A stretch of DNA of 64,000 nt from Steroidobacteraceae bacterium (GTDB lineage Bacteria > Pseudomonadota > Gammaproteobacteria > Steroidobacterales > Steroidobacteraceae), in NCBI GenBank assembly GCA_035342635.1, contig DAOQXO010000001.1, forward strand, positions 18,751-82,750. Direction: 5' to 3'. The translations under genes and the position numbers were made by a program. Below the pieces are notes generated by a model. The model was not told the DNA's origin. It was given only the letters and a program-made list of their open reading frames with translations, and did no database searches. This document shows, in pieces, positions 1 through 64,000 of the stretch; the stretch's first letter is position 1, and each line of letters starts with the position of its first letter.

Positions 1-1711
1 GGCTGCGCAGCTCGCCCCACCCGCGGCCGAGTCGGTGCCCCTCAAGCAGCCGGGTGAATTCAAGATCATCGGCCGCGCGATCGCGGGCATTGACGGCCCG
101 CGCGTGCTGCGCGGCGAGCCGCTGTTCGGCATCGACACGCGCCTGCCGGGCATGCTCTACGCGGTGTATGAAGTCGCGCCCGCGCACGGCGGGCGGCTCG
201 TGAAGGCGAACATCGAGGCCGCGAAACGTGCGCCCGGCGTGCGGCATGTCGTGCCGATCATCGGCGATGGCAACGCCGACAGTGGTCTCGCCGACGGCGT
301 CGCGATCGTCGCGACTCACTGGTGGCTCGCGAACGAGGCGCGCGCGAAGCTCGATGTGCAATGGGATCTCGCGCGCGCCAAGGGCCACAGCACCGAGGCG
401 TATCGCGCGCGGGCCTCCGAGGCGCTTGCGAAGGGCGGTGGCCACGAACTGCGGCGCGACGGCGATCCCGATGCCGCGCTTGCCAGCGCGGCGACGCGCG
501 TGTCCGCGCGCTATGACTATCCCTTCGTCGCGCATGCCGCGCTCGAGCCGCAGAATTGCACGGCGCTCTTCAAGGACGGCAAAGTCGAGATCTGGGCACC
601 GACCCAGTCGCCCGGACCGGGTCGCGAGCTCACGCAGAAACTCCTCGGTTTGCCCGCGCTCGAGGATGTCACCGTGCACGTCATGCGCTCCGGCGGCGGT
701 TTCGGGCGGCGCCTGATGAACGACTACATGCTGCAGGCCGCCGCGATCGCCAAGGCCCTGCCCGGCACGCCGATCCAGCTGATCTGGTCGCGCGAGGACG
801 ATATCCGCCGCGACTACTTCCGCCCGGCAGGCTGGCACGCCCTCGAGGCCGGCCTCGACGCAGAAGGGCGATTGATCGCCTTCACCGACCATTTCGTGAC
901 TTTCGGCCAGGGCGAAAACACGGCACGCGGCGCCAATTTCACCCTCACGATGCCGCCGGCGGATCTCATCCCGAACCTGCGTTTCACGCAGACGACGATG
1001 CCGACCGTGCTGACCACCGGCTGGCTGCGCGCGCCCGGATCGAATGCGCTGTGCTTCATGTCGCAGGGCTTCCTCGACGAAGTCGCGCACGCCGCGGGCA
1101 AGGACCTGCCAGCGCTGATGCTGGAGCTGCTCGGCGAGCCGCGCGTGATCCCGCCTTTCGGCGGGCGCGGCGTGCCGTTCGACACCGCGCGGGCGCGCGC
1201 CGTGATCGAGAAGGTGCTCGAGACTTCGCAATGGCGCACCGGCGCGACCGGTGCGCGGGGCGCCGCCGGCGCGGCGCGCGCAAAAGGCTTTGCGTTCTAC
1301 TTCTGCCATCGCGGCTATTTCGCCGAGGTGGTCGATGCGAGCGTCGCGGACCGCGCGGTGACCGTCCACAAGGTCTGGGTCGCGGGCGACGTCGGCAGCC
1401 ACATCATCAATCCGTTCGGAGCGGAAAACCAGGTGCGCGGCTCGATCATCGATGGTCTTGCGCAGGCGCTGGTGGGTCAGGCGATCGACGTCGTCGACGG
1501 TGTCGTGCAGCAGAGCAATTTCCACGACTTTCCGCTGGCACGCATGCCGATCACCCCGGCGATCGACATCGCCTGGGTGCACTCCGACCACCCGCCGACG
1601 GGCCTCGGCGAGCCGTCGCTGCCGCCGGTGATCCCCGCGCTCACGAATGCGATCTACGCGGCCACCGGCACGCGCATCCGCTCGTTGCCGGTGAAGCTGC
1701 CGGCGGCATAG
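1..1711 (+). CDS. Molybdopterin-binding (beta) subunit of an aldehyde oxidase/xanthine dehydrogenase-family oxidoreductase (IorB-like); 5' end lies outside the window
   Basis: The frame is open from nt 2 with no stop before the first listed start at 35. The 558-aa ORF has the layout typical of IorB-type subunits (FKIIGRAIAGIDGPRVLRGEPLFGID..., WSREDDIRRDYFRP, C-terminal GLGEPSLPPVIPALTNAIYAATG). About 150-200 N-terminal residues, including the expected Tat signal, are missing. Confidence 0.8.
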   Translation, partial: AAQLAPPAAESVPLKQPGEFKIIGRAIAGIDGPRVLRGEPLFGIDTRLPGMLYAVYEVAPAHGGRLVKANIEAAKRAPGVRHVVPIIGDGNADSGLADGVAIVATHWWLANEARAKLDVQWDLARAKGHSTEAYRARASEALAKGGGHELRRDGDPDAALASAATRVSARYDYPFVAHAALEPQNCTALFKDGKVEIWAPTQSPGPGRELTQKLLGLPALEDVTVHVMRSGGGFGRRLMNDYMLQAAAIAKALPGTPIQLIWSREDDIRRDYFRPAGWHALEAGLDAEGRLIAFTDHFVTFGQGENTARGANFTLTMPPADLIPNLRFTQTTMPTVLTTGWLRAPGSNALCFMSQGFLDEVAHAAGKDLPALMLELLGEPRVIPPFGGRGVPFDTARARAVIEKVLETSQWRTGATGARGAAGAARAKGFAFYFCHRGYFAEVVDASVADRAVTVHKVWVAGDVGSHIINPFGAENQVRGSIIDGLAQALVGQAIDVVDGVVQQSNFHDFPLARMPITPAIDIAWVHSDHPPTGLGEPSLPPVIPALTNAIYAATGTRIRSLPVKLPAA

Positions 1712-1752
1712 CGCGGCGGCTCCATCGTTCCGCCACCCACGGTCGGATCGTC

Positions 1753-3108
1753 ATGACACGCGCCGACACGATCGTCGCCACCGCCACGCCGCCGGGACGC
1801 GGCGGCGTGGCGGTAGTGCGCGTGTCGGGCCCCAAGGCTCCGGAGATCGCCGCGTCGATGACCGCCTCCGATCTGCCGGTCGCGCGGCGCGTCACGCTCG
1901 CGCGTTTTCTCGACGCGGCCGGTGAGCCGATCGATGTCGGCCTCCTGCTGTTCTTCGCTGCGCCACATTCCTACACCGGCGAGCACGTGGTCGAGTTTCA
2001 CGGCCACGGCGGACCGGTGGTCTCCGAGGCGCTGGTGCGGCGCGCGATCGAGCTTGGCGCACGCCGCGCCCGGCCCGGCGAGTTCACGCAGCGCGCATTC
2101 CTCAACGACAAGATCGATCTCGCGCAGGCCGAAGCGGTCGCCGACCTGATCGATGCGGGCTCGCGCGAGGCTGCGCGCGCCGCGATGCGCTCGCTGCAGG
2201 GCGAGTTCTCGGCGATGGTGCTCGGACTCGTCGATGCGGTGACCGAACTGCGCGCCTGGGTGGAGGCGGCCATCGATTTCCCGGAAGAGGAGATCGACTT
2301 CCTCGCCGACCGCGAGCTCGACAGCCGTCTGGGGGGCGTGCGCGAGCATTTCGCGGCGGTGGAGCGCAGCGCGCGCCAGGGGCGCCTGCTGCGCGAAGGC
2401 ATGACCGTGGTGATCGCCGGTCGGCCGAACGCCGGCAAGTCGAGCCTGCTCAATCGCCTCGCCGGCTACGACGCCGCGATCGTCACCGCGATCCCCGGCA
2501 CCACGCGCGATATCGTGCGCGAGCGCATCGATATCGACGGCATGCCGCTGCACGTGCTCGACACCGCGGGCCTGCGCGATGCCCCCGATGTGATCGAGGC
2601 CGAGGGCATCCGTCGCGCCACCGCCGAAATGGCGCGCGCCGATCGAGTGCTGTTCATCGTCGATGCCTCCGAGGACCCGGACGCACACGGGTTCGCCGAA
2701 GAGCGCGCCCGCCTGCCGGCCGAGGTACCGGTGACGCTCGTACTCAACAAGATCGACCTCGCGACCGGCATCCCGATGGCGAACACGGTCAGCGGCCCGC
2801 CCCGCGTCGCGGTGTCGGCGCTGACCGGCGCGGGGCTCGATGTGCTGCGTGCGCACCTGCGCGAGTGCATGGGATACCAGATCGCAGATGCCGGGACCGT
2901 GTCGGCGCGCGCGCGGCATCTCGACGCGCTCGCGCGCGCGAAGGCGCACGTCGAAGAGGCCGGGCGCCAGCTGCGCGAGCAGCGCGCGGGGGAACTGGTG
3001 GCCGAGGAGCTGCGCCAGGCGCAGGCGGCACTCGGCGAGATCACCGGAGAGGTGACGAGCGAGGACTTGCTGGGCAGAATCTTCTCCAGCTTCTGCATCG
3101 GAAAGTGA
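1753..3108 (+). CDS. mnmE: tRNA modification GTPase MnmE (TrmE)
   Basis: ATG at 1753 is in frame with ORF 556..3108. N-terminus is MTRADTIVATATPPGRGGVAVVRVSG. G-domain motifs are GRPNAGKSSLLN, DTAGLR and NKIDL, and the C-terminus is the hallmark FCIGK. The upstream Arg-rich part of the 850-aa ORF overlaps the preceding gene and is not coding. Confidence 0.95.
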   Translation: MTRADTIVATATPPGRGGVAVVRVSGPKAPEIAASMTASDLPVARRVTLARFLDAAGEPIDVGLLLFFAAPHSYTGEHVVEFHGHGGPVVSEALVRRAIELGARRARPGEFTQRAFLNDKIDLAQAEAVADLIDAGSREAARAAMRSLQGEFSAMVLGLVDAVTELRAWVEAAIDFPEEEIDFLADRELDSRLGGVREHFAAVERSARQGRLLREGMTVVIAGRPNAGKSSLLNRLAGYDAAIVTAIPGTTRDIVRERIDIDGMPLHVLDTAGLRDAPDVIEAEGIRRATAEMARADRVLFIVDASEDPDAHGFAEERARLPAEVPVTLVLNKIDLATGIPMANTVSGPPRVAVSALTGAGLDVLRAHLRECMGYQIADAGTVSARARHLDALARAKAHVEEAGRQLREQRAGELVAEELRQAQAALGEITGEVTSEDLLGRIFSSFCIGK

Positions 3109-3127
3109 ACGGGAGCCAGGAGTTTCA

Positions 3128-4159
3128 ATGAAAGCCATCCGCTTCATCCGGCGCGGGCGCCCACCCGAGGTCGTCGACGTCAGGACGCCGACGCCGGCGG
3201 CCGGCCAGATCCTCGTGAAGATCGCCGGCGCCGGCGTGTGTCATTCCGATCTCCACATCCTCGACGAGGATCTCGGCCTCGAGGGGCCGTTCATCCTCGG
3301 CCACGAGAACTCGGGCCACGTCGCTGCGCTGGGCGAGGGTGTCCAGGGCTGGAAGGAAGGCGATCCGGTCCTCGTCTACGGTCCGTGGGGATGCGGCCGT
3401 TGCCACACCTGCCAGACCTCGGCAGAGAACTACTGCGAGAACCACGCGAGCATCGGCACGATGGGCGGCGGGCTCGGTGCCGATGGCGGCATGGCGGAGT
3501 ACATGCTCGTGCCTTCGCCGCGGCTGCTCGTGCCGCTCGGCAAGCTCGATCCGGTCGACGCAGCTCCCCTCGCGGATGCCGCGCTGACGCCTTATCACGC
3601 GATCAAGGCCGCGCTACCGTTGTTGACGCCCGAGGCCACGGTACTGGTGATCGGCATCGGAGGGCTCGGTCACATGGCGGTGCAGATACTGAAGGCGATG
3701 ACGCCGGCGCGGCTGATCGCCGGCGATATCGACGACAGCAAACTCGCGCATGCCCGCGAGCTCGGTGTCGAGCATGTCGTCAATACTCGCGACGGCGATG
3801 CCGCGGCGGAGGCGATCACGCAGCTCGCCGGACCGCGCGGCGTGACCGTCGCGCTGGACATCGTCGGCGCGCAGCCCACCGTCGATCTTGCAGTCCGCGT
3901 CGTCGGTCGCAACAGCCGCCTGAGCGTGGTGGGCCTTGCGGGCGGCGCCGTGCACTACGTGGCCAACAGTCCGCCCTACGGCTGCGAAGTCAGCATTCCG
4001 TACTGGGGTTCGCGCACCGAATTGATGGAGGTCGTCGCGCTGGCCGCCGCCGGTCGCATCCGCGCCGAAGTCGAGCGCTTCCCGCTCGAGCAGGCGGTAG
4101 AGGTGTACCAGCGCCTGCGCGAGGGCCGGATCCGCGGACGCGCGGTGCTGCAGCCCTGA
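3128..4159 (+). CDS. Zn-dependent NAD(P)-alcohol dehydrogenase (MDR superfamily)
   Basis: AGGAG lies 7 nt upstream of ATG 3128. Motifs seen: GVCHSDLH catalytic Zn site, GHENSGHV, structural Zn cluster [15 protein letters not shown], and GIGGLGH Rossmann motif. Confidence 0.9.
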
Positions 4160-6021
4160 GCGAACTGCTCGCGCGCGCGACGCGCATCCTCCGGGACGTC
4201 TTCGGCTATCCGGCCTTCCGCCCCGACCAGGCGGAGATCATCACGCACGTCGCCGCCGGCGGGGACGCTCTCGTGCTGATGCCGACCGGCGGCGGCAAGT
4301 CGCTGTGCTACCAGGTGCCCGCGCTGCTGCGCGAAGGCGTGGGCGTCGTCGTCTCGCCGCTGATCGCGCTGATGCAGGACCAGGTTGCGGCCTTGAAGGA
4401 GGCGGGCGTGCGCGCCGAGTTCCTGAACTCGACGCTCGACTGGCAGCAGGCGCAGGAGATCGAGTGCCGCGCGCGCGCCGGCGAACTGGACCTGCTGTAC
4501 CTCGCGCCGGAGCGCCTGCTGACGGAGCGCGGCCTCGCGCTGCTCGATCGCCTCACGATCGCGCTGTTCGCGATCGACGAGGCCCATTGCGTCTCGCAAT
4601 GGGGGCATGATTTCCGCCAGGAGTACCTGCAGCTCGCGGTGCTCGCCGATCGCTATCCGTCCGTGCCGCGCATCGCATTGACCGCGACGGCCGACGAGGC
4701 GACGCGCCGCGAGATGATCGAGCGCCTGCGCCTGCAGGGTGCGCGCTCATTCGTGCAGAGCTTCGACCGGCCCAACATCCGCTATCGCATCGCCGGCAAG
4801 GATTCCCCGCGGCGCCAGTTGCTGCGCTTCATCCTCGATGAGCACGCCGGACAGTGCGGCATCGTCTATTGCCTGTCACGCAAATCGGTGGAGGAGACAG
4901 CGCAGATGCTGGTCGACAACGGCGTCGACGCACTCGCCTATCACGCCGGCTTCAGCGCAGCCGAGCGGGAAGTCCGGCAGACGCGCTTCATCGAAGAGGA
5001 CGGCGTCGTCATCGTCGCGACGATCGCCTTCGGCATGGGCATCGACAAACCGGACGTGCGTTTCGTCGCACACGTCGATCTGCCGAAGAGCCTCGAGGGC
5101 TACTACCAGGAAACCGGCCGCGCGGGCCGCGACGGCGCGAGCGCTGAGGCGTGGATGGTCTATGGCCTCGCGGACGTCGTGCAGCAACGCCGCCTCATCG
5201 ATCAGTCCGAGGCGGGTGAGGCGCACCGGCGGGTCGCCCATGCAAAGCTCGACGCGATGCTCGGCCTCTGCGAAACGGTGCGCTGTCGCAGGCAGTACCT
5301 GCTCGAGTACTTCGGCGAAGCGAGCCGGCCGTGCGGCAACTGCGACAACTGCCTCGAGCCGCCGGCGCAGTTCGACGGCACCGAGGCCGCGCAGAAGCTG
5401 CTCTCGTGCATCTACCGCTGCGAGCAGGCGAGCGGCTTCGCGTTCGGCGCGCAGCACATCATCGATGTCCTGCGGGGCGAGCGGACCGACAAGGTGCTCG
5501 CGCACGGGCACGAGCGGATCAGCACGTTCGGCATCGGCGCGGATCGGGACCCGACGCAATGGCGCGCGGTGCTGCGGCAACTGCTGACGATGCGGCTGGT
5601 GACGGTCGATCACGATCACTGGAACGTGCTGCGCCTCACCGACACGAGCCGCGAGGTGCTTGCGGGTGCACGCCGGCTGACCCTGCGTCAGGACGCGCCG
5701 CGCCAGGGCGCGCGCAAGGGCGAAGGACGGCGCCGGCGCAAAGGCAGCGCGGCGCCGCCGGGCGCGCCGACGCCGCCGGCGAGCGGCCCGGCTTCGCCGC
5801 TGGAGGAAACCGTATTCCAGGCGCTGCGCGCATGGCGGCACGACGTGGCACGCGCGCACGGCGTGCCGGCCTATACCGTGCTGCACGATGCGAGCCTGCG
5901 CGAGATTGCCCGCCGCCGCCCGGAGTCCGCCGAGTCGCTGGCGGGGATCTCGGGCATCGGCGCGATCAAGCTCGCGCGCTATGGGGAGGCGATCATCGAG
6001 GTCGTCCGAAGCCGGCAGTAG
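4156..6021 (+). CDS. recQ: ATP-dependent DNA helicase RecQ (start codon uncertain)
   Basis: In-frame part of ORF 3238..6021 starting near [25 protein letters not shown]. Motifs seen: [13 protein letters not shown] (motif I), [17 protein letters not shown] (DEAH), Zn-binding [19 protein letters not shown], and a C-terminal HRDC domain ([26 protein letters not shown]). No in-frame ATG/GTG/TTG lies between the ADH stop and motif I, so the 5' boundary at CTG 4156 is a guess. Confidence 0.88.
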
Positions 6022-6055
6022 TATTGGTGACCTCTGAGGCCAGGGACAGGCTGCC

Positions 6056-7165
6056 ATGAAGAAGCGCTACAGGATCCTCGGTACGCTCGCGATCGTGCTC
6101 GTCGTGGCGCTCGCGGGCGGCGCTTTCATGTTGAGCCGCAACGCCCCCTGTCCTGCGGCACCACCATCACCTACGACTTCGGAAACGATGAAGGCGGTGG
6201 TGTCGGCCTGCTACGGGCCGCCCGCGTTCTTGCGCGTTGCGCTCGTCGACAGGCCGACTCCCGCCGACGACCGGATTCTGGTGAAGGTGCACGCGGCCGC
6301 CGTCAATCCGCTCGACTGGCATTACATGCGGGGCGAACCGTACATCATGCGCATGGACACGGGTCTCGGCAGACCCGCCGAGTCGAGGCTGGGGGTCGAT
6401 TTCGCCGGCACGGTCGAAGCCGTAGGCAGCAAGATCACGCGATTCAAGCCGGGCGATGAAGTATTCGGCGGCCGCACCGGCGCGTTCGCCGAGTACGTCG
6501 TCGTATCCGAGCGCAGCGCCGTAGCGGCGAAGCCGGCCGGCACCGGTTTCGAGCAGGTTGCCGCGCTGCCGATCGCGGCGATCACGGCACTGCAGGCGCT
6601 GCGCGACAAAGGCGAGCTCCGAGCAGGCGAAAAAGTCCTGATCAACGGCGCATCGGGCGGCGTCGGCACTTTCGCCGTACAGCTCGCCAAACACTTCGGC
6701 GCCGAAGTGACCGGCGTGTGCAGCACACGCAATGTCGATCTGGTGCGCTCGATCGGCGCCGATCACGTCATCGACTACACGCGCGAAGATTTCACGCGTG
6801 GCGAGCAACGCTACGATGTCGTCATCGACAATGTCGGCAATCACTCGCTGCTCGCCGTGCGGCGCGTCCTTGCACCCGATGGCCGCTATGTGATCGTCGG
6901 CGGTCCAAGCGAAGGCAAATGGCTCGGTGTCATGATGACTCCCCTCAAGGCATACCTGCTGGCGCCGTTCGTGAAGCAGAAAGTGAGCTTCATGCTCGCC
7001 CGGCTCAACGCCGCGGACCTCGCACTGCTCGCCGACCTGGCCGAGGCCGGCAAGCTCACGCCGGTGATCGACCGGCGCTACAGCCTGGACGAGGTGCCCG
7101 AGGCGATCGAGTACCTCGAGACGGGGCGCGCTCGCGGCAAGGTGATCATCGACATCAGAAAATGA
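6056..7165 (+). CDS. Zinc-type/quinone oxidoreductase-like MDR dehydrogenase with an N-terminal membrane anchor or signal
   Basis: 369-aa ORF. The N-terminus MKKRYRILGTLAIVLVVALAGGAFML is hydrophobic. It is followed by a typical MDR core (MKAVV..., VKVHAAAVNPLDWH, INGASGGVGTFAVQLAK, GRARGKVII). Confidence 0.8.
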   Translation: MKKRYRILGTLAIVLVVALAGGAFMLSRNAPCPAAPPSPTTSETMKAVVSACYGPPAFLRVALVDRPTPADDRILVKVHAAAVNPLDWHYMRGEPYIMRMDTGLGRPAESRLGVDFAGTVEAVGSKITRFKPGDEVFGGRTGAFAEYVVVSERSAVAAKPAGTGFEQVAALPIAAITALQALRDKGELRAGEKVLINGASGGVGTFAVQLAKHFGAEVTGVCSTRNVDLVRSIGADHVIDYTREDFTRGEQRYDVVIDNVGNHSLLAVRRVLAPDGRYVIVGGPSEGKWLGVMMTPLKAYLLAPFVKQKVSFMLARLNAADLALLADLAEAGKLTPVIDRRYSLDEVPEAIEYLETGRARGKVIIDIRK

Positions 7166-7240
7166 ACCACAGCGCCGGCTTGGGCCCGGCGTAGAGCAGG
7201 TGTATCGCGTGCAGCACGGCGAACCCCCGGAACGGCGGCT

Positions 7241-8917
7241 TCACCGGCCGGGCCGCGGCAGCTCGCTCGCGGTCACGAAGCGCGGCGCGATGTCGATCGG
7301 CACGGCACCCAGCCGATCCAGCACGCGCTGCACTTCGGGTCGGATCGTGACTTCGCGCTCGAGCAGCGCCTTGGCGCCGGCGTAATCGCCGTTCGCCTGC
7401 AGCGTCATGATGTCGCGAGTGAGGCTGGTGACCGCCCGCTTCGTCCTCTGCAGGTCGAGGCCGAAGCGGCCGTCGGCAGCGACGCGGATCGCGCCGTGGT
7501 CGAGCAGGTGGTTGACCTGCAGCGCCATGCCCTTCGCATGCGACTCGTTCAGGCCGAAGCGCAGCGTGCGAAACGAGGAGGCAAGGAAGGTCAGGTACAT
7601 GCTGCGTTCCTGGCGCTTGTCGATCACGCCTTTGTCCATCAGTTGCTGCAGCGCCCAGAGGCCCGAGATGTCGGCCTTGGCTTCTTCGAGCGTGCCGTTC
7701 AGCTCCTTCAGCTCCTGCCGCACCGTCGTCGCGCGACCCGCGACCGTGATCGTCTGCGGCCCGAGCCCGTGCATCAGCTCGTGCATCAGGATGTGCGTGA
7801 AGAACGGCTCGAACGCGACGAGTTCTGCGTCTTGCGCATCGAGCGCGATCGCGGCGATGGGCTGCAGCACCTTGTCGAACTTGGCCTGCTGAAAATTGCG
7901 CAGCATCACGCGCTTCGATCCCTTTTCGGCGACCACTCGCTCATCGTTCGGCAGGTTGAAGGCGGCGGTCTGCACGCCATGGTTGCCGTCGCCGGCGGCG
8001 AAGACGACGTTCACCACCCGGATCGGCGCGAGCGCGCCAAGCTGGGCGCTGCGGAAGCGGGGATCGATCGGCAGCCGGTTCTCCAGCCACTGCAGTTCCT
8101 TGCCGAAGCGCTCGAGCTGCGCGCTCTGCGCTGCGTCGACCACCGTGATGAAGGCCTCGAAGGCAGCCTTGTAGTTGAACCACTCGTCCTCGTAGACCTC
8201 GTAGGGGCCGATGGTGGGTTCGATCGAGGCATCGAGCTCCATCCACGCGACATCGCTCGCGTAGTAGTCGTTCGACAGGAACGCCGCGGCGCGTGTCTCG
8301 AGGAAGCGCCGCAGTGTCGGTTGCTTCGTCAGCGCCGCCGCCTCGCGCAGCAGGCGCGCAAGTTCACCGAGTTCACTCTGGTATTCGATCGAATAGGGCA
8401 CGGCGGCCAGCTCGCCTCCGGGCATGCGGCGGATCGTCGTGAAGAATCCGGTGGCCGCGGTGCGTTCGGTTTGCGGCAGCGAGTCGATCCACGCGGCGAT
8501 CTCCGCGCGCGTGGCGTCGGGCGGATAGTAGTTGCCCCCGTCGGGCTTGGGCCCCGCACCCGGGATGAACGGCCGGTTGTGATCGAGCTCCGACCATGGG
8601 CCCTTGTTCAGCACGAAATAGGCGAGCCGCGCGCGCCCGAGCGGCGTTTCGTCGCCGACGAGCGTCAAAAGCTGCGCCGTTGTTGCGGGCGAGCGCTGGC
8701 GAAGGAACAAGGCGTCGATCGCTCGCGCGGCTTCGACCAGGCAGGCGAGCGCGGCGCGCTCGTTTTCCGGCAGCGTCGCGAGATCGACAGTGATATCGAC
8801 CGGCGCGAAGCGCGCGGCCATGGTTTCGAGCTGCACGGTGTCGGGTGTCGGATCAGCCGCCGCCGCGACGGTCGCGCATGCCCAGAGGGCTATGGTCACC
8901 GGAATGATGGGTTTCAT
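7241..8917 (-). CDS. Secreted Zn-metallopeptidase, DPP III (M49)-like family
   Basis: Signal peptide MKPIIPVTIALWACATVAAAA. Metal-binding motifs HILMHELMHGLG and LEEAKADISGL resemble the HExxxH/EExxAE pair of the M49-related family. The 558-aa size fits bacterial members. Confidence 0.65.
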   Translation of the reverse strand: MKPIIPVTIALWACATVAAAADPTPDTVQLETMAARFAPVDITVDLATLPENERAALACLVEAARAIDALFLRQRSPATTAQLLTLVGDETPLGRARLAYFVLNKGPWSELDHNRPFIPGAGPKPDGGNYYPPDATRAEIAAWIDSLPQTERTAATGFFTTIRRMPGGELAAVPYSIEYQSELGELARLLREAAALTKQPTLRRFLETRAAAFLSNDYYASDVAWMELDASIEPTIGPYEVYEDEWFNYKAAFEAFITVVDAAQSAQLERFGKELQWLENRLPIDPRFRSAQLGALAPIRVVNVVFAAGDGNHGVQTAAFNLPNDERVVAEKGSKRVMLRNFQQAKFDKVLQPIAAIALDAQDAELVAFEPFFTHILMHELMHGLGPQTITVAGRATTVRQELKELNGTLEEAKADISGLWALQQLMDKGVIDKRQERSMYLTFLASSFRTLRFGLNESHAKGMALQVNHLLDHGAIRVAADGRFGLDLQRTKRAVTSLTRDIMTLQANGDYAGAKALLEREVTIRPEVQRVLDRLGAVPIDIAPRFVTASELPRPGR

Positions 8918-8980
8918 TGCTCAATTGTAGAACCTCCCGCGGCCACCTGCGGCAACGCCCGCCTCCGTGAAGTGCGGGCC

Positions 8981-9002
8981 GCGCCCGGCGCCTGCCGGGC
9001 GC
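8981..9002 (-). terminator. Perfect 8-bp GC hairpin (gcgcccgg-cgcctg-ccgggcgc); possible intrinsic terminator or RNA-stabilising stem between the small ORF/RND operon and the peptidase gene
   Basis: Inverted repeat read directly: 8981..8988 pairs with 8995..9002 around a 6-nt loop. There is no U-tract, so function is uncertain. Confidence 0.25.
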
Positions 9003-9104
9003 GGGTCCGCATGCCGCTTCGACGGTAGCGCAGCCACAAGGGGCCCGGCTCGCTGGGACGGCGGGTGCCATCGGCCGTTCGCCGGGCTTGCTCCTGGGCG
9101 GCCA

Positions 9105-9302
9105 CTACTTCGCCTCGCTGGCGCTCTGGTAGGGGCCGATCGGCAGATGGCGCGGCACGGTGCCGTGACGCCGGCTGTCGCTGCGGGCCTCCGTCCGCCA
9201 CGGCGCAGACAGGTCCTGCGTACGGGCCATGGCGTCGAACCAGGTGCACCAGCCCCGCGATATCCCTGCGAGGAGCGGTGACGACCAGATGTTGATGTAC
9301 AT
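9105..9302 (-). CDS. Hypothetical small protein (65 aa)
   Basis: ATG at 9302 is preceded by GGAGAG with 4-nt spacing. Codon third positions are overwhelmingly G/C, as in flanking genes. I recognise no family (MYINIWSSPLLAGISRGWCTWFDAMARTQ...). Confidence 0.45.
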   Translation of the reverse strand: MYINIWSSPLLAGISRGWCTWFDAMARTQDLSAPWRTEARSDSRRHGTVPRHLPIGPYQSASEAK

Positions 9303-9306
9303 TGTT

Positions 9307-9339
9307 CTCTCCTTGTCCGAATGGACAGTTTGTGGAGAG
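9307..9339 (-). promoter_or_regulatory. Nested hairpin that pairs the Shine-Dalgarno sequence of the small ORF with an upstream anti-SD
   Basis: Minus-strand RNA reads CUCUCC-ACAAAC-UGUCC-AUUC-GGACA-A-GGAGAG-AACA-AUG. CUCUCC (9334..9339) pairs with the SD GGAGAG (9307..9312). An inner 5-bp stem UGUCC/GGACA has an AUUC loop. Confidence 0.4.
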
Positions 9340-9400
9340 GATCATGGCCGACGGGTGGGCCCTTTGAGTTCCGAAATTCTCGCGCTCGCGTAAGTTGCGC

Positions 9401-12400
9401 TTAAGGCTGGCCGGCGCCCCTCGCCTGCAACAGGCTGAAGTACAGGATCGGAATCACCGCGAGCGTGAGCACGGTCGAGACGAGGATGCCGAAGATAAGC
9501 GACACCGCGAGGCCGTTGAAGATCGGATCGTCGAGGATGAACACCGCGCCGATCATCGCCGCGAGCGCGGTCAGCACGATCGGGCGGGCGCGGACGGCAC
9601 CGGCGCGGATCACGGCCTCGGCCGGTGCGCGGCCCTCGGCCAGCTCCTGGTTGATGAAGTCGACCAGCAGGATCGAGTTGCGCACGATGATGCCGGCGAG
9701 CGCGATCATGCCGATCATCGAGGTGGCCGTGAACTGCGCGCCGAGCAGTGCGTGACCCGGCATCACGCCGATGATCGTCAGCGGGATCGGCGCCATGATC
9801 ACGAGCGGCACGAGGTAGGAAGCGAAGTGCGCGACGACCAGCAGGTAGATCAGCAGCAGGCCCACCGAGTAGGCGAGCCCCATGTCGCGGAAAGTTTCAT
9901 AAGTGATCTGCCACTCGCCGTCCCACTTCACGGCGGCGGCGAGCGTATCGGCGGGCTGGCGAATGAAGTATTGCGCCACTTCCTCGCCGGCGTCGCCGGC
10001 GCGCAGCTGGCCGACGAGGTCGAACATGCCGTAGAGCGGACTGTCGAGCCGCCCGGCCATGTCGCCGGTGACATGAACGACCGGCAGCAGGTCCTTGTGG
10101 TGGATCGCGCCATCCCACTGCGCCTCGCGCACGGTGACGATCTCCGATAGCGGCACCATCGTGCCCCCGGCCGCGGGCACCTCGAGCGCGAGCAGGTCGT
10201 CGAGCGTTGCACGCCCGGCGACCGGCAGTTCGAGGCGCACCGGGATCGGATAGCGCTCCTGTCCGGCGCGCACATAGGTCGCGTCATAGCCGTCGAGTGC
10301 GACCTGCAGCGTGCGCACCGCCGCCTCCTGGCTCACGCCGAGCAGGGCCGCGCGCGAGCGGTCGATCGCGATGACCTCGCGCCGCGCCGGTGCCTCGACC
10401 GTGTCGTCGACATCGACGATATCCGTCGTCGCCTCGAACAGGCCGCGCAGCCGCTGCGCAAGGGCGCGCCGTGCCTCGGGCGTCGGGCCGTACACCTCGG
10501 CGACGATGGGCGCGAGTACCGGCGGACCGGGCGGGACTTCGACGACCTGCACGCTCGCCGCGCCGTGGCGGCGGCCGATCGCAGCGAGCGCCGGCCGCAC
10601 GGCGAGCGCGATCTCGTGGCTGTGGCGCTTGCGTTCGTGCTGGTCAGCGAGGTTGACCTGGATGTCGCCGTAGTGGGGCGCATTGCGCAGGTCGTACTGG
10701 CGCACGAGTCCGTTGAAGTTGATCGGTGCCGAGGTGCCGGCGTAGATCTGGTAGTGCGTGACCTCCGGCGTCTTGACGAGTTCCGCGGCGAGCTCGTCGA
10801 GCAGCATCGTGGTGCGTTCGAGTGCGGTGCCCTCGGGCATGTTCACGACGACCTGGAACTCCGACTTGTTGTCGAAGGGCAGCATCTTCATCACGACGAG
10901 CGTGAACGCCGCGAGCGATACCGCGAGCAGGATCGCCGCCGCAGTCGCACCGTAGAGGCGGTGGCGCCGACGACGGGCGTCGGCGCCGTGGAGGAAGGGG
11001 CCCAGCAGGCGTTCGAAAAAGCGCTGCAGTCGCGCGTCGATGGCGAGCGACGCGCGCGTATCGCCACCGTCCTGCGCCCGGATCCGCTGCAGCAGCCGTC
11101 GTGACAGCCACGGGGTGAAGACGAGCGCGACCGCAAGCGAGATCACCATGCCCATGCTCGCGTTGATCGGGATCGGGCTCATGTAGGGGCCCATCAGGCC
11201 ACTGACGAAGGCCATCGGCAGCAGCGCGGCGATCACCGTGAAGGTCGCGAGGATCGTCGGCCCGCCGACTTCGTCGACCGCATGCGCGATCAGCGCGGGC
11301 AGGTCACGGCCGCCCTCGCCGGGAGGCGCGTGCTGCAGGTGACGATGGATGTTCTCCACCACCACGATCGCATCGTCGACCAGGATGCCGATCGAGAAGA
11401 TCAGCGCGAACAGCGAGACGCGGTTCAGCGTGAAGCCCCAAGCCCAGGAAGCGAACAGGGTCGCGGCGAGCGTGACGACCACGGCGCTGCCGACGACGAA
11501 GGCTTCGCGCCGGCCGACGGCGAGGATGACCAGCACGATCACCGCGACGGTCGCGAACAGCAGCTTCTGTATCAGCTTGACCGCCTTGTCATTCGCGGTC
11601 TCGCCGTAGTTGCGGGTGATCGTCGTCTCGACGCCCGTCGGCAGGTACACACCGCGCAGTGCATCGACCCGCTCGATCAGCTGGTCGGCGACGTCGATCG
11701 CATTGCTGCCGGGCTGCTTGGTGACCGCGATCGTCACGGCCGGGGCCTTGACCGGCGCGCCGGCGCCGCCGAACCAGACCGCCGAGCGCGGCTGTGCGGG
11801 CCCGCGCGTCACCGTCGCGACATCCTGCAGATAGACCGGGTGGCCCGCGTGCATTCCGACGACCAGGTTCGCGACATCGTCGCGATTGGCGAGGAACTCT
11901 CCGGCCTGCACCGGAATCGCACGGTTGCCTGCGACGAGCTTGCCCGCGTGCGCGACGATGTTGGCCGCCTCCAGCGAGCGCATCAGCGCATCGACGCCGA
12001 GGCCGTGGCCGGCGAGCCGCTGGGCGTCGAGGCGCACGAGCACCGCGTCGTCGGGCCCGCCGATCGTGTAGACGTCGCGCGTGCCCGGCACGCGCTGCAG
12101 CTCGGCTTCGATCGAGTGCGCGATGTGGCGCAGGTCGTAGCCCGCGCGGTCCTCGTCGGCGGTCCACAGCGCGAGCGTCAGGATCGGCACATCGTCGATG
12201 CCCTTCGGGCGGATCAGTGGCTCCTGCACGCCGAGCCCGGCGGGGCGCCAGTCGCGGTTGGAATAGACCGCGTTGTAGAGGCGCACGACCGCTTCGTTCC
12301 GAGTCTCACCGACTTCGAACTGCACGGTCAGCACCGCCATGCCCGGCTGCGAGACCGAATAGAGATGGTCGACGCCGTCGATTTCGCCGAGTATCTGCTC

Positions 12401-12631
12401 CATCGGCGAACTGACGAGCTGTTCGACCTGCGCGGCGCTCGCGCCGGGGAACGGCACGATCACGTTCGCCATCGTCACGTCGATCTGCGGCTCCTCCTCG
12501 CGCGGGGTGACCAGCACCGCGAACACGCCTGCAAGCAGCGCGGTCAGCGCGAGCAGCGGAGTAAGCTGGCTGTCGAGAAAGGCGCGCGCAAGACGCCCGC
12601 TCACGCCGAGGCGGCGCGGGCCGGCGTTCAT
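9401..12631 (-). CDS. RND efflux transporter, inner-membrane permease (AcrB/HAE family)
   Basis: 1076 aa with a 12-TM plus two large periplasmic loop layout. Typical N-terminus FLDSQLTPLLALTALLAGVFAVLVTPREEEPQIDV. ATGA overlap with the upstream adaptor gene. Confidence 0.92.
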   Translation of the reverse strand: MNAGPRRLGVSGRLARAFLDSQLTPLLALTALLAGVFAVLVTPREEEPQIDVTMANVIVPFPGASAAQVEQLVSSPMEQILGEIDGVDHLYSVSQPGMAVLTVQFEVGETRNEAVVRLYNAVYSNRDWRPAGLGVQEPLIRPKGIDDVPILTLALWTADEDRAGYDLRHIAHSIEAELQRVPGTRDVYTIGGPDDAVLVRLDAQRLAGHGLGVDALMRSLEAANIVAHAGKLVAGNRAIPVQAGEFLANRDDVANLVVGMHAGHPVYLQDVATVTRGPAQPRSAVWFGGAGAPVKAPAVTIAVTKQPGSNAIDVADQLIERVDALRGVYLPTGVETTITRNYGETANDKAVKLIQKLLFATVAVIVLVILAVGRREAFVVGSAVVVTLAATLFASWAWGFTLNRVSLFALIFSIGILVDDAIVVVENIHRHLQHAPPGEGGRDLPALIAHAVDEVGGPTILATFTVIAALLPMAFVSGLMGPYMSPIPINASMGMVISLAVALVFTPWLSRRLLQRIRAQDGGDTRASLAIDARLQRFFERLLGPFLHGADARRRRHRLYGATAAAILLAVSLAAFTLVVMKMLPFDNKSEFQVVVNMPEGTALERTTMLLDELAAELVKTPEVTHYQIYAGTSAPINFNGLVRQYDLRNAPHYGDIQVNLADQHERKRHSHEIALAVRPALAAIGRRHGAASVQVVEVPPGPPVLAPIVAEVYGPTPEARRALAQRLRGLFEATTDIVDVDDTVEAPARREVIAIDRSRAALLGVSQEAAVRTLQVALDGYDATYVRAGQERYPIPVRLELPVAGRATLDDLLALEVPAAGGTMVPLSEIVTVREAQWDGAIHHKDLLPVVHVTGDMAGRLDSPLYGMFDLVGQLRAGDAGEEVAQYFIRQPADTLAAAVKWDGEWQITYETFRDMGLAYSVGLLLIYLLVVAHFASYLVPLVIMAPIPLTIIGVMPGHALLGAQFTATSMIGMIALAGIIVRNSILLVDFINQELAEGRAPAEAVIRAGAVRARPIVLTALAAMIGAVFILDDPIFNGLAVSLIFGILVSTVLTLAVIPILYFSLLQARGAGQP

Positions 12632-13674
12632 GGCGCGCGGCCGGCCGATTCGCGCAGCACGCGCGCAGCGGCGTGCGGGTCGATGGCGATGCGTTCGCCG
12701 TCGACGAGCCCGGCGAGGATCTCGAGCCGCTCACCGCTGCGGCGGCCGACGCGCACCTGTCGCAAACTCGGGCGATCGCCCTCGCCGAGCACGTATACGG
12801 CGGTCACTTCACTGCGCTCGACCAGCGCACTGGCCGGAATCGTCAGCCGCTGCGCCTCGCCGACGATGAAGCCGACCTTGACGAGCATCCCGGGGTAGAG
12901 ATCGGCGGCGTTCTCGGGCAGCTCGACGCGCGCGCGAAAGGTGTTCGCGGCGGAGCTCGCCTGCGGAAAGATCGTGAGACCGGTGGCCTCGATGCGCTGG
13001 CCGTCGACGTAAACGGCGGCCTTGCGGATGCCGCGCACCTGCTCGACGACGCTTTGCGGCAGGTCGACCGTGACGCGCAGGAACTGCAGCGACAGGCCGC
13101 TCATCAACGGCGTGCCGGGCCGCACGGCCTCGCCGACTTCGACCAGGCGTTGAGTAACGACGCCTGCGTACGGCGCGCGAACCTCGGTGTAGCTGATGCC
13201 CTCGCGCGCCGCATCGAGACCTGCGCGGGCCGCAGCGAGCCGGGCTACCGCGGCGTCACGCGCGGCAAGGGCCGCCTCGAGCTGGGCCTTCGATGCCGCG
13301 TCTTCCTTGTACAGGTTGCTGGTGCGCGTGTAGTGCGCCTGCGATTCGGCCTCGAGGGCAATCGCCTCGCGCAATGCCGCCTGCGCCTGCGCGAGGCCGG
13401 CACGCTGCTCGGTCGCGCGCAGGCGCAGTATGACCGCGCCCGCCGGCACGAAGTCATTGACGTCGTAGAGGATCTCGGCGATGCGCCCCGAGGTCTGCGC
13501 CGACACGGTGGCCTGGTTCACTGCCTCGATCCTGCCGTCGAGCATGCGCTCGAGGGGCGCCATGGTCGTCTCGACGGTCAGCGCGGCGAGTGCCTCGGCG
13601 GCCGGCGTCACCGCGAACGGTGCGCAGAGCGATGCGCAGACGAGCGCGGTGAGCGCGAGTTGTCGCCTTGCCAC
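12628..13674 (-). CDS. RND efflux periplasmic adaptor (membrane fusion protein)
   Basis: 348 aa with a signal/anchor MARRQLALTALVCASLCAP, a coiled-coil hairpin region and beta-barrel motifs (YTEVRAPYAGVVTQRLVEVGEAV). Translationally coupled to the RND permease. GTG start. Confidence 0.88.
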   Translation of the reverse strand: MARRQLALTALVCASLCAPFAVTPAAEALAALTVETTMAPLERMLDGRIEAVNQATVSAQTSGRIAEILYDVNDFVPAGAVILRLRATEQRAGLAQAQAALREAIALEAESQAHYTRTSNLYKEDAASKAQLEAALAARDAAVARLAAARAGLDAAREGISYTEVRAPYAGVVTQRLVEVGEAVRPGTPLMSGLSLQFLRVTVDLPQSVVEQVRGIRKAAVYVDGQRIEATGLTIFPQASSAANTFRARVELPENAADLYPGMLVKVGFIVGEAQRLTIPASALVERSEVTAVYVLGEGDRPSLRQVRVGRRSGERLEILAGLVDGERIAIDPHAAARVLRESAGRAP

Positions 13675-13686
13675 GATGCGTCGCCT

Positions 13687-13887
13687 TCAGAACGCCGCGC
13701 CGGACTTGACCCCGAGCCGCTTCAGCACCATTGCGAGCGGGCAGAAGCCCGTGAAGGATGCCTGGAACAGGTTGGCACCGACGAATGCGCTGAGCCACAG
13801 CCAGTTCGGGTGCACATAGACACCGAGCGCGAGACCGGCGAGCACCATCAGGCCCGCGAACCTCATCACCATGCGATCGATACTCAT
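13687..13887 (-). CDS. DUF2892 (YgaP C-terminal-like) 2-TM membrane protein
   Basis: 66 aa. The motif [13 protein letters not shown]...[21 protein letters not shown] is the characteristic DUF2892 pattern. A strong SD (GGAGGAG) lies upstream. The gene ends 12 nt upstream of the adaptor gene. Confidence 0.8.
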
Positions 13888-13930
13888 AGCTCGCTCCTCC
13901 CGGGCCCGGAAGAGGCCCGCTCCAAGCCAG

Positions 13931-13975
13931 TATATTAGTATTCGCTAATTTAGCAATACATGATATAGAATGCGC
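13931..13975. promoter_or_regulatory. AT-rich divergent promoter/operator region between the DUF2892-RND operon and the ArsR-family regulator
   Basis: One of the few strongly AT-rich stretches I noticed among the intergenic regions: tatattagtattcgctaatttagcaatacatgatatagaat. It contains the inverted repeat ATTAG-N6-CTAAT (13934..13949), distal TATAT/ATATA arms and -10-like hexamers (TATAGA/TAGAAT). Confidence 0.4.
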
Positions 13976-13977
13976 GA

Positions 13978-14319
13978 ATGGCAGCTCATGATACCTCCCC
14001 GAAGCGGCGCGCCGGCTCGAAGATGGCGGCAGACGACATGCGTGCCCATGCCGGCGACGCGGCGGCCCTCCTGCGTCCGCTCGCGAACGAACAGCGGCTC
14101 GCGATCCTCTGCTGTCTGCTGGGCGGCGCGCAGTCGGTCAGCCAGATCAATGCAAAGGTGGCTTTGAGCCAGTCGGCGCTGTCGCAGCACCTCGCCGTGC
14201 TGCGCGAGGCCGGCATCGTCGAGACGAGCCGCGAGGCGCAGGCCGTGTACTACTCGCTCGCGCCCGGTCCGGCGCGTCGGGTGCTCGCGGTGATGCACGA
14301 CATCTTCTGCGCCCGGTGA
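13978..14319 (+). CDS. ArsR/SmtB-family transcriptional regulator, YgaV/BigR/SqrR-like (two conserved Cys)
   Basis: The wHTH core RLAILCCLLGGAQSVSQINAKVALSQSALSQHLAVLREAGIV and the C-terminal IFCAR align by eye with E. coli YgaV (LLILCML... and ...NVYCP). An alternative start is at 14023. Confidence 0.85.
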   Translation: MAAHDTSPKRRAGSKMAADDMRAHAGDAAALLRPLANEQRLAILCCLLGGAQSVSQINAKVALSQSALSQHLAVLREAGIVETSREAQAVYYSLAPGPARRVLAVMHDIFCAR

Positions 14320-14359
14320 CCGGGGTGAGGCGCCCTGCGGCCGGCAGCGGATCGGCATA

Positions 14360-14794
14360 ATGGATCCAGCCAGTCCGGAGGACGACATGCTGCAGCAAGC
14401 CATTCGCCAGATCGCCACCACGCCCGATCCCTACGCTCCGTTCAGGATTTCGCAGGCCATCGAAGCCGGGGGCTTCGTCTTCGTGTCCGGCCAGGCCGCG
14501 ATGGATCTGCAGGGTAACCTCGTCGGCGGCAACGACTTCGGCGCGCAGGCCGAACAGGCGTTCAAGATGCTGGGGACAGTGCTCGAGGCGGCGGGTTCGA
14601 GCCTCGCGCGCGTGGTCAAGGTCACGATCTACCTGACCGACATGGCGAATTTCCCGGCGATCGTCCAGCTGCGCGAGAAATATTTCACGCGGCCGTATCC
14701 CGCCGACACGATCGTGCAGGTCCAGCGCCTCGCGCTCCCGGAACTGCAGATCGAGATCGATGCGGTGGCGCTCGCGGGCAGCGCGAAGGGCTAG
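14360..14794 (+). CDS. RidA/YjgF/Endoribonuclease L-PSP family protein
   Basis: Family pattern FVFVSGQ...GNDFGAQAEQAFKMLGTVLEAAGSSLARVVKVTIYLTDMANF...IEIDAVA is typical. The start could instead be the internal Met at 14387. Confidence 0.85.
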   Translation: MDPASPEDDMLQQAIRQIATTPDPYAPFRISQAIEAGGFVFVSGQAAMDLQGNLVGGNDFGAQAEQAFKMLGTVLEAAGSSLARVVKVTIYLTDMANFPAIVQLREKYFTRPYPADTIVQVQRLALPELQIEIDAVALAGSAKG

Positions 14795-15573
14795 TTGCCG
14801 CGTGGCAGGTGTCCCGCCTCGATGACGCTGCGTGCGGCGTGCTCGTAGGCCGCCCAGGCCGCCTTCGCGAATGCGGCCCCGACGCTGACCCTCCGCACGC
14901 CCGCCTCGGCGAGTTCGGCCACGCTCATCGATGCATCCATCAACAGCACGTTGACCGGAGTCGGGGCCACGGCCGCCACCAGTGACCTGATGTCGGTGAT
15001 GGAGCGGATCCCGGGCGCGAACACGCAGTCGGCGCCCGCGGCGGCGTAGGCGATCAATCGCTCGACGGTCGTGTCGATGGTGGTATTGCCGAGCAACAGC
15101 CCCTCGCTGCGGCCGACCAGCAGCACGTTCTCGCCGCTGCGGTCGATCGCCTGGCGCGCCGCGCGGATGCGCTCGGTTGCAGGTCCGATAGGATAGAGAT
15201 CGATGCCGCGACGATCCTCGATGGACAGTCCCGCGACGCCGGTGGCGACTGCGAGGCGCACGTTCTCGGCCACGCCCTCGGGTTGTTCGGCGAATCCGTC
15301 CTCGAAATCGGCGTTGACCGGCAGCATGGTCGAGTGGCAGAGCGCGGTGAGATGCGCGAGCACTTCGTCGCGCGAGGCTTCGTTGTCGTTGCGGCCGAGC
15401 GACCAGGCGAAGCCGGCGCTCGTCGAGGCGATCGCCTTGTAGCCGAGCTTCTCCGCCCGGCGCACGCCGCCGATGTCCCAAGGGTTCGCGAGCACGAAGC
15501 AGCCACGCGCGTGCAGTGCGCGAAACGTTTCGCGGGCCGCGGCGATCCTGTGGGCGGCGGTGGTGGTGCTCAT
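14791..15573 (-). CDS. Isocitrate lyase/PEP mutase family enzyme (2-methylisocitrate lyase-like)
   Basis: 260 aa. Motifs LANPWDIGGVRRAEKLGYKAIASTSAGFAWSLG and GLSIEDR are typical of the ICL/PEPM superfamily. Confidence 0.8.
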   Translation of the reverse strand: MSTTTAAHRIAAARETFRALHARGCFVLANPWDIGGVRRAEKLGYKAIASTSAGFAWSLGRNDNEASRDEVLAHLTALCHSTMLPVNADFEDGFAEQPEGVAENVRLAVATGVAGLSIEDRRGIDLYPIGPATERIRAARQAIDRSGENVLLVGRSEGLLLGNTTIDTTVERLIAYAAAGADCVFAPGIRSITDIRSLVAAVAPTPVNVLLMDASMSVAELAEAGVRRVSVGAAFAKAAWAAYEHAARSVIEAGHLPRGN

Positions 15574-15706
15574 GGCGATGCTCCTCGGGCCGCAGGCTCA
15601 CGCGGCATCCTGGAAGGTTACGCCCAACGCGTGTCGATCGTCCGTCGGCCTGCGACCGGTCGTGCGGGCGCTCGGCCGGGATGACCGCGCCCGCCCCGGT
15701 TCGGCC

Positions 15707-16759
15707 TCACTCCCGCGCCTCGCGCGCGAGCAAGGCGCGCTTGCGCTCGATGCCCCAGCGATAGCCGGAGAGGTCGCCGTCGCTGCGCACCACGCGGTGG
15801 CAGGGGATTGCCACCGCGAGGTGGTTCGCGCCGCAGGCCTGGCCGACGGCGCGCACCGACTTCGGTGCGCCGATGCGTCGCGCGATTTCGCTGTAGCTGG
15901 CGGTCGAGCCCGCCGGGATCGCACGCAGCGCCTGCCAGACGCGCTGCTGGAACGCCGTTCCGCGCAGGTCGAGCGGCAGGTCGAGCCCGAGCGCCGGTGC
16001 TTCGACGAAACCCACGACCCTGGCGACCAGTCGCTCGAACTCCACATCGCCGCCGATCAGTTCGGCCCGCGGGAACTGGTCCTGCAGGTTGCGCGTGAGC
16101 GTCTCCGGGTCGTCGCCAAGGAGAATCGCGCAGATGCCGCGTGTAGTCGCGGCGACCAGGATAGAGCCGAACGAGCACTCGCCGACCGCGAACCGTATAG
16201 CGGTATCGGCCCCGCCGGCGCGGAAGCTGGATGCGGTCATGCCGAGCACATCGTCGGCTTGATCATAGAAGCGGGCGTTGGAGTTGTAGCCCGCGTCGTA
16301 GATCGCCGCCGTCACCGACTTGCCGCGCGCGAGTTCGCGCCGCAGGCGCTCGCCGCGCCGCGCGGCGGCATACTGCTTCGGCGTCACACCCACGATCGAT
16401 TTGAATACGCGATGGAAGTAGTACGGGCTCACCTTCAGCTGCGCGGCGAGCGCCGCGAGGGTCGGGGGCTCCTCGCTCGCATCGATGATGCGGCAGGCAT
16501 CGGCCACCCAGGCGGCCTGCTGTCCGGCGAGGGTGTGTCCATCCGGCCGACAGCGCCTGCAGGCGCGAAAGCCCGCGTGCTCGGCCGCTGCGCGCGAATC
16601 GAACAGCTCGACGTTCTCGGGCCGCGCGCGCCGCGACGGGCACGACGGCCGGCAATACACGCCGGTCGTGCGCACGCCGTAGTAGAACTGGCCGTCCGCG
16701 GCTGGGTCTCTAGCAGTGATCGCCGCCCAGCGAGGATCGTTCACAATGGAAGTTTTCAT
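15707..16759 (-). CDS. ada: Bifunctional Ada: methylphosphotriester-DNA methyltransferase/AraC-type regulator fused to O6-alkylguanine-DNA methyltransferase
   Basis: ATG at 16759 (MKTSIVNDPRW). Seen: N-terminal Cys4 Zn domain (YCRPSCPSRRARPENV...FRACRRCRP), AraC HTH (PYYFHRVFKSIVGVTPKQY) and C-terminal AGT active site IPCHRVV. The upstream 205 codons of ORF 15707..17374 are non-coding overlap. Confidence 0.92.
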   Translation of the reverse strand: MKTSIVNDPRWAAITARDPAADGQFYYGVRTTGVYCRPSCPSRRARPENVELFDSRAAAEHAGFRACRRCRPDGHTLAGQQAAWVADACRIIDASEEPPTLAALAAQLKVSPYYFHRVFKSIVGVTPKQYAAARRGERLRRELARGKSVTAAIYDAGYNSNARFYDQADDVLGMTASSFRAGGADTAIRFAVGECSFGSILVAATTRGICAILLGDDPETLTRNLQDQFPRAELIGGDVEFERLVARVVGFVEAPALGLDLPLDLRGTAFQQRVWQALRAIPAGSTASYSEIARRIGAPKSVRAVGQACGANHLAVAIPCHRVVRSDGDLSGYRWGIERKRALLAREARE

Positions 16760-16803
16760 GGCTGCGAGTCTGCGGGTCCCCGGAGCTGCCGGCACCCCGG
16801 TCC

Positions 16804-16816
16804 TTGCTTTCGTATT
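16804..16816 (-). promoter_or_regulatory. Candidate Ada box (AAT-N6-GCAA) upstream of ada
   Basis: The minus strand reads AATACGAAAGCAA, 45-57 nt upstream of the ada ATG. This matches the E. coli Ada-box core AAT(N6)GCAA. It is an AT-rich motif in a GC-rich 126-nt intergenic region. Confidence 0.35.
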
Positions 16817-16885
16817 CAAGCACAGCCGGGAGTTGCCGGGCACTCCGCGCACGTTAGCGTCTTTTAGCCACATGAACCAGTCAAT

Positions 16886-17314
16886 ATGAGTGATTTTCAG
16901 CCCAGATGGCTGCGCAAAGGGCGCCGGGTCGTGCCACCGGCGGCCCTGCGGGCCACGCTGCAGGAGCTGTTCGGCGAGGGGGTCGACACGGTGCAGGTGA
17001 TCGAGCACTCGTGGTTCGCCTGGGCGCACGTGCGCGCCATCGCCACCACCCGCCGCCGCCGCATCTACCTGCGCGGCGCGGCCGGCCCGTTCTTCGCCAA
17101 TCCGGAATTCGTGCTGCACGAATACTTCCACGTGCTCGCCCAGTGGGAGCCGCGGCAGCTCTCGGTGTGGAAATATCTGCTCGAGTGCTTCCGCCGCGGC
17201 TATTGGGACAACCGTTTTGAAATCGAAGCCCGTGAGTTTTCCGAAGATCATCGCCGCCGCTACTGCGCGCTGCTCGCGCGCCACGAATCCTTGCGCTCGC
17301 ACCGGCATGCGTAG
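16886..17314 (+). CDS. DUF4157-like (HExxH) small protein
   Basis: 142 aa. The pattern LQELFGEGVDTVQVIEHSWFA...IATTRRRRIYLRG...FVLHEYFHVLAQWE matches DUF4157 (fG.d.s.V.vh...A.T....Iyf....LLaHEL.HV.Q). The stop overlaps the dacB start (ATGCGTAG). Confidence 0.6.
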   Translation: MSDFQPRWLRKGRRVVPPAALRATLQELFGEGVDTVQVIEHSWFAWAHVRAIATTRRRRIYLRGAAGPFFANPEFVLHEYFHVLAQWEPRQLSVWKYLLECFRRGYWDNRFEIEAREFSEDHRRRYCALLARHESLRSHRHA

Positions 17315-18731
17315 CGGATCGCGGCGCTCGAAGCCTGGCATCGCCGCTGCGCTGTCCGCTGCGCTGCTCGCCACGCTTGCGACCGCGCAGGCCGCGACTT
17401 TGCCCGAGGTCTACGCGAATGCGCTGCGCGCGGCGGGTATTCCGGTGGGCGCCGTCGGCGTCGTCGTCATGCCGCTCGATGGACAGGGTCTCGAAGCCGA
17501 GGCGAATCGCAACCGGCCGATGAACCCCGCCTCGACGATGAAGCTGCTGACGACCTACGCGGCGCTGCGCACGATGGGTCCCGCCTATGCCTGGCGCACC
17601 GACGTCGCCATGCTCGGTGCGCGCGAGGGCGATGTCATCCTCGGTGACCTCGCGATCCGCGGCGGCGGCGATCCGTCACTGGTCGTCGAGCAACTCTGGC
17701 TGCTCGTGCAGAAGGTTCGCGGCCTCGGCATCCGCGAGATCCGCGGCGACCTGGTGCTCGACCGCAGCGCCTTCCAGCTCCCGCCCCACGACATGGCTGC
17801 ATTCGACGGCGACGCGCTGCGCAGCTACAACGTGGGTCCCGATGCGCTGCTCGTGAATCACAAGTCGATCAGCTACAGCTTCGTGCCCGATGAGCCGGCC
17901 GGGGTCGTGCGCCTCGCGATCATACCGCCGCTCGCGGGATCGAAGGCGCCGGCCACGGTACCCGCCGCGAACGGTGCCTGCGGCGACTGGCGGGGCAAGC
18001 TGCGCGCCGACTTCTCGCGCCCCTTCGCGCCGGTGTTTCGCGGCGCCTTTCCGCTCGCCTGCGGCGAGCGCAGCTGGAACCTGAGTCCCATCGAGCCGAA
18101 CGCGTATTTCGCCGCCGTGTTCCGCGCGCTGTGGGAAGCGAGCGGCGGCCGCTGGGTCGGCAAGGCGCGCGAGGGCATCGTGCCGCAAGGCAGCGTGCTG
18201 CTCGCCACGCACGTCTCGAAGCCGCTCGCCGAGGTGGTGCGCGACGTCAACAAGTACAGCAACAACGTGATGGCGCAGCAGGTGTATCTCGCCTTCGGCG
18301 CGGAGCGCATCGGCTGGCCGGCGAGCTTCGAGCGCTCCGGGGTCGCGATGCGCGCGTGGCTCGCGGAGGCCGGCCTCGCCATGCCCGAGCTGGTGCTCGA
18401 GAACGGCGCGGGTCTCTCGCGCAGCGAGCGCATCAGTGCCGATTCACTCGCGCGCCTGCTGGCGGATGCGTATCGCAGCCCGGTGATGGCCGAGCTGATG
18501 GCGTCGATGCCCGTGGTCGGTGTCGACGGTACCGCCGCGCTGCGCAGGGGCGCGGCCGGCGCGGCGCACGTCAAGACCGGGCTGCTCAACGAAGTGCGCG
18601 CGGTGGCGGGCTATGTGCTCGCGTTGAGCGGGCGCCGCTACGTCGTGGTCTCGATCGTCAACCACGCCAATGCCGGCGGCACGCAGCGCGCGCACGACGC
18701 GCTGCTCGAGTGGGTGCACCGCGAGGGCTGA
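17307..18731 (+). CDS. dacB: D-alanyl-D-alanine carboxypeptidase/endopeptidase, PBP4 (peptidase S13)
   Basis: ATG 17307 gives the signal peptide MRSGSRRSKPGIAAALSAALLATLATAQA. Catalytic triad of motifs: STMK (NPASTMKLLT), SNN (KYSNNVMAQQ) and KTG (HVKTGLL). Confidence 0.9.
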   Translation: MRSGSRRSKPGIAAALSAALLATLATAQAATLPEVYANALRAAGIPVGAVGVVVMPLDGQGLEAEANRNRPMNPASTMKLLTTYAALRTMGPAYAWRTDVAMLGAREGDVILGDLAIRGGGDPSLVVEQLWLLVQKVRGLGIREIRGDLVLDRSAFQLPPHDMAAFDGDALRSYNVGPDALLVNHKSISYSFVPDEPAGVVRLAIIPPLAGSKAPATVPAANGACGDWRGKLRADFSRPFAPVFRGAFPLACGERSWNLSPIEPNAYFAAVFRALWEASGGRWVGKAREGIVPQGSVLLATHVSKPLAEVVRDVNKYSNNVMAQQVYLAFGAERIGWPASFERSGVAMRAWLAEAGLAMPELVLENGAGLSRSERISADSLARLLADAYRSPVMAELMASMPVVGVDGTAALRRGAAGAAHVKTGLLNEVRAVAGYVLALSGRRYVVVSIVNHANAGGTQRAHDALLEWVHREG

Positions 18732-18735
18732 AGCG

Positions 18736-19965
18736 CTACGCGAACAAGTTCAGGAACACCGTGATGATCAGCGCGTTGGTGAAGTCGATGAAGAAGGTGC
18801 CGACGAGCGGCGCGACCAGGAACGCACGCGGCGCCGGCCCGAAGCGCTCGACCAGCGTGCGCATCACCGCCATCGCATTGGCGGTCGTGCCGAGCATGAA
18901 GCCGACGAAGCCGCCGCCCATCACCGCGGCGTCGTAGTCGCGCCCCATCAGCCAGAACACCGGCAGGCAGGCGATCGCCACCAGCACGATCTGCGCGGCG
19001 AGGATCGTCACGAGCGGCAGCGCGAGTCCGGCGAGCTGGGTCAGATCGAGCGTCATCAGCGCCATCACGAGGAACAGCGACAGTGTGATCGCGCCGAGCG
19101 TGTCGATCGTGCGATGCGAGAGGCCGATCAGCCCGGTGTAATCGTCGATGCCGCGGATCGCGGCCGCGGCGATCATCGCGCCGATGTAGGAGGGCAGCGT
19201 GAGGCCCGTCGCGCCGATCAGCGCGCTCACCCACTCGCCGACCCACATCGCGACCAGCACGACGACCACCGTCTTGAGTGCCGTGTAGGCCTCGACGGAT
19301 TCATCGTCGAGATCGTCGGACGAGGGTGCGGCCGGCTCGTCGGCCTGCGCGGCCTGCGCGTCCGCGGTGACGCCCTCGCCCTTCGCGCGCTGGCGCGGCC
19401 CGGGCACGCGATAGCGCTCGATCAGGTGGGTGGCGATCGGTCCGCCGACGAGCCCGCCCAGCACGATGCCCGCCATCGCGACCGCGATCGCGATCGCGGC
19501 GGCGCCCTCGATGCCCGCCGCCTCGAACAGCGGCGCGAAAGCGAGGCCGGTCGCGGGACCCCCCGTCAGCGTGACCGAGCCGGCCAGCACGCCGAACAGC
19601 GGTGGGCGGTCGAACAGCACCGCGACACCGGCGCCGAGCAGGTTCTGCAGCACCGCGAACACGGTGCCGATCGCGAGGAACACCGCCACCTGCGGGCCGC
19701 CGATGCGCAGCAGCTTCAGACTCGCCGCAAAACCGATCGAAGTGAAGAACGCGACCATCAGCGGGCGTTGCAGCGTCGCGTCGAACTCCGGTACCGGCAG
19801 GTCCTGCCCGCGCACGATCAGGATCGCCACCGAGACGATCAGGCCGCCGAGCACCGGGGCGGGCATGTTCAGGCGCGCGAGCAGCGGGAACAGCCGCCGC
19901 AGTCCGTAGCCGAGGAAGAGGGCAACGCCGGCGAAGGCAACGGTCTGGATCAGATCGAGCTTCAT
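18736..19965 (-). CDS. gltS: Sodium/glutamate symporter GltS
   Basis: 409 aa, polytopic. The N-terminus MKLDLIQTVAFAGVALFLGYGLRRLFPLLARLNMPAPVLGGLIV is characteristic of GltS. Confidence 0.88.
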   Translation of the reverse strand: MKLDLIQTVAFAGVALFLGYGLRRLFPLLARLNMPAPVLGGLIVSVAILIVRGQDLPVPEFDATLQRPLMVAFFTSIGFAASLKLLRIGGPQVAVFLAIGTVFAVLQNLLGAGVAVLFDRPPLFGVLAGSVTLTGGPATGLAFAPLFEAAGIEGAAAIAIAVAMAGIVLGGLVGGPIATHLIERYRVPGPRQRAKGEGVTADAQAAQADEPAAPSSDDLDDESVEAYTALKTVVVVLVAMWVGEWVSALIGATGLTLPSYIGAMIAAAAIRGIDDYTGLIGLSHRTIDTLGAITLSLFLVMALMTLDLTQLAGLALPLVTILAAQIVLVAIACLPVFWLMGRDYDAAVMGGGFVGFMLGTTANAMAVMRTLVERFGPAPRAFLVAPLVGTFFIDFTNALIITVFLNLFA

Positions 19966-19989
19966 GGACGAAGGATAGCGGTTCGGGCC

Positions 19990-21168
19990 TCAGCCGAGCA
20001 GGGATTCGCGGCGATAGAGTCGGCCGGCGATCCACGCGAGCACCGCGCCGAGCGCGAGGCTCGCCAGCACGGACACGAGCACGTGGGCCGGCTCGAGCGC
20101 CGCGCCGCGCAGCAGCGAGGTGATCAGGAAGTGCTGCCCGAGCGAGGGCACGGCCGACAGGGCGAGGCTCGGCTGCAGTTCGGCGAGGCCGACGAATGCG
20201 ATCGGCAACGTGGGCACCAGCATCACCACGCCGAGCCAGGTCTGCGCCTCGCGATAGCTGCGCGTGAACGATGCGACCACGGTCATGAGCCCCGCCGCTG
20301 CCGGCGCGAGCGGCGCGGTCACGAGGATGATCTTCAGGACCACCGACGCATCGAGATGCGCGGACATGCCGAAATTCTCGAGCGCGACGAACCGCAGCGC
20401 CAGGGCGCAGGCGATCGCGGTGAGCGTCAGCGAGACGATCATGAAGGTGGTCGCCGCGAGGATTTTCCCGTAGATCAGCCGCGCGCGCGGCACCGGTGTC
20501 GTGAGCAGCGGCTCGAGCGAGTGGCGCTCGCGCTCCCCGGCGGTCGCGTCGATCGCGAGGTACAGACCGCCGAGGATCATCGCGAGCAGCAGCAGATAGC
20601 TCAGCATGCCGAGCACCGTGACCGAGCGGCTCTGCGGCGTCGACACGTCGATGTCCTGTACCGCGAGCGGTGCCGTCAGCAACGGATCGACACCGCGCGC
20701 GAGCAGCCGCAGCCGCCCGATGCTCGCCCCGTACTGGGCGATCAGCATCCGGGTGCGCGCAGCGTTGCGGTCCGCGCGGCCGCCCGCCGCATCACTGTAG
20801 AGCTGCAGCGACGCGGGGCGCGCGGCAGCGAGCCGCTCGGCGAAATCCGCCGGGATCGACAGCACGAGCGGATGGCTGCGCTCGCGTACGGCGCGGCGCG
20901 TCGCCTCGTCATCGAGCTCGACCGGCGTCACGATGACATTGCGCGCCTCGAGCCACGCGACGAGGTTCGGCGCGCGCTCGACGTGCCGCACGGCGATCTC
21001 GAGACGCTGGTCGGCCTCGTCGGCGGTGCGCTGGACGAGGAACTGCAGCGCGGCCGCGAGGATCAGCGGGCCGAACAGCGGTCCGAACAGCAGGGCCGAG
21101 ACGAGCGTGCGCCGGTCGCGCAGGTTCTCGCGTACTTCCTTGCGCCATACGATGCCGACCGCGCCCAT
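19990..21168 (-). CDS. ABC-2 type exporter permease (NatB-like)
   Basis: ATG at 21168 overlaps the ATPase stop (ATGA). The sequence starts MGAVGIVWRKEVRENLRDRRTLVSALLFGPL, followed by a large extracytoplasmic loop and 5 C-terminal TM helices. The 46 upstream codons of ORF 19990..21306 are rejected. Confidence 0.82.
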   Translation of the reverse strand: MGAVGIVWRKEVRENLRDRRTLVSALLFGPLFGPLILAAALQFLVQRTADEADQRLEIAVRHVERAPNLVAWLEARNVIVTPVELDDEATRRAVRERSHPLVLSIPADFAERLAAARPASLQLYSDAAGGRADRNAARTRMLIAQYGASIGRLRLLARGVDPLLTAPLAVQDIDVSTPQSRSVTVLGMLSYLLLLAMILGGLYLAIDATAGERERHSLEPLLTTPVPRARLIYGKILAATTFMIVSLTLTAIACALALRFVALENFGMSAHLDASVVLKIILVTAPLAPAAAGLMTVVASFTRSYREAQTWLGVVMLVPTLPIAFVGLAELQPSLALSAVPSLGQHFLITSLLRGAALEPAHVLVSVLASLALGAVLAWIAGRLYRRESLLG

Positions 21169-21899
21169 CAGCCGAGGCCCTCGTCGGTACCGATCAGCTT
21201 CACGAACGCATCCTCGAGCGAGGCGCAGCCGGTGGCTGCGCGCAGCGCGTCCGGCGTACCGTGTGCGACCACCTCGCCGCGCGCCAGCACGAACACCACG
21301 TCGCACAGGCCCGAGACCTCCTGCATCACGTGGCTCGAGAACAGCACGCAGTGCCCGGCATCCCGCAGCCGCGCAAGCAGCACCCGCAGGTTGCGTACGG
21401 CCATCACGTCGAGGCCGTTGGTGGGCTCATCGAGCAGCACGTTGCGCGGGCTGTGCACCAGCGCGCGGGCGAGCGCCGTCTTGATGCGCTGGCCCTGCGA
21501 GTAGCCCTTGGCGCGCCGCCCGGCAAAGGCGCCCATCTCGAGCCACTCGATCAGCTCATCGGCACGCCGCTCGCGTGCCGCGCGCGCCATGCCGTGCAGT
21601 TCGGCAAAGTACAGGATGTTCTCGCGGGCCGTCAGGTGCGGGTAAAGGCCCGAATCGTGCGTCAGCATGCCGAGCTGGCGGCGCGCGTCGAGCGCGTCGC
21701 GCACCGTGTGCGCCGCGTCGATCCACGCCTCGCCCGCGTCCGGGCGCAACACCGTGCACAGCATGCGCAGCGTGGTCGACTTGCCCGCCCCGTTCGGCCC
21801 GAGCAGGCCGGTGATCGCGCCGTCCTCCGCGCGCAGGGTCACGCCGCGCACGGCCTGTACGCCGCCAAAGGCCTTGGCGAGTCCCTGCGCCGACATCAT
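21168..21899 (-). CDS. ABC transporter ATP-binding protein (NatA-like)
   Basis: Walker A GPNGAGKST, signature-like YSQGQRIK, Walker B VLLDEPTNGLD, H-loop SSHVM. Confidence 0.93.
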   Translation of the reverse strand: MMSAQGLAKAFGGVQAVRGVTLRAEDGAITGLLGPNGAGKSTTLRMLCTVLRPDAGEAWIDAAHTVRDALDARRQLGMLTHDSGLYPHLTARENILYFAELHGMARAARERRADELIEWLEMGAFAGRRAKGYSQGQRIKTALARALVHSPRNVLLDEPTNGLDVMAVRNLRVLLARLRDAGHCVLFSSHVMQEVSGLCDVVFVLARGEVVAHGTPDALRAATGCASLEDAFVKLIGTDEGLG

Positions 21900-21909
21900 G
21901 CGGCGCCGA

Positions 21910-23328
21910 TCACGGCGCGGGGCCTGCGAGCGTGGTGAAGAACGGCATCGGACGCAGGCGCTCGACGCAGGCGGCGTCGAGCCCTTCGGCCGTGCCGCTC
22001 GTGACGAACGCGGCGAGCAGCCGATCGACGCAGGGTGCGCCGATCTGCCCGTGCCCGAATCCCTCGACGATCACGTGCCGCGAATGCCTGAATCCGGCCG
22101 CCGCGTGCGCGGCACCCGCGGGCGGGGTCACCGGATCCGCGCTGCCGGACAGCAGCAGTGCCGGGACCTCGCTCGCGAGCGGCGCATGCAGGTCATCGTC
22201 GATGACGCCACGTGGCCATATCTCGCACAGCGCCGCGAGGCCGTCGAGCTGGCGCGTACCGATGAACGTCGCGGCGAGCACCACGCGATCGGCGCGTGTA
22301 TCCGGGAACCACGGCGCGTCCTCGGTGCAGACGACGCTGTGGTGCATGCCGTAGGCCATCTGTCCGCTGAGCGAATCGCTCATCAACAGGAACTGGCTCG
22401 CGAGCGGCACGAAGTTGCGGTGCATGTGTGCCTCGTACAGCGCGAGCGGCAGGAGCGCCGCCTGTTCGGCGCCGTAGGTGGACAGGCGCAACACCGTCGC
22501 GAGATGGGCCGGGCCGAATTCGACCGCGACCCGCTCGCCGGTGCGCGGCGCAGGAAGCAGCATTCCCGCCGGCTGCTCTTCGAGCCGCGAGCGCAGCGCC
22601 CGATAGTGCACCACCGGATCGCCGAAGGCGCCGCGGCACGCAGCGTCGTTCGCGCAGCGTGCCAGCACCTGTGCGAGGGCCGCTTCCGCGTCGACCGCGA
22701 TATCGGGGCCGAGGATGCGCTCGGCGGGCACGGTCCCGTCGAGCGTCACCGTGCGCACCCGCGCCCCGTGGTGACGCAGGTAGTGCTGCGCGACCCTCGT
22801 GCCGTAGGACACGGCATAGAGATTGATGCGTTCGTAGCCGAGCGCGCGGCGCGCGAACTCGAGATCCCGAACCGCGGCGCTGGTCGTGTACTCGCGCACG
22901 TCGGCGCGCGTCGAGACCTCCTCGAGACAGCGACGCGTCTGCGCCAGGAACCGTGCGTCGTCGGCGCCGAGCAGGGCCTCGTCGTCGAAATCGCAGTGCA
23001 GCGCGTTCGAGCGTCCGGTGCCGCGCTGGTCGATGAGCACGATGTCGCGATCGCGATTGACCCGCGCAAAGGCCGGCGCGACGCCCGCGTAGAACTCGCT
23101 CGCCGCCGCTCCCGGTCCGCCCGCGAGGACGAACAGCGGGTCCGGCGTCTTGCGGGCGTTGACGGCCGGGACCCGGGCGACGAACAGGCCGATCCGGCGG
23201 CCATCGGGGTCGGCGGCCCTCTCCGGCACCTGCAGCGTCGTGCATTCGGCGGCGACCGTGGCCACCCCGGCGGGGTGGGTCAGCTGGCAAGGGGCCCATG
23301 CCACGGCCAAGGCGAGCGCGGTCAGCAT
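21910..23328 (-). CDS. Secreted alpha/beta hydrolase (S33, tripeptidyl-aminopeptidase/proline iminopeptidase-like)
   Basis: Signal-like N-terminus MLTALALAVAWAPC. Seen: LAGGPGAAASEFY oxyanion region, nucleophile elbow YAVSYGT, and C-terminal GFGHG with the catalytic His. Confidence 0.75.
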   Translation of the reverse strand: MLTALALAVAWAPCQLTHPAGVATVAAECTTLQVPERAADPDGRRIGLFVARVPAVNARKTPDPLFVLAGGPGAAASEFYAGVAPAFARVNRDRDIVLIDQRGTGRSNALHCDFDDEALLGADDARFLAQTRRCLEEVSTRADVREYTTSAAVRDLEFARRALGYERINLYAVSYGTRVAQHYLRHHGARVRTVTLDGTVPAERILGPDIAVDAEAALAQVLARCANDAACRGAFGDPVVHYRALRSRLEEQPAGMLLPAPRTGERVAVEFGPAHLATVLRLSTYGAEQAALLPLALYEAHMHRNFVPLASQFLLMSDSLSGQMAYGMHHSVVCTEDAPWFPDTRADRVVLAATFIGTRQLDGLAALCEIWPRGVIDDDLHAPLASEVPALLLSGSADPVTPPAGAAHAAAGFRHSRHVIVEGFGHGQIGAPCVDRLLAAFVTSGTAEGLDAACVERLRPMPFFTTLAGPAP

Positions 23329-23378
23329 GCGGGCAATATGCCGTACAATAGGCGTTTGCCATCAAGCCATTGAAGTAA

Positions 23379-25211
23379 ATGGATTTCTTCGACGTCATAG
23401 TGATCGGCGGCGGTCATGCCGGCACCGAGGCCGCGCTCGCGGCGGCCCGCATGGGCCGGCGCACGCTGCTGCTCACGCAGAGCCTCGAGACGCTGGGCGC
23501 GATGAGCTGCAACCCGGCGATCGGCGGCATCGGCAAGGGCCACCTCGTGCGCGAGATCGATGCGCTCGGCGGTGCGATGGCGCGCGCGATCGATCGCGCC
23601 GGTCTTCAGTTCCGCACGCTGAATGCGAGCAAGGGTCCCGCGGTGCGCGCAACGCGAGCCCAGGCCGATCGCGTGCTGTACCGGCGCGAGATCCGCGCGC
23701 TGCTCGAGAACCAGCCGAACCTCAGCCTGTTTCAGCAGGAAGCGGCCGACCTCGTCGTCGAGGGCGAGCGCGTGTGCGGCGTCGTGACCGTCACCGGCAT
23801 CGTATTGCGCGCGCGCGCCGTCGTGCTCACGGTCGGCACGTTCCTCGGGGGCCGCATTCACGTGGGCCTCGACAACTACCAGGGCGGCCGCGCGGGCGAT
23901 CCGCCCTCGAATCGCCTCGCCGCGCGGCTGCGCGAGCTGCCGCTGCGGGTCGGACGGCTGAAGACCGGCACGCCGCCGCGCATCGACGGGCGCACGATCG
24001 ATTTCACGCGCCTCACCGAACAGTGGAGCGACGCACCGGCACCGGTGTTTTCGTTCCTCGGCCGCGCGAGCGAGCATCCTGCGCAGCGCCCCTGCCACAT
24101 CACCGCGACCAACACGCAGACGCACGACATCATCCGGGCCGCGACCGATCGCTCGCCGATGTTCACGGGCGTGATCGAGGGAGTAGGCCCGCGCTACTGC
24201 CCGTCGATCGAGGACAAGGTCGTGCGCTTCGCCGACAAGGCCTCGCACCAGGTGTTTCTCGAACCCGAGGGGCTCGACACGCACGAGGTGTATCCGAACG
24301 GCATCTCGACCAGCCTGCCCTACGACGTGCAGCTGCGGTTCGTGCATACGATCAAGGGCCTCGAGCGCGCGCACCTGACCCGGCCCGGCTACGCGATCGA
24401 GTACGACTACTTCGATCCGCGCGACCTCGCCCCGAGCCTCGCGACAAAGGCACTTGCGGGGCTTTATTTCGCCGGCCAGATCAACGGCACGACCGGCTAC
24501 GAGGAGGCCGCGGCGCAGGGGATCGTGGCGGGCATCAACGCCGCGCGCGCCGCGCGCGAGGAGGCGCCGTGGGTGCCGCAGCGCGCGGAGGCCTACCTGG
24601 GCGTGCTGATCGACGACCTCGTCACGCGCGGGGTGACCGAGCCCTATCGCATGTTCACGAGTCGCGCCGAGCACCGCCTGCTGCTGCGCGAAGACAACGC
24701 GGACCTGCGGCTCACGCCGGTGGCACGCGAGCTGGGTCTGGTGGACGACGAACGCTGGGCCTTCTTCGAGGCCAAGCGCCGCGCGACCGATGCCGAGGTC
24801 GCGCGACTCGAGCGCACGCGGGTGCGCGCGGTGAGCGCGATGGAGCTGCTGCGCCGTCCCGAAGTGAGCTACGAGGGCCTGCTCGCGCAGATCGGATTGC
24901 CCGCTGCGGACGCATACGACGACGAGCGCATCGCGCGCGAGGTCGCCCTGCAGGTCACGGTGCGCGCCAAGTACGCCGGCTACATCGAGCGCCAGCATGC
25001 GGAGGTCGAGCGCCAGCGCGCGCATGAGACCGCGGCCCTGCCGGCCGACCTCGACTACCTCGCGATCGGCGGGCTCTCGAACGAGGCGCGCCAGCGCCTC
25101 GCGGAAGTGCGCCCGGCCACGCTCGGCCAGGCCGCCCGCGTGCCGGGGATCACGCCGGCTGCGATCTCGATCCTGATGATCCACCTGAAGCGCCGCGGGC
25201 GTGCGGCGTAG
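23379..25211 (+). CDS. mnmG: tRNA uridine 5-carboxymethylaminomethyl modification enzyme MnmG (GidA)
   Basis: FAD motif [16 protein letters not shown], plus [22 protein letters not shown] and [10 protein letters not shown]. 610 aa. Confidence 0.96.
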
Positions 25212-26796
25212 TCTCGCGCTCGTCCTGGGCGCGTTCGCGCTCGCCGCGCTCGGTGGCTGCGCGCCACCGCCGCCCGAGACCTCGAACATCCTCCTGCGCG
25301 GCAACGGCCCGGAGCCCGACTCGCTCGATCCGCAGAAGGCGCGCTCGGTCGAGGCCCTCACCGTGCTGCGCGACCTGTACGAATGCCTGACCTCGCTCGG
25401 CAGGGATGCCGAAACGGTGCCGGGCGTTGCCGAGACCTGGGCCGCGAGTGATGACGGGCTGACCTATACGTTCCGCCTGAGAGACAATGCGCGCTGGTCC
25501 AATGGAGATAGTGTCACAGGCGAGGATTTCGTCTTCGCGCTGCGGCGCCTCGTCGACCCGGCGACCGCCTCGCAATACGCCCAGCTGGTCGATGTGATCG
25601 ACAACGCGGCGGAGATCGTCGCCGGCCGCGCCGCCCCGGAGGCGCTCGGGGTCAGTGCGCCGGACCCGCACACCGTCGTCGTGAGGCTCGCCTCGCCGGC
25701 GCCCTACCTGCCGGGCCTGCTGTCGTTTCCGTCGACCTGCCCGGTGCACCGCCCGACACTCGAAAAGGAAGGCGCGCGCTTCACGAGGCCGGGCGTCATG
25801 GTGTCGAACGGCGCCTTCCGGCTCACCGAATGGGTGCCGGGTTCGCACATCAGCGTGGTGCGCAACCGCGCGTACTGGAACGACGCCGCGACTCGCCTCG
25901 AGGGCGTGAAGTACCTGCAGATTGCCGACGAGAGCGCCGAGTTCACGCGCTACCGCGCGGGTGACCTGCACACGACCGCCGTGGTGCCACGTGGCCAGTT
26001 CGACGTGATCCGCAAGGACCATGCGGCGGAGCTGCACATCGGCCCGCAGCTCAGCACCTACTACTACGGCTTCGCGCTCGACCGGCCACCCTTCCGCGGC
26101 GCACCCGGACTGCGCCGCGCGCTGTCACTCGTGATCGACCGGGAGCGCCTCGCCGAGTCGGTGCTGCGCGTCGGCGAGCTGCCGGCGTACGGATGGGTCC
26201 CCCCCGGCGTGCACCAGTACACCTCGCAGACCTTCGGTTACGCGGGGCTCCCGATGGCGGAGCGCATCGAGGAGGCGCGGCGCCTGTATGCCGCGGCCGG
26301 CTACTCCGCCGCGAGGCCGCTGCGGTTCGAGCTGCGCTACAACAGCGGCGAGGTGCACAGCCGGCTGGCGGTGGCGGTCGCGTCGATGTGGAAGGAAGCG
26401 CTCGGCGTCGAGGCGCAGCTGACCGCGGTCGAATTCCGCTCGCTGATGGCGGATGTCGATGCGCGCAACGTCGAGATGTTCCGGCTGAGCTGGAGCGGCG
26501 ATTACAACGATGCCTACACCTTCCTGCAGTACCTGAAGAGCGATTTCGGCATCAACCTGCCGCGCTACGCCAATCCCGCCTACGACGCGCTGCTCGCGCG
26601 AGCCGCGGGCGCGTCCGATGCGACGGAGCGCCGGAATCTCCTCGAGACGGCCGAGCGCATGATGCTCGCCGACACGCCGCTGCTGCCGCTCTATTTCTAC
26701 GTGAACAAGCACCTCGTCAGCCCGCGCGTCGAGGGCTGGTACGACAACGTCATGAACGTCGTCTACAGCAAGGACCTGGCGCTCGCGGCGCCCTGA
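25201..26796 (+). CDS. ABC transporter substrate-binding lipoprotein, family 5 (OppA/DppA-like), orphan
   Basis: GTG start overlaps the mnmG stop by 11 nt. Lipobox LAALGGC. Typical family-5 pattern [22 protein letters not shown]...[24 protein letters not shown]. Confidence 0.85.
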
Positions 26797-26924
26797 CCCG
26801 CCCCGTGTCGAGGATGCGCCCGCGGTTGCCGGGCTGCGCCTTGAACCGGGCGAGCTGCACCGGTGCCGAGATGAGCCACGCCAGCGCACCCTGCCACAGG
26901 AAGACCTTGGTCAGCGCAACCGCA

Positions 26925-27407
26925 TCAGGGGGAACTTGGCACCCAGGGGCGCGGTTCGCAGCGCACCTCCGTCTTCACCGAGTTGGCGATGAAGCACTTG
27001 TCGTGCGCCTCGTCGTGCATGCCCGCGATCTCGTCATCCGTGGGGAGCTTCCCTCCGCTGAACTGCACCGCCGGGTGCAGGATGACCCGTGTCATCGCCA
27101 TGCGCCCGGCCGCATCCCGGCCCAGCCGGCCGGCGGCCTCGTCGACATAGCGGTCGACCACGAAGCCGCGCTCCGCGGCGATCGAAAGGAACCACAGCAT
27201 GTGGCAGCTCGAGAGACTCGCGATGAACGCCTCTTCCGGGTCGACCGCGGCCTCGACCGAATGCGGCAGCGGCACCACGTGCGGGGATGCGGAGCCGGGC
27301 ACCTCCACGCCGCCGTCGAAGCGCCAGCGATGGGCGCGGCTGTAGCGGTTGTCGGTGAATGTGGCGCCCTCGCGCGCCCAGTCGATCGTCGCCTTGTGCT
27401 CAGCCAA
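26925..27407 (-). CDS. OsmC/Ohr-family protein
   Basis: 160 aa. Two conserved Cys contexts are present: ASLSSCHMLWF and AHDKCFIANSV. Confidence 0.8.
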   Translation of the reverse strand: MAEHKATIDWAREGATFTDNRYSRAHRWRFDGGVEVPGSASPHVVPLPHSVEAAVDPEEAFIASLSSCHMLWFLSIAAERGFVVDRYVDEAAGRLGRDAAGRMAMTRVILHPAVQFSGGKLPTDDEIAGMHDEAHDKCFIANSVKTEVRCEPRPWVPSSP

Positions 27408-27425
27408 GAAAGACTCCAGCCGCAG

Positions 27426-29177
27426 TTATTGTTGCTTCTGTGAATTTATCCAGGCATGGACCTGCTCGGTAAGCACGTCCATTGGAACAGGGCCGCTCGC
27501 GAGCACGGTGTCGTGGAAGGCGCGAATGTCGAACCGCCCGCCGAGCGCCGCTTGTGCCTCGCGCCGCAGGTCGAGGATGCGCAGCTGGCCGATCTTGTAG
27601 GCGAGCGCCTGTCCGGGCCAGGCGATATAGCGGTCAACCTCGTTGACGATGTCCGCCTCGGTCTTCGCGGCGTTCGCCTTGAAGTAGTCGATCGCCTGCT
27701 GGCGCGTCCATTGCCTGGCATGGATCCCGGTGTCGACGACGAGGCGCACGGCACGCCACATGTCGTAGGTGAGCTGGCCGAACTTGTCGTACGGGTCGTC
27801 GTAGAGCCCCATCTGCTCGCCGAGCCGCTCGCTGTAGAGCGCCCAGCCCTCGACATAAGCGGTGAAGTCGGCATTGCGCCGGAACAGCGGCAGCGTCCGG
27901 TCCTCCATCGCGAGAGCGATCTGCAGGTGGTGGCCCGGCACCGCCTCGTGCACCGTCAGTACCGGGATCTCGTACTTCGGCCGCACTTCGGGGCGGTAGA
28001 GGTTCACGTAGTAGTAGCCGGCGCGCGAGCCGTCGATCGCCGGGCCCTGGTAGTAGGCGGTGGTCGTGTCCGGGGCGCTGGTCATCGGGATCTCGCGCAC
28101 GCCGTAGGGCGTGCGCGGCAGCTTGCCGAACAGCTTCACGAGTTCGGGGTCGATGCGCTTCGCCATGGCCGCGTAGGCGGTGAACAGTTCCTCGCCGCTC
28201 CCGTAATAGAACTGCGGATCGGTGCGCAGGAAGGCGAGGAACTTCTCGAACGTGCCCTGGAACCGCACTCGCGCGATCACTTCGTCCATCTCGGCACGGA
28301 TCCGAGCCACCTCGCGCAGCCCGATCTCGTGGATGTCGTCGGGCGTGAGGTCGGTGGTGGTATGGAAGGCGGTGCGGTTGGCGTAGAACGCGAGCCCGTC
28401 CGGGGTATCCCAGATGCCGTCCGAGCTGCGCGCGGCCGGCAGGTACTCGTCGCGGAAGAAGGCGTCGAGACGCTTGAACGCCGGGATCACCACCTCGACG
28501 ATCGCGCGTCCGCCGGCGCCGATCAGGCGGGCGCGGTCCTCCTCGCCGATGTCCTCGGGCATGCGCGTGAAGGGTGCGAAGAACGGACTGTCCTCGGCGT
28601 TCGCCGGGATCTGGTTCGCGAGCTGCGCCGGGATCCGCTGCATGATTGAACGGGGCTGGGTGCGCCCCTCGCGGATCGCGGTCGCGAGCATCGCGATGTG
28701 CTGGTCGATATAGGTGCCGAATTTCGTGAGCCGCACGATCCAGGCCTCGTAGTCGGCCACGGTTGCAAACGGCAGCAGCTCGGCGAGTTCGCTCGCGCTC
28801 TGCACGCCGTCGCGCGGCCGGATCGCCTCGTAGAGCCACGGCTTGAAGGGCTGCGCCGCGAGCCGCCGCTCGTATTCCTGCGCAAACAGGTCGTAGTTCA
28901 GCCGGTCGGCGCCCGACAGGCCGTCGCGTGGAATGGCCTTGAGTTCGGCCATCACTGCGGCGTAGCGCGCATAGCGTGCTTCGAGCGCGGCGGCCGACAG
29001 ATCCGGCCATTGGTCCGAGTAGCGGTGATCGCCGAGGTAGTCGGCGGCGGTGGGGTTGTCGCGCAGGTCCGCTTCCCACGCTGCATCGAACAGGGCCTGC
29101 AGGCGGGCATCGGTCGCGAGCGAGGTGCCGGGTGCCGCGATGAGGCTCGCGGCGAGCAGCCAGAGGAGCTTGCGCAT
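27426..29177 (-). CDS. Secreted DUF885-family protein (metallopeptidase-like HExxH variant)
   Basis: ATG 29177 gives the signal peptide MRKLLWLLAASLIAAPGTSLA (the ORF track starts 6 codons earlier at a TTG). DUF885 hallmark TVHEAVPGHHLQ. Long helical N-terminal region. Confidence 0.8.
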   Translation of the reverse strand: MRKLLWLLAASLIAAPGTSLATDARLQALFDAAWEADLRDNPTAADYLGDHRYSDQWPDLSAAALEARYARYAAVMAELKAIPRDGLSGADRLNYDLFAQEYERRLAAQPFKPWLYEAIRPRDGVQSASELAELLPFATVADYEAWIVRLTKFGTYIDQHIAMLATAIREGRTQPRSIMQRIPAQLANQIPANAEDSPFFAPFTRMPEDIGEEDRARLIGAGGRAIVEVVIPAFKRLDAFFRDEYLPAARSSDGIWDTPDGLAFYANRTAFHTTTDLTPDDIHEIGLREVARIRAEMDEVIARVRFQGTFEKFLAFLRTDPQFYYGSGEELFTAYAAMAKRIDPELVKLFGKLPRTPYGVREIPMTSAPDTTTAYYQGPAIDGSRAGYYYVNLYRPEVRPKYEIPVLTVHEAVPGHHLQIALAMEDRTLPLFRRNADFTAYVEGWALYSERLGEQMGLYDDPYDKFGQLTYDMWRAVRLVVDTGIHARQWTRQQAIDYFKANAAKTEADIVNEVDRYIAWPGQALAYKIGQLRILDLRREAQAALGGRFDIRAFHDTVLASGPVPMDVLTEQVHAWINSQKQQ

Positions 29178-29214
29178 GCGCCGATTGTGCGGCAATCGCG
29201 CCGTGGCGCAACTC

Positions 29215-29688
29215 TCAGGCCGGATCTAGCCGCAGCTGTCCCATGCTGGGCCGAAAGCGCAGCCTGCGCGCCACGCCGTACTCGACCTCGTGCGACACGA
29301 TCCGCACGCCCGCGTCGATCAGATACTCGCCGATCAGCGCGAGCACCGCGGCGGCGGCCTGGCGCGCCGGCTCGCCCGATTCGACGCTGGCGGCAATCTT
29401 GCCCTGCACGTCGACGCCCCGCTCCATGGCGTCCCGGAAGCCCTCGACGCAACGGTCGAGCAGCAGCAGGTCCGAGGCGAGGGTGCGGTCGGTGACGTCG
29501 CCCTGGTTCGCGCCGCGGGCGATGAAGCGCAGGTGCAGGAGTGCCCCGTGCTCCTCGACCGCGTCGTACAGGCACACCGCCAGCGTCCCGTCGAGGAGCG
29601 CCGAAAAAAGGACATCATCCGACGCCACATCGAAGTGGTCGGGCGGGACCTCGACTCGGCGCGGATCGGGGTGCAGCACACCGCGCAT
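29215..29688 (-). CDS. CheD-like protein (chemoreceptor glutamine deamidase fold), catalytic Cys apparently absent
   Basis: 157 aa. By-eye alignment to CheD: LAVCLYDAVEEHGALLHLRF vs CVAVCMRDPVAKVGAMAHVMLP, and C-terminal GVRIVSHEVEYGVARRLRFRPSMGQLRL vs GIKLVAEDTGGNRARSVEYNIETGKLLV. The GSC nucleophile position reads DGT. Confidence 0.45.
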   Translation of the reverse strand: MRGVLHPDPRRVEVPPDHFDVASDDVLFSALLDGTLAVCLYDAVEEHGALLHLRFIARGANQGDVTDRTLASDLLLLDRCVEGFRDAMERGVDVQGKIAASVESGEPARQAAAAVLALIGEYLIDAGVRIVSHEVEYGVARRLRFRPSMGQLRLDPA

Positions 29689-29799
29689 GGTGCGGGTTTC
29701 CGGCGGCCGGAACCTTGAACTGCATCACGGGCGGCACATGGCTAGAATGGTGCCCGCGGCACACTGCCGCCGATTCGCGACACGCAAGGGGACTCGGCA

Positions 29800-30747
<948 letters not shown>

Positions 30748-30749
30748 CG

Positions 30750-31196
30750 ATGAAGGAATTCCTGATGCAGATCGAGTGGTGGCACTGGTGGATTGCCGCC
30801 GCGGTGCTCGCCGCCCTCGAGACTTTCATGCCCGGGGCGGTCGCGATCTGGTTCGCGGTCGCGGCCGCGGTCGTCGGGGCGCTGGTGCTGGTCCTGCCCG
30901 TGCCGTGGCAGCTGCAGCTCGTGCTGTTCGGTGCGCTCGGGCTGGGGGCGATTTTCGCCTATCGCGCCTACGCGCGACGCAATCCGGCAACGTCGGCCCA
31001 GCCGAACCTGAATCAGCGCGGCGCGCAGTACGTCGGCCGGGAGCTCACGCTGGTCGAGCCGATCCAGCAGGGCTTCGGCAAGGTGCGCGTCGGCGATACA
31101 GTCTGGAAAGTCACCGGGCCGCCGCTCGGTATCGGCGCGAAGGTCCGGGTGACGGGAGTCGATGGTGCGGTATTGATCGTCGAGGCCGCACCGTAA
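30750..31196 (+). CDS. NfeD-family membrane protein (short form, OB-fold C-terminus)
   Basis: ATG 30750 lies 2 nt after the SPFH stop. Three TM helices are followed by GFGKVRVGDTVWKVTGP...GAKVRVTGVDGAVLIVE, typical of the NfeD C-terminal domain. Confidence 0.85.
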   Translation: MKEFLMQIEWWHWWIAAAVLAALETFMPGAVAIWFAVAAAVVGALVLVLPVPWQLQLVLFGALGLGAIFAYRAYARRNPATSAQPNLNQRGAQYVGRELTLVEPIQQGFGKVRVGDTVWKVTGPPLGIGAKVRVTGVDGAVLIVEAAP

Positions 31197-31227
31197 GCCC
31201 AACGCTGTAGCGGCAGAGGAGGTCGCC

Positions 31228-31653
31228 ATGCTGGTACGTCACGTGCTCGACAGGAAGGGCTCGGCGGTGCATGCCATCGGACCGGACGCCACGGTGCTCG
31301 AAGCGCTCAGGCTCATGGCCACGCACGGCATCGGCGCATTGCTGGTCATGCAGGGCGACAAGGTGCTCGGCGTCATTTCCGAGCGCGACTACGCGCGCAA
31401 GGTGGCGCTGCTGGGGCGGGCGTCGCACGACACGCCGGTCTCGCAGATCATGACCTCCCCCGCCGTCACCGTGGCGCCCGACGACACGGTCGATTCGTGC
31501 ATGCGCGTGGTCACCGACAAGCGCATCCGTCATCTGCCCGTGATCGCCAATGGCCGCGTGGTCGGCGTGCTGTCGATCGGCGATCTCGTCAAGACGCTCA
31601 TCGGCGAGCAGCGCGAGACGATCGAGCAGCTCGAAGCGTACATACGGAGCTGA
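31228..31653 (+). CDS. CBS-pair domain protein
   Basis: 141 aa with a strong SD (AGAGGAGG). Two CBS repeats are present (GIGALLVMQGDKVLGVISERD; RIRHLPVIANGRVVGVLSIGD). Confidence 0.88.
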   Translation: MLVRHVLDRKGSAVHAIGPDATVLEALRLMATHGIGALLVMQGDKVLGVISERDYARKVALLGRASHDTPVSQIMTSPAVTVAPDDTVDSCMRVVTDKRIRHLPVIANGRVVGVLSIGDLVKTLIGEQRETIEQLEAYIRS

Positions 31654-31687
31654 GAGCCCGGGGCGGGTGCCCGGAGCCAGAGGACCA

Positions 31688-33499
31688 ATGCGCTTGCCGT
31701 GGCTGCTGTCGGCGTTGCTTGCGGGGCTCGGGGCCTGCCTGCCGGCCGTGTGCGCCCCGGCCGCGGCAACCGCGGCGCGCTGCGAGACCGCGTGGTCGTG
31801 CGAAGGCGTCGCGCGCATCGTCGCCGTGGGGGATGTGCACGGTGCGCTGGCCGAATTCACCTCGATCCTGCGTGCCGCGGGCATCATCGACGACGCGGGT
31901 AACTGGGCGGGTGGCGAGAGCTTCCTCGTCAGCACCGGCGACCTGATCGACCGCGGACCCGAATCGCTTGCGGTAATCGAGCTCCTGCGGCGCCTCGAAA
32001 CCGAGGCGCAGGCCGCGGGTGGGCGCGTGCTCGTGACCCTCGGCAATCACGAGGAGATGAACCTCATCGGCGATCTGCGTTACCTCGTCGCGGCCGACTA
32101 TGCCGCGTTCGCCTCGAAGGAGGCCGCGGCGGGCGAAGGCGCGGCGGGCGAAGGCGCGGCAGCGGCGAGCCGGCTGCCGCCCGGCTGGCGCGCGCGCCAG
32201 CAGGCCTTCAGCCCGGACGGCGACATCGGCCAGTGGCTGCTGGCTCGCCCGCTGATGGTGCGCGTGAACGGCGTGCTGTTCACCCACGGCGGCCTGCCGC
32301 CCACCCTCGCCGGCACATCCCTCGAGGAACTCAACACTTCGTCACTGCACCGGGATCTGGTCGACTACGCCGTCACATGGCATGCGCTGATCGCCGCCGG
32401 CCTCCTCGATGCCGACACCGATGACGCGGCGCGCGTCGCGCTCGCGAAGGAGCGCCTGGCCGCTCGCGCGGGCGCCGATCGGGAACGCCTCGCCGCGCTG
32501 GTCGCGACGCTCGAGCGAACCGATGCTTCGCCCGTGCTCGGCATCGCCGGGCCGCTCTGGTATCGGGGCAGCGCGATGTGCCACAGCGCGTTCGAGACCG
32601 ATACGGTGTCGAGCGTGCTCGCCCAGCTCGAAGCGGGGAGCGTCGTGATCGGCCACACGATCACCACCACCAGGCGCATCACCACCCGGATGGCGGATCG
32701 CGTCACGATGATCGATACCGGCATGCTGCCCGAGTACCGCGGTCAGCCCTCCGCGCTCGTGATCGAGGGCGACGCGCGCGGCGTGATCTACGCCAGGGCC
32801 CCCGGCGAGCGTGCCGTGCCCGAACGCGAGGCGCGGCGGGTGGGCGAGCGCCCGGGTGGCCTCACCGACGATCAGCTCGAGGAGTTCCTGCACCATGCCG
32901 ATGTCGTCGCGAACGAAGCACCGCCGCCGGAGCGCGCGGGCGCGCGCCTGCTGACATTGCGGCGGGGCGACCTGCGCCTGCGGGCGCTCTTCATCACTGC
33001 GCCGCCCGCGGGCCGCTGGCAGCATGAAGTGGCGGCCTATCGACTCGATCGCCTGCTCGGCATAGACATGGTGCCGGTCACCGTCGAACGCAGGATCGAC
33101 GGCGAGGCAGGTGCGCTGCAGTTCTGGATCGAGAAGGCGGCAAGCGCCGCGATCGTCGAACGTGACCGGATACGGCTGCCGGGCTGGTGCAGCCTCGAGT
33201 CGCAGTACGGGTTGATGCGCGCATTCGATGCGCTCGCAGGATTCGCCGGGCGCCGATCGGAGAACGTGCTGCTCGGGCGCGAAGACGGCCTCGCGCGCCT
33301 GGTCGATTTCGCCGCCGCCTTCAGCAGCGCGCGCGGGCTCGACCGGCGCGTCGCGCAGCCGCCGGTCGGCGCCGAACTCGCGCGCCGCCTCGCCACGCTC
33401 GACGCGGCGAAGCTGGCCGAGTCCCTGTCGCCGTGGCTCGGTCGCGCGCAGCAGAGGGCGATCCTCGCGCGACGCGATGCGCTGCTCGCCGGGCGCTGA
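31688..33499 (+). CDS. Secreted PPP-type metallophosphoesterase fused to a C-terminal atypical kinase-like domain
   Basis: ATG 31688 gives the signal peptide MRLPWLLSALLAGLGACLPAVCAPAAA. PPP motifs are GDVHG, GDLIDRG, GNHE and a later GH. The C-terminal ~200 aa resemble the protein encoded at 40299..41267 (HEVAAYRLDRLLG / LQFWIEKAAS / SENVLL / LVDFAAAF). Confidence 0.75.
   Translation: MRLPWLLSALLAGLGACLPAVCAPAAATAARCETAWSCEGVARIVAVGDVHGALAEFTSILRAAGIIDDAGNWAGGESFLVSTGDLIDRGPESLAVIELLRRLETEAQAAGGRVLVTLGNHEEMNLIGDLRYLVAADYAAFASKEAAAGEGAAGEGAAAASRLPPGWRARQQAFSPDGDIGQWLLARPLMVRVNGVLFTHGGLPPTLAGTSLEELNTSSLHRDLVDYAVTWHALIAAGLLDADTDDAARVALAKERLAARAGADRERLAALVATLERTDASPVLGIAGPLWYRGSAMCHSAFETDTVSSVLAQLEAGSVVIGHTITTTRRITTRMADRVTMIDTGMLPEYRGQPSALVIEGDARGVIYARAPGERAVPEREARRVGERPGGLTDDQLEEFLHHADVVANEAPPPERAGARLLTLRRGDLRLRALFITAPPAGRWQHEVAAYRLDRLLGIDMVPVTVERRIDGEAGALQFWIEKAASAAIVERDRIRLPGWCSLESQYGLMRAFDALAGFAGRRSENVLLGREDGLARLVDFAAAFSSARGLDRRVAQPPVGAELARRLATLDAAKLAESLSPWLGRAQQRAILARRDALLAGR
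32126..32160 (+). repeat. In-frame 15-bp tandem repeat (2.3 copies) inside the phosphatase gene
   Basis: gcggcgggcgaaggc occurs at 32126..32140 and again at 32141..32155, then a partial gcggc. It encodes AAGEGAAGEGAA. Confidence 0.9.
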
Positions 33500-33513
33500 G
33501 CGCCGCCGGCGGT

Positions 33514-34023
33514 CTAGAACGCCTTCGCGATTATCGCCACGGTGAGCGTGGCGTGGATGCCGGCGAACAGCCACGGCACCAGCAGCTCGACCCGGGTGAT
33601 CTGCAGGTAATCGCGGCGCGAGCGGTCGGCTTCGAGCGCGACCCACTCGGCTGCATAGGGTGCGAGCGGCAATCCCTTCTCCATCGCGAGGATCACCCTG
33701 AACTTGCCGGCGTTCAGCTGCCGGTAGGACAGCACCATCATCCACCACGCCGCGCACATCAGGATCGCGGCGCATGCGGGCGCGAGCACCAGTGCGCGCG
33801 TCGTGATCAGGCCCGCCCGCAGCGCGAACACCAGCGCGCCGACCACCGCGGTGTTCATGCCGACGAAGAAAGAGTTGGCGAGCATGCGCCGGTTGCTGAC
33901 ACGGTCGGCCATCTCCACGTACATCTGGTACTGGCGCAGCGAGTGGTAGCGGTAGTCGTCGCCGTACCTGTCCTCGGGCGTCGAGAACAGGGCCTTGTTG
34001 ATGTTCTCTTCGGTACCGGGCAT
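33514..34023 (-). CDS. Small 3-TM membrane protein, third gene of the STAND/SLOG operon (SLATT-like or RipA-like; family uncertain)
   Basis: ATG 34023 lies 11 nt after the stop of the upstream gene (TAGGAACCACGGCCATG). The 169-aa product has an amphipathic helix YQMYVEMADRVSNRRMLANSFF, two adjacent TM helices, SYRQLNAGKFRVILAMEKGLP, and a third C-terminal TM. The long N-terminal extension of ORF 33514..34872 is rejected. Confidence 0.75.
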   Translation of the reverse strand: MPGTEENINKALFSTPEDRYGDDYRYHSLRQYQMYVEMADRVSNRRMLANSFFVGMNTAVVGALVFALRAGLITTRALVLAPACAAILMCAAWWMMVLSYRQLNAGKFRVILAMEKGLPLAPYAAEWVALEADRSRRDYLQITRVELLVPWLFAGIHATLTVAIIAKAF

Positions 34024-34034
34024 GGCCGTGGTTC

Positions 34035-35738
34035 CTAGTGTGAAGGCAGGTGGCGCAGTTTGCGATCGCGGTTCAGCAGCACCCAGGTCGCGTGTTCGGA
34101 CAGGGCCGCCCGCGCGAGTGAATAAAGCACGGCGCGCCGCCGCTCGTCCCCAGCTGCGCCCTGCAGGTGCGTGCGCGCCTCGTCGAACAGGCGGTACATG
34201 TAGCCATACTGGCGGGCCAGTTCCTTGGCGGCGGTCTTCTGCAGCCAGGCTTCGAGCAGACCGGCCACGAGCGGCAGCAGGCCCATCGTGACGACGAGCG
34301 GCGTTTTCACGTAGGGAACGTGTAGCACCGGGATGAAGCACAGCACCGCGGCCGCGGTGAGGCCCAGCACGAGCGTGACCGCGCCAATGCGTTCGGTGAG
34401 CGCGATCATGCGCCGGCGCCGTTCGCCGGCGCGCCAGAAATAGGCGAGCTGGCCGCCACCGCGGTCCTTGGTCAGGTCGAGCGAACCGACCCAATGCTCG
34501 ATCACATGCTCGATGCCGCCGCTCACGCCGGTGCGCCCCGCATCGTGCATCTCGAAGTCGACCGCGCGCATCGCGGTGCGGATCCAGTCGAGTTCGGTGT
34601 CCTGGCGGCGCAGGAAACTCTCGTCGCCGGTGTGCAGCCTGCCCTCGTCGCGCACGCCGGCGATACGCAGGTAGAACTGCACGCGCAGCCCCTCGCACAG
34701 CGCACGATACTCGAGATGGTCGCGGTGCCAGCCACGACCCTCGGCAAAACGGCTGAGCGCGATGGTCGTGAGCGCGGCTCCGAAGAACAGATAGATGAGT
34801 CCCCACATCGCCGGGATCTTCGAATACAGCACGAACGCGCAACCCATCACCGCGCCGATCGCATAGGTCCACGCGGTGATGCGCATCAGGCGCCGCCGAT
34901 GCTGGGTCGCAAGTCCGTCCGCGACCGCGATCAGGCGCGCACAGCGCGCGATCGCGGGCGGCGCGCCGACGAACGGTACGCTGCCAGGTCCGGCCAGATC
35001 GCCGGCGGCGGCGGCGGCGGCGTTGAACTCCTCGGTGCGATCGAGCACGTGCCGGTTGAGGTCTGGCATCGCATCGTGCAGGGCGGAGCGTCCGCCGGCG
35101 AACTCGTGGACGTAGCCTGCCGCGAGCGGATGGTGGCCGTTCGTCGGCTTGCCGTTAGGTCGCGCGCGCGACACGAGGATGTGGAACACGAGCGAATTGT
35201 CTACCTCGCCGAGCGCGAGATCGCGCAGGTCCTCGACCGCGGGCCGCACGCCGCCGCGCGACGCGAGCCGGTAATCCACCACCGCCGCCGTGCCGCCGGG
35301 GCTCGCCGCCGGCTTGCCGTCCCACAGCGCAAGCAGGATGTAGCAGTAGCGCGCGAGGAAGTCGCCGGCACTGGCGTACAGCGTGTCGCGGTCGTAGCTG
35401 GCTTCCCCGGATGCGAGATCGAGTACGCGCGAGGCGGCGCGCAACTTGTCGAAGCGCCCGCGCGCCGCATCGTCGGTCATCTGCGAGCGGTAGTCCTCGA
35501 GCGGCAGCGGCTGCAGGAACACGAGCTCGAGCCCGAGCGCGAGGGCCTCCTCGGCGACCAGCAGGTCGGCGCCCTCGGCAAGCTGCGAGGCGACCACGAT
35601 CGGCGTGTGCGGCCAGCGCTCGCGCAGGCCCTGCAGGAACTCGTGCACGCGTTCGCGGATCGCCGGCAGCTCGCTGTCGACGAGATCGCGGTGGCCGGTG
35701 ACACCGATGACGAGGGGAATGGCTGCGGGCAGTTCCAT
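34035..35738 (-). CDS. SLOG-like (DprA/LOG-type Rossmann) domain fused to two tandem SLATT/DUF4231-like 2-TM modules
   Basis: ATG 35738 (MELPAAIPLVIGVTGHRDL) lies 22 nt after the stop of the NTPase gene. N-terminal motifs are VIGVTGHRD, SQLAEGADLLVAEEA (cf. DprA SGxAxGID) and SPGGTAAVV (cf. LOG PGGxGT). TM pairs fall at residues ~287-330 and ~450-497, each preceded by an RRR(R) helix and followed by a W...E.L...Y helix. Confidence 0.7.
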   Translation of the reverse strand: MELPAAIPLVIGVTGHRDLVDSELPAIRERVHEFLQGLRERWPHTPIVVASQLAEGADLLVAEEALALGLELVFLQPLPLEDYRSQMTDDAARGRFDKLRAASRVLDLASGEASYDRDTLYASAGDFLARYCYILLALWDGKPAASPGGTAAVVDYRLASRGGVRPAVEDLRDLALGEVDNSLVFHILVSRARPNGKPTNGHHPLAAGYVHEFAGGRSALHDAMPDLNRHVLDRTEEFNAAAAAAGDLAGPGSVPFVGAPPAIARCARLIAVADGLATQHRRRLMRITAWTYAIGAVMGCAFVLYSKIPAMWGLIYLFFGAALTTIALSRFAEGRGWHRDHLEYRALCEGLRVQFYLRIAGVRDEGRLHTGDESFLRRQDTELDWIRTAMRAVDFEMHDAGRTGVSGGIEHVIEHWVGSLDLTKDRGGGQLAYFWRAGERRRRMIALTERIGAVTLVLGLTAAAVLCFIPVLHVPYVKTPLVVTMGLLPLVAGLLEAWLQKTAAKELARQYGYMYRLFDEARTHLQGAAGDERRRAVLYSLARAALSEHATWVLLNRDRKLRHLPSH

Positions 35739-35760
35739 TTGCGGGGCGGTTCTCCCTGTG

Positions 35761-38700
35761 TCAGCGGGGCAGGCGGGCAAGCCGTTGCTCGAGATCACGC
35801 GTGTAGTATCGCTCGCCGCCAAAGCGTTTGCGCACGATCGGCAGTGCTTCGGTCAGCAGCCTGCGGGCTTCGGGATATTTCTTCTCCGCGGCGTAGGTGG
35901 TGGCGAGCACGGCGTCCTGCAGCGCGTAGCGCCAGGCCTCGTCGGGCATCTCGGCAAGCGGGTACTGTTGTTCGAGCAGCGTTCTTGCCCGGGAGAGCAG
36001 TTCCCCGGCCTGCGGGGCGCGGTCCGTCTTTGCGTACACATCGGCGAGGTTGGTCAGCACCTGGTCCCGCATCCAGTGGTTTCGCTTCTCGGCGATACCC
36101 AGTGCCTCGTCGAGCCTCGCCTCCGCCCCTGCGTACCTGCGCCGCGCGAGGTCGATCATCGCGAGGCTGTTGAGTGGCAGGATCAGGTCGTCGTGGTCGG
36201 GGGGCTTGGTGCGCCGGTGAGTGTCGAGCGCCCTGGCCAGATAGCCTTCGGCCTCATCGAGCCTGCCTTCGATCAGCAGGCCACGGCCGATGTTGTTGGC
36301 CACACTCGCGCTCTCAGGGTGGTCTTTCCCCGCCCATTCGTCGGAGATGGCCAGGCATTCCTGCCACGCCGTCACCGCCTCCTCATACTGCCCGGTCTGG
36401 AAACTGATCGCGCCGAGATGATTCAGACTGTCGGCGACCTTCCAGTGTCCGCGACCGAGCGAGTTCCTCCTGATCGCGAGGCTGTCGCGAGTGAGCTGCT
36501 CCGCCTCGCCGTACCGCGCCTCGTAATAGAGCGTGATCGCGAGTCCCTGCATCGTCTCGGCGACCTCCAGGCTCTTCGCACCGTGCAGCCGCGTGTCGAT
36601 CGCGAGCGCCTCGCGATAGGCGGTCTCGGCATCGGCATCCGATCCCAGCTGCGACAGCGTATCGCCGAGGCCAACGAGTATGCGCGATACCAGTGCGTCG
36701 CCCTCGGGCGCAAGCTGCCGTGCACTGGCCAGGGCAATCCGGTATTGCTTCTCGGCCTCGACGTAAGCGCCGTCGAGGTACGTTGCGGCGGCCAGCGCCC
36801 GCCGCGTTTCGGTCGTGGCCCGTGTGTCGGCGCCCGCGGACCGTTCGCGCAATACCAGCGCATCGCGCAACAGTGCCTGCGCCGGGGCCGGCAGGCCGAG
36901 GCCCGTGTACGCCCGGCCCATCGCGGTCATCAGGCTCGAACGGATGGCGGGTCGATCCTGCAACTGGCGTTGCACGTCGGCGGCACCGCGGTCGAGCATC
37001 TCGCGCACCGTGAACTCGTTCGCGCGGGCCTCGGTCGGGTCAGCGAGCGTGAACAGGGAGACCATGAAATCCATGGTCTGCTCGGTCGTCGACGCCTCGG
37101 TCTCTGCCCGCTCCCGTTGCGAGGTGGCGACGAGAGCGGCGGTGGTCGCTGCCGTGGCGAGCACGGCCAGGCCGGCAACCGCGCTGTTGCGGGCGAGCCG
37201 TGCGCGGCGTGCCCGCGCCTGCGAAGCCTCGATCAGCGCGACTTCGGAGGGCGTGAGTTCCATGCCGGCAGCGGCGACACTCGCAGCCTCCTCGAGCGAT
37301 CGGCCCGCCGCCAGCAACAGATCGGCCCTGCGGCTTTCCTGCTCCCAGCGCTCCGCGTTCGCCGCCAGGCGTGCCCGGGCCCGCAACAGGTCGCGATTCT
37401 CGCCGAGCCAGTCGCGCACGCGCGGCCAATGGCGAAGCAGGGCCTCGTGCGCGATCGACACCACGGGTCGTGCGTCGTTGCCGAGTTCGGACACGCACAG
37501 GCGCGCCTCGATCAATGCATGCACGAGGTCCCACTGCGGACCGGCGGGGAACTCATCGAGCGCGGCGCTGCGGCGGCTGAATGCGCCCGCACCGGTGGTG
37601 GTTGCGCTGATGAGCCTGCGCAGGACCGATGACAGGCTTTCGCGGGTTGCCTCGGGCAGCGCCATGAACACCGCCTCGGCGCGCCGCGCGAGCGCGCCCT
37701 CGACGCCCCCGATGTCGTGGTAGGCGGCAAATGTCAGCGTGCCGTCGGACGCGCGTCGCAGGTAGAGCTCTTCGAGCGCGAACTCCAGCAGCGGCAGGGC
37801 CTCCGGGCTGCGTGCCGCTTCATCGCGCAGCACTTCGTCGAGACCCTCGCCGCCATCGACGCGCGTCTCGAAGCGCAGGCCGGCCGCCGCGGCAGGCAGC
37901 CGGATGATCTGGCCGATCTCCGCCGGCGTGGGTGCACGCAAGTCATATTGTCCGTCGCCCGCCTTCAGCGCGACGAGGGTCCCGTGCTCGACGCAGCGCG
38001 GATAGAAATCGCTGCGCAATGTCGCGATCGTCCAGACCTTGCGCGACGCCGTCACCTGCGCGAGCCGCGCAAAAAAACGCTCGCGCTCCGCGTGGCCGAT
38101 TCGCTCGTCGGCGAACACTTCCTCGAACTGGTCGATCACGAGCACGGTGCGTCGGTCCGGTGGCGCGGCCGCGGCCGCTTCGCCCAGGCTCTCTTCGAGC
38201 AGTGCGCAAAGGTCGTCCCTGCGGTCCCGCGGTCGCAACTCGACACGCCGCCATTCGGCAATACCCTCGATGACACCCGGTTGCGTGAGTACCGGCAGCA
38301 GGCCGGAGCGCACGACTGACGACTTGCCGCTGCCGCTTGCCCCGATCACGAGCAGGAATGGCCGGTCCGCGGCATCCTGCCGGCGCAGCGCCGCGATCAT
38401 CTCGCCGATCGCCGCGGTCCGGCCGAAGAACACCGGCGCGTGTTCGAAGTCGAAGGCCTCGAGGCCGCGAAACGGTGATTCGTGACGCCAGGTCGCGACA
38501 TCAGTGCGTGCGGCGCCGACCGCCTCCGGGAACGTGCGCGCGATCAGCTTGCGCAGGTGGACATCGATCAGTTCCTCGAACTGCGCGACGTCGGCGAACG
38601 GATGGAACGCCGCGCGCAGCGTGCCGTCCGTCTCGTCGTGGAACCACCGGCGCACGAAGGCATCGAGGGCCTGCTTCTGCCGCAGTCGCTCGAGCGACTG

Positions 38701-39102
38701 CGCATCATCGTCGGCATCGAGCAGCGGAGGAGCGGTCTTTCGATACACGAGCAGCGCGGGCCGTCCGTGCCGACGGTAACCCGACAGCGCGTCCTCGAAC
38801 TCGAACTCGGTTCCCGATTCGTAGTGCTTGCCGTCCGGCTTGCGAAACGATGCCGGCAGGCGCGTGCCGAGGCGCGACCACAGCACGCAGATGGCGGCGT
38901 GCGCATCGGCCGGGTGCGGCAACTGGTCCTGGAAGGAGGCGGAGGCGACGAGCGGTTCGTGTTCCCAGAAGACCGGCTCGATCCGAACGCGCCCGTTGAA
39001 CTCGCTGCCCAGGCGGTCGATGACGCGCCGGGCGATCAGCCGCTCTTCGGCGACATCCCCCGGCGACGACAGGAATATCCGGAACGTGTCCAACGCGCGC
39101 AC
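35761..39102 (-). CDS. STAND-type P-loop NTPase with DUF4062/TIR-like N-terminal domain, one TM helix and C-terminal TPR repeats
   Basis: 1113 aa, GTG start (boundary uncertain). N-terminus is RIFLSSPGDVAEER...ESGTEFEFEDAL...PALLVYRK. Next come FRGLEAFDFEHAPVFFGR, Walker A GASGSGKS (nt 38320..38343) and Walker B-like LVIDQFEEVF. A hydrophobic helix AVAGLAVLATAATTAALVATS lies at ~37120..37185. About 400 aa of TPR_12-like repeats follow (e.g. YREALAIDTRLHGAKSLEVAETMQGLAITLYYEARYGEAEQL). Confidence 0.8.
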   Translation of the reverse strand: MRALDTFRIFLSSPGDVAEERLIARRVIDRLGSEFNGRVRIEPVFWEHEPLVASASFQDQLPHPADAHAAICVLWSRLGTRLPASFRKPDGKHYESGTEFEFEDALSGYRRHGRPALLVYRKTAPPLLDADDDAQSLERLRQKQALDAFVRRWFHDETDGTLRAAFHPFADVAQFEELIDVHLRKLIARTFPEAVGAARTDVATWRHESPFRGLEAFDFEHAPVFFGRTAAIGEMIAALRRQDAADRPFLLVIGASGSGKSSVVRSGLLPVLTQPGVIEGIAEWRRVELRPRDRRDDLCALLEESLGEAAAAAPPDRRTVLVIDQFEEVFADERIGHAERERFFARLAQVTASRKVWTIATLRSDFYPRCVEHGTLVALKAGDGQYDLRAPTPAEIGQIIRLPAAAAGLRFETRVDGGEGLDEVLRDEAARSPEALPLLEFALEELYLRRASDGTLTFAAYHDIGGVEGALARRAEAVFMALPEATRESLSSVLRRLISATTTGAGAFSRRSAALDEFPAGPQWDLVHALIEARLCVSELGNDARPVVSIAHEALLRHWPRVRDWLGENRDLLRARARLAANAERWEQESRRADLLLAAGRSLEEAASVAAAGMELTPSEVALIEASQARARRARLARNSAVAGLAVLATAATTAALVATSQRERAETEASTTEQTMDFMVSLFTLADPTEARANEFTVREMLDRGAADVQRQLQDRPAIRSSLMTAMGRAYTGLGLPAPAQALLRDALVLRERSAGADTRATTETRRALAAATYLDGAYVEAEKQYRIALASARQLAPEGDALVSRILVGLGDTLSQLGSDADAETAYREALAIDTRLHGAKSLEVAETMQGLAITLYYEARYGEAEQLTRDSLAIRRNSLGRGHWKVADSLNHLGAISFQTGQYEEAVTAWQECLAISDEWAGKDHPESASVANNIGRGLLIEGRLDEAEGYLARALDTHRRTKPPDHDDLILPLNSLAMIDLARRRYAGAEARLDEALGIAEKRNHWMRDQVLTNLADVYAKTDRAPQAGELLSRARTLLEQQYPLAEMPDEAWRYALQDAVLATTYAAEKKYPEARRLLTEALPIVRKRFGGERYYTRDLEQRLARLPR

Positions 39103-39163
39103 ATTACCGAAGACCGCGCCGCGGCCACAATCGCGCCCTGGGTCGGCGGGGCGCCGGCCACGA

Positions 39164-40081
39164 TCAACGAGCCGCGGGCTGGCCAGTGCGCCGCCGGATC
39201 ATGAGCAGGGCGGCAAGTCCGGCGAGCATCAGCACCAGGGTGCCAGGTTCCGGGACGGGCGCAGGCGGCGGCGGTGTCGTGCCTCCCACGAGCACGCCAT
39301 CGCGGAAGCGGAAGAAGTAATCGGCATCCTCGACCAGCGCGTCAGTGCTGCGAAACAGATCGGCGCCGCCGGCGGTGATGAACTGGTTGCCGATCAGCGA
39401 TGGGAAGGACGAGTCGAGGGCGTTCGAGCCGTAGCGCATGTCGACGTCGAAGTCGCCGTTGCCGAGGAAGTAGATGTACGCCTGGAAGTCGTAGGTCGTG
39501 TCGGGATCGTCCGCGAGCGCGATGTTGGTCCAGAAGAAACGTATGCCGGCCACCGCGGCGTCCGCGTCAGGTGCGGCGTCACTGAGACCCATGCCGAAAC
39601 CGAAGGTATACGAGGTGCTGCCATCGCCGTTCGACGAGAAAGTGCCGTCGCCAAGGTCGTAGGCATTCGAGGCGAGATCGGCCGCAAACACGCCGAACAG
39701 CGGATCCGCGGCGCTGTAGCCGGTGGCGGAGTCGAAGAGCGCGAAGCTGCCGTCTTCGAACATCCGCAGCGAGTCGTAGCTGGTGCCGCCGATATTGAGG
39801 GCGTGCGAACTGTAGGGGCCGCCGAGCAGCGTATCGTCGCTGTCCCGGTACTCGGTCGTGAAGAGGAGCGACCCGTCGGCGGGTGCCGAGGTCAGGTCGA
39901 CGCCGTCGTCGAAGGAGCTGTCGAACCCGACCCCGGGCCGGCCAGGCCAGCCCGCGCCGGACTGCGGAAACGACTCGGGTCCGAAGTCGACCTGGACCCG
40001 TCGGGCCTCTGCGGTCCCGATTGGCAGCAGGGCCACGGCAACGGCGGCGATCAGGGCCCTGGACACCCGGTTGGTGGACAT
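39164..40081 (-). CDS. PEP-CTERM sorting-domain secreted protein
   Basis: Signal peptide MSTNRVSRALIAAVAVALLPIGTAEA. The C-terminus PVPEPGTLVLMLAGLAALLMIRRRTG is a canonical PEP-CTERM anchor (PEP motif, TM, Arg cluster). Confidence 0.85.
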   Translation of the reverse strand: MSTNRVSRALIAAVAVALLPIGTAEARRVQVDFGPESFPQSGAGWPGRPGVGFDSSFDDGVDLTSAPADGSLLFTTEYRDSDDTLLGGPYSSHALNIGGTSYDSLRMFEDGSFALFDSATGYSAADPLFGVFAADLASNAYDLGDGTFSSNGDGSTSYTFGFGMGLSDAAPDADAAVAGIRFFWTNIALADDPDTTYDFQAYIYFLGNGDFDVDMRYGSNALDSSFPSLIGNQFITAGGADLFRSTDALVEDADYFFRFRDGVLVGGTTPPPPAPVPEPGTLVLMLAGLAALLMIRRRTGQPAAR

Positions 40082-40298
40082 TGTCGCGACTCCCCTGAAG
40101 TTCCGTTTCAGGTGCCGGCAGGCCGCATCCCTGCCGACGCCGGTGAGAGGACAAGCGCAGCAAGTACGATGCCACGGGATGGACGGGCTCGTCCGATCAA
40201 GCAGTTAGTCCAGGATTGGCGGCGAGTGCGATTCCCGTGTGGGACCAAGTGTAAGATTCGCCGACGCCCGCCGGGAGAATGCGGGCCGGGGTATCGCG

Positions 40299-41267
40299 AT
40301 GGAATGCGGTGTACGCAGCTGGTCGGTGGGCGCGGCGGTGCTTTACGGGGCCCTGGGCCTTCTGCCCTTGCCGGCAGCCGCCCGGGAGTCCTGCGCCCTC
40401 GACGCCCTCGCATCCCCGGATCTGGTCATCGCGAACGTCGAGCCCGTGCGGTTCGCGAACGACATCACCCGCAAGGCGATCGCCCATACGGCGACCGATC
40501 CGGCGGCCTTCAAGATCAAGGTGAGGCGCGCGGGTCCCGGCGCGAGCTCGTTCAACAACGAGCCCCGCTACGAACTGGCGGCTCTCGAGATTTCGCGACT
40601 CCTCTACCCGCCGGGTGAGGACGTCGTGCCGCCGATCGCGCTGCGCTCGGAGTCTTTCCCCGCCTTCTACGCCATCGACCCCGCGGGCGTCGAGGCGTGG
40701 CGCGGCACCAATGCCGCACTGTTCATGGTGCAGTGCTGGCTCGAAGGCGCGAAGTCCCATCGCCTCGAGATCGACAGGTCGCGCTTCGCGACCGATCCCG
40801 CCTACGCGCGCGCGATCAGCCGCCTGAACGTGCTCACCTACCTGATCGAGCACAAGGACTCGAACCTCGGCAACGTGATGCTGACTGGTGAGGGCGAGAC
40901 CGTGCGCGCCTGGGCAATCGACAACGGCGTCGCGTTCGATTCTGCCGAGAGCGATGTCGGCGTGTTCTGGAGGAACCTGCGTGTCGACGCCGTCGATCGC
41001 GCGCTCGCCGATCGACTGCGCTCGCTCACGCTTGAGGAACTGCGCGCGCGGCTCGGCGTGATCGCGCAGTACGAACTGGTCGACTCGCGATGGCAGCCGC
41101 GCGAGCGCGGCGCCAACCTCGATGCGCGGCGCGGCGTGCGCCGTCGTGCCAACCAGTTGCAGCTCGGGCTCACCAGTGCGGAAATCAATTCGATCGAGCG
41201 CCGTCGGCAACGGCTCGTGCGCCGGATCGACAAGGGCGAGATCAGCCTGTTACCCGACGCATCCTGA
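40299..41267 (+). CDS. Secreted atypical protein-kinase-like domain protein (PI3/4-kinase-like or FAM20-like pattern)
   Basis: ATG 40299 gives the signal-like MECGVRSWSVGAAVLYGALGLLPLPAAA. Kinase-like landmarks are AFKIKV (beta3 Lys), YELAALEISRLL (alphaC Glu), FMVQCWLEGAKS (hinge), IEHKDSNLGNVML (catalytic loop D..N) and AIDNGVAF (DxG metal loop). Confidence 0.6.
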   Translation: MECGVRSWSVGAAVLYGALGLLPLPAAARESCALDALASPDLVIANVEPVRFANDITRKAIAHTATDPAAFKIKVRRAGPGASSFNNEPRYELAALEISRLLYPPGEDVVPPIALRSESFPAFYAIDPAGVEAWRGTNAALFMVQCWLEGAKSHRLEIDRSRFATDPAYARAISRLNVLTYLIEHKDSNLGNVMLTGEGETVRAWAIDNGVAFDSAESDVGVFWRNLRVDAVDRALADRLRSLTLEELRARLGVIAQYELVDSRWQPRERGANLDARRGVRRRANQLQLGLTSAEINSIERRRQRLVRRIDKGEISLLPDAS

Positions 41268-42876
41268 TGATCGCGGTCGCCGTGGCGCCGTCCATGTCGC
41301 TCGCGACGATCTCGATGTACTCCTCGACCAGCACATCGCCCGGCGGCACGCCTGTGAGGCGTGCCAGCGCGCCGTCGAACTCGAGCCACGGCGGCAGCGG
41401 TCCACCGCCCGCGAGCCGCGCCTCGTAGGCGAGCACATCGCCCGGATCGGGATCGAAGAACGTCTCCGCCGGCAGCACGTGGTCGATAGCCCGGCCCGGA
41501 TGCACGAGCAGATCCTCGGGCTCGCGCTGGCGCACCGGCGCGGTGTTCTGCGTCTCGGCGCGCGACAGCGCGCTGTAGTGGCGACCGATCCGCGCGGCGA
41601 CGCCGAGCCAGACCACGCAGAGCGCGGCGTTCAGCATCGCGAAGCTGCGCGTGCCGAAGCCGAACCAGTTGAGACCGGCAAACACCACGCCCGCCTGCAG
41701 GATGTCGCCGAAGCGCCAGAAGAAAGTGTCGATCGTCGTCTTGCCGTCGAACTTCGCCGCTGCGCCCGTCGGCAGATAGAGCGTCTGCTCCGTCGTGTTC
41801 ATCAGCGAATAGTTGGTCGAGTTCTCGAGGATCTTGGCGACGTAGATCATCGTGAACACAGGCACGAACGCGATCGCGCCGTAGACGAACAGCGCGATCG
41901 CCGGCAACACCAGCACTGCGCCGCGCACGCCGATCGCACGGTAGACGCGGGATACGGCGAGCGCCTGCACCAGCACACCGACCAGTGTGACCCACAGCTG
42001 GAAGCGCGCGTACAGCGAACCGATGATGGCTTCGCGCTCGGTGAGCAACGCGTCCGCGCCGGCGAGCATTTCGGCGCGTGCCTTGATCAGCGCCGCGAGC
42101 AGGTAGTCGCCGGTCGAGCCGATGCAGTTGAGCAGCACGACGAAAGTCGCGACGAGCAGCAGGTAGCGGCTGCTGAACACGACCTGGAAGCCGCCGAATA
42201 CCGAGCTCACTGTCTTTGCAGCCCCGGTCACCGGCACGGGCCGGGACGATTCGGGCACGGCGCGCGCCTCCGGGCTGATCACACCGATGCTCGCAACGAG
42301 CAGCAGCGCGCCGAGCAGCAGCAGCGGCAGTGGGCCAAGGCGCACGATCGCAAGATCGGTGATCTGCGCGCCGGCCAGCGCACCGACGGTGGCGCCCAGC
42401 ATGATGGCCGGGAAGAGCCGCTGTCCGCTCTTGGTGTTGAACGAGCTGGCGGCGAGCGCCCAGAACTGCGCGACCACCATCAATCCGTACACACTCACCC
42501 AGATGAAGAACACGATGCCGAACCACTTGCTCGCGCGAAATGGATAGGCGACAGCGAAGGCGAGGATGTTCGCCGCGAAGAAGGCGCTGACCAGTCCAAC
42601 GAGACGGCGGCCGTCGATCCGGCGGCGCACGGCGCTGTAGAGAGGTACCAGCAGCATCAGCACCACGCCATTCGCCGCGACCGCGTAGCTGCGCACCTCG
42701 GCTGCGGCGCCAGCGAGCAGGAATGACTCGCGCAGCGCCTTCAGCACGTAGTACGACGCCATAATCAGGAACGCGTGCGAGCCGAACAGCGCGATGCAGC
42801 GGCCTTCGCCGGCGCGCACGCGGGTGAGCAGGCGCAACGCGCGCTCGAATGGCGTGAGTTCCGCAGGTGCGCTCAA
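41242..42876 (-). CDS. ATP/ADP-translocase-like (TLC/NTT, COG3202-type) MFS transporter with a C-terminal dystroglycan-type cadherin/Ig-like domain
   Basis: TTG start. The N-terminus VRAGEGRCIALFGSHAFLIMASYYVLKALRESFLL...LVPLYSAVRRRIDGRRLV matches the NTP/NDP-exchanger family pattern. The last ~95 aa, LPAETFFDPDPGDVLAYEARLAGGGPLPPWLEFDGALARLTGVPPGD...VASDMDGATATAIIRMRV, match the Cadg/He_PIG pattern. Confidence 0.7.
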   Translation of the reverse strand: MSAPAELTPFERALRLLTRVRAGEGRCIALFGSHAFLIMASYYVLKALRESFLLAGAAAEVRSYAVAANGVVLMLLVPLYSAVRRRIDGRRLVGLVSAFFAANILAFAVAYPFRASKWFGIVFFIWVSVYGLMVVAQFWALAASSFNTKSGQRLFPAIMLGATVGALAGAQITDLAIVRLGPLPLLLLGALLLVASIGVISPEARAVPESSRPVPVTGAAKTVSSVFGGFQVVFSSRYLLLVATFVVLLNCIGSTGDYLLAALIKARAEMLAGADALLTEREAIIGSLYARFQLWVTLVGVLVQALAVSRVYRAIGVRGAVLVLPAIALFVYGAIAFVPVFTMIYVAKILENSTNYSLMNTTEQTLYLPTGAAAKFDGKTTIDTFFWRFGDILQAGVVFAGLNWFGFGTRSFAMLNAALCVVWLGVAARIGRHYSALSRAETQNTAPVRQREPEDLLVHPGRAIDHVLPAETFFDPDPGDVLAYEARLAGGGPLPPWLEFDGALARLTGVPPGDVLVEEYIEIVASDMDGATATAIIRMRRVTG

Positions 42877-42944
42877 TGGACCCCCGTCGATCGACGATTC
42901 CCGGCGCGAACCGCCGACAGCTTACAGCCAGCGCACCGGCCTGC

Positions 42945-44393
42945 TCAATTGCGCCAGAACGCCGGCGTGAACAGCACCAGCACGCTGAAGATCTCGAGCC
43001 GGCCGAGCAGCATCGCGAGCGAGAACATCCAGGTCTGGAAGTCGGTGAACGACTGATACTGGGTCGTGGGACCGGCCTGGCCGAGGCCGGGGCCGAGATT
43101 GTTGATCGAAGCCACGACCCCGGTGAAGGCCGAGACGAGGTCGAGCCCCGAGAGCAGCAGCGCGAAGGTGAGTGCCACTACGGTCGCAAAATACAGGGAA
43201 ATGAACGCCAGCACCGAGAACACCACGCGATCGGGAATCACGATGCCACCGATGCGGATCGGCACGATGGCGCGCGGGTGCAGCAGCATCTTCATTTCGC
43301 GGAACGCATGGCGTTGCAGCAGCAGGGTGCGGAACATCTTGATACCGCCGCCGGTCGAGCCCGTGCTGCACACGATGCACGAGAGGAACAGCAACCATAC
43401 CGGCGCGAACACCGGCCAGGCCTCGTAGTTGTCGGTGACGAAGCCGGTCGTCGTCGCGATCGACACCACGGTGAACGCGGCGTGCCGCAGCGAGGCGCCG
43501 AAACCGGCGTAGGTTTGCGAGGCCCACAGCAGTGCCGTGATCGCGGCCACGCTGACACCGAGCACCAGCATGATGGCCTTGGCCTCCGCGTCGCGTGCGT
43601 AAGGCTTGAGTGAACGCCGCTGCACCACCATGAAGTGCCGCGAGAAGTTCACGCAGGCGAACAGCATCAGCGCGATCAGCACGATCTCTACCGCCGCCGA
43701 ATCGAAATGCCCGATGCCGCTGTCGTAGGTCGAAAAGCCGCCCAGCGCCATCGCCGAGAACGCGTGGCAGATCGCATCGAGCCAGTTCATCCCGGCGAGT
43801 CGCAACGCCAGCACGCCGACCAGCGTGACGGTGGCATAGACCAGCCACAGCGCCTTGGCGGTCTGGGTGATGCGCGGGGTCAGCTTCTCGTCCTTGACCG
43901 GGCCCGGGCTCTCGGCCTTGTAGACCTGCATGCCGCCGACACCGAGCAGCGGCAGGACGGCGACGGCCAGCACGATGATGCCGAGGCCGCCGTACCAGTG
44001 CAGCGCGTGCCGCCACAGGTTGATCGACGGCGGCAGCGATTCGATATGGGTGAGCACGGTCGCACCCGTGGTGGTGAGCCCCGACATCGTCTCGAAGAAG
44101 GCGTCGGTGACCGACAGGTCGGGCAACGCCATCAGCAGCGGCACCGTGGCGGCCGCCGACATCATCACCCAGGCGAGGGTCACGAGAAGGAAGCCGTCGC
44201 GCGCCTTCAATTCGCGCTTGTGACGGCGGAACGCCAGCGCGAGGCCGAGGCCGACCAGCACGATGACCGTGGCGCCGACGACAAAGTGGACCAGCATGCC
44301 GTCGCCGGTCAGCAGCGAGCAGGCGATCGGCAGCAGGAAGGTGCTCGCGAACAGCGCGAGCATCAGGCCGAGTACGTACAGGACGCCGAACAC
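42945..44393 (-). CDS. trkH: Trk-type potassium uptake protein TrkH
   Basis: 482 aa, polytopic. Selectivity-filter-like repeats are present (TTTGATV, FSTYDSGIG, TTTGF, STGSTGGGIK). GTG start 7 nt after the trkA stop. Confidence 0.92.
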   Translation of the reverse strand: MFGVLYVLGLMLALFASTFLLPIACSLLTGDGMLVHFVVGATVIVLVGLGLALAFRRHKRELKARDGFLLVTLAWVMMSAAATVPLLMALPDLSVTDAFFETMSGLTTTGATVLTHIESLPPSINLWRHALHWYGGLGIIVLAVAVLPLLGVGGMQVYKAESPGPVKDEKLTPRITQTAKALWLVYATVTLVGVLALRLAGMNWLDAICHAFSAMALGGFSTYDSGIGHFDSAAVEIVLIALMLFACVNFSRHFMVVQRRSLKPYARDAEAKAIMLVLGVSVAAITALLWASQTYAGFGASLRHAAFTVVSIATTTGFVTDNYEAWPVFAPVWLLFLSCIVCSTGSTGGGIKMFRTLLLQRHAFREMKMLLHPRAIVPIRIGGIVIPDRVVFSVLAFISLYFATVVALTFALLLSGLDLVSAFTGVVASINNLGPGLGQAGPTTQYQSFTDFQTWMFSLAMLLGRLEIFSVLVLFTPAFWRN

Positions 44394-44399
44394 GCGGCG

Positions 44400-45773
44400 T
44401 TACGGGCTGGTGCCGGACACGAACAGTTTCTCCACCTGGTCGACGTGGCGACGGTCGCCGAGAAAGATGATCACGTGGTCGTTTTCCTGCACCACCGTAT
44501 CGTCCTTCGCCATGATGACGTCGTTGCCGCGCGTGATCGCCCCTATGGTGGCGCTGTCCGGCAGCGGGATGTCGCCAACCGCGACACCGACGATGCGGGA
44601 GCTGCCCGCCCTGCCGTGCGCGATGGCCTCCATCACCTCGGCGCTGCCATGGCGCAGCGAATGCACGCGCACCACGTCGCCGCGCCGCACATGGGCGAGC
44701 AGCGAGCCGATCGTCACCGTCTGCGGCGAGATCGCGACGTCGATGCTGCCGCTCTCCATCAGCTCGGCGTAGGAGGGCTTGTTGATCAGCGCCATGACCT
44801 TCCTTGCGCCGAGGCGCTTGGCCAGCATCGCCGAGAGGATGTTGGCTTCCTCGGAGTTGGTGACCGCGGCGAACACGTGCGAGTTGTCGATGTTCTCCTC
44901 GATCAGCAGTTCCTCGTCCGCGGCGTCGCCGTTCAGGACGATGGCGCTCTCGAGCCGTTCGGCGACGTACCTCGCGCGATCGGCATTGCGTTCGATCACC
45001 TTGACGTGGTGGCTGTCTTCGAGCGCGTGCGCGAGGCGCAAGCCGATGCTGCCGCCGCCGGCGATCACGATGCGGCGGGCGGCCTCGCCCGCGACGCGCA
45101 GTTCATCCATGACGCGGCGCATATGCTCGCGCGTGGCGAACAGGAACACTTCGTCGTCGGCCTCGATCACCGTTTCGGGCCCGGGCTCGATACGGCGCCC
45201 GTCGCGATACACGGCGACGATATGCGAGTCGAAGTCCGGCAGGTGCTCGCGCAGCATGCGGATCGGCTGGCCGACGAGTGGCGCGCCGGTCTCGGCACGC
45301 ACGCCGACGAGCCGGACCCGACCCGCCGCGAAGGTCAGCACCTGCAGTGCACCCGGGTAGCGGATCAGGCGCTCGATGTACTCGGTGACCAGCTGCTCGG
45401 GGCTGATCCAGACGTCGACCCGCAGGGCCTCGGCGCTGAACAGCGCGGGCGTGCTGGCGTACTCGGACGAGCGGATACGGGCGATCTTGGTCGGCGTGCG
45501 ATACAGCGTGTAGGCAATCTCGCACGCGAGCATGTTGATCTCGTCGCTGTTCGTGAGCGCGATCAGCACTTCGGCCCTGGCGGCGCCCGCAGCCTCGAGT
45601 ACCGACGGGAACGAGCCGCTGCCCGCGACCGTGCGGATGTCGAGGCGGCCCTGCAGGTCGCGCAGCACCTGTTCGTTCGTGTCGACGACCGTGACGTCGT
45701 TCGCCTCCTCGCGCGACAGGTGGTATGCGGCCGTACGACCGACCTGGCCCGCGCCGAGAATCACGATTTTCAT
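44400..45773 (-). CDS. trkA: Trk system NAD-binding peripheral subunit TrkA
   Basis: Two RCK/KTN Rossmann repeats: MKIVILGAGQVG and RIVIAGGGSIGLRLA. 457 aa. Confidence 0.94.
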   Translation of the reverse strand: MKIVILGAGQVGRTAAYHLSREEANDVTVVDTNEQVLRDLQGRLDIRTVAGSGSFPSVLEAAGAARAEVLIALTNSDEINMLACEIAYTLYRTPTKIARIRSSEYASTPALFSAEALRVDVWISPEQLVTEYIERLIRYPGALQVLTFAAGRVRLVGVRAETGAPLVGQPIRMLREHLPDFDSHIVAVYRDGRRIEPGPETVIEADDEVFLFATREHMRRVMDELRVAGEAARRIVIAGGGSIGLRLAHALEDSHHVKVIERNADRARYVAERLESAIVLNGDAADEELLIEENIDNSHVFAAVTNSEEANILSAMLAKRLGARKVMALINKPSYAELMESGSIDVAISPQTVTIGSLLAHVRRGDVVRVHSLRHGSAEVMEAIAHGRAGSSRIVGVAVGDIPLPDSATIGAITRGNDVIMAKDDTVVQENDHVIIFLGDRRHVDQVEKLFVSGTSP

Positions 45774-45777
45774 GTTG

Positions 45778-47994
<2,217 letters not shown>

Positions 47995-48005
47995 AGAGCC
48001 GCCTA

Positions 48006-49064
48006 TTATGCCGGGGGCTCCGACCTTTCATCCATGTAGTCGAGCAGTGCGGCGGCGAGGGTCAGCACGAGGGGGCCGACGATCAGGCCGATCGCGCCGA
48101 ATGCGGCTGCTCCGCCGAGCACGCCGATGAACACCGTGAGCGTGGAGATCCTCGCCCGGCTCGACACCAGCAGCGGGCGTACCAAGTTGTCGGCCGAGGA
48201 CACGCCGAGGCCCCATATCAGCAGGAAGATCGCCATGCCCCAGCGGCCCTGCATCGCGAGATAGAGCACGCCGGGGATCCAGACGATCGCGGCGCCGCCG
48301 AAAGGCAGCAGGGCGAACAGGGCCGCGAGCACGCCGAACACCACGAAGGAGGACAGGCCCGCGATCGCGAAGCCGACGCCTACCGCGGCGCCCTGCAGCA
48401 ACGCCGTGATGCCGCTGCCGAATACGACCGCGCGGGTGACCTGGGCGAGGTGATCGACCAGGCCGTCGCGCCGCTCGGGCTGCATCGGGATGAGCCGCAC
48501 GCCGCGCCTGATCCAGGCGGCACCGTCGCACAGGAAGAAATAGAGCAGCACGATCGCGATCGCGAAAGCGAGCACGGTGCCGAGCGCACCGACGACCACG
48601 TTGCCGCCGATTGTCGCGCCCCACTTGAGGAACGACTCGCCGCTCGAGAGCAGCCAGTCGCGCAGCTCCTGGGCGCCGAAACCGGTGTGCTCATCGACCC
48701 ACAGCAGGACCGGTCCGACGACCGGATATTGCTCGAACTGGGTCAGGCCGCCCACGCCGAGGCCCTGCACGAAGCCCCGGGCACGGCCGGCCAGCTCCGC
48801 AGCCTGCGCCGCGAACACCCCGCCGATCACGGCGAGCGGTATCAGGATGGCGACGGGTGTCAGGACCGTGATCAGCGCGGCCGACATGGTCGCGCGCCCC
48901 TTGAAACACCTGGTCCAGCGCTCGTGCAGCGGGTAGAGCATGAAGGCGAGGAACGCCGCCCAGACCATCGGGCCGAGGAAAGGCTCGAGAACCCGGAACA
49001 GCAGATAACCGACGAGCAGCAGGGCGGCGACTGCGAACCCGCGCCGGTAGAACGGGGAGTCCAT
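48006..49064 (-). CDS. AI-2E family transporter (PerM/UPF0118)
   Basis: 352 aa with about 8 TM helices and the typical pattern (LGPMVWAAFLAFMLYPL..., conserved LLPFGGAAIVWIP). Confidence 0.85.
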   Translation of the reverse strand: MDSPFYRRGFAVAALLLVGYLLFRVLEPFLGPMVWAAFLAFMLYPLHERWTRCFKGRATMSAALITVLTPVAILIPLAVIGGVFAAQAAELAGRARGFVQGLGVGGLTQFEQYPVVGPVLLWVDEHTGFGAQELRDWLLSSGESFLKWGATIGGNVVVGALGTVLAFAIAIVLLYFFLCDGAAWIRRGVRLIPMQPERRDGLVDHLAQVTRAVVFGSGITALLQGAAVGVGFAIAGLSSFVVFGVLAALFALLPFGGAAIVWIPGVLYLAMQGRWGMAIFLLIWGLGVSSADNLVRPLLVSSRARISTLTVFIGVLGGAAAFGAIGLIVGPLVLTLAAALLDYMDERSEPPA

Positions 49065-49098
49065 CGGCGCATTATGCTATCGGCAGGAGGCCTTGGCG

Positions 49099-49719
49099 AT
49101 GAAGCTCTACGACTATCTCGACTCGGGCAACGGCTACAAGGTGCGGCTGGTGCTGGCGCAGCTCGGCCAGTCCTGCGACTGGGTCGAATGCGACATCCTC
49201 CAGGGCGCCACCCGTACGCCGGAGTTCCTGGCCCGCAACCCGAATGGGCGCATACCGCTGCTCGAACTCGACGACGGCAGCTTCCTCGCTGAATCGAACG
49301 CGATCATCTGGTATCTCGCCGAAGGCTCGCCGCTCGTTCCCGACGATCGCCTGCTGCGCGCGCAGGTGCTGCAGTGGATGTTTTTCGAGCAGTACAGCCA
49401 CGAGCCGTACGTGGCCACGCCGCGCTTCATCGTCAGGCACCTGCCGGCAGATTCGCCGCGCCGGGCGGAATTGCCCGAGCGCCTGGAGCGCGGCCGCGCC
49501 GCACTCGCCGTGATGGACCGCCACCTCGGTGGCCAGCGCTTCTTCGTCGGCCATCGCTACACGATCGCCGACGTCGCGCTGTACGCCTACACGCACGTAG
49601 CCCACGAGGGCGGCCACGACCTCGCCCCGTTCGCGCACGTGCGCGCGTGGCTCGATCGGGTGCAGTCGCAGCCCGGGCACATACTGCTTGCAGCGCGGCC
49701 GGCGCCACGCCGCGCCTGA
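49099..49719 (+). CDS. Glutathione S-transferase
   Basis: ATG 49099 lies 9 nt after GGCAGGAGG (the ORF track starts 2 codons earlier at a TTG). Thioredoxin-like N-domain MKLYDYLDSGNGYKVRLVL...NPNGRIPLLELDDGSFLAESNAII and a helical C-domain. Confidence 0.88.
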   Translation: MKLYDYLDSGNGYKVRLVLAQLGQSCDWVECDILQGATRTPEFLARNPNGRIPLLELDDGSFLAESNAIIWYLAEGSPLVPDDRLLRAQVLQWMFFEQYSHEPYVATPRFIVRHLPADSPRRAELPERLERGRAALAVMDRHLGGQRFFVGHRYTIADVALYAYTHVAHEGGHDLAPFAHVRAWLDRVQSQPGHILLAARPAPRRA

Positions 49720-49725
49720 GCGCAG

Positions 49726-50517
49726 TTACCAGCGGTTGCGCAACTCGCGCAGCTTGAGGAAGACGTCCCGCGGGCTCGGCTGGTCCGGCAGATCGGGGCA
49801 GGCTTCGCGCAGCCGGGCGACGATCTGCGGGTTCTGCAGCCGGAAGAACGTGTTGATCCGCTTCTCCTCGCCGAGCGTGGTGATCGGCGCAGCCGCCGGG
49901 TCCTGGACCTGCGCGTCGCGATGCATCGTCGCGGCGATCTCGTTACCCGGCTCGCGATCCAGCGTGAATGCCAGGTTGCGCTCGAGATATTCATGGCCCG
50001 GGTATATACGCGTGGCGTCGGGCAGACGGGCGAGCTGCTGCGCGAATGTCTCGTAGAGCAGCTCGGGGTGTCCGCCGTGGTGGCAGTTGCCGGCGCCGGC
50101 ATTGAAGAGCGTGTCGCCGCAGAACAGCACCGGCGTCTCGCCACGCCCGTAGAGGCACAGGTGCGCGAGCGTGTGGCCTGGCGTATCGAGGCACTCGAGC
50201 TCCACGGTGCGCCCGACGCGCACCACGTCGCCGCGCGTGAGTCCGACGTCGACATGGCCGATGCGAGCGGCCGCCCCGGCATGCGCCAGGACGCGCGCGC
50301 CGGTGGCCTCGCGCAGCGGCTCGTTGCCACCCGTATGGTCGCGGTGTTCGTGCGTGTTCAGGATCTGCGTGATCTCGTAACCGCGCGCGCGGGCCGCCGC
50401 GACGCACTTGCGCCAGTCGAGCGGGTCGATCGCGAGCGCCTCGCCGGTTTCGGCGCAGGCGACGAGGTAATGGAAGTTGCGGTAGTCGTTCGCGGTCCAG
50501 ATCCGTTCGATCAGCAT
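49726..50517 (-). CDS. gloB: Hydroxyacylglutathione hydrolase (glyoxalase II)
   Basis: ATG 50517 (MLIERIWTANDYRNFHYLVA). MBL motif THEHRDHTGG. C-terminal substrate-binding helices (RINTFFRL). The 41 upstream codons are rejected. Confidence 0.9.
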   Translation of the reverse strand: MLIERIWTANDYRNFHYLVACAETGEALAIDPLDWRKCVAAARARGYEITQILNTHEHRDHTGGNEPLREATGARVLAHAGAAARIGHVDVGLTRGDVVRVGRTVELECLDTPGHTLAHLCLYGRGETPVLFCGDTLFNAGAGNCHHGGHPELLYETFAQQLARLPDATRIYPGHEYLERNLAFTLDREPGNEIAATMHRDAQVQDPAAAPITTLGEEKRINTFFRLQNPQIVARLREACPDLPDQPSPRDVFLKLRELRNRW

Positions 50518-50521
50518 GTCC

Positions 50522-52603
50522 CTACCCGCCCATGCCCGTGCGCCCGATGACGCGATGATCGTGGTCGTCGGGCTCCAGCGGGGCGGTGATGCGCACGCGC
50601 GTGCCGCGGCCCGGGCTGGAGTCGATCTCGAGCGTGCCACCGATGATGGCCAGGCGCTCGCGGATGCTGTAGAGACCGAAGCCCCCCTGCTCTGTAGGCA
50701 GGAAGGTCAGGTCCGAGACGTTGAATCCGACACCGGAATCGGAAATTCCGAGTTCGAACTGGCCGTCGGCTACCCGGGTGCGGATCGCAACGACCGTCGC
50801 CTGCGCGTGCCGCGCCACATTCTGCAGCAACTGGCGCGCGGCCTGGTAGATGAGCACGGCGGTCGACTCGGCGAGGGGCTTTTGCGCGCCATCGTCCTCG
50901 AACTCGACCTGCACGCGCTGGCGCTTGGCGAACTCCTCGGCGAGCCAGCGCAGGCCGGAGACGATGTCCTGGTCGGAGAGCCCGGGCGGCATCAGGTCCG
51001 AGAGCAGCGCGCGCACCTGGGCGGTGGATTCGCTGATCGTCAGTTCGAGCGCCGAGAGGTCCGGCAGCGGCCGACCCTGTTCGACAGTGGCGCGGATCGC
51101 CGCGACGTGCATCTGCAGGCCGATCAGGCTCTGCGCAAGGCCATCGTGGAGGTCGGCGGCGATCTTGCGCCGCGCGCGCTCCTCGGTGAGCGTCAGTTCG
51201 GTGGCGAGCGCGCGCAACTTGCGCTGCTGCTGCTCGAGGCGCCGCTGCGCGGCGCGATAGTGCGTGATGTCGCGCGCCACTCCCCACAGGCGCCGCAAGG
51301 CGCCGTGGTCGATTTCGGTCGTGAGCGACACGAGCAGTGTGCGGTCGAGTCCATAAGGGCCCGGCAGCACGCATTCGAGGTTCTCGACACGTCCGCCCGC
51401 GATGATCGCGTCGGGCACCGTTGCGAGGCAGTGCTTGAGCCACGGCGGATGGCGCGTGATGCGATCCGTCACCTCGCCCGTGCCTTCCGCCTTGCGATAG
51501 GCGTCGTTGGCTTCGGCGATCCAGGCATACTTGTCGAGCCACTGGCGCTGCTCCTTCGCGGACAGCAGCAGCGGCATCGGTTGCGACAGCTCGAGCCGGA
51601 AGATCGCCTCCGAACTCTGGCTGACGAAGGCGCGATAGCGCTCGTCGCTCGCGCGCACGAGCTGCAGGGCATCGCGCTTCTCGGCGATCGACGCCTGCAC
51701 CACCAGCAGGGGCACGACGACCAGCGCGAGGAATGCCTGCAGGTTCAGTGTTGCACCGAACGGCTCGCCTGGCGTCACGGCGAACGGTCCCCTTCCGGCG
51801 AGCGTGCACGTGGCCGATACGAGCGCGACCAGGAAGAGCGCCAGCGTGATGCGCCGCGCCCCGCAGTTCGCCGAGATCCAGAGCAGCGCGGCATAGACGA
51901 CATACGGCGAATCCAGCGCGAATGTCTCGAACCTGTGCTCCATGCCGAACACGAACCACAGCAGCAGCGCCAGCACCGTGAACTGCAGCAGCACGTACCA
52001 GGCCCGCGGCGGCGGCTGGGCCGGCGCGGCGCGCACGCCCGACTCCGCCCAGGACACCGCCAGCGGCACGATGATCACCGCGCCGACGTAGCCGCTGAAC
52101 CACCAGGTCTGCTGGTTGCTCCAGTACGCCGCTGTGCCGGCCGCAGTGGCTACGGCGGCGCCGATCACGCCGCCGACGAAGGTGGCGACGAGGAGTATGA
52201 AGGTCAGGCGCGCGGTCGGGCCGGTGCGGGAAAAATCCACCCGCGGGCCGATATGGCGCCCGATGAGCCAGGCCGCGAATACCGCCTGGCCGATGTTCAC
52301 CAGGCCGACCAGGGTACCGGCGAGCGGATTGAATACCGAATGGACGAGCGCAAACGCGCAGACCTCGGCGAGCAGACCCGAGGCGAACAGCCATGGCCAG
52401 TAACGCCGCGGAAAGAGCATCAGGGCGGCGATGTAGGTACCGGCTCCGGGCCAGATCACCGCGGCGCTGTGGGCGCCGATCATCAAATGGCTGCCTAGCC
52501 AGGCGGCGGCGAGGTGTACAGGGAAAAATCCTGCCGCGACCGCGAGCGGCGGCCACTTCGCCAGGAACTGTCGCGGCTCGTCATGCACCGGTCGGCCTCG
52601 CAC
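50522..52603 (-). CDS. Sensor histidine kinase: MASE1 membrane domain - PAS - HisKA_3 - HATPase_c (NarL/LuxR-partner type), no adjacent response regulator
   Basis: About 8 TM helices at the N-terminus have a MASE1-like pattern (AVIWPGAGTYIAALMLFPRRYWP). H-box IAADLHDGLAQSL. ATPase boxes QNVARHAQA and GGFGLYSIRERL. GTG start uncertain. Confidence 0.85.
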   Translation of the reverse strand: MRGRPVHDEPRQFLAKWPPLAVAAGFFPVHLAAAWLGSHLMIGAHSAAVIWPGAGTYIAALMLFPRRYWPWLFASGLLAEVCAFALVHSVFNPLAGTLVGLVNIGQAVFAAWLIGRHIGPRVDFSRTGPTARLTFILLVATFVGGVIGAAVATAAGTAAYWSNQQTWWFSGYVGAVIIVPLAVSWAESGVRAAPAQPPPRAWYVLLQFTVLALLLWFVFGMEHRFETFALDSPYVVYAALLWISANCGARRITLALFLVALVSATCTLAGRGPFAVTPGEPFGATLNLQAFLALVVVPLLVVQASIAEKRDALQLVRASDERYRAFVSQSSEAIFRLELSQPMPLLLSAKEQRQWLDKYAWIAEANDAYRKAEGTGEVTDRITRHPPWLKHCLATVPDAIIAGGRVENLECVLPGPYGLDRTLLVSLTTEIDHGALRRLWGVARDITHYRAAQRRLEQQQRKLRALATELTLTEERARRKIAADLHDGLAQSLIGLQMHVAAIRATVEQGRPLPDLSALELTISESTAQVRALLSDLMPPGLSDQDIVSGLRWLAEEFAKRQRVQVEFEDDGAQKPLAESTAVLIYQAARQLLQNVARHAQATVVAIRTRVADGQFELGISDSGVGFNVSDLTFLPTEQGGFGLYSIRERLAIIGGTLEIDSSPGRGTRVRITAPLEPDDHDHRVIGRTGMGG

Positions 52604-52642
52604 GCCTCGTGCCGGTCACCTTGCCGGTGTGGCCGATCCGCG

Positions 52643-53533
52643 TCAACTGCGCAGCGAGTCGGCGATCAGCTGGGTCGTCGGCAGGTAGTGGTCCACCAGC
52701 AGCGCGATGAAGATCCACATGAGCCAGGTCACGGAGAACTTGAATACGCGCATCGGCAGCTCCTGCCGGTCGGTGAATTTCATCGCGAGCGCGTAGTAGA
52801 GGAAGATGCCGTTCAGCACCAGTGCGGCGACGAGATAGATCAGGCCGCTCATGCCGGTGACGAAGGGCATCAATGTCACGAGCACCAGCAGCACGGTGTA
52901 CAGCAGCACCTGCAGGCGCGTGTACGCCACGCCATGCGTGACCGGCAGCATCGGAATGCCGGCGCGCGCGTACTCGTCCTTGCGGGCGATCGCGAGGGCC
53001 CAGAAATGCGGGGGCGTCCATACGAAGATGATCAGGAACAGCAGCAGCGCGTCCGGGTCGATCGAGTTGGTCACTGCGGCCCAGCCGAGCACCGGGGGAG
53101 CCGCGCCCGCCGCGCCGCCGATCACGATGTTCTGCGAGGTCGCCCGCTTGAGCCAGGCGGTGTAGATCACCGCGTAGCCGATCAGCGAGAAGAAGGTCAG
53201 CACGGAAGTCAGCGGATTGACGAGGATCCACAGGATCAGCATCGACAGGACGCCGAGCGCCGCCGCGAACAGCAGCGCGCGTGCGGTGCTGATCTTGCCC
53301 TTCGGGATCGGCCGGTTGCGCGTGCGCGCCATTTTCTCGTCGATCTTCTGGTCGAGCACGTGGTTGATCGCGGCGGCGCAGGCGGCGGCCAGGGCGATGC
53401 CGAGGTTGCCCCACACGAGCGGCCCGAGCGGCGGCCAGCCGGGACTCGCGAGCAGGGTGCCGACGATCGCCGTGAAGACGATCAGGTAGACGACCCTGGG
53501 CTTGGTCAGCTCGAAGTAGTCGCGCCAGCTCAT
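52643..53533 (-). CDS. ctaB: Protoheme IX farnesyltransferase (heme O synthase)
   Basis: ATG 53533 ([17 protein letters not shown]) overlaps the ctaA stop (ATGA). UbiA-family motifs [19 protein letters not shown]. Confidence 0.94.
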
Positions 53534-54546
53534 GCGCGTACGCGCCGGTTGAGCAGCACCGCCGACAGCAGCAACAACGCGGCTCCGGCGTTGTGCGCGG
53601 TGGCGAGCCATAGCGGGAAGCCCCGCCACACCATGAAGATGCCGATCAGGAGCTGCAATGCCAGGGCGGCGATGACGAATACCGCGGCACGCACCGTGCC
53701 CGGCGTCCTGATGCGCGCGAGCGCCGTGGCGGCGGCGATCAGCAGCGCGATGGAGGCGACGATCGCGCCGAGGCGGTGCACGAAGTGGATCGCGACGCGG
53801 GTCGGGTGATCCAGCACGCCACCCTCGTAGTTGATGCCGAGTCCGTGCCACAACACGAACGCATCGCCAAAATCCATTCCAGGCCACCAGCGGCCCTGGC
53901 AGGTCGGAAAGTCCGGGCACGCCATCGCGGCATAGTTGCTGCTGGTCCAGCCGCCGAGCGCGATCTGCAGCGCAAGGGCGACGATCGCGATGATCGCCCA
54001 GCGGCGCACGAGGCGCGGCGCATCGTGGTTCTGCGGGCGGGGTCGCAGCGACAGCCACAGCCAGGACAGCATCGCGAGCGTGGTGAGGCCGAATACCAGG
54101 TGTGCGGTCACGATCAGCGGTTTCAGCAGCCAGGTCACCGTGAGCATGCCGAGGATGCCCTGGAACACGACGACGGCGAGCAGCGCGACCGACAGCCGCA
54201 GCGGCACGAGCCTTCTTGCGCGCGTGGCGATCGCGATCGCCGTGAGAACCACGATGATGAGCCCGAGCGTCGTCGCAGCATAGCGATGGATCATTTCGCG
54301 CCACGCCTTGCCCGCGTGGACTTCCGCGCCGGGGAAGCGCTCCTGCACGGCGGCGTCGTTGGCGAGGGCGCCGATCGGGGTGATGTGTCCGTAGCAGCCC
54401 GGCCAGTCCGGGCAGCCGAGACCCGCGTCGGAGAGGCGCACGTAGGCGCCGAGGACCACGACGATGAGGCACAGCAGCATGGCCGCGAGTGCGAGCCGGC
54501 GGGCGAGTGTGGTGACGGTCACCGAGCGAGGTCCTTCAGCCGACAT
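53530..54546 (-). CDS. ctaA: Heme A synthase (COX15/CtaA)
   Basis: 338 aa, 8 TM helices. Conserved His contexts are present ([33 protein letters not shown]). Confidence 0.9.
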
Positions 54547-55084
54547 GGGATAGCCCCAGCAGTTTCTTCAGATCGGTGAGCAGGCCCTTGGGATCGTCAT
54601 GCGAGTCGAATGTCATGATCAGGTTGCCGAGCGGATCGATGAGGTAGATCGTGTTGTCCGGCGTACCGGCCGGCAGCGCGCCGAGCAGCGCACTGCCGGC
54701 GCTGCCGGCCGGGTCGAGTGTGATGATTCCCGGATGTTCGCTTGCGAGGAAGTCCGTCTCGCAGCAATCCGCCGGCGCGATGAACACGCGCTGCACGCGA
54801 TCGAAATCCTTCGCCAGCAGCAGGTGGGTCTGGCGGGTCTTGTACAGGGCCTCGCGGCAGCTGTCGCTGCAGGCGTCGCTCGCGACGAGCAGCAGCGTCC
54901 ATTTCGATTCCGGCCACGGCACTTCGAGCGCCACGGGATCGGCGAGCAGCACGCCGTGGTTGGTGCTCTGCGCGGGCCGCCAGCCGCCGCCGTAGTAGAG
55001 CGCGAAGGCGATGAACAGCGGCACGAAGAACAGCGCGGCGAGGCCGATCAACGTACGAAGTCCGCGGGCATTGGCGTTGTTCAT
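54536..55084 (-). CDS. Membrane-anchored thioredoxin-fold protein with CxxxC motif (SCO1/SenC-like), cytochrome oxidase biogenesis cluster
   Basis: ATG 55084 (MNNANARGLRTLIGLAALFFVPLFIAF) overlaps the SURF1 stop (ATGA). The CSDSC motif sits in LLLVASDACSDSCREAL. Its position between SURF1 and ctaA is conserved in such clusters. Confidence 0.55.
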   Translation of the reverse strand: MNNANARGLRTLIGLAALFFVPLFIAFALYYGGGWRPAQSTNHGVLLADPVALEVPWPESKWTLLLVASDACSDSCREALYKTRQTHLLLAKDFDRVQRVFIAPADCCETDFLASEHPGIITLDPAGSAGSALLGALPAGTPDNTIYLIDPLGNLIMTFDSHDDPKGLLTDLKKLLGLSHVG

Positions 55085-55821
55085 CGATCTGTCTTGTGCA
55101 GGTTCAGGATCACGTAGAGCACCGCGACGGTCGCGGCAAACAGCCACCATTGCGCCGCGTACGAAAAATGACGTTCCGGCGGTATGCCGGGTGCCTGCCA
55201 TTGGCGAATGTAGCCGTCCGGCGCATCCGCATCGAGCAGGACCTGGCGGGTCTCCACAGCCCGCCCAAGCACCGCGACGAGTTCGTCGTGCCGAGGATAG
55301 CTCGTAAGCTTGGGCCACGATGCATCCGGATCCGGCGCCGCGTGGCCGGCGGCCATGCCCTGCACCGGCAGCGTATCAACGCGGCCAGTCACGGTCACGG
55401 ACCCCGTGGTGCCGGCCAGTGCGACATCCGGCAAGCGGTCGCGATAGCCGGTGAACGGCACCCAACCGCGGTTGACGAGGACCAGGCGGCCATCGTGCAG
55501 TTCGAACGGCGTCAGTACCTCGTAGCCGGCCCGGCCTGCGTGCGTGCGGTTGTCGAGCAGGATCTGGTGCTCGCCGTCGTAGCGCCCCTCGAGCCGCACG
55601 CGCGTGAAGCGCGGCAGGGCCTCGAGTGCCTGCATGCCGGGGTCGATGGTCGGCGCAGCGTCAGTCGCGAAATCCTGCCACACGGCTTGCCTCGCGACGC
55701 CGCGGTTCCATTGCCAGGCACCACAAGTCACGAACACAGCGATGCTGAGCACTGCCAGTGCGGTCATGGGCCAGGAGGGCGTGAACACCCGCCGGCGGCC
55801 GATGTGGATCGATAGCCTCAA
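55081..55821 (-). CDS. SURF1-family cytochrome oxidase assembly protein
   Basis: 246 aa. N-terminal TM plus GAWQWNR, C-terminal TM with HFSYAAQWW. This is the typical SURF1/Shy1 pattern. Confidence 0.88.
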   Translation of the reverse strand: MRLSIHIGRRRVFTPSWPMTALAVLSIAVFVTCGAWQWNRGVARQAVWQDFATDAAPTIDPGMQALEALPRFTRVRLEGRYDGEHQILLDNRTHAGRAGYEVLTPFELHDGRLVLVNRGWVPFTGYRDRLPDVALAGTTGSVTVTGRVDTLPVQGMAAGHAAPDPDASWPKLTSYPRHDELVAVLGRAVETRQVLLDADAPDGYIRQWQAPGIPPERHFSYAAQWWLFAATVAVLYVILNLHKTDR

Positions 55822-55919
55822 ATGGCGCTACCCGGGGGGAAATGGCCGCGAATTGTGGGGTCTGGGTGTCGGGAAGTACAGGGGCGCGCCGCCTGCGGCG
55901 GCCCTATAATCGCCCCCAC

Positions 55920-56126
55920 ATGGAGCTCATCCAGATCTTCGTCGTGGTCGTGCTGATCGCGATCGTCGCAAGCCTCGGCAGCGCACTGTTCCACCTGTCA
56001 TCGCCCGGTCGCGACCCGAAGAAGATGGTGCGTGCGCTGACCTGGCGCATTGCGTTGTCGGTCTCGCTTTTCCTGCTGCTGATGCTCGCCTGGCAGCTGG
56101 GGTACATTACGCCGCACGGGCTCTAG
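55920..56126 (+). CDS. Twin-TM small protein (DUF2909), cox-cluster associated
   Basis: ATG 55920. The 68-aa product MELIQIFVVVVLIAIVASLGSALFHL...MVRALTWRIALSVSLFLLLMLAW has two TM helices with the conserved RALTxR motif. Confidence 0.75.
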   Translation: MELIQIFVVVVLIAIVASLGSALFHLSSPGRDPKKMVRALTWRIALSVSLFLLLMLAWQLGYITPHGL

Positions 56127-56138
56127 CGCGGCACCGTC

Positions 56139-57041
56139 TCAGCTGCGGATCGTCGTGCCCGCGCGCCCCGCGAGGATGCCGGCGACATCGTCGAGCGAAC
56201 CGACGCAGGCACGCCGGCCAGGCCCGCTCGTCGCAAAGCGCCGCGCCGCCTCGACCTTCGGTCCCATGGAACCTGCCGGGAACGTGTATTGCGCCAGTTC
56301 TCCGGGCGTCGCGGCGCGCAGCTCGCGTGCCTGTGGCGTGCCCCAGTCGATGAACACCGCGGGCACGTCAGTCAGCATCAGCAGGCAGTCGGCGTGCAAC
56401 CGCTCGGCGAGCAGCTCCGACGTCAGGTCCTTGTCGATCACGCACTCGATGCCCTCGTAGGATCCCGCGGCCGAGCGCCCCACGGGAATCCCGCCGCCGC
56501 CTGCGCAGATCACGACATAGCCGGCGCCGAGCAGCAGCTCGATGGCGCCCAGTTCGAGTATGTCCACCGGTTCGGGCGAGGGCACGACGCGGCGCCAGTG
56601 CCCGCCATCCGGCGCAATACGCCAGCCGCGCTCCGCGGCGAGGCGCTGCGCTTCGGTCGCCGCATACACCGGACCGATGAACTTGGTCGGCCGCTCGAAC
56701 GCGCGATCGGCCGGATCGACTTCGGTCTGCGTGAGCAGTGTGGCGGCGCGCCGTTCGCCGAGCTCGTTCATCAGCTCCTGCTCGAGCACGTAGCCGATCA
56801 TGCCCTCGGTCTGCGCGCCGAGGACGTCGAGCGGATAGGAAGCATCGCCGGCCGCGGCCGACTGCAGCGCAAGCAGGCCGACCTGCGGACCATTGCCGTG
56901 GGTCACGACCAGCTCATTGCCCGCGGCGACCGTGGCAATCGACGCCGCGGCGCGCTGCGCATTGCGCCGTTGCGTCGGGACATCGAGCGGTTCGCCGCGC
57001 TTCAGGAGCGCATTGCCGCCGAGTGCGATGACGATGCGCAC
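56139..57041 (-). CDS. arcC: Carbamate kinase
   Basis: GTG start. Motifs RIVIALGGNALLKRGE and VVTHGNGPQVG. 300 aa. Confidence 0.92.
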   Translation of the reverse strand: MRIVIALGGNALLKRGEPLDVPTQRRNAQRAAASIATVAAGNELVVTHGNGPQVGLLALQSAAAGDASYPLDVLGAQTEGMIGYVLEQELMNELGERRAATLLTQTEVDPADRAFERPTKFIGPVYAATEAQRLAAERGWRIAPDGGHWRRVVPSPEPVDILELGAIELLLGAGYVVICAGGGGIPVGRSAAGSYEGIECVIDKDLTSELLAERLHADCLLMLTDVPAVFIDWGTPQARELRAATPGELAQYTFPAGSMGPKVEAARRFATSGPGRRACVGSLDDVAGILAGRAGTTIRS

Positions 57042-57044
57042 GCG

Positions 57045-58151
57045 TCAGGCGCGCGTGCGCGCGGCGGGCTGCTGCTGCGTGATGCAGTGGATGTTGCCGC
57101 CGCCGAGCAGGATTTCTCGCGCGGGCACTCCGACCACGCGCCGGTCGGGGTACAGCCTGGCGAGCAGATCGAGCGCCGCCTGGTCGTGCGGGTCGCCGAA
57201 GGTCGGCACGACGACGCCGCCATTGCAGACGTAGTAGTTGACGTAGGAGGCCGAGAGGCGATCGCCGGCCTTGCGCGGCAGGGTTCCGCGCACGCTGTCG
57301 ACACCCGCTGCCTCCTCGCGCGAAATCAGCACCGGGTCGGGTATGTGGATGCGCACCACTTCGAGCTTGCGGCCGCGCGCATCGGTGGCCGCGGACAGGC
57401 GCTGGTAGGCATCCTGCGAGATCTCGTACTGCGGGTCGCTCCTGTCGTCGGTCCACGCGAGCGCCACGACGCCCGGCCGGACCGGCGCGCAGATGTTGTC
57501 GATGTGGCCGCTCGTCTCGTCGTTGAAGATGCCCCGGTCGATCCACACGACCTTCGCCACGTCCAGGTAGTCGCCGAGCAGGCGCTCGATCTCGGCCTTG
57601 GAGAGCCCCGGGTTGCGATTGGGGTTCAGCAGGCATTCCTCGGTCGTGAACAGCGTGCCGTCTCCGTCCACGTGGATGGAGCCGCCTTCCATGACGAGCG
57701 GGGCGTCGTACCGATCGATGCCCTCGATCTCGAGCATCTTCACCGGCACGAGGTCGTCGAGGTCCCAGGGGAAGTACAGCCCGCCGGCGAGCCCGCCCCA
57801 GGCATTGAACTGCCAGTCGATGCCGCGCACCTGGCCCTGTCCGTTCACGACGAAGGTGGGTCCGCAGTCACGCATCCACGAGTCGTTGTTCGATATTTCG
57901 ACGACCCGCACCTGCGACGGCAGGCTGGCGCGCGCGTTGTCGAACTGGCGCTGGTTGACGCCCATCGTCACCGGTTCGAACTGCGCGATCGCGCTGGCGA
58001 CGGCGACGAAGGCGTGCTGCGCGGGCTTGGCGCCGTTGCGCCAGTTGTCCGGTCGCTCGGGCCAGAGCATCCAGGTGCCGGCATGCGGCTCGTGCTCGCC
58101 GGGCATGCGAAAGCCGTCGCGCCGTGGCGTGGACTCGATGACGCGCGTCAC
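57045..58151 (-). CDS. aguA: Agmatine deiminase
   Basis: GTG 58151 ([38 protein letters not shown] aligns with AguA N-termini). Motifs [11 protein letters not shown] and ETSGHIDN, plus the C-terminal nucleophile [13 protein letters not shown]. Confidence 0.92.
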
Positions 58152-59560
58152 GACCCGGTCGCTCCGCCGCGGGGCGGGGCAGCGCGCTGCGCGCGGGAGA
58201 TGAGCACATCGCCGACGATCCAGGTGACGATGACCCCGACCACCAGCAGCACCGCCTGCGACGTGTCGAGCGGCTCGCCCGGCACCCAGACGAACAGCAC
58301 GATCGCCTGCAGGATGAACAGGATGCACACGGTCGCGGCGAGCTTGGCCGCCATGTTGCCGCCCGGCATGCGATAGGGCCGGGCATGCGAGGCCTCGGTG
58401 ACCCGCAGCCTGGCGAACGCGGCGAACATCAGGATGTAAGGCATCAGGAACACGATCGAGCTGAATGCGAACAGCGACCAGAACAGGTCTTCGGCGGTGG
58501 CGGCGAACAGGCCATAGATGATGATCACGACGGTCGACACGACGCCGGTGATGATCGCGGCGCTCGCAGGCGTGCGATGTATCGGGTGCAGCTTGCCGAA
58601 CACGCGCGGCAGGTCGCCTCGCTCGGCCGCCTCGCTTGCCGAGCGGTTCGCGCCCATCGTCCAGGTCACCATGTTGGCGATGAAGGTGGCGAGTGCGCCG
58701 ATGCCGAGCACGGTCACGAAGGCAGGGCCCCAGCTGTACTCGCCGAACAGCTTGTGCAGCGAGTCGAGCAGGCCTTCGATCAGGCCGATCTCGTCCACCG
58801 GCAGTGCGATCAGGATGCCGACTGTCCCGAGCAGGTAGAACGTGGAGATCAGCAGCCCCGCGATTCCGATCGCGATCGGCACGTCGCGTTGCGGGCTCTT
58901 CATCTCCTCGCTGGCGCCGGACATCAGCTCGAAACCGAGGAAGTTGTAGACGATGACCGGCAGGAACGCGAGTCCGGCGCCCCAGCTGGGCGCCATCGCG
59001 CGCAGCGACATGTCGTTGGCGACGCCGTGGCGCGTTGCATAGACGATGCCGCCGACGCCGATCGTGACCATGATCGCGGCCTTGATGACGGCGCCGCCGT
59101 TCGGTACCCACTTGCCGACAGCGAGCGAGATCACGTTGATGTATACGGTGACCCAGGTCAGCACGATGCCGATCGCGATCTGTGCCCACAGCGACAGGTC
59201 CGGCGCGAACATCTGCGCGAAGATACCGGCGAACAGCACGTACACCGAGGGCATCCACAGCGCGACGTTGATCCAGTAGAACCACGAGGTGCGTGCACCC
59301 CAGCGCGGGCCATAGGCGCGGCGCACCCAGGCATAGATGCCGCCTTCCTCCGGATAGGTCGCGCCGAGTTCGGCCGAGATCAGCGCGTAGGGCACAAAGA
59401 AGAAGACGAGGGTGAACACCCACCAGAAGATGCTGGAGGCGCCGATCGAGGCCGATGCGGCCAGCTGATCGATCACGAGGATCGCGCAGACGGTGAACAG
59501 GGTCACGTCGAGCCTGCGCAGAACTCGATGGAATCCGCGGCCCGTGCTTGGTGCTGTCAA
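58148..59560 (-). CDS. APC-family amino acid/polyamine permease (probable agmatine:putrescine antiporter)
   Basis: TTG 59560 is preceded by AGGGGAA. The ~470-aa, 12-13 TM protein carries [16 protein letters not shown], typical of the APC superfamily. GTGA overlap with aguA. The upstream Arg-rich 216 codons of ORF 58148..60208 are rejected. Confidence 0.8.
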
Positions 59561-59571
59561 GATGGTTTCCC

Positions 59572-60618
59572 CTATCTCTTGGGTAGGCCCGGCACATGCG
59601 CCTCGAGGCGGCGATCGAGGAAATGCTCGATCCGGCCTGCGTGGTAGGCGCGAAGTTCGGGGCTGGGGCGCTTGAGGTGCGGGTAGACGAACCACACCAG
59701 CAGGCCCTTCTCGGTATGCAGGCGATTCTCGGACTGGTCGAAAATGATCGATTGCGGCGAGTCGAGCACTTCGTCGGTCGCTTCGACGCCGCGCGAGGCG
59801 GGCAGGCAGTGCATCACGCGACAGTGCGCCGGCGCCTTGGCGAGCAGTGCCTTGTTGAGCTGGTAGCGCGGCATGAACGCCCTGGTGCGGTCGGGAATCT
59901 CCGCTTCCTGCCCCACCCACCACCAGAGATCCGTGTAGACGAAGTCCGCATGGGCGACGGCCGCGACCGGGTCGTCGGTGAGCCGCAAGGTGCCGCCCGA
60001 GACCGCACAATTGGCCGTCGCGATCGCGCGCACCTTCTCCGCTATCTGGTAGCGGGCGGGCGCCGCGTGCGTGAAGTGCATGCCCATCTGGGTGCAGATC
60101 GCCGCGAGCGAATTGCAGACGTTGGTTGCATCGCCGATGAACGTGACCTGCAGCTCCTCGAGCCGTTTGCCAGGCGGCAGGTACTCGCTCATCGTGAAGA
60201 CGTCGCACAGCACCTGGGTCGGGTGGTTGTAGTCGGTCAGGCCGTTCAGCACCGGCACGTCGGCCTTGGCGGCGAGCCCGACGACGGTTTCGTGCTTGAG
60301 GGTGCGCGCCTCGATCACGTCGACCATGCGTTCGAGCACGTCCGCCGTGTCGTTGAGCGATTCGCGCGCGCCGAGGTGGATCTCGCCGGGTCTCAGGTAC
60401 AGCGCGTGTCCGCCGAGGCGCGTCATCGCGACTTCGAACGAGACGCGCGTGCGGGTGGAGGGTTCCTCGAACAGCATGCCGAGCGAGGCGCCCTTCAGCA
60501 GCGGCGGGCAGGCGCCTGCCTTGTCGGCCTCCTTGAGCGAGGCGATCAGTTCCATGATCGTCAGCAGCTCCGCCTTGTCGAAGTCCTGAGTGTCGACGAA
60601 ATGGCGTACAGGCTTCAT
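59572..60618 (-). CDS. ptcA: Putrescine carbamoyltransferase (OTC-family transcarbamylase)
   Basis: ATG 60618 ([13 protein letters not shown]). Carbamoyl-phosphate motifs STRTR and HPTQ, plus HCLP. The ornithine-binding DxxxSMG loop is replaced by [10 protein letters not shown], which resembles the YTDVWYGLY loop I recall for enterococcal PTCase. A C-terminal extension is present. Confidence 0.8.
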
Positions 60619-60694
60619 GCTGGCAAGCTTAAGATCAAGTTCCCCGCAGCGCCATCCTGGGTCTTGCCGGGCCGCCCGCTGCGCCGAAGTGCCT

Positions 60695-61612
60695 ATGGAG
60701 CGCCTGATGCACAAGATACTGGTGGTGGTTGATCCCACCGCGAGCCGCTGGCCGAGCGTGGAGAAGGCGGCGCGCATCGCGCGCGGCGTCGGCGCTGCGC
60801 TCGAACTGTATGTGTGCGACGTGGACCAGGACGTGCCCGAAGGTCGGAGCGACGCGTCGGGCATCGCGGACCATCGCGCGCGACTCAGGGCGCGTCGCCT
60901 CGAGACCCTCGAGCGCCTCGCGGTACCGCTACGGGAGGCCGGCCTCACGGTCACGACCGCCGCCGAGTGGCATGCGCCGCTCGAAGAGGGCATCGGTCAT
61001 CACGTCATCCGTACGGCGCCCGATCTCGTCGTCAAGGACACGCACTGGCGCGCCGCCGTGCCGCGGGCAATGCTCACGCGTACCGACACGAACCTGATTC
61101 GGCAGATTCCCGCCCCCTTATTGCTCGTGCGCGAGACGGAATGGCCTCGGCGGCCGCTGGTCGCAGTCGCCGTAGATCCCTGCCATCCCGCCGACTACCC
61201 CCCGGCGCTCGACCAGGCGATGGCGGGAATCGGTCGCCGGCTCGGCGATGCCCTCGATGGCCATGTGGAACTGCTGCACGTGTTGCAGGACCCGCCGCAC
61301 CTGCCGGGTGACAAGGTCGGGGTGCTCGAGCGGGCGCAGGCGCACGCGAAGGCGCGGGCGGCCGTGGAGCGGCTCGCCGGAGATTCAGGGCTCGCGGTGC
61401 ACTACACGGAAGGCCGCGGCCTCGACGGGCTCGTCAGCCTGGCAGCGAGGCGCGAGCCGACGGTGCTCGTCATGGGGGTGGCGTCGCGGCCCCGCTGGCA
61501 GCATTCGGCCGGCGGCGGGACGGCGGCCACGGTGCTCGAACGCGCGGAATGCGACCTGCTGGCCGTCAAGCCGCCCGGCTTCGTCAGCCCGCTGCTCGTC
61601 ACGGATGACTGA
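60695..61612 (+). CDS. Tandem universal stress protein (two UspA domains)
   Basis: MHKILVVVDP... is followed by a second repeat, PLVAVAVDPCH..., and a C-terminal GGTAATVLERAECDLLAVKP ATP-binding-type motif. The start is at 60695 or 60707. Confidence 0.85.
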   Translation: MERLMHKILVVVDPTASRWPSVEKAARIARGVGAALELYVCDVDQDVPEGRSDASGIADHRARLRARRLETLERLAVPLREAGLTVTTAAEWHAPLEEGIGHHVIRTAPDLVVKDTHWRAAVPRAMLTRTDTNLIRQIPAPLLLVRETEWPRRPLVAVAVDPCHPADYPPALDQAMAGIGRRLGDALDGHVELLHVLQDPPHLPGDKVGVLERAQAHAKARAAVERLAGDSGLAVHYTEGRGLDGLVSLAARREPTVLVMGVASRPRWQHSAGGGTAATVLERAECDLLAVKPPGFVSPLLVTDD

Positions 61613-61622
61613 TCTCGCGCGA

Positions 61623-62510
61623 TCAGATCCAGTAGACGAAGATGAACAGCCCGAGCCAGACCACGTCGACGAAGTGCCAGTACCAGGCCACCCCTTCGAA
61701 GGCGAAGTGGCTCTTCGGCGTGAAGTGACCCTTCATGACGCGCAGCCAGATGATCAGCAGCATGATCGCACCGATCGTCACGTGCGCGCCGTGGAACCCG
61801 GTCAGCATGAAGAAGGTCGAGCCGTAGATGCCGGTCGAGAGCCTGAGGCCGAGCTCCTGGTAGGCGTGGATATATTCCTCGGCCTGCAGGCCGACGAACA
61901 GGAAGCCGAGCAGGAAGGTCGCGGCGAGGAAGATCTTCAGCTGCGTGCGCTTGCCCGCCTGCAGCGCGTGATGCGCGATCGTGATCGTGATGCCCGAGGT
62001 CAGCAGGATCGCGGTGTTGATCGCCGGCAGGCCGAACGCCGGGATGATCTGGAACGAGCCGTCTTCGTGGCCACCGACGCGCGCCGGGCCGTTGGTCGGC
62101 CAGGCCGGATCGAAGTCCTGGTACAGCAGCAGCTTGTTGAACACCTTGACGCCCTCGCCGCCGATCCACGGTATCGCGAGCGAACGCGCGTAGAACAGCG
62201 CGCCGAAGAACGCGGCGAAAAACATCACCTCGGAGAAGATGAACCACATCATTCCCATGCGGAACGAGCGGTCGACCTGCGCGTTGTAGGCGCCACTCTG
62301 GCTCTCGCCGATCACGTCGTGGAACCAGCCGAAGAACATGTAGGCGAGCAGCAGCGCGCCGGGGATGAAGATCCAGTTGCCGAACCACTCGTTCAGGTAC
62401 GCGACCGCCCCGAACATCATGACGAACAGCGCTGCCGAGGCGGTGATCGGCCACCGGCTGCCGTGGGGGACGAAGTATTTGTCGGCGGTATGCGCTGATG
62501 GAGTTGCCAT
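61623..62510 (-). CDS. ctaE: Cytochrome c oxidase subunit III
   Basis: 295 aa, 7 TM helices. Motifs GFHGAHVTIG and AWYWHFVDVVWL. Confidence 0.95.
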   Translation of the reverse strand: MATPSAHTADKYFVPHGSRWPITASAALFVMMFGAVAYLNEWFGNWIFIPGALLLAYMFFGWFHDVIGESQSGAYNAQVDRSFRMGMMWFIFSEVMFFAAFFGALFYARSLAIPWIGGEGVKVFNKLLLYQDFDPAWPTNGPARVGGHEDGSFQIIPAFGLPAINTAILLTSGITITIAHHALQAGKRTQLKIFLAATFLLGFLFVGLQAEEYIHAYQELGLRLSTGIYGSTFFMLTGFHGAHVTIGAIMLLIIWLRVMKGHFTPKSHFAFEGVAWYWHFVDVVWLGLFIFVYWI

Positions 62511-62512
62511 GG

Positions 62513-63070
62513 TTATTTGAGCCCTACGCGAATCGATTGATCGTAGATGGTGTAGGCGAGCGTGACGCGATCGAGATGCTGGGGCAGCGCCCGATCGACG
62601 ATGAAGCGCACCGGCATGCTGCGCTGCTCATCCTTGGAGAACTGCTGCGGCGTGAAGCAGAAGCACTCGGTCTTGTGGAAGTAGCCCGCGGCATTGCGCG
62701 GCGCGAGGTTCGGCACCGCCTGCATCGTGGTGTCGTTGCCAGTGAGGTTCTTCGCGACGAAGGAGGTCTCGTAGAGCTTGCCGGGATGCACCTTCATCGA
62801 GGTGACGGCCGGCGTGAACTCCCAGCTGCCGACGTTCGGCAGTTCGGCGATGAACTCCACGGTGACGGTGCGGCTCTCGTCAGCCGCCTGCGGCGCGACG
62901 TCGGACGCGCGCGCCAGGTTCTTCTCGTTGCCGAAGCCGGTGATCGTGCACATCACGTCATAGAGCGGCACGAGCGCGAAGCCGAACGCGAAGCTGCCCA
63001 GGGTCATCAGCGCGAGCCGGGCGGTGAGCCGGGCGTTGTCGCGCGCGCGCTGCCCGGCGGCGTCGCTCAC
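62513..63070 (-). CDS. ctaG: Cytochrome c oxidase assembly protein CtaG/Cox11
   Basis: GTG start overlaps the upstream small ORF stop. N-terminal TM, then [11 protein letters not shown] and the CFCF copper motif ([10 protein letters not shown]). Confidence 0.93.
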
Positions 63071-63204
63071 GGCATGCCCCGTGCGATCGACATCACGATG
63101 AAGCCGACATAGACCGCGAACGCGACCAGGCCCAGCACTATCGCGCTGCGCTTCACGCGGCGCCTGGTCTCATCCGCCGCGCCGTAGTCGAGCTCGCGGC
63201 TCAA
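63067..63204 (-). CDS. Possible cytochrome oxidase small assembly protein (single TM, ~45 aa)
   Basis: TTG at 63204 overlaps the ctaD stop (ATTGA). The product ...[32 protein letters not shown] has one TM helix. A tiny ORF at this position between ctaD and ctaG is common in such clusters. Start codon uncertain. Confidence 0.4.
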
Positions 63205-64000
63205 TGCTCGGCCCCGCGCGCGATCACGGCGGCCGACGGCGGCGTCTCCCAGCTGTGGAACGGCGCCGGCGAGGGCAGCTCCCACTCGAGGCCGCGAGCG
63301 CCGTCCCAAACGCGGTCCGTGGCCTTCTCGCCCGAACGCACGCACTTGATGATGATGTACGGCAGCAGCAGCTGCGAGAGGCCGAAGCCGAACGCGCCGA
63401 TCGAGGAAACCATGTTCCAGTCGGCGAACTGCGTCGCATAGTCGGGGATACGCCGCGGCATGCCGGCGAGCCCGAGGAAGTGCTGCGGGAAGAACAGCAC
63501 GTTCACGAAGATGGCCGACAGCCAGAAGTGGATCTTGGCGAGCTTCATGTCGTACATCCTGCCCACCCACTTCGGCAGCCAGTAGTACACCGCACCCATG
63601 ATCGCGAACAGCGAGCCGGGCACCAGCACGTAGTGGAAGTGCGCGACTACGAAGTAGGTGTCGTGGTACTGGAAGTCGGCCGGCACGATCGCGAGCATCA
63701 GGCCCGAAAATCCGCCGATCGTGAACAGGAACAGGAACGCGATCGCGAACAGCATCGGCGGCTCGAAAGTGAGCGAGCCGCGGGTCATCGTCGCGCACCA
63801 GTTGAACACCTTCACGCCGGTGGGCACCGAGATCAGCATGGTCGCGAGCATGAAGAACAGCTGGCCGGCGAGCGGCATGCCGACCGTGAACATATGGTGC
63901 GCCCACACGATGAACGACAGGAAGCCGATCGCCGCGGTCGCGTACACCATCGACTCGTAGCCGAACAGCGGCTTGCGCGAGAAGGCAGGGATGATCTCCG
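63201..64000 (-). CDS. ctaD: Cytochrome c oxidase subunit I, C-terminal part (5' end outside the window)
   Basis: The frame stays open to the window edge (EIIPAFSRKPLFGYESMVYATAAIGFLSFIVWAHHMF...). Motifs VWAHHMF, FHDTYFVVAHFHYV and GMPRRI. Confidence 0.96.
   Translation of the reverse strand, partial: EIIPAFSRKPLFGYESMVYATAAIGFLSFIVWAHHMFTVGMPLAGQLFFMLATMLISVPTGVKVFNWCATMTRGSLTFEPPMLFAIAFLFLFTIGGFSGLMLAIVPADFQYHDTYFVVAHFHYVLVPGSLFAIMGAVYYWLPKWVGRMYDMKLAKIHFWLSAIFVNVLFFPQHFLGLAGMPRRIPDYATQFADWNMVSSIGAFGFGLSQLLLPYIIIKCVRSGEKATDRVWDGARGLEWELPSPAPFHSWETPPSAAVIARGAEH

Follow-up and report, generated by a model that had tools for sequence, protein, structure and literature searches.

Three open reading frames on the minus strand, here called A, B, and C, lie close together in the window, the 64,000-nt stretch of Steroidobacteraceae DNA that was analysed. 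The first-pass annotation had described three closely spaced minus-strand genes, and the ORF coordinates agree with it, apart from a B stop given as 35035, a slip for 34035. The interval between the A stop and the B ATG is 22 nt and includes GGGAGA, and the interval between the B stop and the C ATG is 11 nt. The genes and their domains are as follows.

35761..39102, minus strand: gene A, GTG start, 1113 aa; predicted DUF4062 - nSTAND1 - TM - TPR single-pass membrane STAND protein
38488..39102, minus strand: A head, residues 1-205; DUF4062-family domain (a TIR-like NADase family), assigned via homologues
37324..38475, minus strand: A nSTAND1 NTPase, residues 210-593; Walker A at 254-261, Walker B LVIDQFEE at 321-328
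37126..37182, minus strand: A transmembrane helix, residues 641-659; single, hydropathy 1.98
35764..36885, minus strand: A TPR array, residues ~740-1113; kinesin-light-chain type, putatively periplasmic
34035..35738, minus strand: gene B, ATG start, 567 aa; SLOG domain and two SLATT-type 2-TM hairpins
35004..35738, minus strand: B SLOG domain, residues 1-245; predicted cytoplasmic, from AF2/Foldseek and from Pfam in homologues
34659..34958, minus strand: B first SLATT/DUF4231-like module, residues 261-360; TM 287-305 and 310-328
34068..34454, minus strand: B second SLATT_1-like module, residues 429-557; TM ~452-474 and 477-495 by hydropathy
33514..34023, minus strand: gene C, ATG start, 169 aa; RipA/8xMP family 3-TM protein

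The three ORFs are judged to be real genes and not chance ORFs on the strength of a 318-bit Pfam nSTAND1 match in A (E 1.3e-94, cut-off 27), a 130-bit match of C to Pfam PF24838 (8xMP, E 4.9e-38), and 672 relatives of B at E<=1e-30 (clusters at 50% identity). An alternative TTG start for A at 39093 would give a protein beginning with MDTFRIF, a start as in its relatives. From their sequence, A, B, and C are called as co-transcribed; a promoter/terminator consensus scan of the locus returned nothing informative.

Gene A had been described as a DUF4062/TIR-like head joined to an nSTAND-type NTPase, one hydrophobic helix, and TPRs, and the Pfam and homologue evidence upholds this architecture. 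All the motifs quoted for A and B were found at their residue positions. In A these are IFLSSPGD (9-16), ESGTEFEFEDAL (95-106), LLVYRK (117-122), FRGLEAFDFEHAPVFFGR (211-228), the Walker A motif GASGSGKS with K260, LVIDQFEEVF (321-330), and the hydrophobic helix. The head of A itself falls below every Pfam DUF4062 or TIR threshold; PF13271 (DUF4062) is matched by 68 of 71 homologues of the head, and the A orthologue at locus L028 matches DUF4062 with an E value of 2e-4. W46-E47 and E101 are invariant among the homologues compared. The AF2 model of the head (pLDDT 93) has an alpha/beta layout with five strands, and Foldseek returned weak, generic matches to TIR-STING, NDT, and flavodoxin folds. 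Members of the DUF4062 family are reported to have NADase activity, hydrolysing NAD+ (bioRxiv 10.64898/2026.05.01.722283).

On which side of the membrane do the TPRs lie? Hydropathy is the sole basis of all membrane topology calls made here. The N-terminal flank of the transmembrane helix, ARARRARLARNS, carries a charge of +5, so A is predicted to be oriented N-in, C-out. Eight partner proteins were examined, among them all three head types described below, and each has a single transmembrane helix in the equivalent position, preceded by a basic flank (KD 1.6-2.9). The TPRs (Pfam TPR_12 E 7e-41, TPR_10 E 1e-31, with PDB sequence matches to KLC TPRs) would thus be extracytoplasmic, in the periplasm. 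Further support for sensing outside the cytoplasm comes from distant lineages, where genes for signal-peptide proteins lie between B and the A-like gene. An Avs-like model, in which phage proteins are sensed in the cytosol, does not agree with the conserved helix.

Gene B was proposed to combine a SLOG domain with two SLATT/DUF4231-like 2-TM modules, and this holds, by predicted fold for the SLOG domain and with weak matches for the hairpins. Its motifs are VTGHRD (13-18), SQLAEGAD (51-58), and SPGGTAAVV (146-154). The AF2 model has a pLDDT of 93-97 across residues 10-110, and Foldseek aligned it with YpsA (2nx2, E 3e-4, TMt 0.65), DprA (3uqz), ShosA (8zva), and LOG-like 1rcu, as well as weakly with TRPM2 via the SLOG domain. 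Among 20 B homologues, six have Pfam matches to YAcAr, three to DprA, and 15 to SLATT_1. H16-R17-D18, G56, W139-D140-G141, and T150 are invariant in the SLOG domain and D58 is nearly so. These residues sit at the C-terminal ends of strands and, in the model, occupy the canonical ligand crevice. The first hairpin module, whose transmembrane segments come from hydropathy and are helices in the AF2 model, matches NCBIfam SLATT_1 (residues 265-353, E 9e-7) and Pfam DUF4231 (residues 274-356). The second matches Pfam SLATT_1 (residues 429-552, E 0.005), and both SLATT matches fall below gathering cut-offs. Relatives of B occur in at least 564 species genomes with a clade-restricted, mostly gammaproteobacterial distribution. 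One of them adjoins a caspase-like protease.

Gene C had been thought to share a SLATT-like core with B. This assignment was rejected because C matches the RipA/8xMP family of octameric 3-TM proteins (E about 5e-38) and a profile comparison with the SLATT modules of B gave no match. Hydropathy places its transmembrane segments at 52-70, 79-97, and 147-165, and NCBI names its homologues "RipA family octameric membrane protein". C-family genes are flanked by ThsB-type TIRs in Aeromonas, in three metagenomic genomes, and on a Polaromonas plasmid. Compared with TIRs that are listed alongside "3TM" effectors, these TIRs share 38-56% identity, and their identity to a type VII (cADPR) Thoeris TIR reaches 59%. 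Other neighbours of C relatives are a type I restriction R subunit, PIN, HEPN_AbiU2, patatin, and VMAP, all defence-type contexts.

Is the trio a functional unit? A census of 85 B loci, 79 of them distinct species-genome loci, shows that the earlier claim of functional linkage stands for A and B, which are paired in many distant genomes, but not for the trio, which is confined to one Steroidobacteraceae-related clade. A neighbour sharing the TM-proximal region and TPRs of A was present at ~64 of the 79 distinct loci (~70 of 85 overall), and the TM-proximal region is the best-conserved shared part of the partner proteins (41-55% identity). A orthologues lie upstream of B at L001-L015, and orthologues with ~50% identity do so at L019, L022, L028, L029, L049, L062, L071, and L078. 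C was found downstream of B in the close clade and at L014 only, among the B loci examined. At about nine loci with adequate flanks there was no partner inside 7 kb.

The partners carry three types of head: TIR_2/ThsB_TIR at ~40 loci, DUF4062-nSTAND1 at ~20, and nSTAND1 alone at seven. The TIR-TM-TPR partners are plain proteins without an NTPase, and the nSTAND1-only loci have a separate SIR2-TIR gene immediately upstream wherever the sequence extends far enough. In other words, a TIR-superfamily NAD-processing domain accompanies B in all three partner types. The heads have been swapped several times across the B tree. This recurrent pairing, together with the exchange of heads with true TIRs, is the strongest available support for the idea that the TIR-like head may signal and the SLOG domain may read the signal.

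The locus is vertically inherited. Its flanks are housekeeping genes that are syntenic at 78-87% nucleotide identity and include TrkA/TrkH, CBS, NfeD/Band_7, and metallophosphatase; the contexts of L004 and L005 are housekeeping likewise. The GC content is unremarkable, and no B homologue was found among 72,556 plasmids or 50,697 phages. A defence-island location was therefore not borne out. The first-pass annotation had also recognised no named system with this composition. PADLOC indeed matched no named system to the locus, but "SLOG and 4TM" and "3TM" have already been put forward as predicted Thoeris effector classes, so the composition is less unprecedented than was claimed.

Type I Thoeris consists of a ThsB TIR and a SIR2-SLOG ThsA, whose SLOG domain binds cADPR isomers, and type III consists of TIRs and a SLOG effector. 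Type VII pairs a TIR with the SLATT effector ThsH, which responds to the cADPR signal (bioRxiv 10.64898/2025.12.03.692087). The trio resembles these systems in that a TIR-superfamily NAD-processing domain adjoins a SLOG-sensor and/or SLATT-membrane effector, and in that the partner of B carries a true TIR_2/ThsB_TIR at the ~40 related loci. It differs in that its head is DUF4062 and not a canonical TIR, and is fused to a STAND NTPase, a transmembrane helix, and putatively extracytoplasmic TPRs, whereas ThsB is small and soluble. Furthermore, SLOG and two SLATT hairpins are united in one protein, and the locus is vertically inherited and lies outside defence islands, while the plasmid and phage sets searched contain no B. 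The 2025 Thoeris survey predicts "SLOG and 4TM" and "3TM" effector classes (Tables S1 and S2), and the two "SLOG and 4TM" TIR systems tested gave no protection in E. coli (bioRxiv 10.64898/2025.12.03.692087). B would fit the former class by its domain content and TM count; the "4TM SLOG" TIR sequences gave no match to the partner genes here. C fits the latter as a 3-TM protein of a TIR-adjacent family, a link that rests on the 38-56% TIR similarity. For neither class does the description include a STAND or DUF4062 partner such as that of the trio.

These comparisons are consistent with a model that treats the trio as a Thoeris-like nucleotide-signalling module on the chromosome, with a transmembrane receptor at its centre. 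We give this model a probability of about 0.5; the trio is probably a relative of Thoeris anti-phage signalling, with putative trigger sensing outside the cytoplasm. To the observed gene structure, domain identities, hydropathy-based topology, and conserved linkage with head-swapping, the model adds a trigger, a signal chemistry, a direction of information flow, and a physiological outcome, all of which we infer. A would span the inner membrane, its TPR array facing the periplasm and its DUF4062 head and nSTAND1 domain the cytoplasm. An envelope cue, with phage adsorption or injection damage, other envelope attack, or a ligand as candidates, would act on the TPRs. Nucleotide exchange and oligomerisation of the STAND module would bring the heads together, and these, with E101 probably as the catalytic Glu, would convert NAD+ to ADP-ribose or an ADPR-derived product. 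Binding of the product to the cytoplasmic SLOG domain of B would make the two SLATT hairpins oligomerise or open, so that the membrane is permeabilised or depolarised. C, as a ring-forming RipA/8xMP protein, may be a second signal-responsive membrane effector or a modulator of B. Against this model stand the sub-threshold DUF4062 assignment of A, its generic Foldseek matches, and the sub-cut-off SLATT matches of B, as well as the roughly nine B loci that lack a partner, the restriction of C beside B to one clade, the NAD+ depletion by characterised DUF4062 proteins described below, the hydropathy-based topology, and the lack of protection by the two "SLOG and 4TM" systems.

No sign of a defence role comes from the locus itself: the flanks are housekeeping genes, the GC is ordinary, and the plasmids and phages searched carry no copy of B. 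The same biochemistry could instead serve a lineage-specific envelope-stress or ion-homeostasis pathway, which we consider somewhat unlikely. An NAD-derived second messenger would then gate a SLOG-coupled channel, and C would tie the pathway to envelope/LPS homeostasis. A parallel is TRPM2, in which ADPR binds a SLOG-like domain (MHR1/2) that gates the membrane pore. The likeness to B, which lies in joining a nucleotide sensor of SLOG fold to membrane helices, is analogy only: the membrane parts lack homology, and the Foldseek TM-scores are ~0.1-0.2. A physiological role agrees with the vertical inheritance, the contexts of L004 and L005, the clade-restricted distribution, the weak TRPM2 matches, and the predicted periplasmic TPRs with their signal-peptide partner proteins. 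It also agrees with the genetic link of Francisella tularensis RipA to LpxA (PMC4322802). C is tied to RipA via the family name, and work on the Francisella protein concerns intracellular growth and the suppression of LpxA rather than TIR signalling. However, TIR, DUF4062, SIR2-TIR, STAND, and SLATT have so far all been characterised or predicted in conflict systems, and rapid head-swapping is typical of such systems. The defence-type neighbours of C relatives and the caspase-like protease beside one B relative also speak for conflict.

A might also act alone, as an Avs- or Swarozyc-like abortive-infection protein that depletes NAD+, with B and C independent or accessory, for example anchoring or regulating A through direct membrane contact and no diffusible signal. 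Avs/AVAST and bacterial NLR-like STAND sensors share the tripartite plan of effector head, STAND NTPase, and repeat sensor; they differ in that the NTPase of A is nSTAND1, no PADLOC Avs model matches, the repeats are predicted outside the cytoplasm, and partner effector genes are conserved. In Swarozyc and Evangelion (DUF4062, NIR) and in eukaryotic TEP1, NWD1, and NPHP3, as in A, the DUF4062-family domain stands at the N-terminus and has a conserved Glu and a W-E motif; in the latter three, again as in A, a STAND NTPase and then repeats follow. Swarozyc and Evangelion are single-gene systems that deplete NAD+ rather than signal and produce plain ADPR (bioRxiv 10.64898/2026.05.01.722283, 10.64898/2026.06.25.731849), which favours depletion, as does the SIR2-TIR of one variant, a classic NAD-depleting combination. 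Contact is feasible since hydropathy makes all three proteins inner-membrane proteins, and the conserved TM-proximal region could be the contact surface. Swarozyc and Evangelion are soluble and triggered by phage portal or replication intermediates, whereas A spans the membrane and shares its operon with genes for two membrane proteins that are candidates for responding to a signal. Depletion would leave unexplained both the SLOG crevice that B has retained and the TIR-superfamily domain beside B in all three partner types, including the NTPase-less TIR-TM-TPR; we regard it as improbable. Information could even flow in reverse, with B (or B and C) sensing membrane damage or a nucleotide and A as the downstream executor. 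Gene order alone leaves the direction unfixed, SLOG domains can be enzymes (LOG family), and effector-headed STAND proteins often act as the terminal executor. This direction seems very improbable, as SLATT is an effector module and STAND-plus-repeat a sensor in every characterised case, and the TPRs of A with the adjacent secreted proteins resemble an input device.

The three genes of the operon, A, B, and C, follow one another closely on the minus strand. The ORFs described in the first-pass annotation were confirmed, and all of the motifs quoted there were found (the Walker A lysine is K260).

35761..39102, minus strand: gene A, ORF with a GTG start, 1113 aa
34035..35738, minus strand: gene B, ORF, 567 aa
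33514..34023, minus strand: gene C, ORF, 169 aa

The gap between A and B is 22 nt, with GGGAGA ahead of the B ATG, and the gap between B and C is 11 nt. An alternative TTG start 3 codons downstream of the A GTG yields MDTFRIF, which matches relatives. The GC content of the trio (~0.69) is similar to that of its surroundings, and a simple promoter and terminator scan of the locus gave nothing informative.

By its sequence, A is a member of the nSTAND1 family of STAND NTPases. Residues 210-593 exceed the gathering score of Pfam PF20703 (318.4 bits; cut-off 27.1; E 1.3e-94), and both a Walker A motif (GASGSGKS, 254-261) and a Walker B motif (LVIDQFEE, 321-328) are present. The C-terminal part, from about residue 740, consists of TPR_12/TPR_10 repeats (Pfam). 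The first 205 residues, referred to as the head, had no Pfam match, and PF13271 (DUF4062) did not appear at E<=1. The same profile was matched by 68 of 71 homologues of A at 40-60% identity (best E 1.9e-6), and some database relatives of A are annotated as DUF4062. The orthologue of A at L028, a locus in another genome, scored 21.9 bits (E 2e-4) against a cut-off of 24.7. Two 2026 preprints show that DUF4062 domains are TIR-like NADases that carry a catalytic Glu together with a W-E motif, and Swarozyc and Evangelion are soluble single-gene defence systems built on them (10.64898/2026.05.01.722283; 10.64898/2026.06.25.731849). In the head of A, W46, E47, and E101 are invariant across 71 sequences, and E101 is the putative counterpart of E97 in KpSwz, a DUF4062 protein. 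The AF2 model of the head (pLDDT 93) is a five-strand alpha/beta domain, whose Foldseek matches were weak, generic, and non-decisive (TIR-STING, NDT/nucleoside 2-deoxyribosyltransferases, flavodoxin-like; TM 0.3-0.45). A PDB sequence search with the head profile returned nothing useful, and no TIR profile matched A, B, or C. These data point to a DUF4062-family head that is a predicted NADase, with the DUF4062 assignment for A itself under the curated cut-off. Close relatives of this type of head (the homologous proteins P0187, P0191; P0149, P0162) include fusions with a CheY-like receiver and also free-standing proteins (160-250 aa) encoded on long contigs.

Where would A sense its trigger? 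A contains one hydrophobic segment (641-659, with ARARRARLARNS directly N-terminal to it), and this TM helix sits between the NTPase and the TPRs. The eight partner proteins examined, which are encoded by A-like genes beside B in other genomes and represent all three head types described below, each have exactly one TM segment at the equivalent position, with a basic N-flank of +4 to +6 and a hydropathy of up to 2.9. Because the head domains use NAD+ and NTP, the head would be cytoplasmic. The single TM segment would therefore place the TPRs outside the cytoplasm, a topology that follows from hydropathy. The Avs-like sensing model of the first-pass annotation, in other words a cytosolic sensor, was not borne out and was dropped because of the TM helix. 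Furthermore, A lacks the two marks of Avs/AVAST proteins, a match to an Avs STAND model and a cytosolic repeat sensor. No Avs model was matched in PADLOC, where the sole matches were PDC-S60 (N-terminus), TPR, and a weak mad3/mad8 P-loop.

Distant lineages have an additional gene between the A-like gene and B, whose product has a signal-peptide-like N-terminus and no Pfam match. These intervening secreted proteins form two families (~480-585 aa and ~700-736 aa), occur beside an A-like or a TIR-TPR gene, and are candidate periplasmic co-sensors or ligands. Their genes were located in the following loci of other genomes.

L028 8407-9867: intervening secreted-protein gene
L019 8310-9812: intervening secreted-protein gene
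L004 8343-9797: intervening secreted-protein gene
L062 7600-9810: intervening secreted-protein gene
L078 6147-8258: intervening secreted-protein gene

No PADLOC model matched these proteins, B, or C. In the window, a gene encoding a 305-aa protein with a signal peptide and a PEP-CTERM sorting tail (39164-40081, minus strand) is co-oriented with A, lies just 61 nt upstream of it, and is a candidate operon member. The PEP-CTERM protein has no sequence similarity to the intervening secreted proteins, and the position of its gene is kept in the close clade and in L014, a B locus of another genome.

The AF2 model of B (pLDDT 85, pTM 0.85) has an N-terminal Rossmannoid domain. This domain was assigned the SLOG fold because its best PDB matches in Foldseek were YpsA (2nx2; E 3.4e-4, prob 1.0, TMt 0.65), DprA, ShosA, and the LOG-like protein TM1055. 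The conserved HRD, EGAD, WDG, and GGT motifs follow strands 9-15, 47-51, and 134-139. In the model, the C-terminal strand ends, where the ligand crevice is usually found, carry the motif residues, and ligand binding is predicted. As judged from the modelled fold and the conserved residues, the N-terminus of B is a member of the SLOG superfamily. Hydropathy gives B four TM segments arranged as two hairpins (287-328 and 452-495). Each hairpin comes after a long helix, and both are joined to SLOG in one protein, which agrees with the SLATT layout of a helix and a 2-TM hairpin in association with SLOG or SMODS. Among 20 B homologues, SLATT_1 and DUF4231 were each matched in 15 (E<=0.1, best 1e-5), SLATT_3 in 8, the SLOG family YAcAr in 6, and DprA in 3. 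B itself did not reach the curated SLATT cut-offs of Pfam PF18181 and NCBIfam NF033634 (Pfam SLATT_1, 17.3 bits vs 26.3; NCBIfam SLATT_1, 28.9 bits vs 41). Its DUF4231 match was weak as well, and a PDB sequence search returned nothing useful. B is best described as a putative divergent SLATT relative. SLOG and SLATT were reportedly defined by Burroughs et al. in 2015 in NAR. The SLOG-SLATT association is a prediction of the Aravind group, as cited in PMC7159879 and PMC9503650. The Woeseiaceae-type B homologues (L004 10001-12511; L056 7012-9624) are ~840 aa long and carry two tandem SLOG-like N-terminal domains (GVTGHRD...AEGAD...LALWDG...GGT, twice) ahead of the two SLATT hairpins.

The sequence of C makes it a clear member of the 8xMP/RipA family. 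It matched Pfam PF24838 (8xMP) with 130.5 bits against a cut-off of 30 (E 4.9e-38), covering 135 of the 136 profile positions, and all 37 aligned C homologues matched this profile. NCBI protein names call the family "RipA family octameric membrane protein"; a PDB sequence search with C gave no match, and an octameric assembly of C is putative. A literature search on "8xMP" found nothing relevant. C has three TM segments by hydropathy. While the domain calls of the first-pass annotation were largely right, its SLATT-like call for C was not, as neither profiles nor hhalign detected a relation. The hhalign comparison of the C family with the B SLATT modules gave probabilities of 0.2-2.7% and is of low power because the two modules of B also fail to detect each other. 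A SLATT_fungal match occurred in one of 37 C homologues (E 0.12).

Small ThsB-type TIR genes flank C-family genes in Aeromonas, in three related metagenomic genomes, and in L090 and L091, two loci around C-family genes. The TIRs beside the C family match PADLOC ThsB models. They are 38-56% identical to TIRs listed with "3TM" effectors in a 2025 Thoeris survey, and up to 59% identical to a type VII (cADPR) Thoeris TIR (10.64898/2025.12.03.692087). The C family is also found on plasmids. On a Polaromonas plasmid, a C-family gene has a TIR gene on one side and a PIN-domain gene on the other, and the R-subunit gene of a type I restriction system lies just upstream of the TIR gene. At L091 (4569-4979), a TIR-coding sequence immediately upstream of the 8xMP gene was uncalled as a gene, and at L090 (3371-3484 and 4651-4938) one upstream of 8xMP is apparently split by a DDE transposase insertion. 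In Microcystis (L092 5001-10044), genes encoding FGE-sulfatase-receiver, VMAP-C, and AAA proteins come after that of an 8xMP/RipA homologue, in a cluster similar to the vWA-MoxR-VMAP conflict systems that Kaur et al. described in 2020.

At E<=1e-30, 672 relatives of B were found (counted as clusters at 50% identity), nearly all with the full-length architecture and none with a functional name. When one genome per species was scanned, at least 564 carriers were found. They are mostly Gammaproteobacteria, including Steroidobacteraceae, Rhodanobacter, Luteibacter, Luteimonas, Woeseiaceae, Thioalkalivibrio, and Wenzhouxiangellaceae. ORFs around B were clustered in 85 loci, 70 of which contain a partner that shares the TM-proximal region and TPRs of A and is usually adjacent on the same strand. 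The head of the partner is TIR_2/ThsB_TIR in ~40 loci, DUF4062-nSTAND1 in 12 close and 8-9 distant loci (~50% identity to A), and nSTAND1 alone in 7. In the nSTAND1-only loci, a separate SIR2-TIR gene lies immediately upstream wherever the contig extends far enough. In a B tree, the partner type is mostly clade-specific and was swapped several times. What is conserved at the core is therefore a pair of genes, one for a [TIR-superfamily head +/- STAND]-TM-TPR protein and one for a SLOG-2xSLATT protein. A chance juxtaposition of the three genes was rejected because the linkage is kept across distant taxa. The A-type/B pairing recurs, but C lies downstream of B only in the Steroidobacteraceae-type clade and L014 among the 85 loci. 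In about nine loci, no partner lies within 7 kb of B even though the flanks are adequate. A variant cassette (L094 3370-7955; also L023, L047, L048, and L050) consists of a SIR2-TIR gene, then an nSTAND1-TM protein whose unannotated C-terminal region of ~600 aa is without TPR, and then a B homologue. The most divergent B homologue sampled (P0111; L093 2409-9746) has no TPR partner and lies in a same-strand run of genes encoding a Peptidase_C14 (caspase-like) protein, an LCAT-like lipase, and two unknown proteins.

The trio locus lies outside any defence island. Over ~21 kb, the window and relatives are collinear and share 78-87% nucleotide identity, with syntenic housekeeping genes making up the flanks. 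The neighbours of the trio are TrkA/TrkH, the PEP-CTERM protein, a metallophosphatase, CBS, NfeD/Band_7, and DUF885, and L004 and L005 are in housekeeping contexts too. A recently acquired island was rejected because the divergence of the trio is neither above nor below that of its flanks and its GC is unremarkable. B homologues were absent from 72,556 plasmids and 50,697 phages. The locus shows no sign of a defence context, nor of the Thoeris-type enrichment beside defence genes or mobile elements.

How would the three proteins act together? A Thoeris-like relay is the best-supported reading. A would be a transmembrane receptor in which STAND-driven oligomerisation activates the DUF4062 head, and the activated head is predicted to make a NAD-derived nucleotide. 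The SLOG domain of B would read this nucleotide and actuate the SLATT hairpins, while C may be a second TIR-signal-type membrane effector or a modulator. The main support for the relay is that a TIR-superfamily domain is found with B in each of the three partner types, even though heads have been replaced repeatedly. A further notable point is that the B and C families each independently keep company with TIRs.

The relay has weaknesses, and there are rival explanations. Known DUF4062 proteins deplete NAD+, and a signalling role is unreported for them. In one rival, A would be self-contained and deplete NAD+, with B and C regulated by contact. The same biochemistry could also serve physiological envelope or ion signalling. 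The missing defence context weighs against the relay, as does the finding that two predicted "SLOG and 4TM" TIR systems gave E. coli no protection (10.64898/2025.12.03.692087). Information might also flow in the reverse direction. Further weaknesses of the relay are that the topology comes from hydropathy and that the SLATT and DUF4062 assignments of the window's own proteins are below curated cut-offs. In a broader reading, A and its TIR-headed relatives would be a large unrecognised class of bacterial transmembrane receptors with an extracytoplasmic TPR ectodomain, one TM segment, and a cytoplasmic TIR or DUF4062-STAND head, in a logic like that of Toll-like receptors. They would turn an envelope cue into a NAD-derived second messenger, and this messenger would gate a membrane protein coupled to SLOG. 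The module would be core, vertically inherited, and non-mobile in many Gammaproteobacteria, and DUF4062 would be a signal-generating enzyme, not only a NAD+ depleter. We regard this broader reading as possible but doubtful, at roughly three chances in ten.

The kinds of components involved are already known from Thoeris. Types I and III combine TIR with a SLOG effector, and type VII combines TIR with SLATT (10.64898/2025.12.03.692087). In contrast, a canonical TIR (ThsB) gene is absent from the trio operon, where the head is DUF4062-family, whereas related loci carry TIR_2/ThsB_TIR partners. B has the makeup of a Thoeris-type effector, a signal-binding domain (SLOG) joined to a toxic module (SLATT), with the toxicity being predicted. 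The first-pass annotation had gone too far in claiming an entirely unprecedented system, since the predicted Thoeris effector classes in the literature already include "SLOG and 4TM" and "3TM" (10.64898/2025.12.03.692087). B fits the description of the former class and is a candidate member of it, and the "4TM SLOG"-associated TIR sequences of that preprint had no match to any partner gene here. What is new is the DUF4062-nSTAND1 generator, the design of a receptor that spans the membrane and has extracytoplasmic TPRs (topology by hydropathy), the combination of two effector classes within one operon, and the chromosomal, stable, non-mobile locus. Even so, the trio varies a scheme that is already established, in which a TIR-superfamily enzyme is paired with SLOG or SLATT effectors.

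If the relay is correct, it would widen TIR/Thoeris-type signalling to include a DUF4062-STAND generator, DUF4062 so far being known only as a NAD+ depleter, and A would be a case of trigger sensing outside the cytoplasm via a membrane-spanning receptor. The large uncharacterised B family would gain a working hypothesis. The RipA/8xMP family would be placed in a biochemical context, as membrane rings that respond to TIR signals, and this might be relevant to Francisella RipA. The DUF4062 version was not found in any cultured organism. Cultured carriers of B with a TIR partner or without a partner occur in Rhodanobacter, Luteibacter, and Luteimonas, where the B family can be tested.

Follow-up and report, generated by a model that had tools for sequence, protein, structure and literature searches.

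Organisation of the locus

The window, by which we mean the whole 64,000-nucleotide stretch of Steroidobacteraceae DNA analysed here, carries three closely spaced genes, A, B and C (Table 1). Gene B lies 22 nt past the stop codon of gene A, and the start of gene C follows 11 nt after B. Gene B opens with an ATG start codon with GGGAGA just 5' of it, and its coordinates and reading frame are those given in the preliminary description. The flanking genes encode Metallophos, CBS, NfeD, Band_7 and DUF885 proteins, a housekeeping-type setting and not a defence island, and the synteny of the locus is conserved in Steroidobacteraceae. Promoter and terminator scans were uninformative.

Table 1 Features of the A-B-C locus (positions in the window)
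Feature	Position	Strand	Content	Basis
Gene A	35761-39102	-	1113 aa; N-terminal DUF4062 domain of TIR-like NADase type, nSTAND1 NTPase and TPR array	
A residues 1-200	38503-39102	-	DUF4062-type TIR-like domain; invariant Glu101 (SGTEFEFEDA)	
Gene B	34035-35738	-	567 aa; SLOG head and two SLATT-type 2TM modules	
B residues 1-160	35259-35738	-	Modelled SLOG-fold core	Foldseek, invariant columns
B residues 161-260	34959-35258	-	Loop, strands and helix	pLDDT, secondary structure, conservation
B residues 261-360	34659-34958	-	SLATT-type module 1	Profile matches, hydropathy
B residues 361-428	34455-34658	-	Cytoplasmic helical insert and beta-hairpin, between both hairpins	
B residues 429-557	34068-34454	-	SLATT-type module 2	Pfam and NCBIfam SLATT_1
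Gene C	33514-34023	-	169 aa; 8xMP / RipA-family three-helix membrane protein	

The N-terminal head of B

The SLOG-like head proposed for B is borne out by its fold but not by sequence profiles. In the AlphaFold2 model of B (pLDDT 83.4, pTM 0.85, with pLDDT >90 across residues 11-110), the head has a SLOG fold, the Rossmann-like alpha/beta arrangement found in LOG, DprA/Smf and YpsA. Foldseek returned YpsA (2nx2) as the best match (E 1.3e-4, TM-score 0.67 on the target), with DprA (3uqz, 5mll and 4ljk), ShosA (8zva), TM1055 (1rcu) and LOG (5wq3) among further matches, and the N-terminal domains of TRPM2, TRPM4 and TRPM8 were also matched, at Foldseek probabilities of 0.04-0.57. No SLOG-type profile of Pfam or NCBIfam matched B at E<=1, and a sequence-profile search of the PDB gave no SLOG match for it. 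A match of this kind was given only by the extra N-terminal domain of the 836-aa paralogue P0020, to YAcAr (3e-6), just under the cut-off.

Conservation in the head concentrates in three loops, GxTGHRD (residues 12-18), LAEGAD (53-58) and GGTA (148-151). Across 40 sequences, G12, T14, H16, R17, D18, E55, G56, D58 and G148-A151 are invariant or at least 90% conserved, the invariant columns being H16, R17, D18, G56, T150 and A151, and these glycine-rich loops are putative nucleotide-binding loops. Instead of sensing, the head could alternatively hydrolyse or process nucleotides as a LOG-like enzyme tethered to the membrane, given that LOG-family SLOG members are phosphoribohydrolases and that LOG structures are among its fold matches. 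We regard this as very improbable, because the B-family consensus GGTAQVVxFH is without the acidic residue of the LOG motif, PGGxGTxxE, and because the best fold matches are of the non-catalytic YpsA and DprA types.

The so-called linker and insert of B are not junk. Residues 161-181 form a disordered loop in the AlphaFold2 model, followed by strands and a helix; residues 183-245 are structured, with H186 and R191 invariant, and the segment 161-260 is probably an extension of the head and not an empty linker. The insert (residues 361-428) ranks with the best-conserved parts of the family, with L376, L383, W385, I386, R391 and W416 invariant, and is modelled as helices at 381-400 and 408-417 and strands at 419-428.

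Two SLATT-type membrane modules

Hydropathy, both of B alone and averaged over the family, places hydrophobic helices at about residues 286-306 (TM1), 312-331 (TM2), 449-470 (TM3) and 479-499 (TM4), and the AlphaFold2 model has helices at 261-307, 313-335, 429-468 and 475-502, in agreement with the four TM helices previously proposed. By either method, B thus has two pairs of closely spaced TM helices, each pair with cytoplasmic helices on its flanks. Module 1 consists of a pre-TM helix, TM1, TM2 and a post-TM helix with WHRxxLxYRxLxEGLRV, and module 2 of a pre-TM helix, TM3, TM4 and two C-terminal helices. A basic patch precedes each hairpin, as had been noted (4 and 5 K+R per 20 residues), and the loop within each hairpin is 5-8 residues long; the K/R-rich stretches and short loops fit an in-out-in topology with all soluble parts in the cytoplasm.

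Profile searches with family members support a SLATT-type identity for both modules. Module 1 was matched by Pfam DUF4231, which we take to be a member of the SLATT clan, in 22 of 23 family members (best 7.8e-7), and by SLATT_3 in 16 of 23 with the Pfam model and in all 23 with that of NCBIfam. Module 2 was matched by Pfam SLATT_1 in 17 of 23 (best 9e-9), and the single NCBIfam SLATT_1 model recognised module 1 in 11 and module 2 in 17 of the 23. Reversed sequences gave no SLATT match (0/10). B alone falls under the curated cut-offs, with 17.3 against 26.3 bits for SLATT_1, 14.5 against 24.7 bits for DUF4231 and 28.9 against 41 bits for NCBIfam SLATT_1, and precomputed PF18181 annotation is present on about 10 of 120 B homologues. 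Sequence searches of the PDB with B and with its family profile yielded chance TM matches only, such as melanocortin receptor 4 (E 0.09). PADLOC gave no match for B or C, so that B is unlike the catalogued CBASS 2TM/4TM effector models.

The preliminary description had regarded the two modules as sharing one architecture and as an internal duplication. The peptides on which this was based are located at residues 280-357 and 439-518, and the common layout stands; sequence similarity beyond chance was not found. The halves were compared by hhalign in local, low-mact and global modes with two alignment sets, and by BLASTP, with reversed and column-shuffled controls. HHalign gave E values of 0.12-0.18 over 8-10 columns, which is no significant self-similarity, and the profile-profile score of the two halves (13.3) fell short of the 18.4 obtained when the second half was reversed. 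The best BLASTP match between the halves (E 0.02) spanned 23 residues inside a TM helix. Since the halves never rose above controls, and resemble different SLATT subfamilies, an internal duplication is not claimed. The layout of B is the norm for a family of 2,931 clusters (50% identity, E<=1e-30), and the two-module arrangement is old and fixed across the entire family, not a local tandem event.

Gene C encodes an 8xMP protein

Gene C had been described as a third related module. It is matched instead by Pfam 8xMP (PF24838; 4.9e-38, 130.5 bits against a cut-off of 30, covering 1-135 of 136 positions), and NCBI names its homologues 'RipA family octameric membrane protein'. No SLATT profile in Pfam or NCBIfam matched C, and hhalign of the C family with B module 1 (E 0.13) and module 2 (E 0.019) aligned TM stretches only, so that C as a SLATT relative was rejected. 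C accompanies B only in the clade of at least 55% identity, at 10 of 11 loci, that is, wherever the contig reaches past B, and is missing at all 74 more distant loci, suggesting that B does not generally need C. Elsewhere, in three unrelated genomes, 8xMP genes adjoin ThsB-type TIR genes, whose TIRs are 38-56% identical to those of the '3TM' putative Thoeris class. A limited literature search found nothing relevant on 8xMP/RipA proteins.

These data bear on the proposal that B arose by duplication of one SLATT module and forms a hetero-oligomeric pore with a related C. The 11-nt spacing and the recurrence of C in the close clade would suit such a partnership, as would the small-loop helical-hairpin character of both membrane proteins and the weak 8xMP matches of 2 of 23 module-1 sequences (E ~0.07). 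We nevertheless consider it improbable, as the halves of B are no more alike than the reversed control, the C profile matches neither B module, C is missing from every one of the more distant loci, and 8xMP proteins elsewhere stand alone beside TIR genes.

Gene A encodes an nSTAND1-TPR protein with a DUF4062-type N-terminus

A contains an nSTAND1 NTPase (Pfam PF20703; 1.3e-94, residues 210-593, 318 bits against a cut-off of 27.1, covering 1-378 of 379 positions). A also matches TPR_12 and TPR_10, together with TPR_NPHP3 under the cut-off. The N-terminus of A itself gave no PF13271 (DUF4062) match at E<=1 in Pfam, while 32 of 37 homologues of this region (40-60% identity) did so, with a best value of 1.9e-6. 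E101 is invariant in the 37 aligned sequences. An AlphaFold2 model of the N-terminus (pLDDT 91.9) has a flavodoxin/TIR-like fold, and TIR-STING (9lmq), the RUN1 TIR (7rx1) and NDT (8qc0) are among its top Foldseek matches, though at low TM-scores (0.3-0.5). A Thoeris locus is recognised by a TIR protein adjacent to the effector; the neighbour of B in the window is a DUF4062 (TIR-like) protein and not a Pfam TIR. Recent experiments established DUF4062 as a TIR-like NADase in which the equivalent Glu is catalytic, and the characterised proteins deplete NAD+ rather than signal (bioRxiv 10.64898/2026.05.01.722283).

The B family and its partner genes

A scan of 185,579 species-representative genomes detected the family of B in at least 569 of them. 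Its annotation is almost wholly hypothetical, with all distant members named 'hypothetical protein'. At 37 of 85 related loci B stands beside a TIR-TPR gene of about 700 aa (TIR_2/ThsB_TIR plus TPR), mostly on the strand of B and within 1.5 kb, and at 18 of 85 beside a DUF4062-nSTAND1-TPR gene like A. The two partner types never occur together (0/85), so that the SLATT modules of B are associated with one or the other at 55 of 85 loci, and at 41 of the 55 loci with at least 3 kb of flank on both sides; at the remaining 14 of these 55, no TIR or DUF4062 gene lies within 10 kb. In their TPR regions, A and the TIR-TPR partners share 27-41% identity. TIR_2 genes also adjoin a distant family member, P0466. 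At distant loci, A-like genes lie 2-3 kb from B, with another gene in between. A search of PLSDB plasmids found no copy of B. One related locus (L022) has a caspase gene downstream of B, and a transposase, a toxin-antitoxin pair and a restriction-system subunit lie near others.

The large, chromosomal and plasmid-free distribution of the family, the conserved synteny in Steroidobacteraceae, the partnerless well-flanked loci and the low-probability TRPM2/4/8 fold matches could all point to a role of B in normal physiology, as a nucleotide-gated channel or a sensor of stress. B would then be a vertically inherited bacterial analogue of ADP-ribose-gated TRPM2 with no part in phage defence, and its TIR/TPR neighbours would regulate normal signalling. 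We rate this as unlikely, since TIR-TPR proteins, STAND NTPases, SLATT and 8xMP are recurrent parts of conflict systems, and since the caspase gene and the mobile, toxin-antitoxin and restriction genes near related loci fit it poorly.

It is similarly unlikely, in our estimate, that A is a self-sufficient defence protein of Avs/Swarozyc type, killing through NAD+ depletion alone, with B and C sharing its operon but not gated by its product; B might then be activated, for example, through direct contact with the TPR array or by some other cue. The characterised DUF4062 proteins, which deplete NAD+ without a partner, and the intervening gene at the distant loci would agree with this. Left unexplained, however, are the conserved nucleotide-sensor fold of B, the TIR-or-DUF4062 neighbour that is never both, and the recurrence of SLATT and 8xMP proteins beside small ThsB-type TIRs without any other effector.

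Relation to known systems

Bacterial immunity is already known to use SLOG sensors, SLATT effectors and TIR signalling, and Yirmiya et al. (2025, bioRxiv 10.64898/2025.12.03.692087, Tables S1/S2) have predicted 'SLOG and 4TM' as a class of Thoeris effectors, so that the individual parts are not new. This class resembles B in its stated architecture, known from the description only, and in its TIR-adjacent genomic logic. Unlike the window operon, it is described with neither a STAND/DUF4062 partner nor an 8xMP co-effector, and the TIRs of its operons show no similarity to the partner genes found here. Two such operons, from Streptomyces sp. GKU 895 and Ca. Nitrospira nitrosa, were tested in E. 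coli, where neither conferred defence (bioRxiv 10.64898/2025.12.03.692087).

In type I Thoeris, the SLOG domain of ThsA (SIR2-SLOG) senses TIR-made cADPR isomers (bioRxiv 10.64898/2025.12.03.692087), and the head of B may likewise be a receptor for an ADPR-derived signal. The output of ThsA is a SIR2 NADase, whereas that of B is a membrane module, and the fold of the B head is closest to that of YpsA/DprA, with no SLOG sequence profile matching it. Type VII Thoeris combines a ThsB TIR, a canonical cADPR signal and the SLATT effector ThsH (bioRxiv 10.64898/2025.12.03.692087) and, like the B loci, encodes a SLATT-type membrane effector beside a TIR signal generator. ThsH, for which oligomerisation into a membrane-breaching assembly has been proposed, is annotated as a SLATT-domain protein only, and its ligand pockets have been proposed to lie between SLATT protomers; B differs in its separate SLOG head, its two SLATT modules of different subfamilies and its conserved insert.

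A shares with the Swarozyc/DUF4062 NADases its N-terminal DUF4062 domain, assigned via homologues, and the catalytic-type Glu is kept. Swarozyc acts as one protein, depleting NAD+ once it has bound the phage portal, and no downstream SLOG or membrane effector is described for it. The comparison of DUF4062 TIR-like NADases extends to human NPHP3, NWD1 and TEP1 (bioRxiv 10.64898/2026.05.01.722283), and NPHP3 has the DUF4062, STAND NTPase and TPR layout of A. C resembles the '3TM' putative Thoeris class, in that 8xMP genes elsewhere lie beside related ThsB TIRs, but its operon partners here are a STAND-DUF4062 protein and another membrane effector, not a small TIR. TRPM2, an ADP-ribose-gated cation channel, also joins an N-terminal SLOG-like nucleotide-binding domain (MHR1/2) to a membrane domain; the fold matches are at the level of analogy only (Foldseek probability 0.04-0.57), and the TM domains are unrelated, TRPM2 being a six-TM tetrameric channel and B having two 2TM hairpins.

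A proposed pathway for A, B and C

The sensor head of B, its helix pairs and the usual TIR or TIR-like neighbours of its family suggest that B most likely serves to damage the membrane in a Thoeris-like defence system. On balance, we lean towards A, B and C being one operon that works like Thoeris, in which a STAND (NLR-like) sensor replaces the plain TIR protein. This reading is supported by the SLOG fold, the SLATT modules, the tight operon, the mutually exclusive partners, the shared TPR and Glu101, and by the TIR_2 genes at P0466 and the ThsB TIRs beside 8xMP genes elsewhere; by analogy, SLOG in ThsA, SLATT in type VII and the predicted 'SLOG and 4TM' class also speak for it. Counting against it are the 14 partnerless loci, the housekeeping flanks and the lack of plasmid copies and of a PADLOC match, as well as the missing SLOG sequence profile, the sub-threshold SLATT matches of B, the negative tests of the 'SLOG and 4TM' operons and the NAD+ depletion by known DUF4062 proteins.

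Domain identities, the topology of four helices, the architecture conserved throughout the family and the mutually exclusive partners are results of the analysis; we infer ligand, signalling direction, pore formation and a defence role for A-B-C as follows. The TPR array of A would recognise an infection cue, upon which the nSTAND1 NTPase would oligomerise and turn on the N-terminal DUF4062 domain. Its product, ADP-ribose or a derivative, would bind the cytoplasmic SLOG head of B, and the conserved helical insert may relay the signal to both SLATT-type hairpins, whose oligomerisation or rearrangement would permeabilise the inner membrane and stop the infected cell. C would be a second TIR-linked membrane effector that evolved independently and was recruited to the A-B operon. 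A more doubtful, though possible, element is that a DUF4062 NADase mounted on a STAND NTPase acts as the signal generator and not just as a sink for NAD+, with ADP-ribose or a derivative gating both B and C. If true, this would be the first case of a DUF4062 enzyme driving a Thoeris-type pathway and a bacterial counterpart to the ADP-ribose gating of TRPM2 via a SLOG-like domain.

The analysis assigns a domain architecture to a very large family still labelled 'hypothetical' in databases, and the mutual exclusion of TIR-TPR and DUF4062-STAND-TPR genes as partners of B provides comparative evidence that DUF4062, so far shown solely as an NAD+-depleting enzyme, can replace a signalling TIR. The comparison also suggests a candidate ligand for the B head, ADP-ribose or a cADPR isomer, and offers a native-like set of partners for an effector class whose heterologous tests were negative. 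In the window operon, two unrelated, putative TIR-linked membrane effectors stand behind one sensor, whose DUF4062-STAND-TPR layout is common to human NPHP3.

A three-gene block and the family of B

Gene B belongs to a large, unannotated family of SLOG-2xSLATT proteins and lies between genes A and C in a minus-strand block with intergenic gaps of 22 nt (A-B) and 11 nt (B-C). A GGGAGA motif precedes its ATG, and since homologues share this first methionine, the 567-aa start is favoured over an upstream TTG. A word-indexed search gave at least 733 relatives at E ≤ 0.001, the best 120 listed covering 97-100% of B except for a few truncated proteins. In an exhaustive profile search, clusters at 50% identity numbered 2,931 with a cut-off of E ≤ 1e-30 and 10,677 with one of E ≤ 1e-3; of the 150 best, about 120 match the profile from end to end in one unbroken stretch. 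Relatives are encoded by at least 569 matching stretches in a one-genome-per-species collection, and the hosts are mostly Gammaproteobacteria (Steroidobacteraceae, Woeseiaceae and Lysobacterales, including Luteibacter and Luteimonas). All recovered names read 'hypothetical protein'.

Features of the window and of related loci (L numbers); P numbers denote B-family proteins
Feature	Position	Strand	Product
Gene A	35761-39102	-	1113 aa
Gene B	34035-35738	-	567 aa
Gene C	33514-34023	-	169 aa
Gene upstream of A	39164-40081	-	305 aa
8xMP and ThsB-type TIR pairs	L086:2753-4223; L087:5425-7010; L089:5557-6492
Extra gene between STAND or TIR gene and B, shorter type	L018:8310-9812; L052:8191-9948; L005:6358-7797		~500 aa
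Extra gene between STAND or TIR gene and B, longer type	L046:7600-9810; L055:6147-8258; L019:7610-9799		~700 aa
nSTAND1 protein directly upstream of B	L020:5503-9924; L035:6564-9959; L033:6670-9882		1070-1473 aa
Caspase-domain protein just downstream of B	L022:11884-14196		770 aa
Woeseiaceae B-family protein P0020	L005:8001-10511		836 aa

Two SLATT-type modules in B

Kyte-Doolittle analysis of B, and of a column-averaged profile of 40 homologues, located four hydrophobic segments (residues ~286-306, 312-331, 449-470 and 479-499). In an AlphaFold2 model built on the 40-homologue alignment (pLDDT 83.4, pTM 0.85), module 1 (residues 261-360) and module 2 (residues 429-557) share one layout: a long helix that begins in the cytoplasm and continues as the first TM span, a tight turn, the second TM helix, and a final helix back in the cytoplasm. 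Clusters of basic residues lie ahead of both hairpins, whose connecting loops span 5-8 residues, suggesting that all soluble parts should be cytoplasmic. Hydropathy, model and basic patches therefore confirm the shared architecture that the preliminary description had seen in two peptides (residues 280-357 and 439-518) and support its four TM helices. Because the best-listed relatives mostly cover the full length of B, this four-helix layout is the family norm and not a local oddity.

The same description had taken the two modules for an internal duplication, which our comparisons do not support; a lack of significant hhalign similarity between the halves is an outcome that the description itself had named as refuting. 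Alignment of the halves with hhalign, using two independently cut pairs of sub-alignments, gave E values of 0.12 and 0.18 over 8-10 columns; the score was 13.3, below the 18.4 reached when the second half was reversed. In global mode the scores did not stand out from those of column-shuffled controls, and a 23-residue TM stretch (E 0.02) was all that BLASTP found. Both modules were nevertheless recognised by SLATT-family models across 23 family members: module 1 matched Pfam DUF4231 in 22 (best 7.8e-7), Pfam SLATT_3 in 16 and NCBIfam SLATT_3 in all 23 (best 1.6e-7), and module 2 matched Pfam SLATT_1 in 17 (best 9e-9) and SLATT_6 in three. A single NCBIfam SLATT_1 model matched module 1 in 11 and module 2 in 17 of them, and tandem SLATT_3 and SLATT_1 matches were seen in one 836-aa paralogue. 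No SLATT match was obtained with ten reversed module sequences; in the same control, however, a TM sequence made meaningless by reversal hit Pfam DUF2207_C with an E value of 2.7e-5, so that lone TM-segment matches around 1e-5 can be compositional and are not safe alone. B's own scores are below the curated Pfam and NCBIfam cut-offs; across the family the matches are consistent. In our reading, the two modules of B would both be SLATT-type but come from different subfamilies, their fusion or divergence being ancient; the sequence comparisons give no evidence for a recent duplication within B.

Head, linker and insert of B

The head (residues 1-160), which had been described as SLOG-like, was identified by no sequence profile in Pfam, NCBIfam or PDB sequence/profile searches, but its fold agrees with that description. 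The best PDB matches of the B model are all SLOG-fold proteins, namely YpsA (top match, E 1.3e-4, TM 0.67 on target), DprA from three species, ShosA, TM1055 and a type-II LOG, and the SLOG-like N-terminal region of TRPM2/4/8 is among the lower, low-probability matches. Conservation in the family alignment is focused in the GxTGHRD, LAEGAD and GGTA loops; loops of these kinds bind nucleotide in the SLOG fold. The LOG catalytic motif has an acidic residue that the family does not conserve, so the head is more likely to be a sensor than an enzyme. In the linker, residues 161-181 are a disordered loop, beyond which the chain forms strands and a helix and carries the invariant residues H186 and R191; the insert (361-428) is among the best-conserved stretches of the family; both are functional parts, plausibly coupling the head to the membrane modules. 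In a Woeseiaceae subgroup (P0019-P0058), the proteins reach about 840 aa because a further SLOG domain, of YAcAr type, precedes the usual head at the N-terminus; each thus combines two SLOG-like domains with two SLATT modules.

Genes A and C

Gene A matches Pfam nSTAND1 (1.3e-94) and TPR_12/TPR_10 repeats. Its first 200 residues are assigned to DUF4062 through homologues (PF13271 matched in 32 of 37), A's own N-terminus giving no PF13271 match at E ≤ 1; this region has a flavodoxin/TIR-like model (pLDDT 91.9) and an invariant Glu101 in SGTEFEFEDA. DUF4062 has been shown to be a TIR-like NADase with a catalytic Glu, releasing ADP-ribose and nicotinamide, and the DUF4062-STAND-repeat layout has been noted in human NPHP3, NWD1/2 and TEP1 (bioRxiv 10.64898/2026.05.01.722283); SLOG, SLATT and membrane partners come up neither there nor in the Evangelion paper on DUF4062. 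Gene A shares its DUF4062, STAND NTPase and TPR layout with human nephrocystin-3, and its match to Pfam TPR_NPHP3 is sub-threshold.

Gene C is an 8xMP protein (Pfam, 4.9e-38), whose homologues NCBI names 'RipA family octameric membrane protein'. Its profile matches neither module of B, which does not support taking C for a third related protein. In three unrelated genomes (Aeromonas, a 5.4-Mb genome and an acidobacterial contig), 8xMP genes directly adjoin small ThsB-type TIR genes. These TIRs are 38-56% identical to TIR sequences listed for the putative '3TM' effector class (Yirmiya et al., bioRxiv 10.64898/2025.12.03.692087). This suggests that C represents an independent TIR-linked membrane effector family, and that 8xMP is probably the '3TM' predicted Thoeris class.

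Neighbours of B and a possible Thoeris-like role

Among 85 related loci, the A-B-C arrangement occurs only in the clade at least 55% identical to B (11 loci), in which the flanking genes are also syntenic. Outside it, the commonest neighbour is a protein of ~700 aa that combines TPR repeats with a TIR_2/ThsB_TIR domain at its N-terminus; its gene lies either upstream or downstream of B, usually in the same orientation. An HMM census of partner genes counted TIR-TPR at 37 loci, DUF4062-nSTAND1-TPR at 18 and both at none. Identity between the TPR regions of A and of the TIR-TPR partners is 27-41%. The window differs from the usual pairing in having a DUF4062-STAND-TPR protein instead, with an 8xMP protein added. 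Of 55 loci flanked on both sides by 3 kb or more, 41 have one or other partner, and this comparative pairing supports functional coupling of B to a TIR-type enzyme. Among more distant family members, TIR_2 genes adjoin one but not two others.

In Thoeris, a TIR protein generates a signal that an effector senses; ThsA senses through a SLOG domain, type VII Thoeris involves a SLATT protein and canonical cADPR, and 'SLOG and 4TM' is among 29 predicted effector classes (Yirmiya et al. 2025). We lean slightly towards the family working like a Thoeris effector. In the most economical reading of the block, held with similarly modest confidence, the TPR array of A would sense a cue, A would oligomerise through its STAND NTPase to activate the NADase domain, and an NAD-derived product would bind the head of B, whose SLATT hairpins would then disrupt the membrane alongside C, an effector acting in parallel. 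In this chain, what the ligand is, that a pore forms and that the genes serve in defence are inferences. Against this reading, a quarter of the well-flanked loci have no TIR or DUF4062 partner, the window locus sits among housekeeping-type genes and not in a defence island, no copy of B was found on PLSDB plasmids, PADLOC gave no match for B or C, and two 'SLOG and 4TM' operons showed no defence in E. coli (Yirmiya et al. 2025).

Several loci carry further genes. At distant loci, the A-like (STAND) or TIR gene is separated from B by a further conserved gene; one member of the shorter type has a weak DUF6923 repeat match, and the longer type has no Pfam match. At some Lysobacterales loci, the protein directly upstream of B is an nSTAND1 protein (Pfam-confirmed for L020 and L035) with an N-terminal region of up to ~430 aa, and no TIR or DUF4062 domain was detected in the three. 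The caspase-domain (Peptidase_C14) protein comes from a MAG of the Steroidobacteraceae, where an A-like gene is present as well, encoded on the opposite strand. In the window, the protein encoded upstream of A ends in a PEP-CTERM-like sorting signal (VPEPGTLVLMLAGLAALLMIRRR), and its syntenic counterpart at L001 has a weak PF07589 match.
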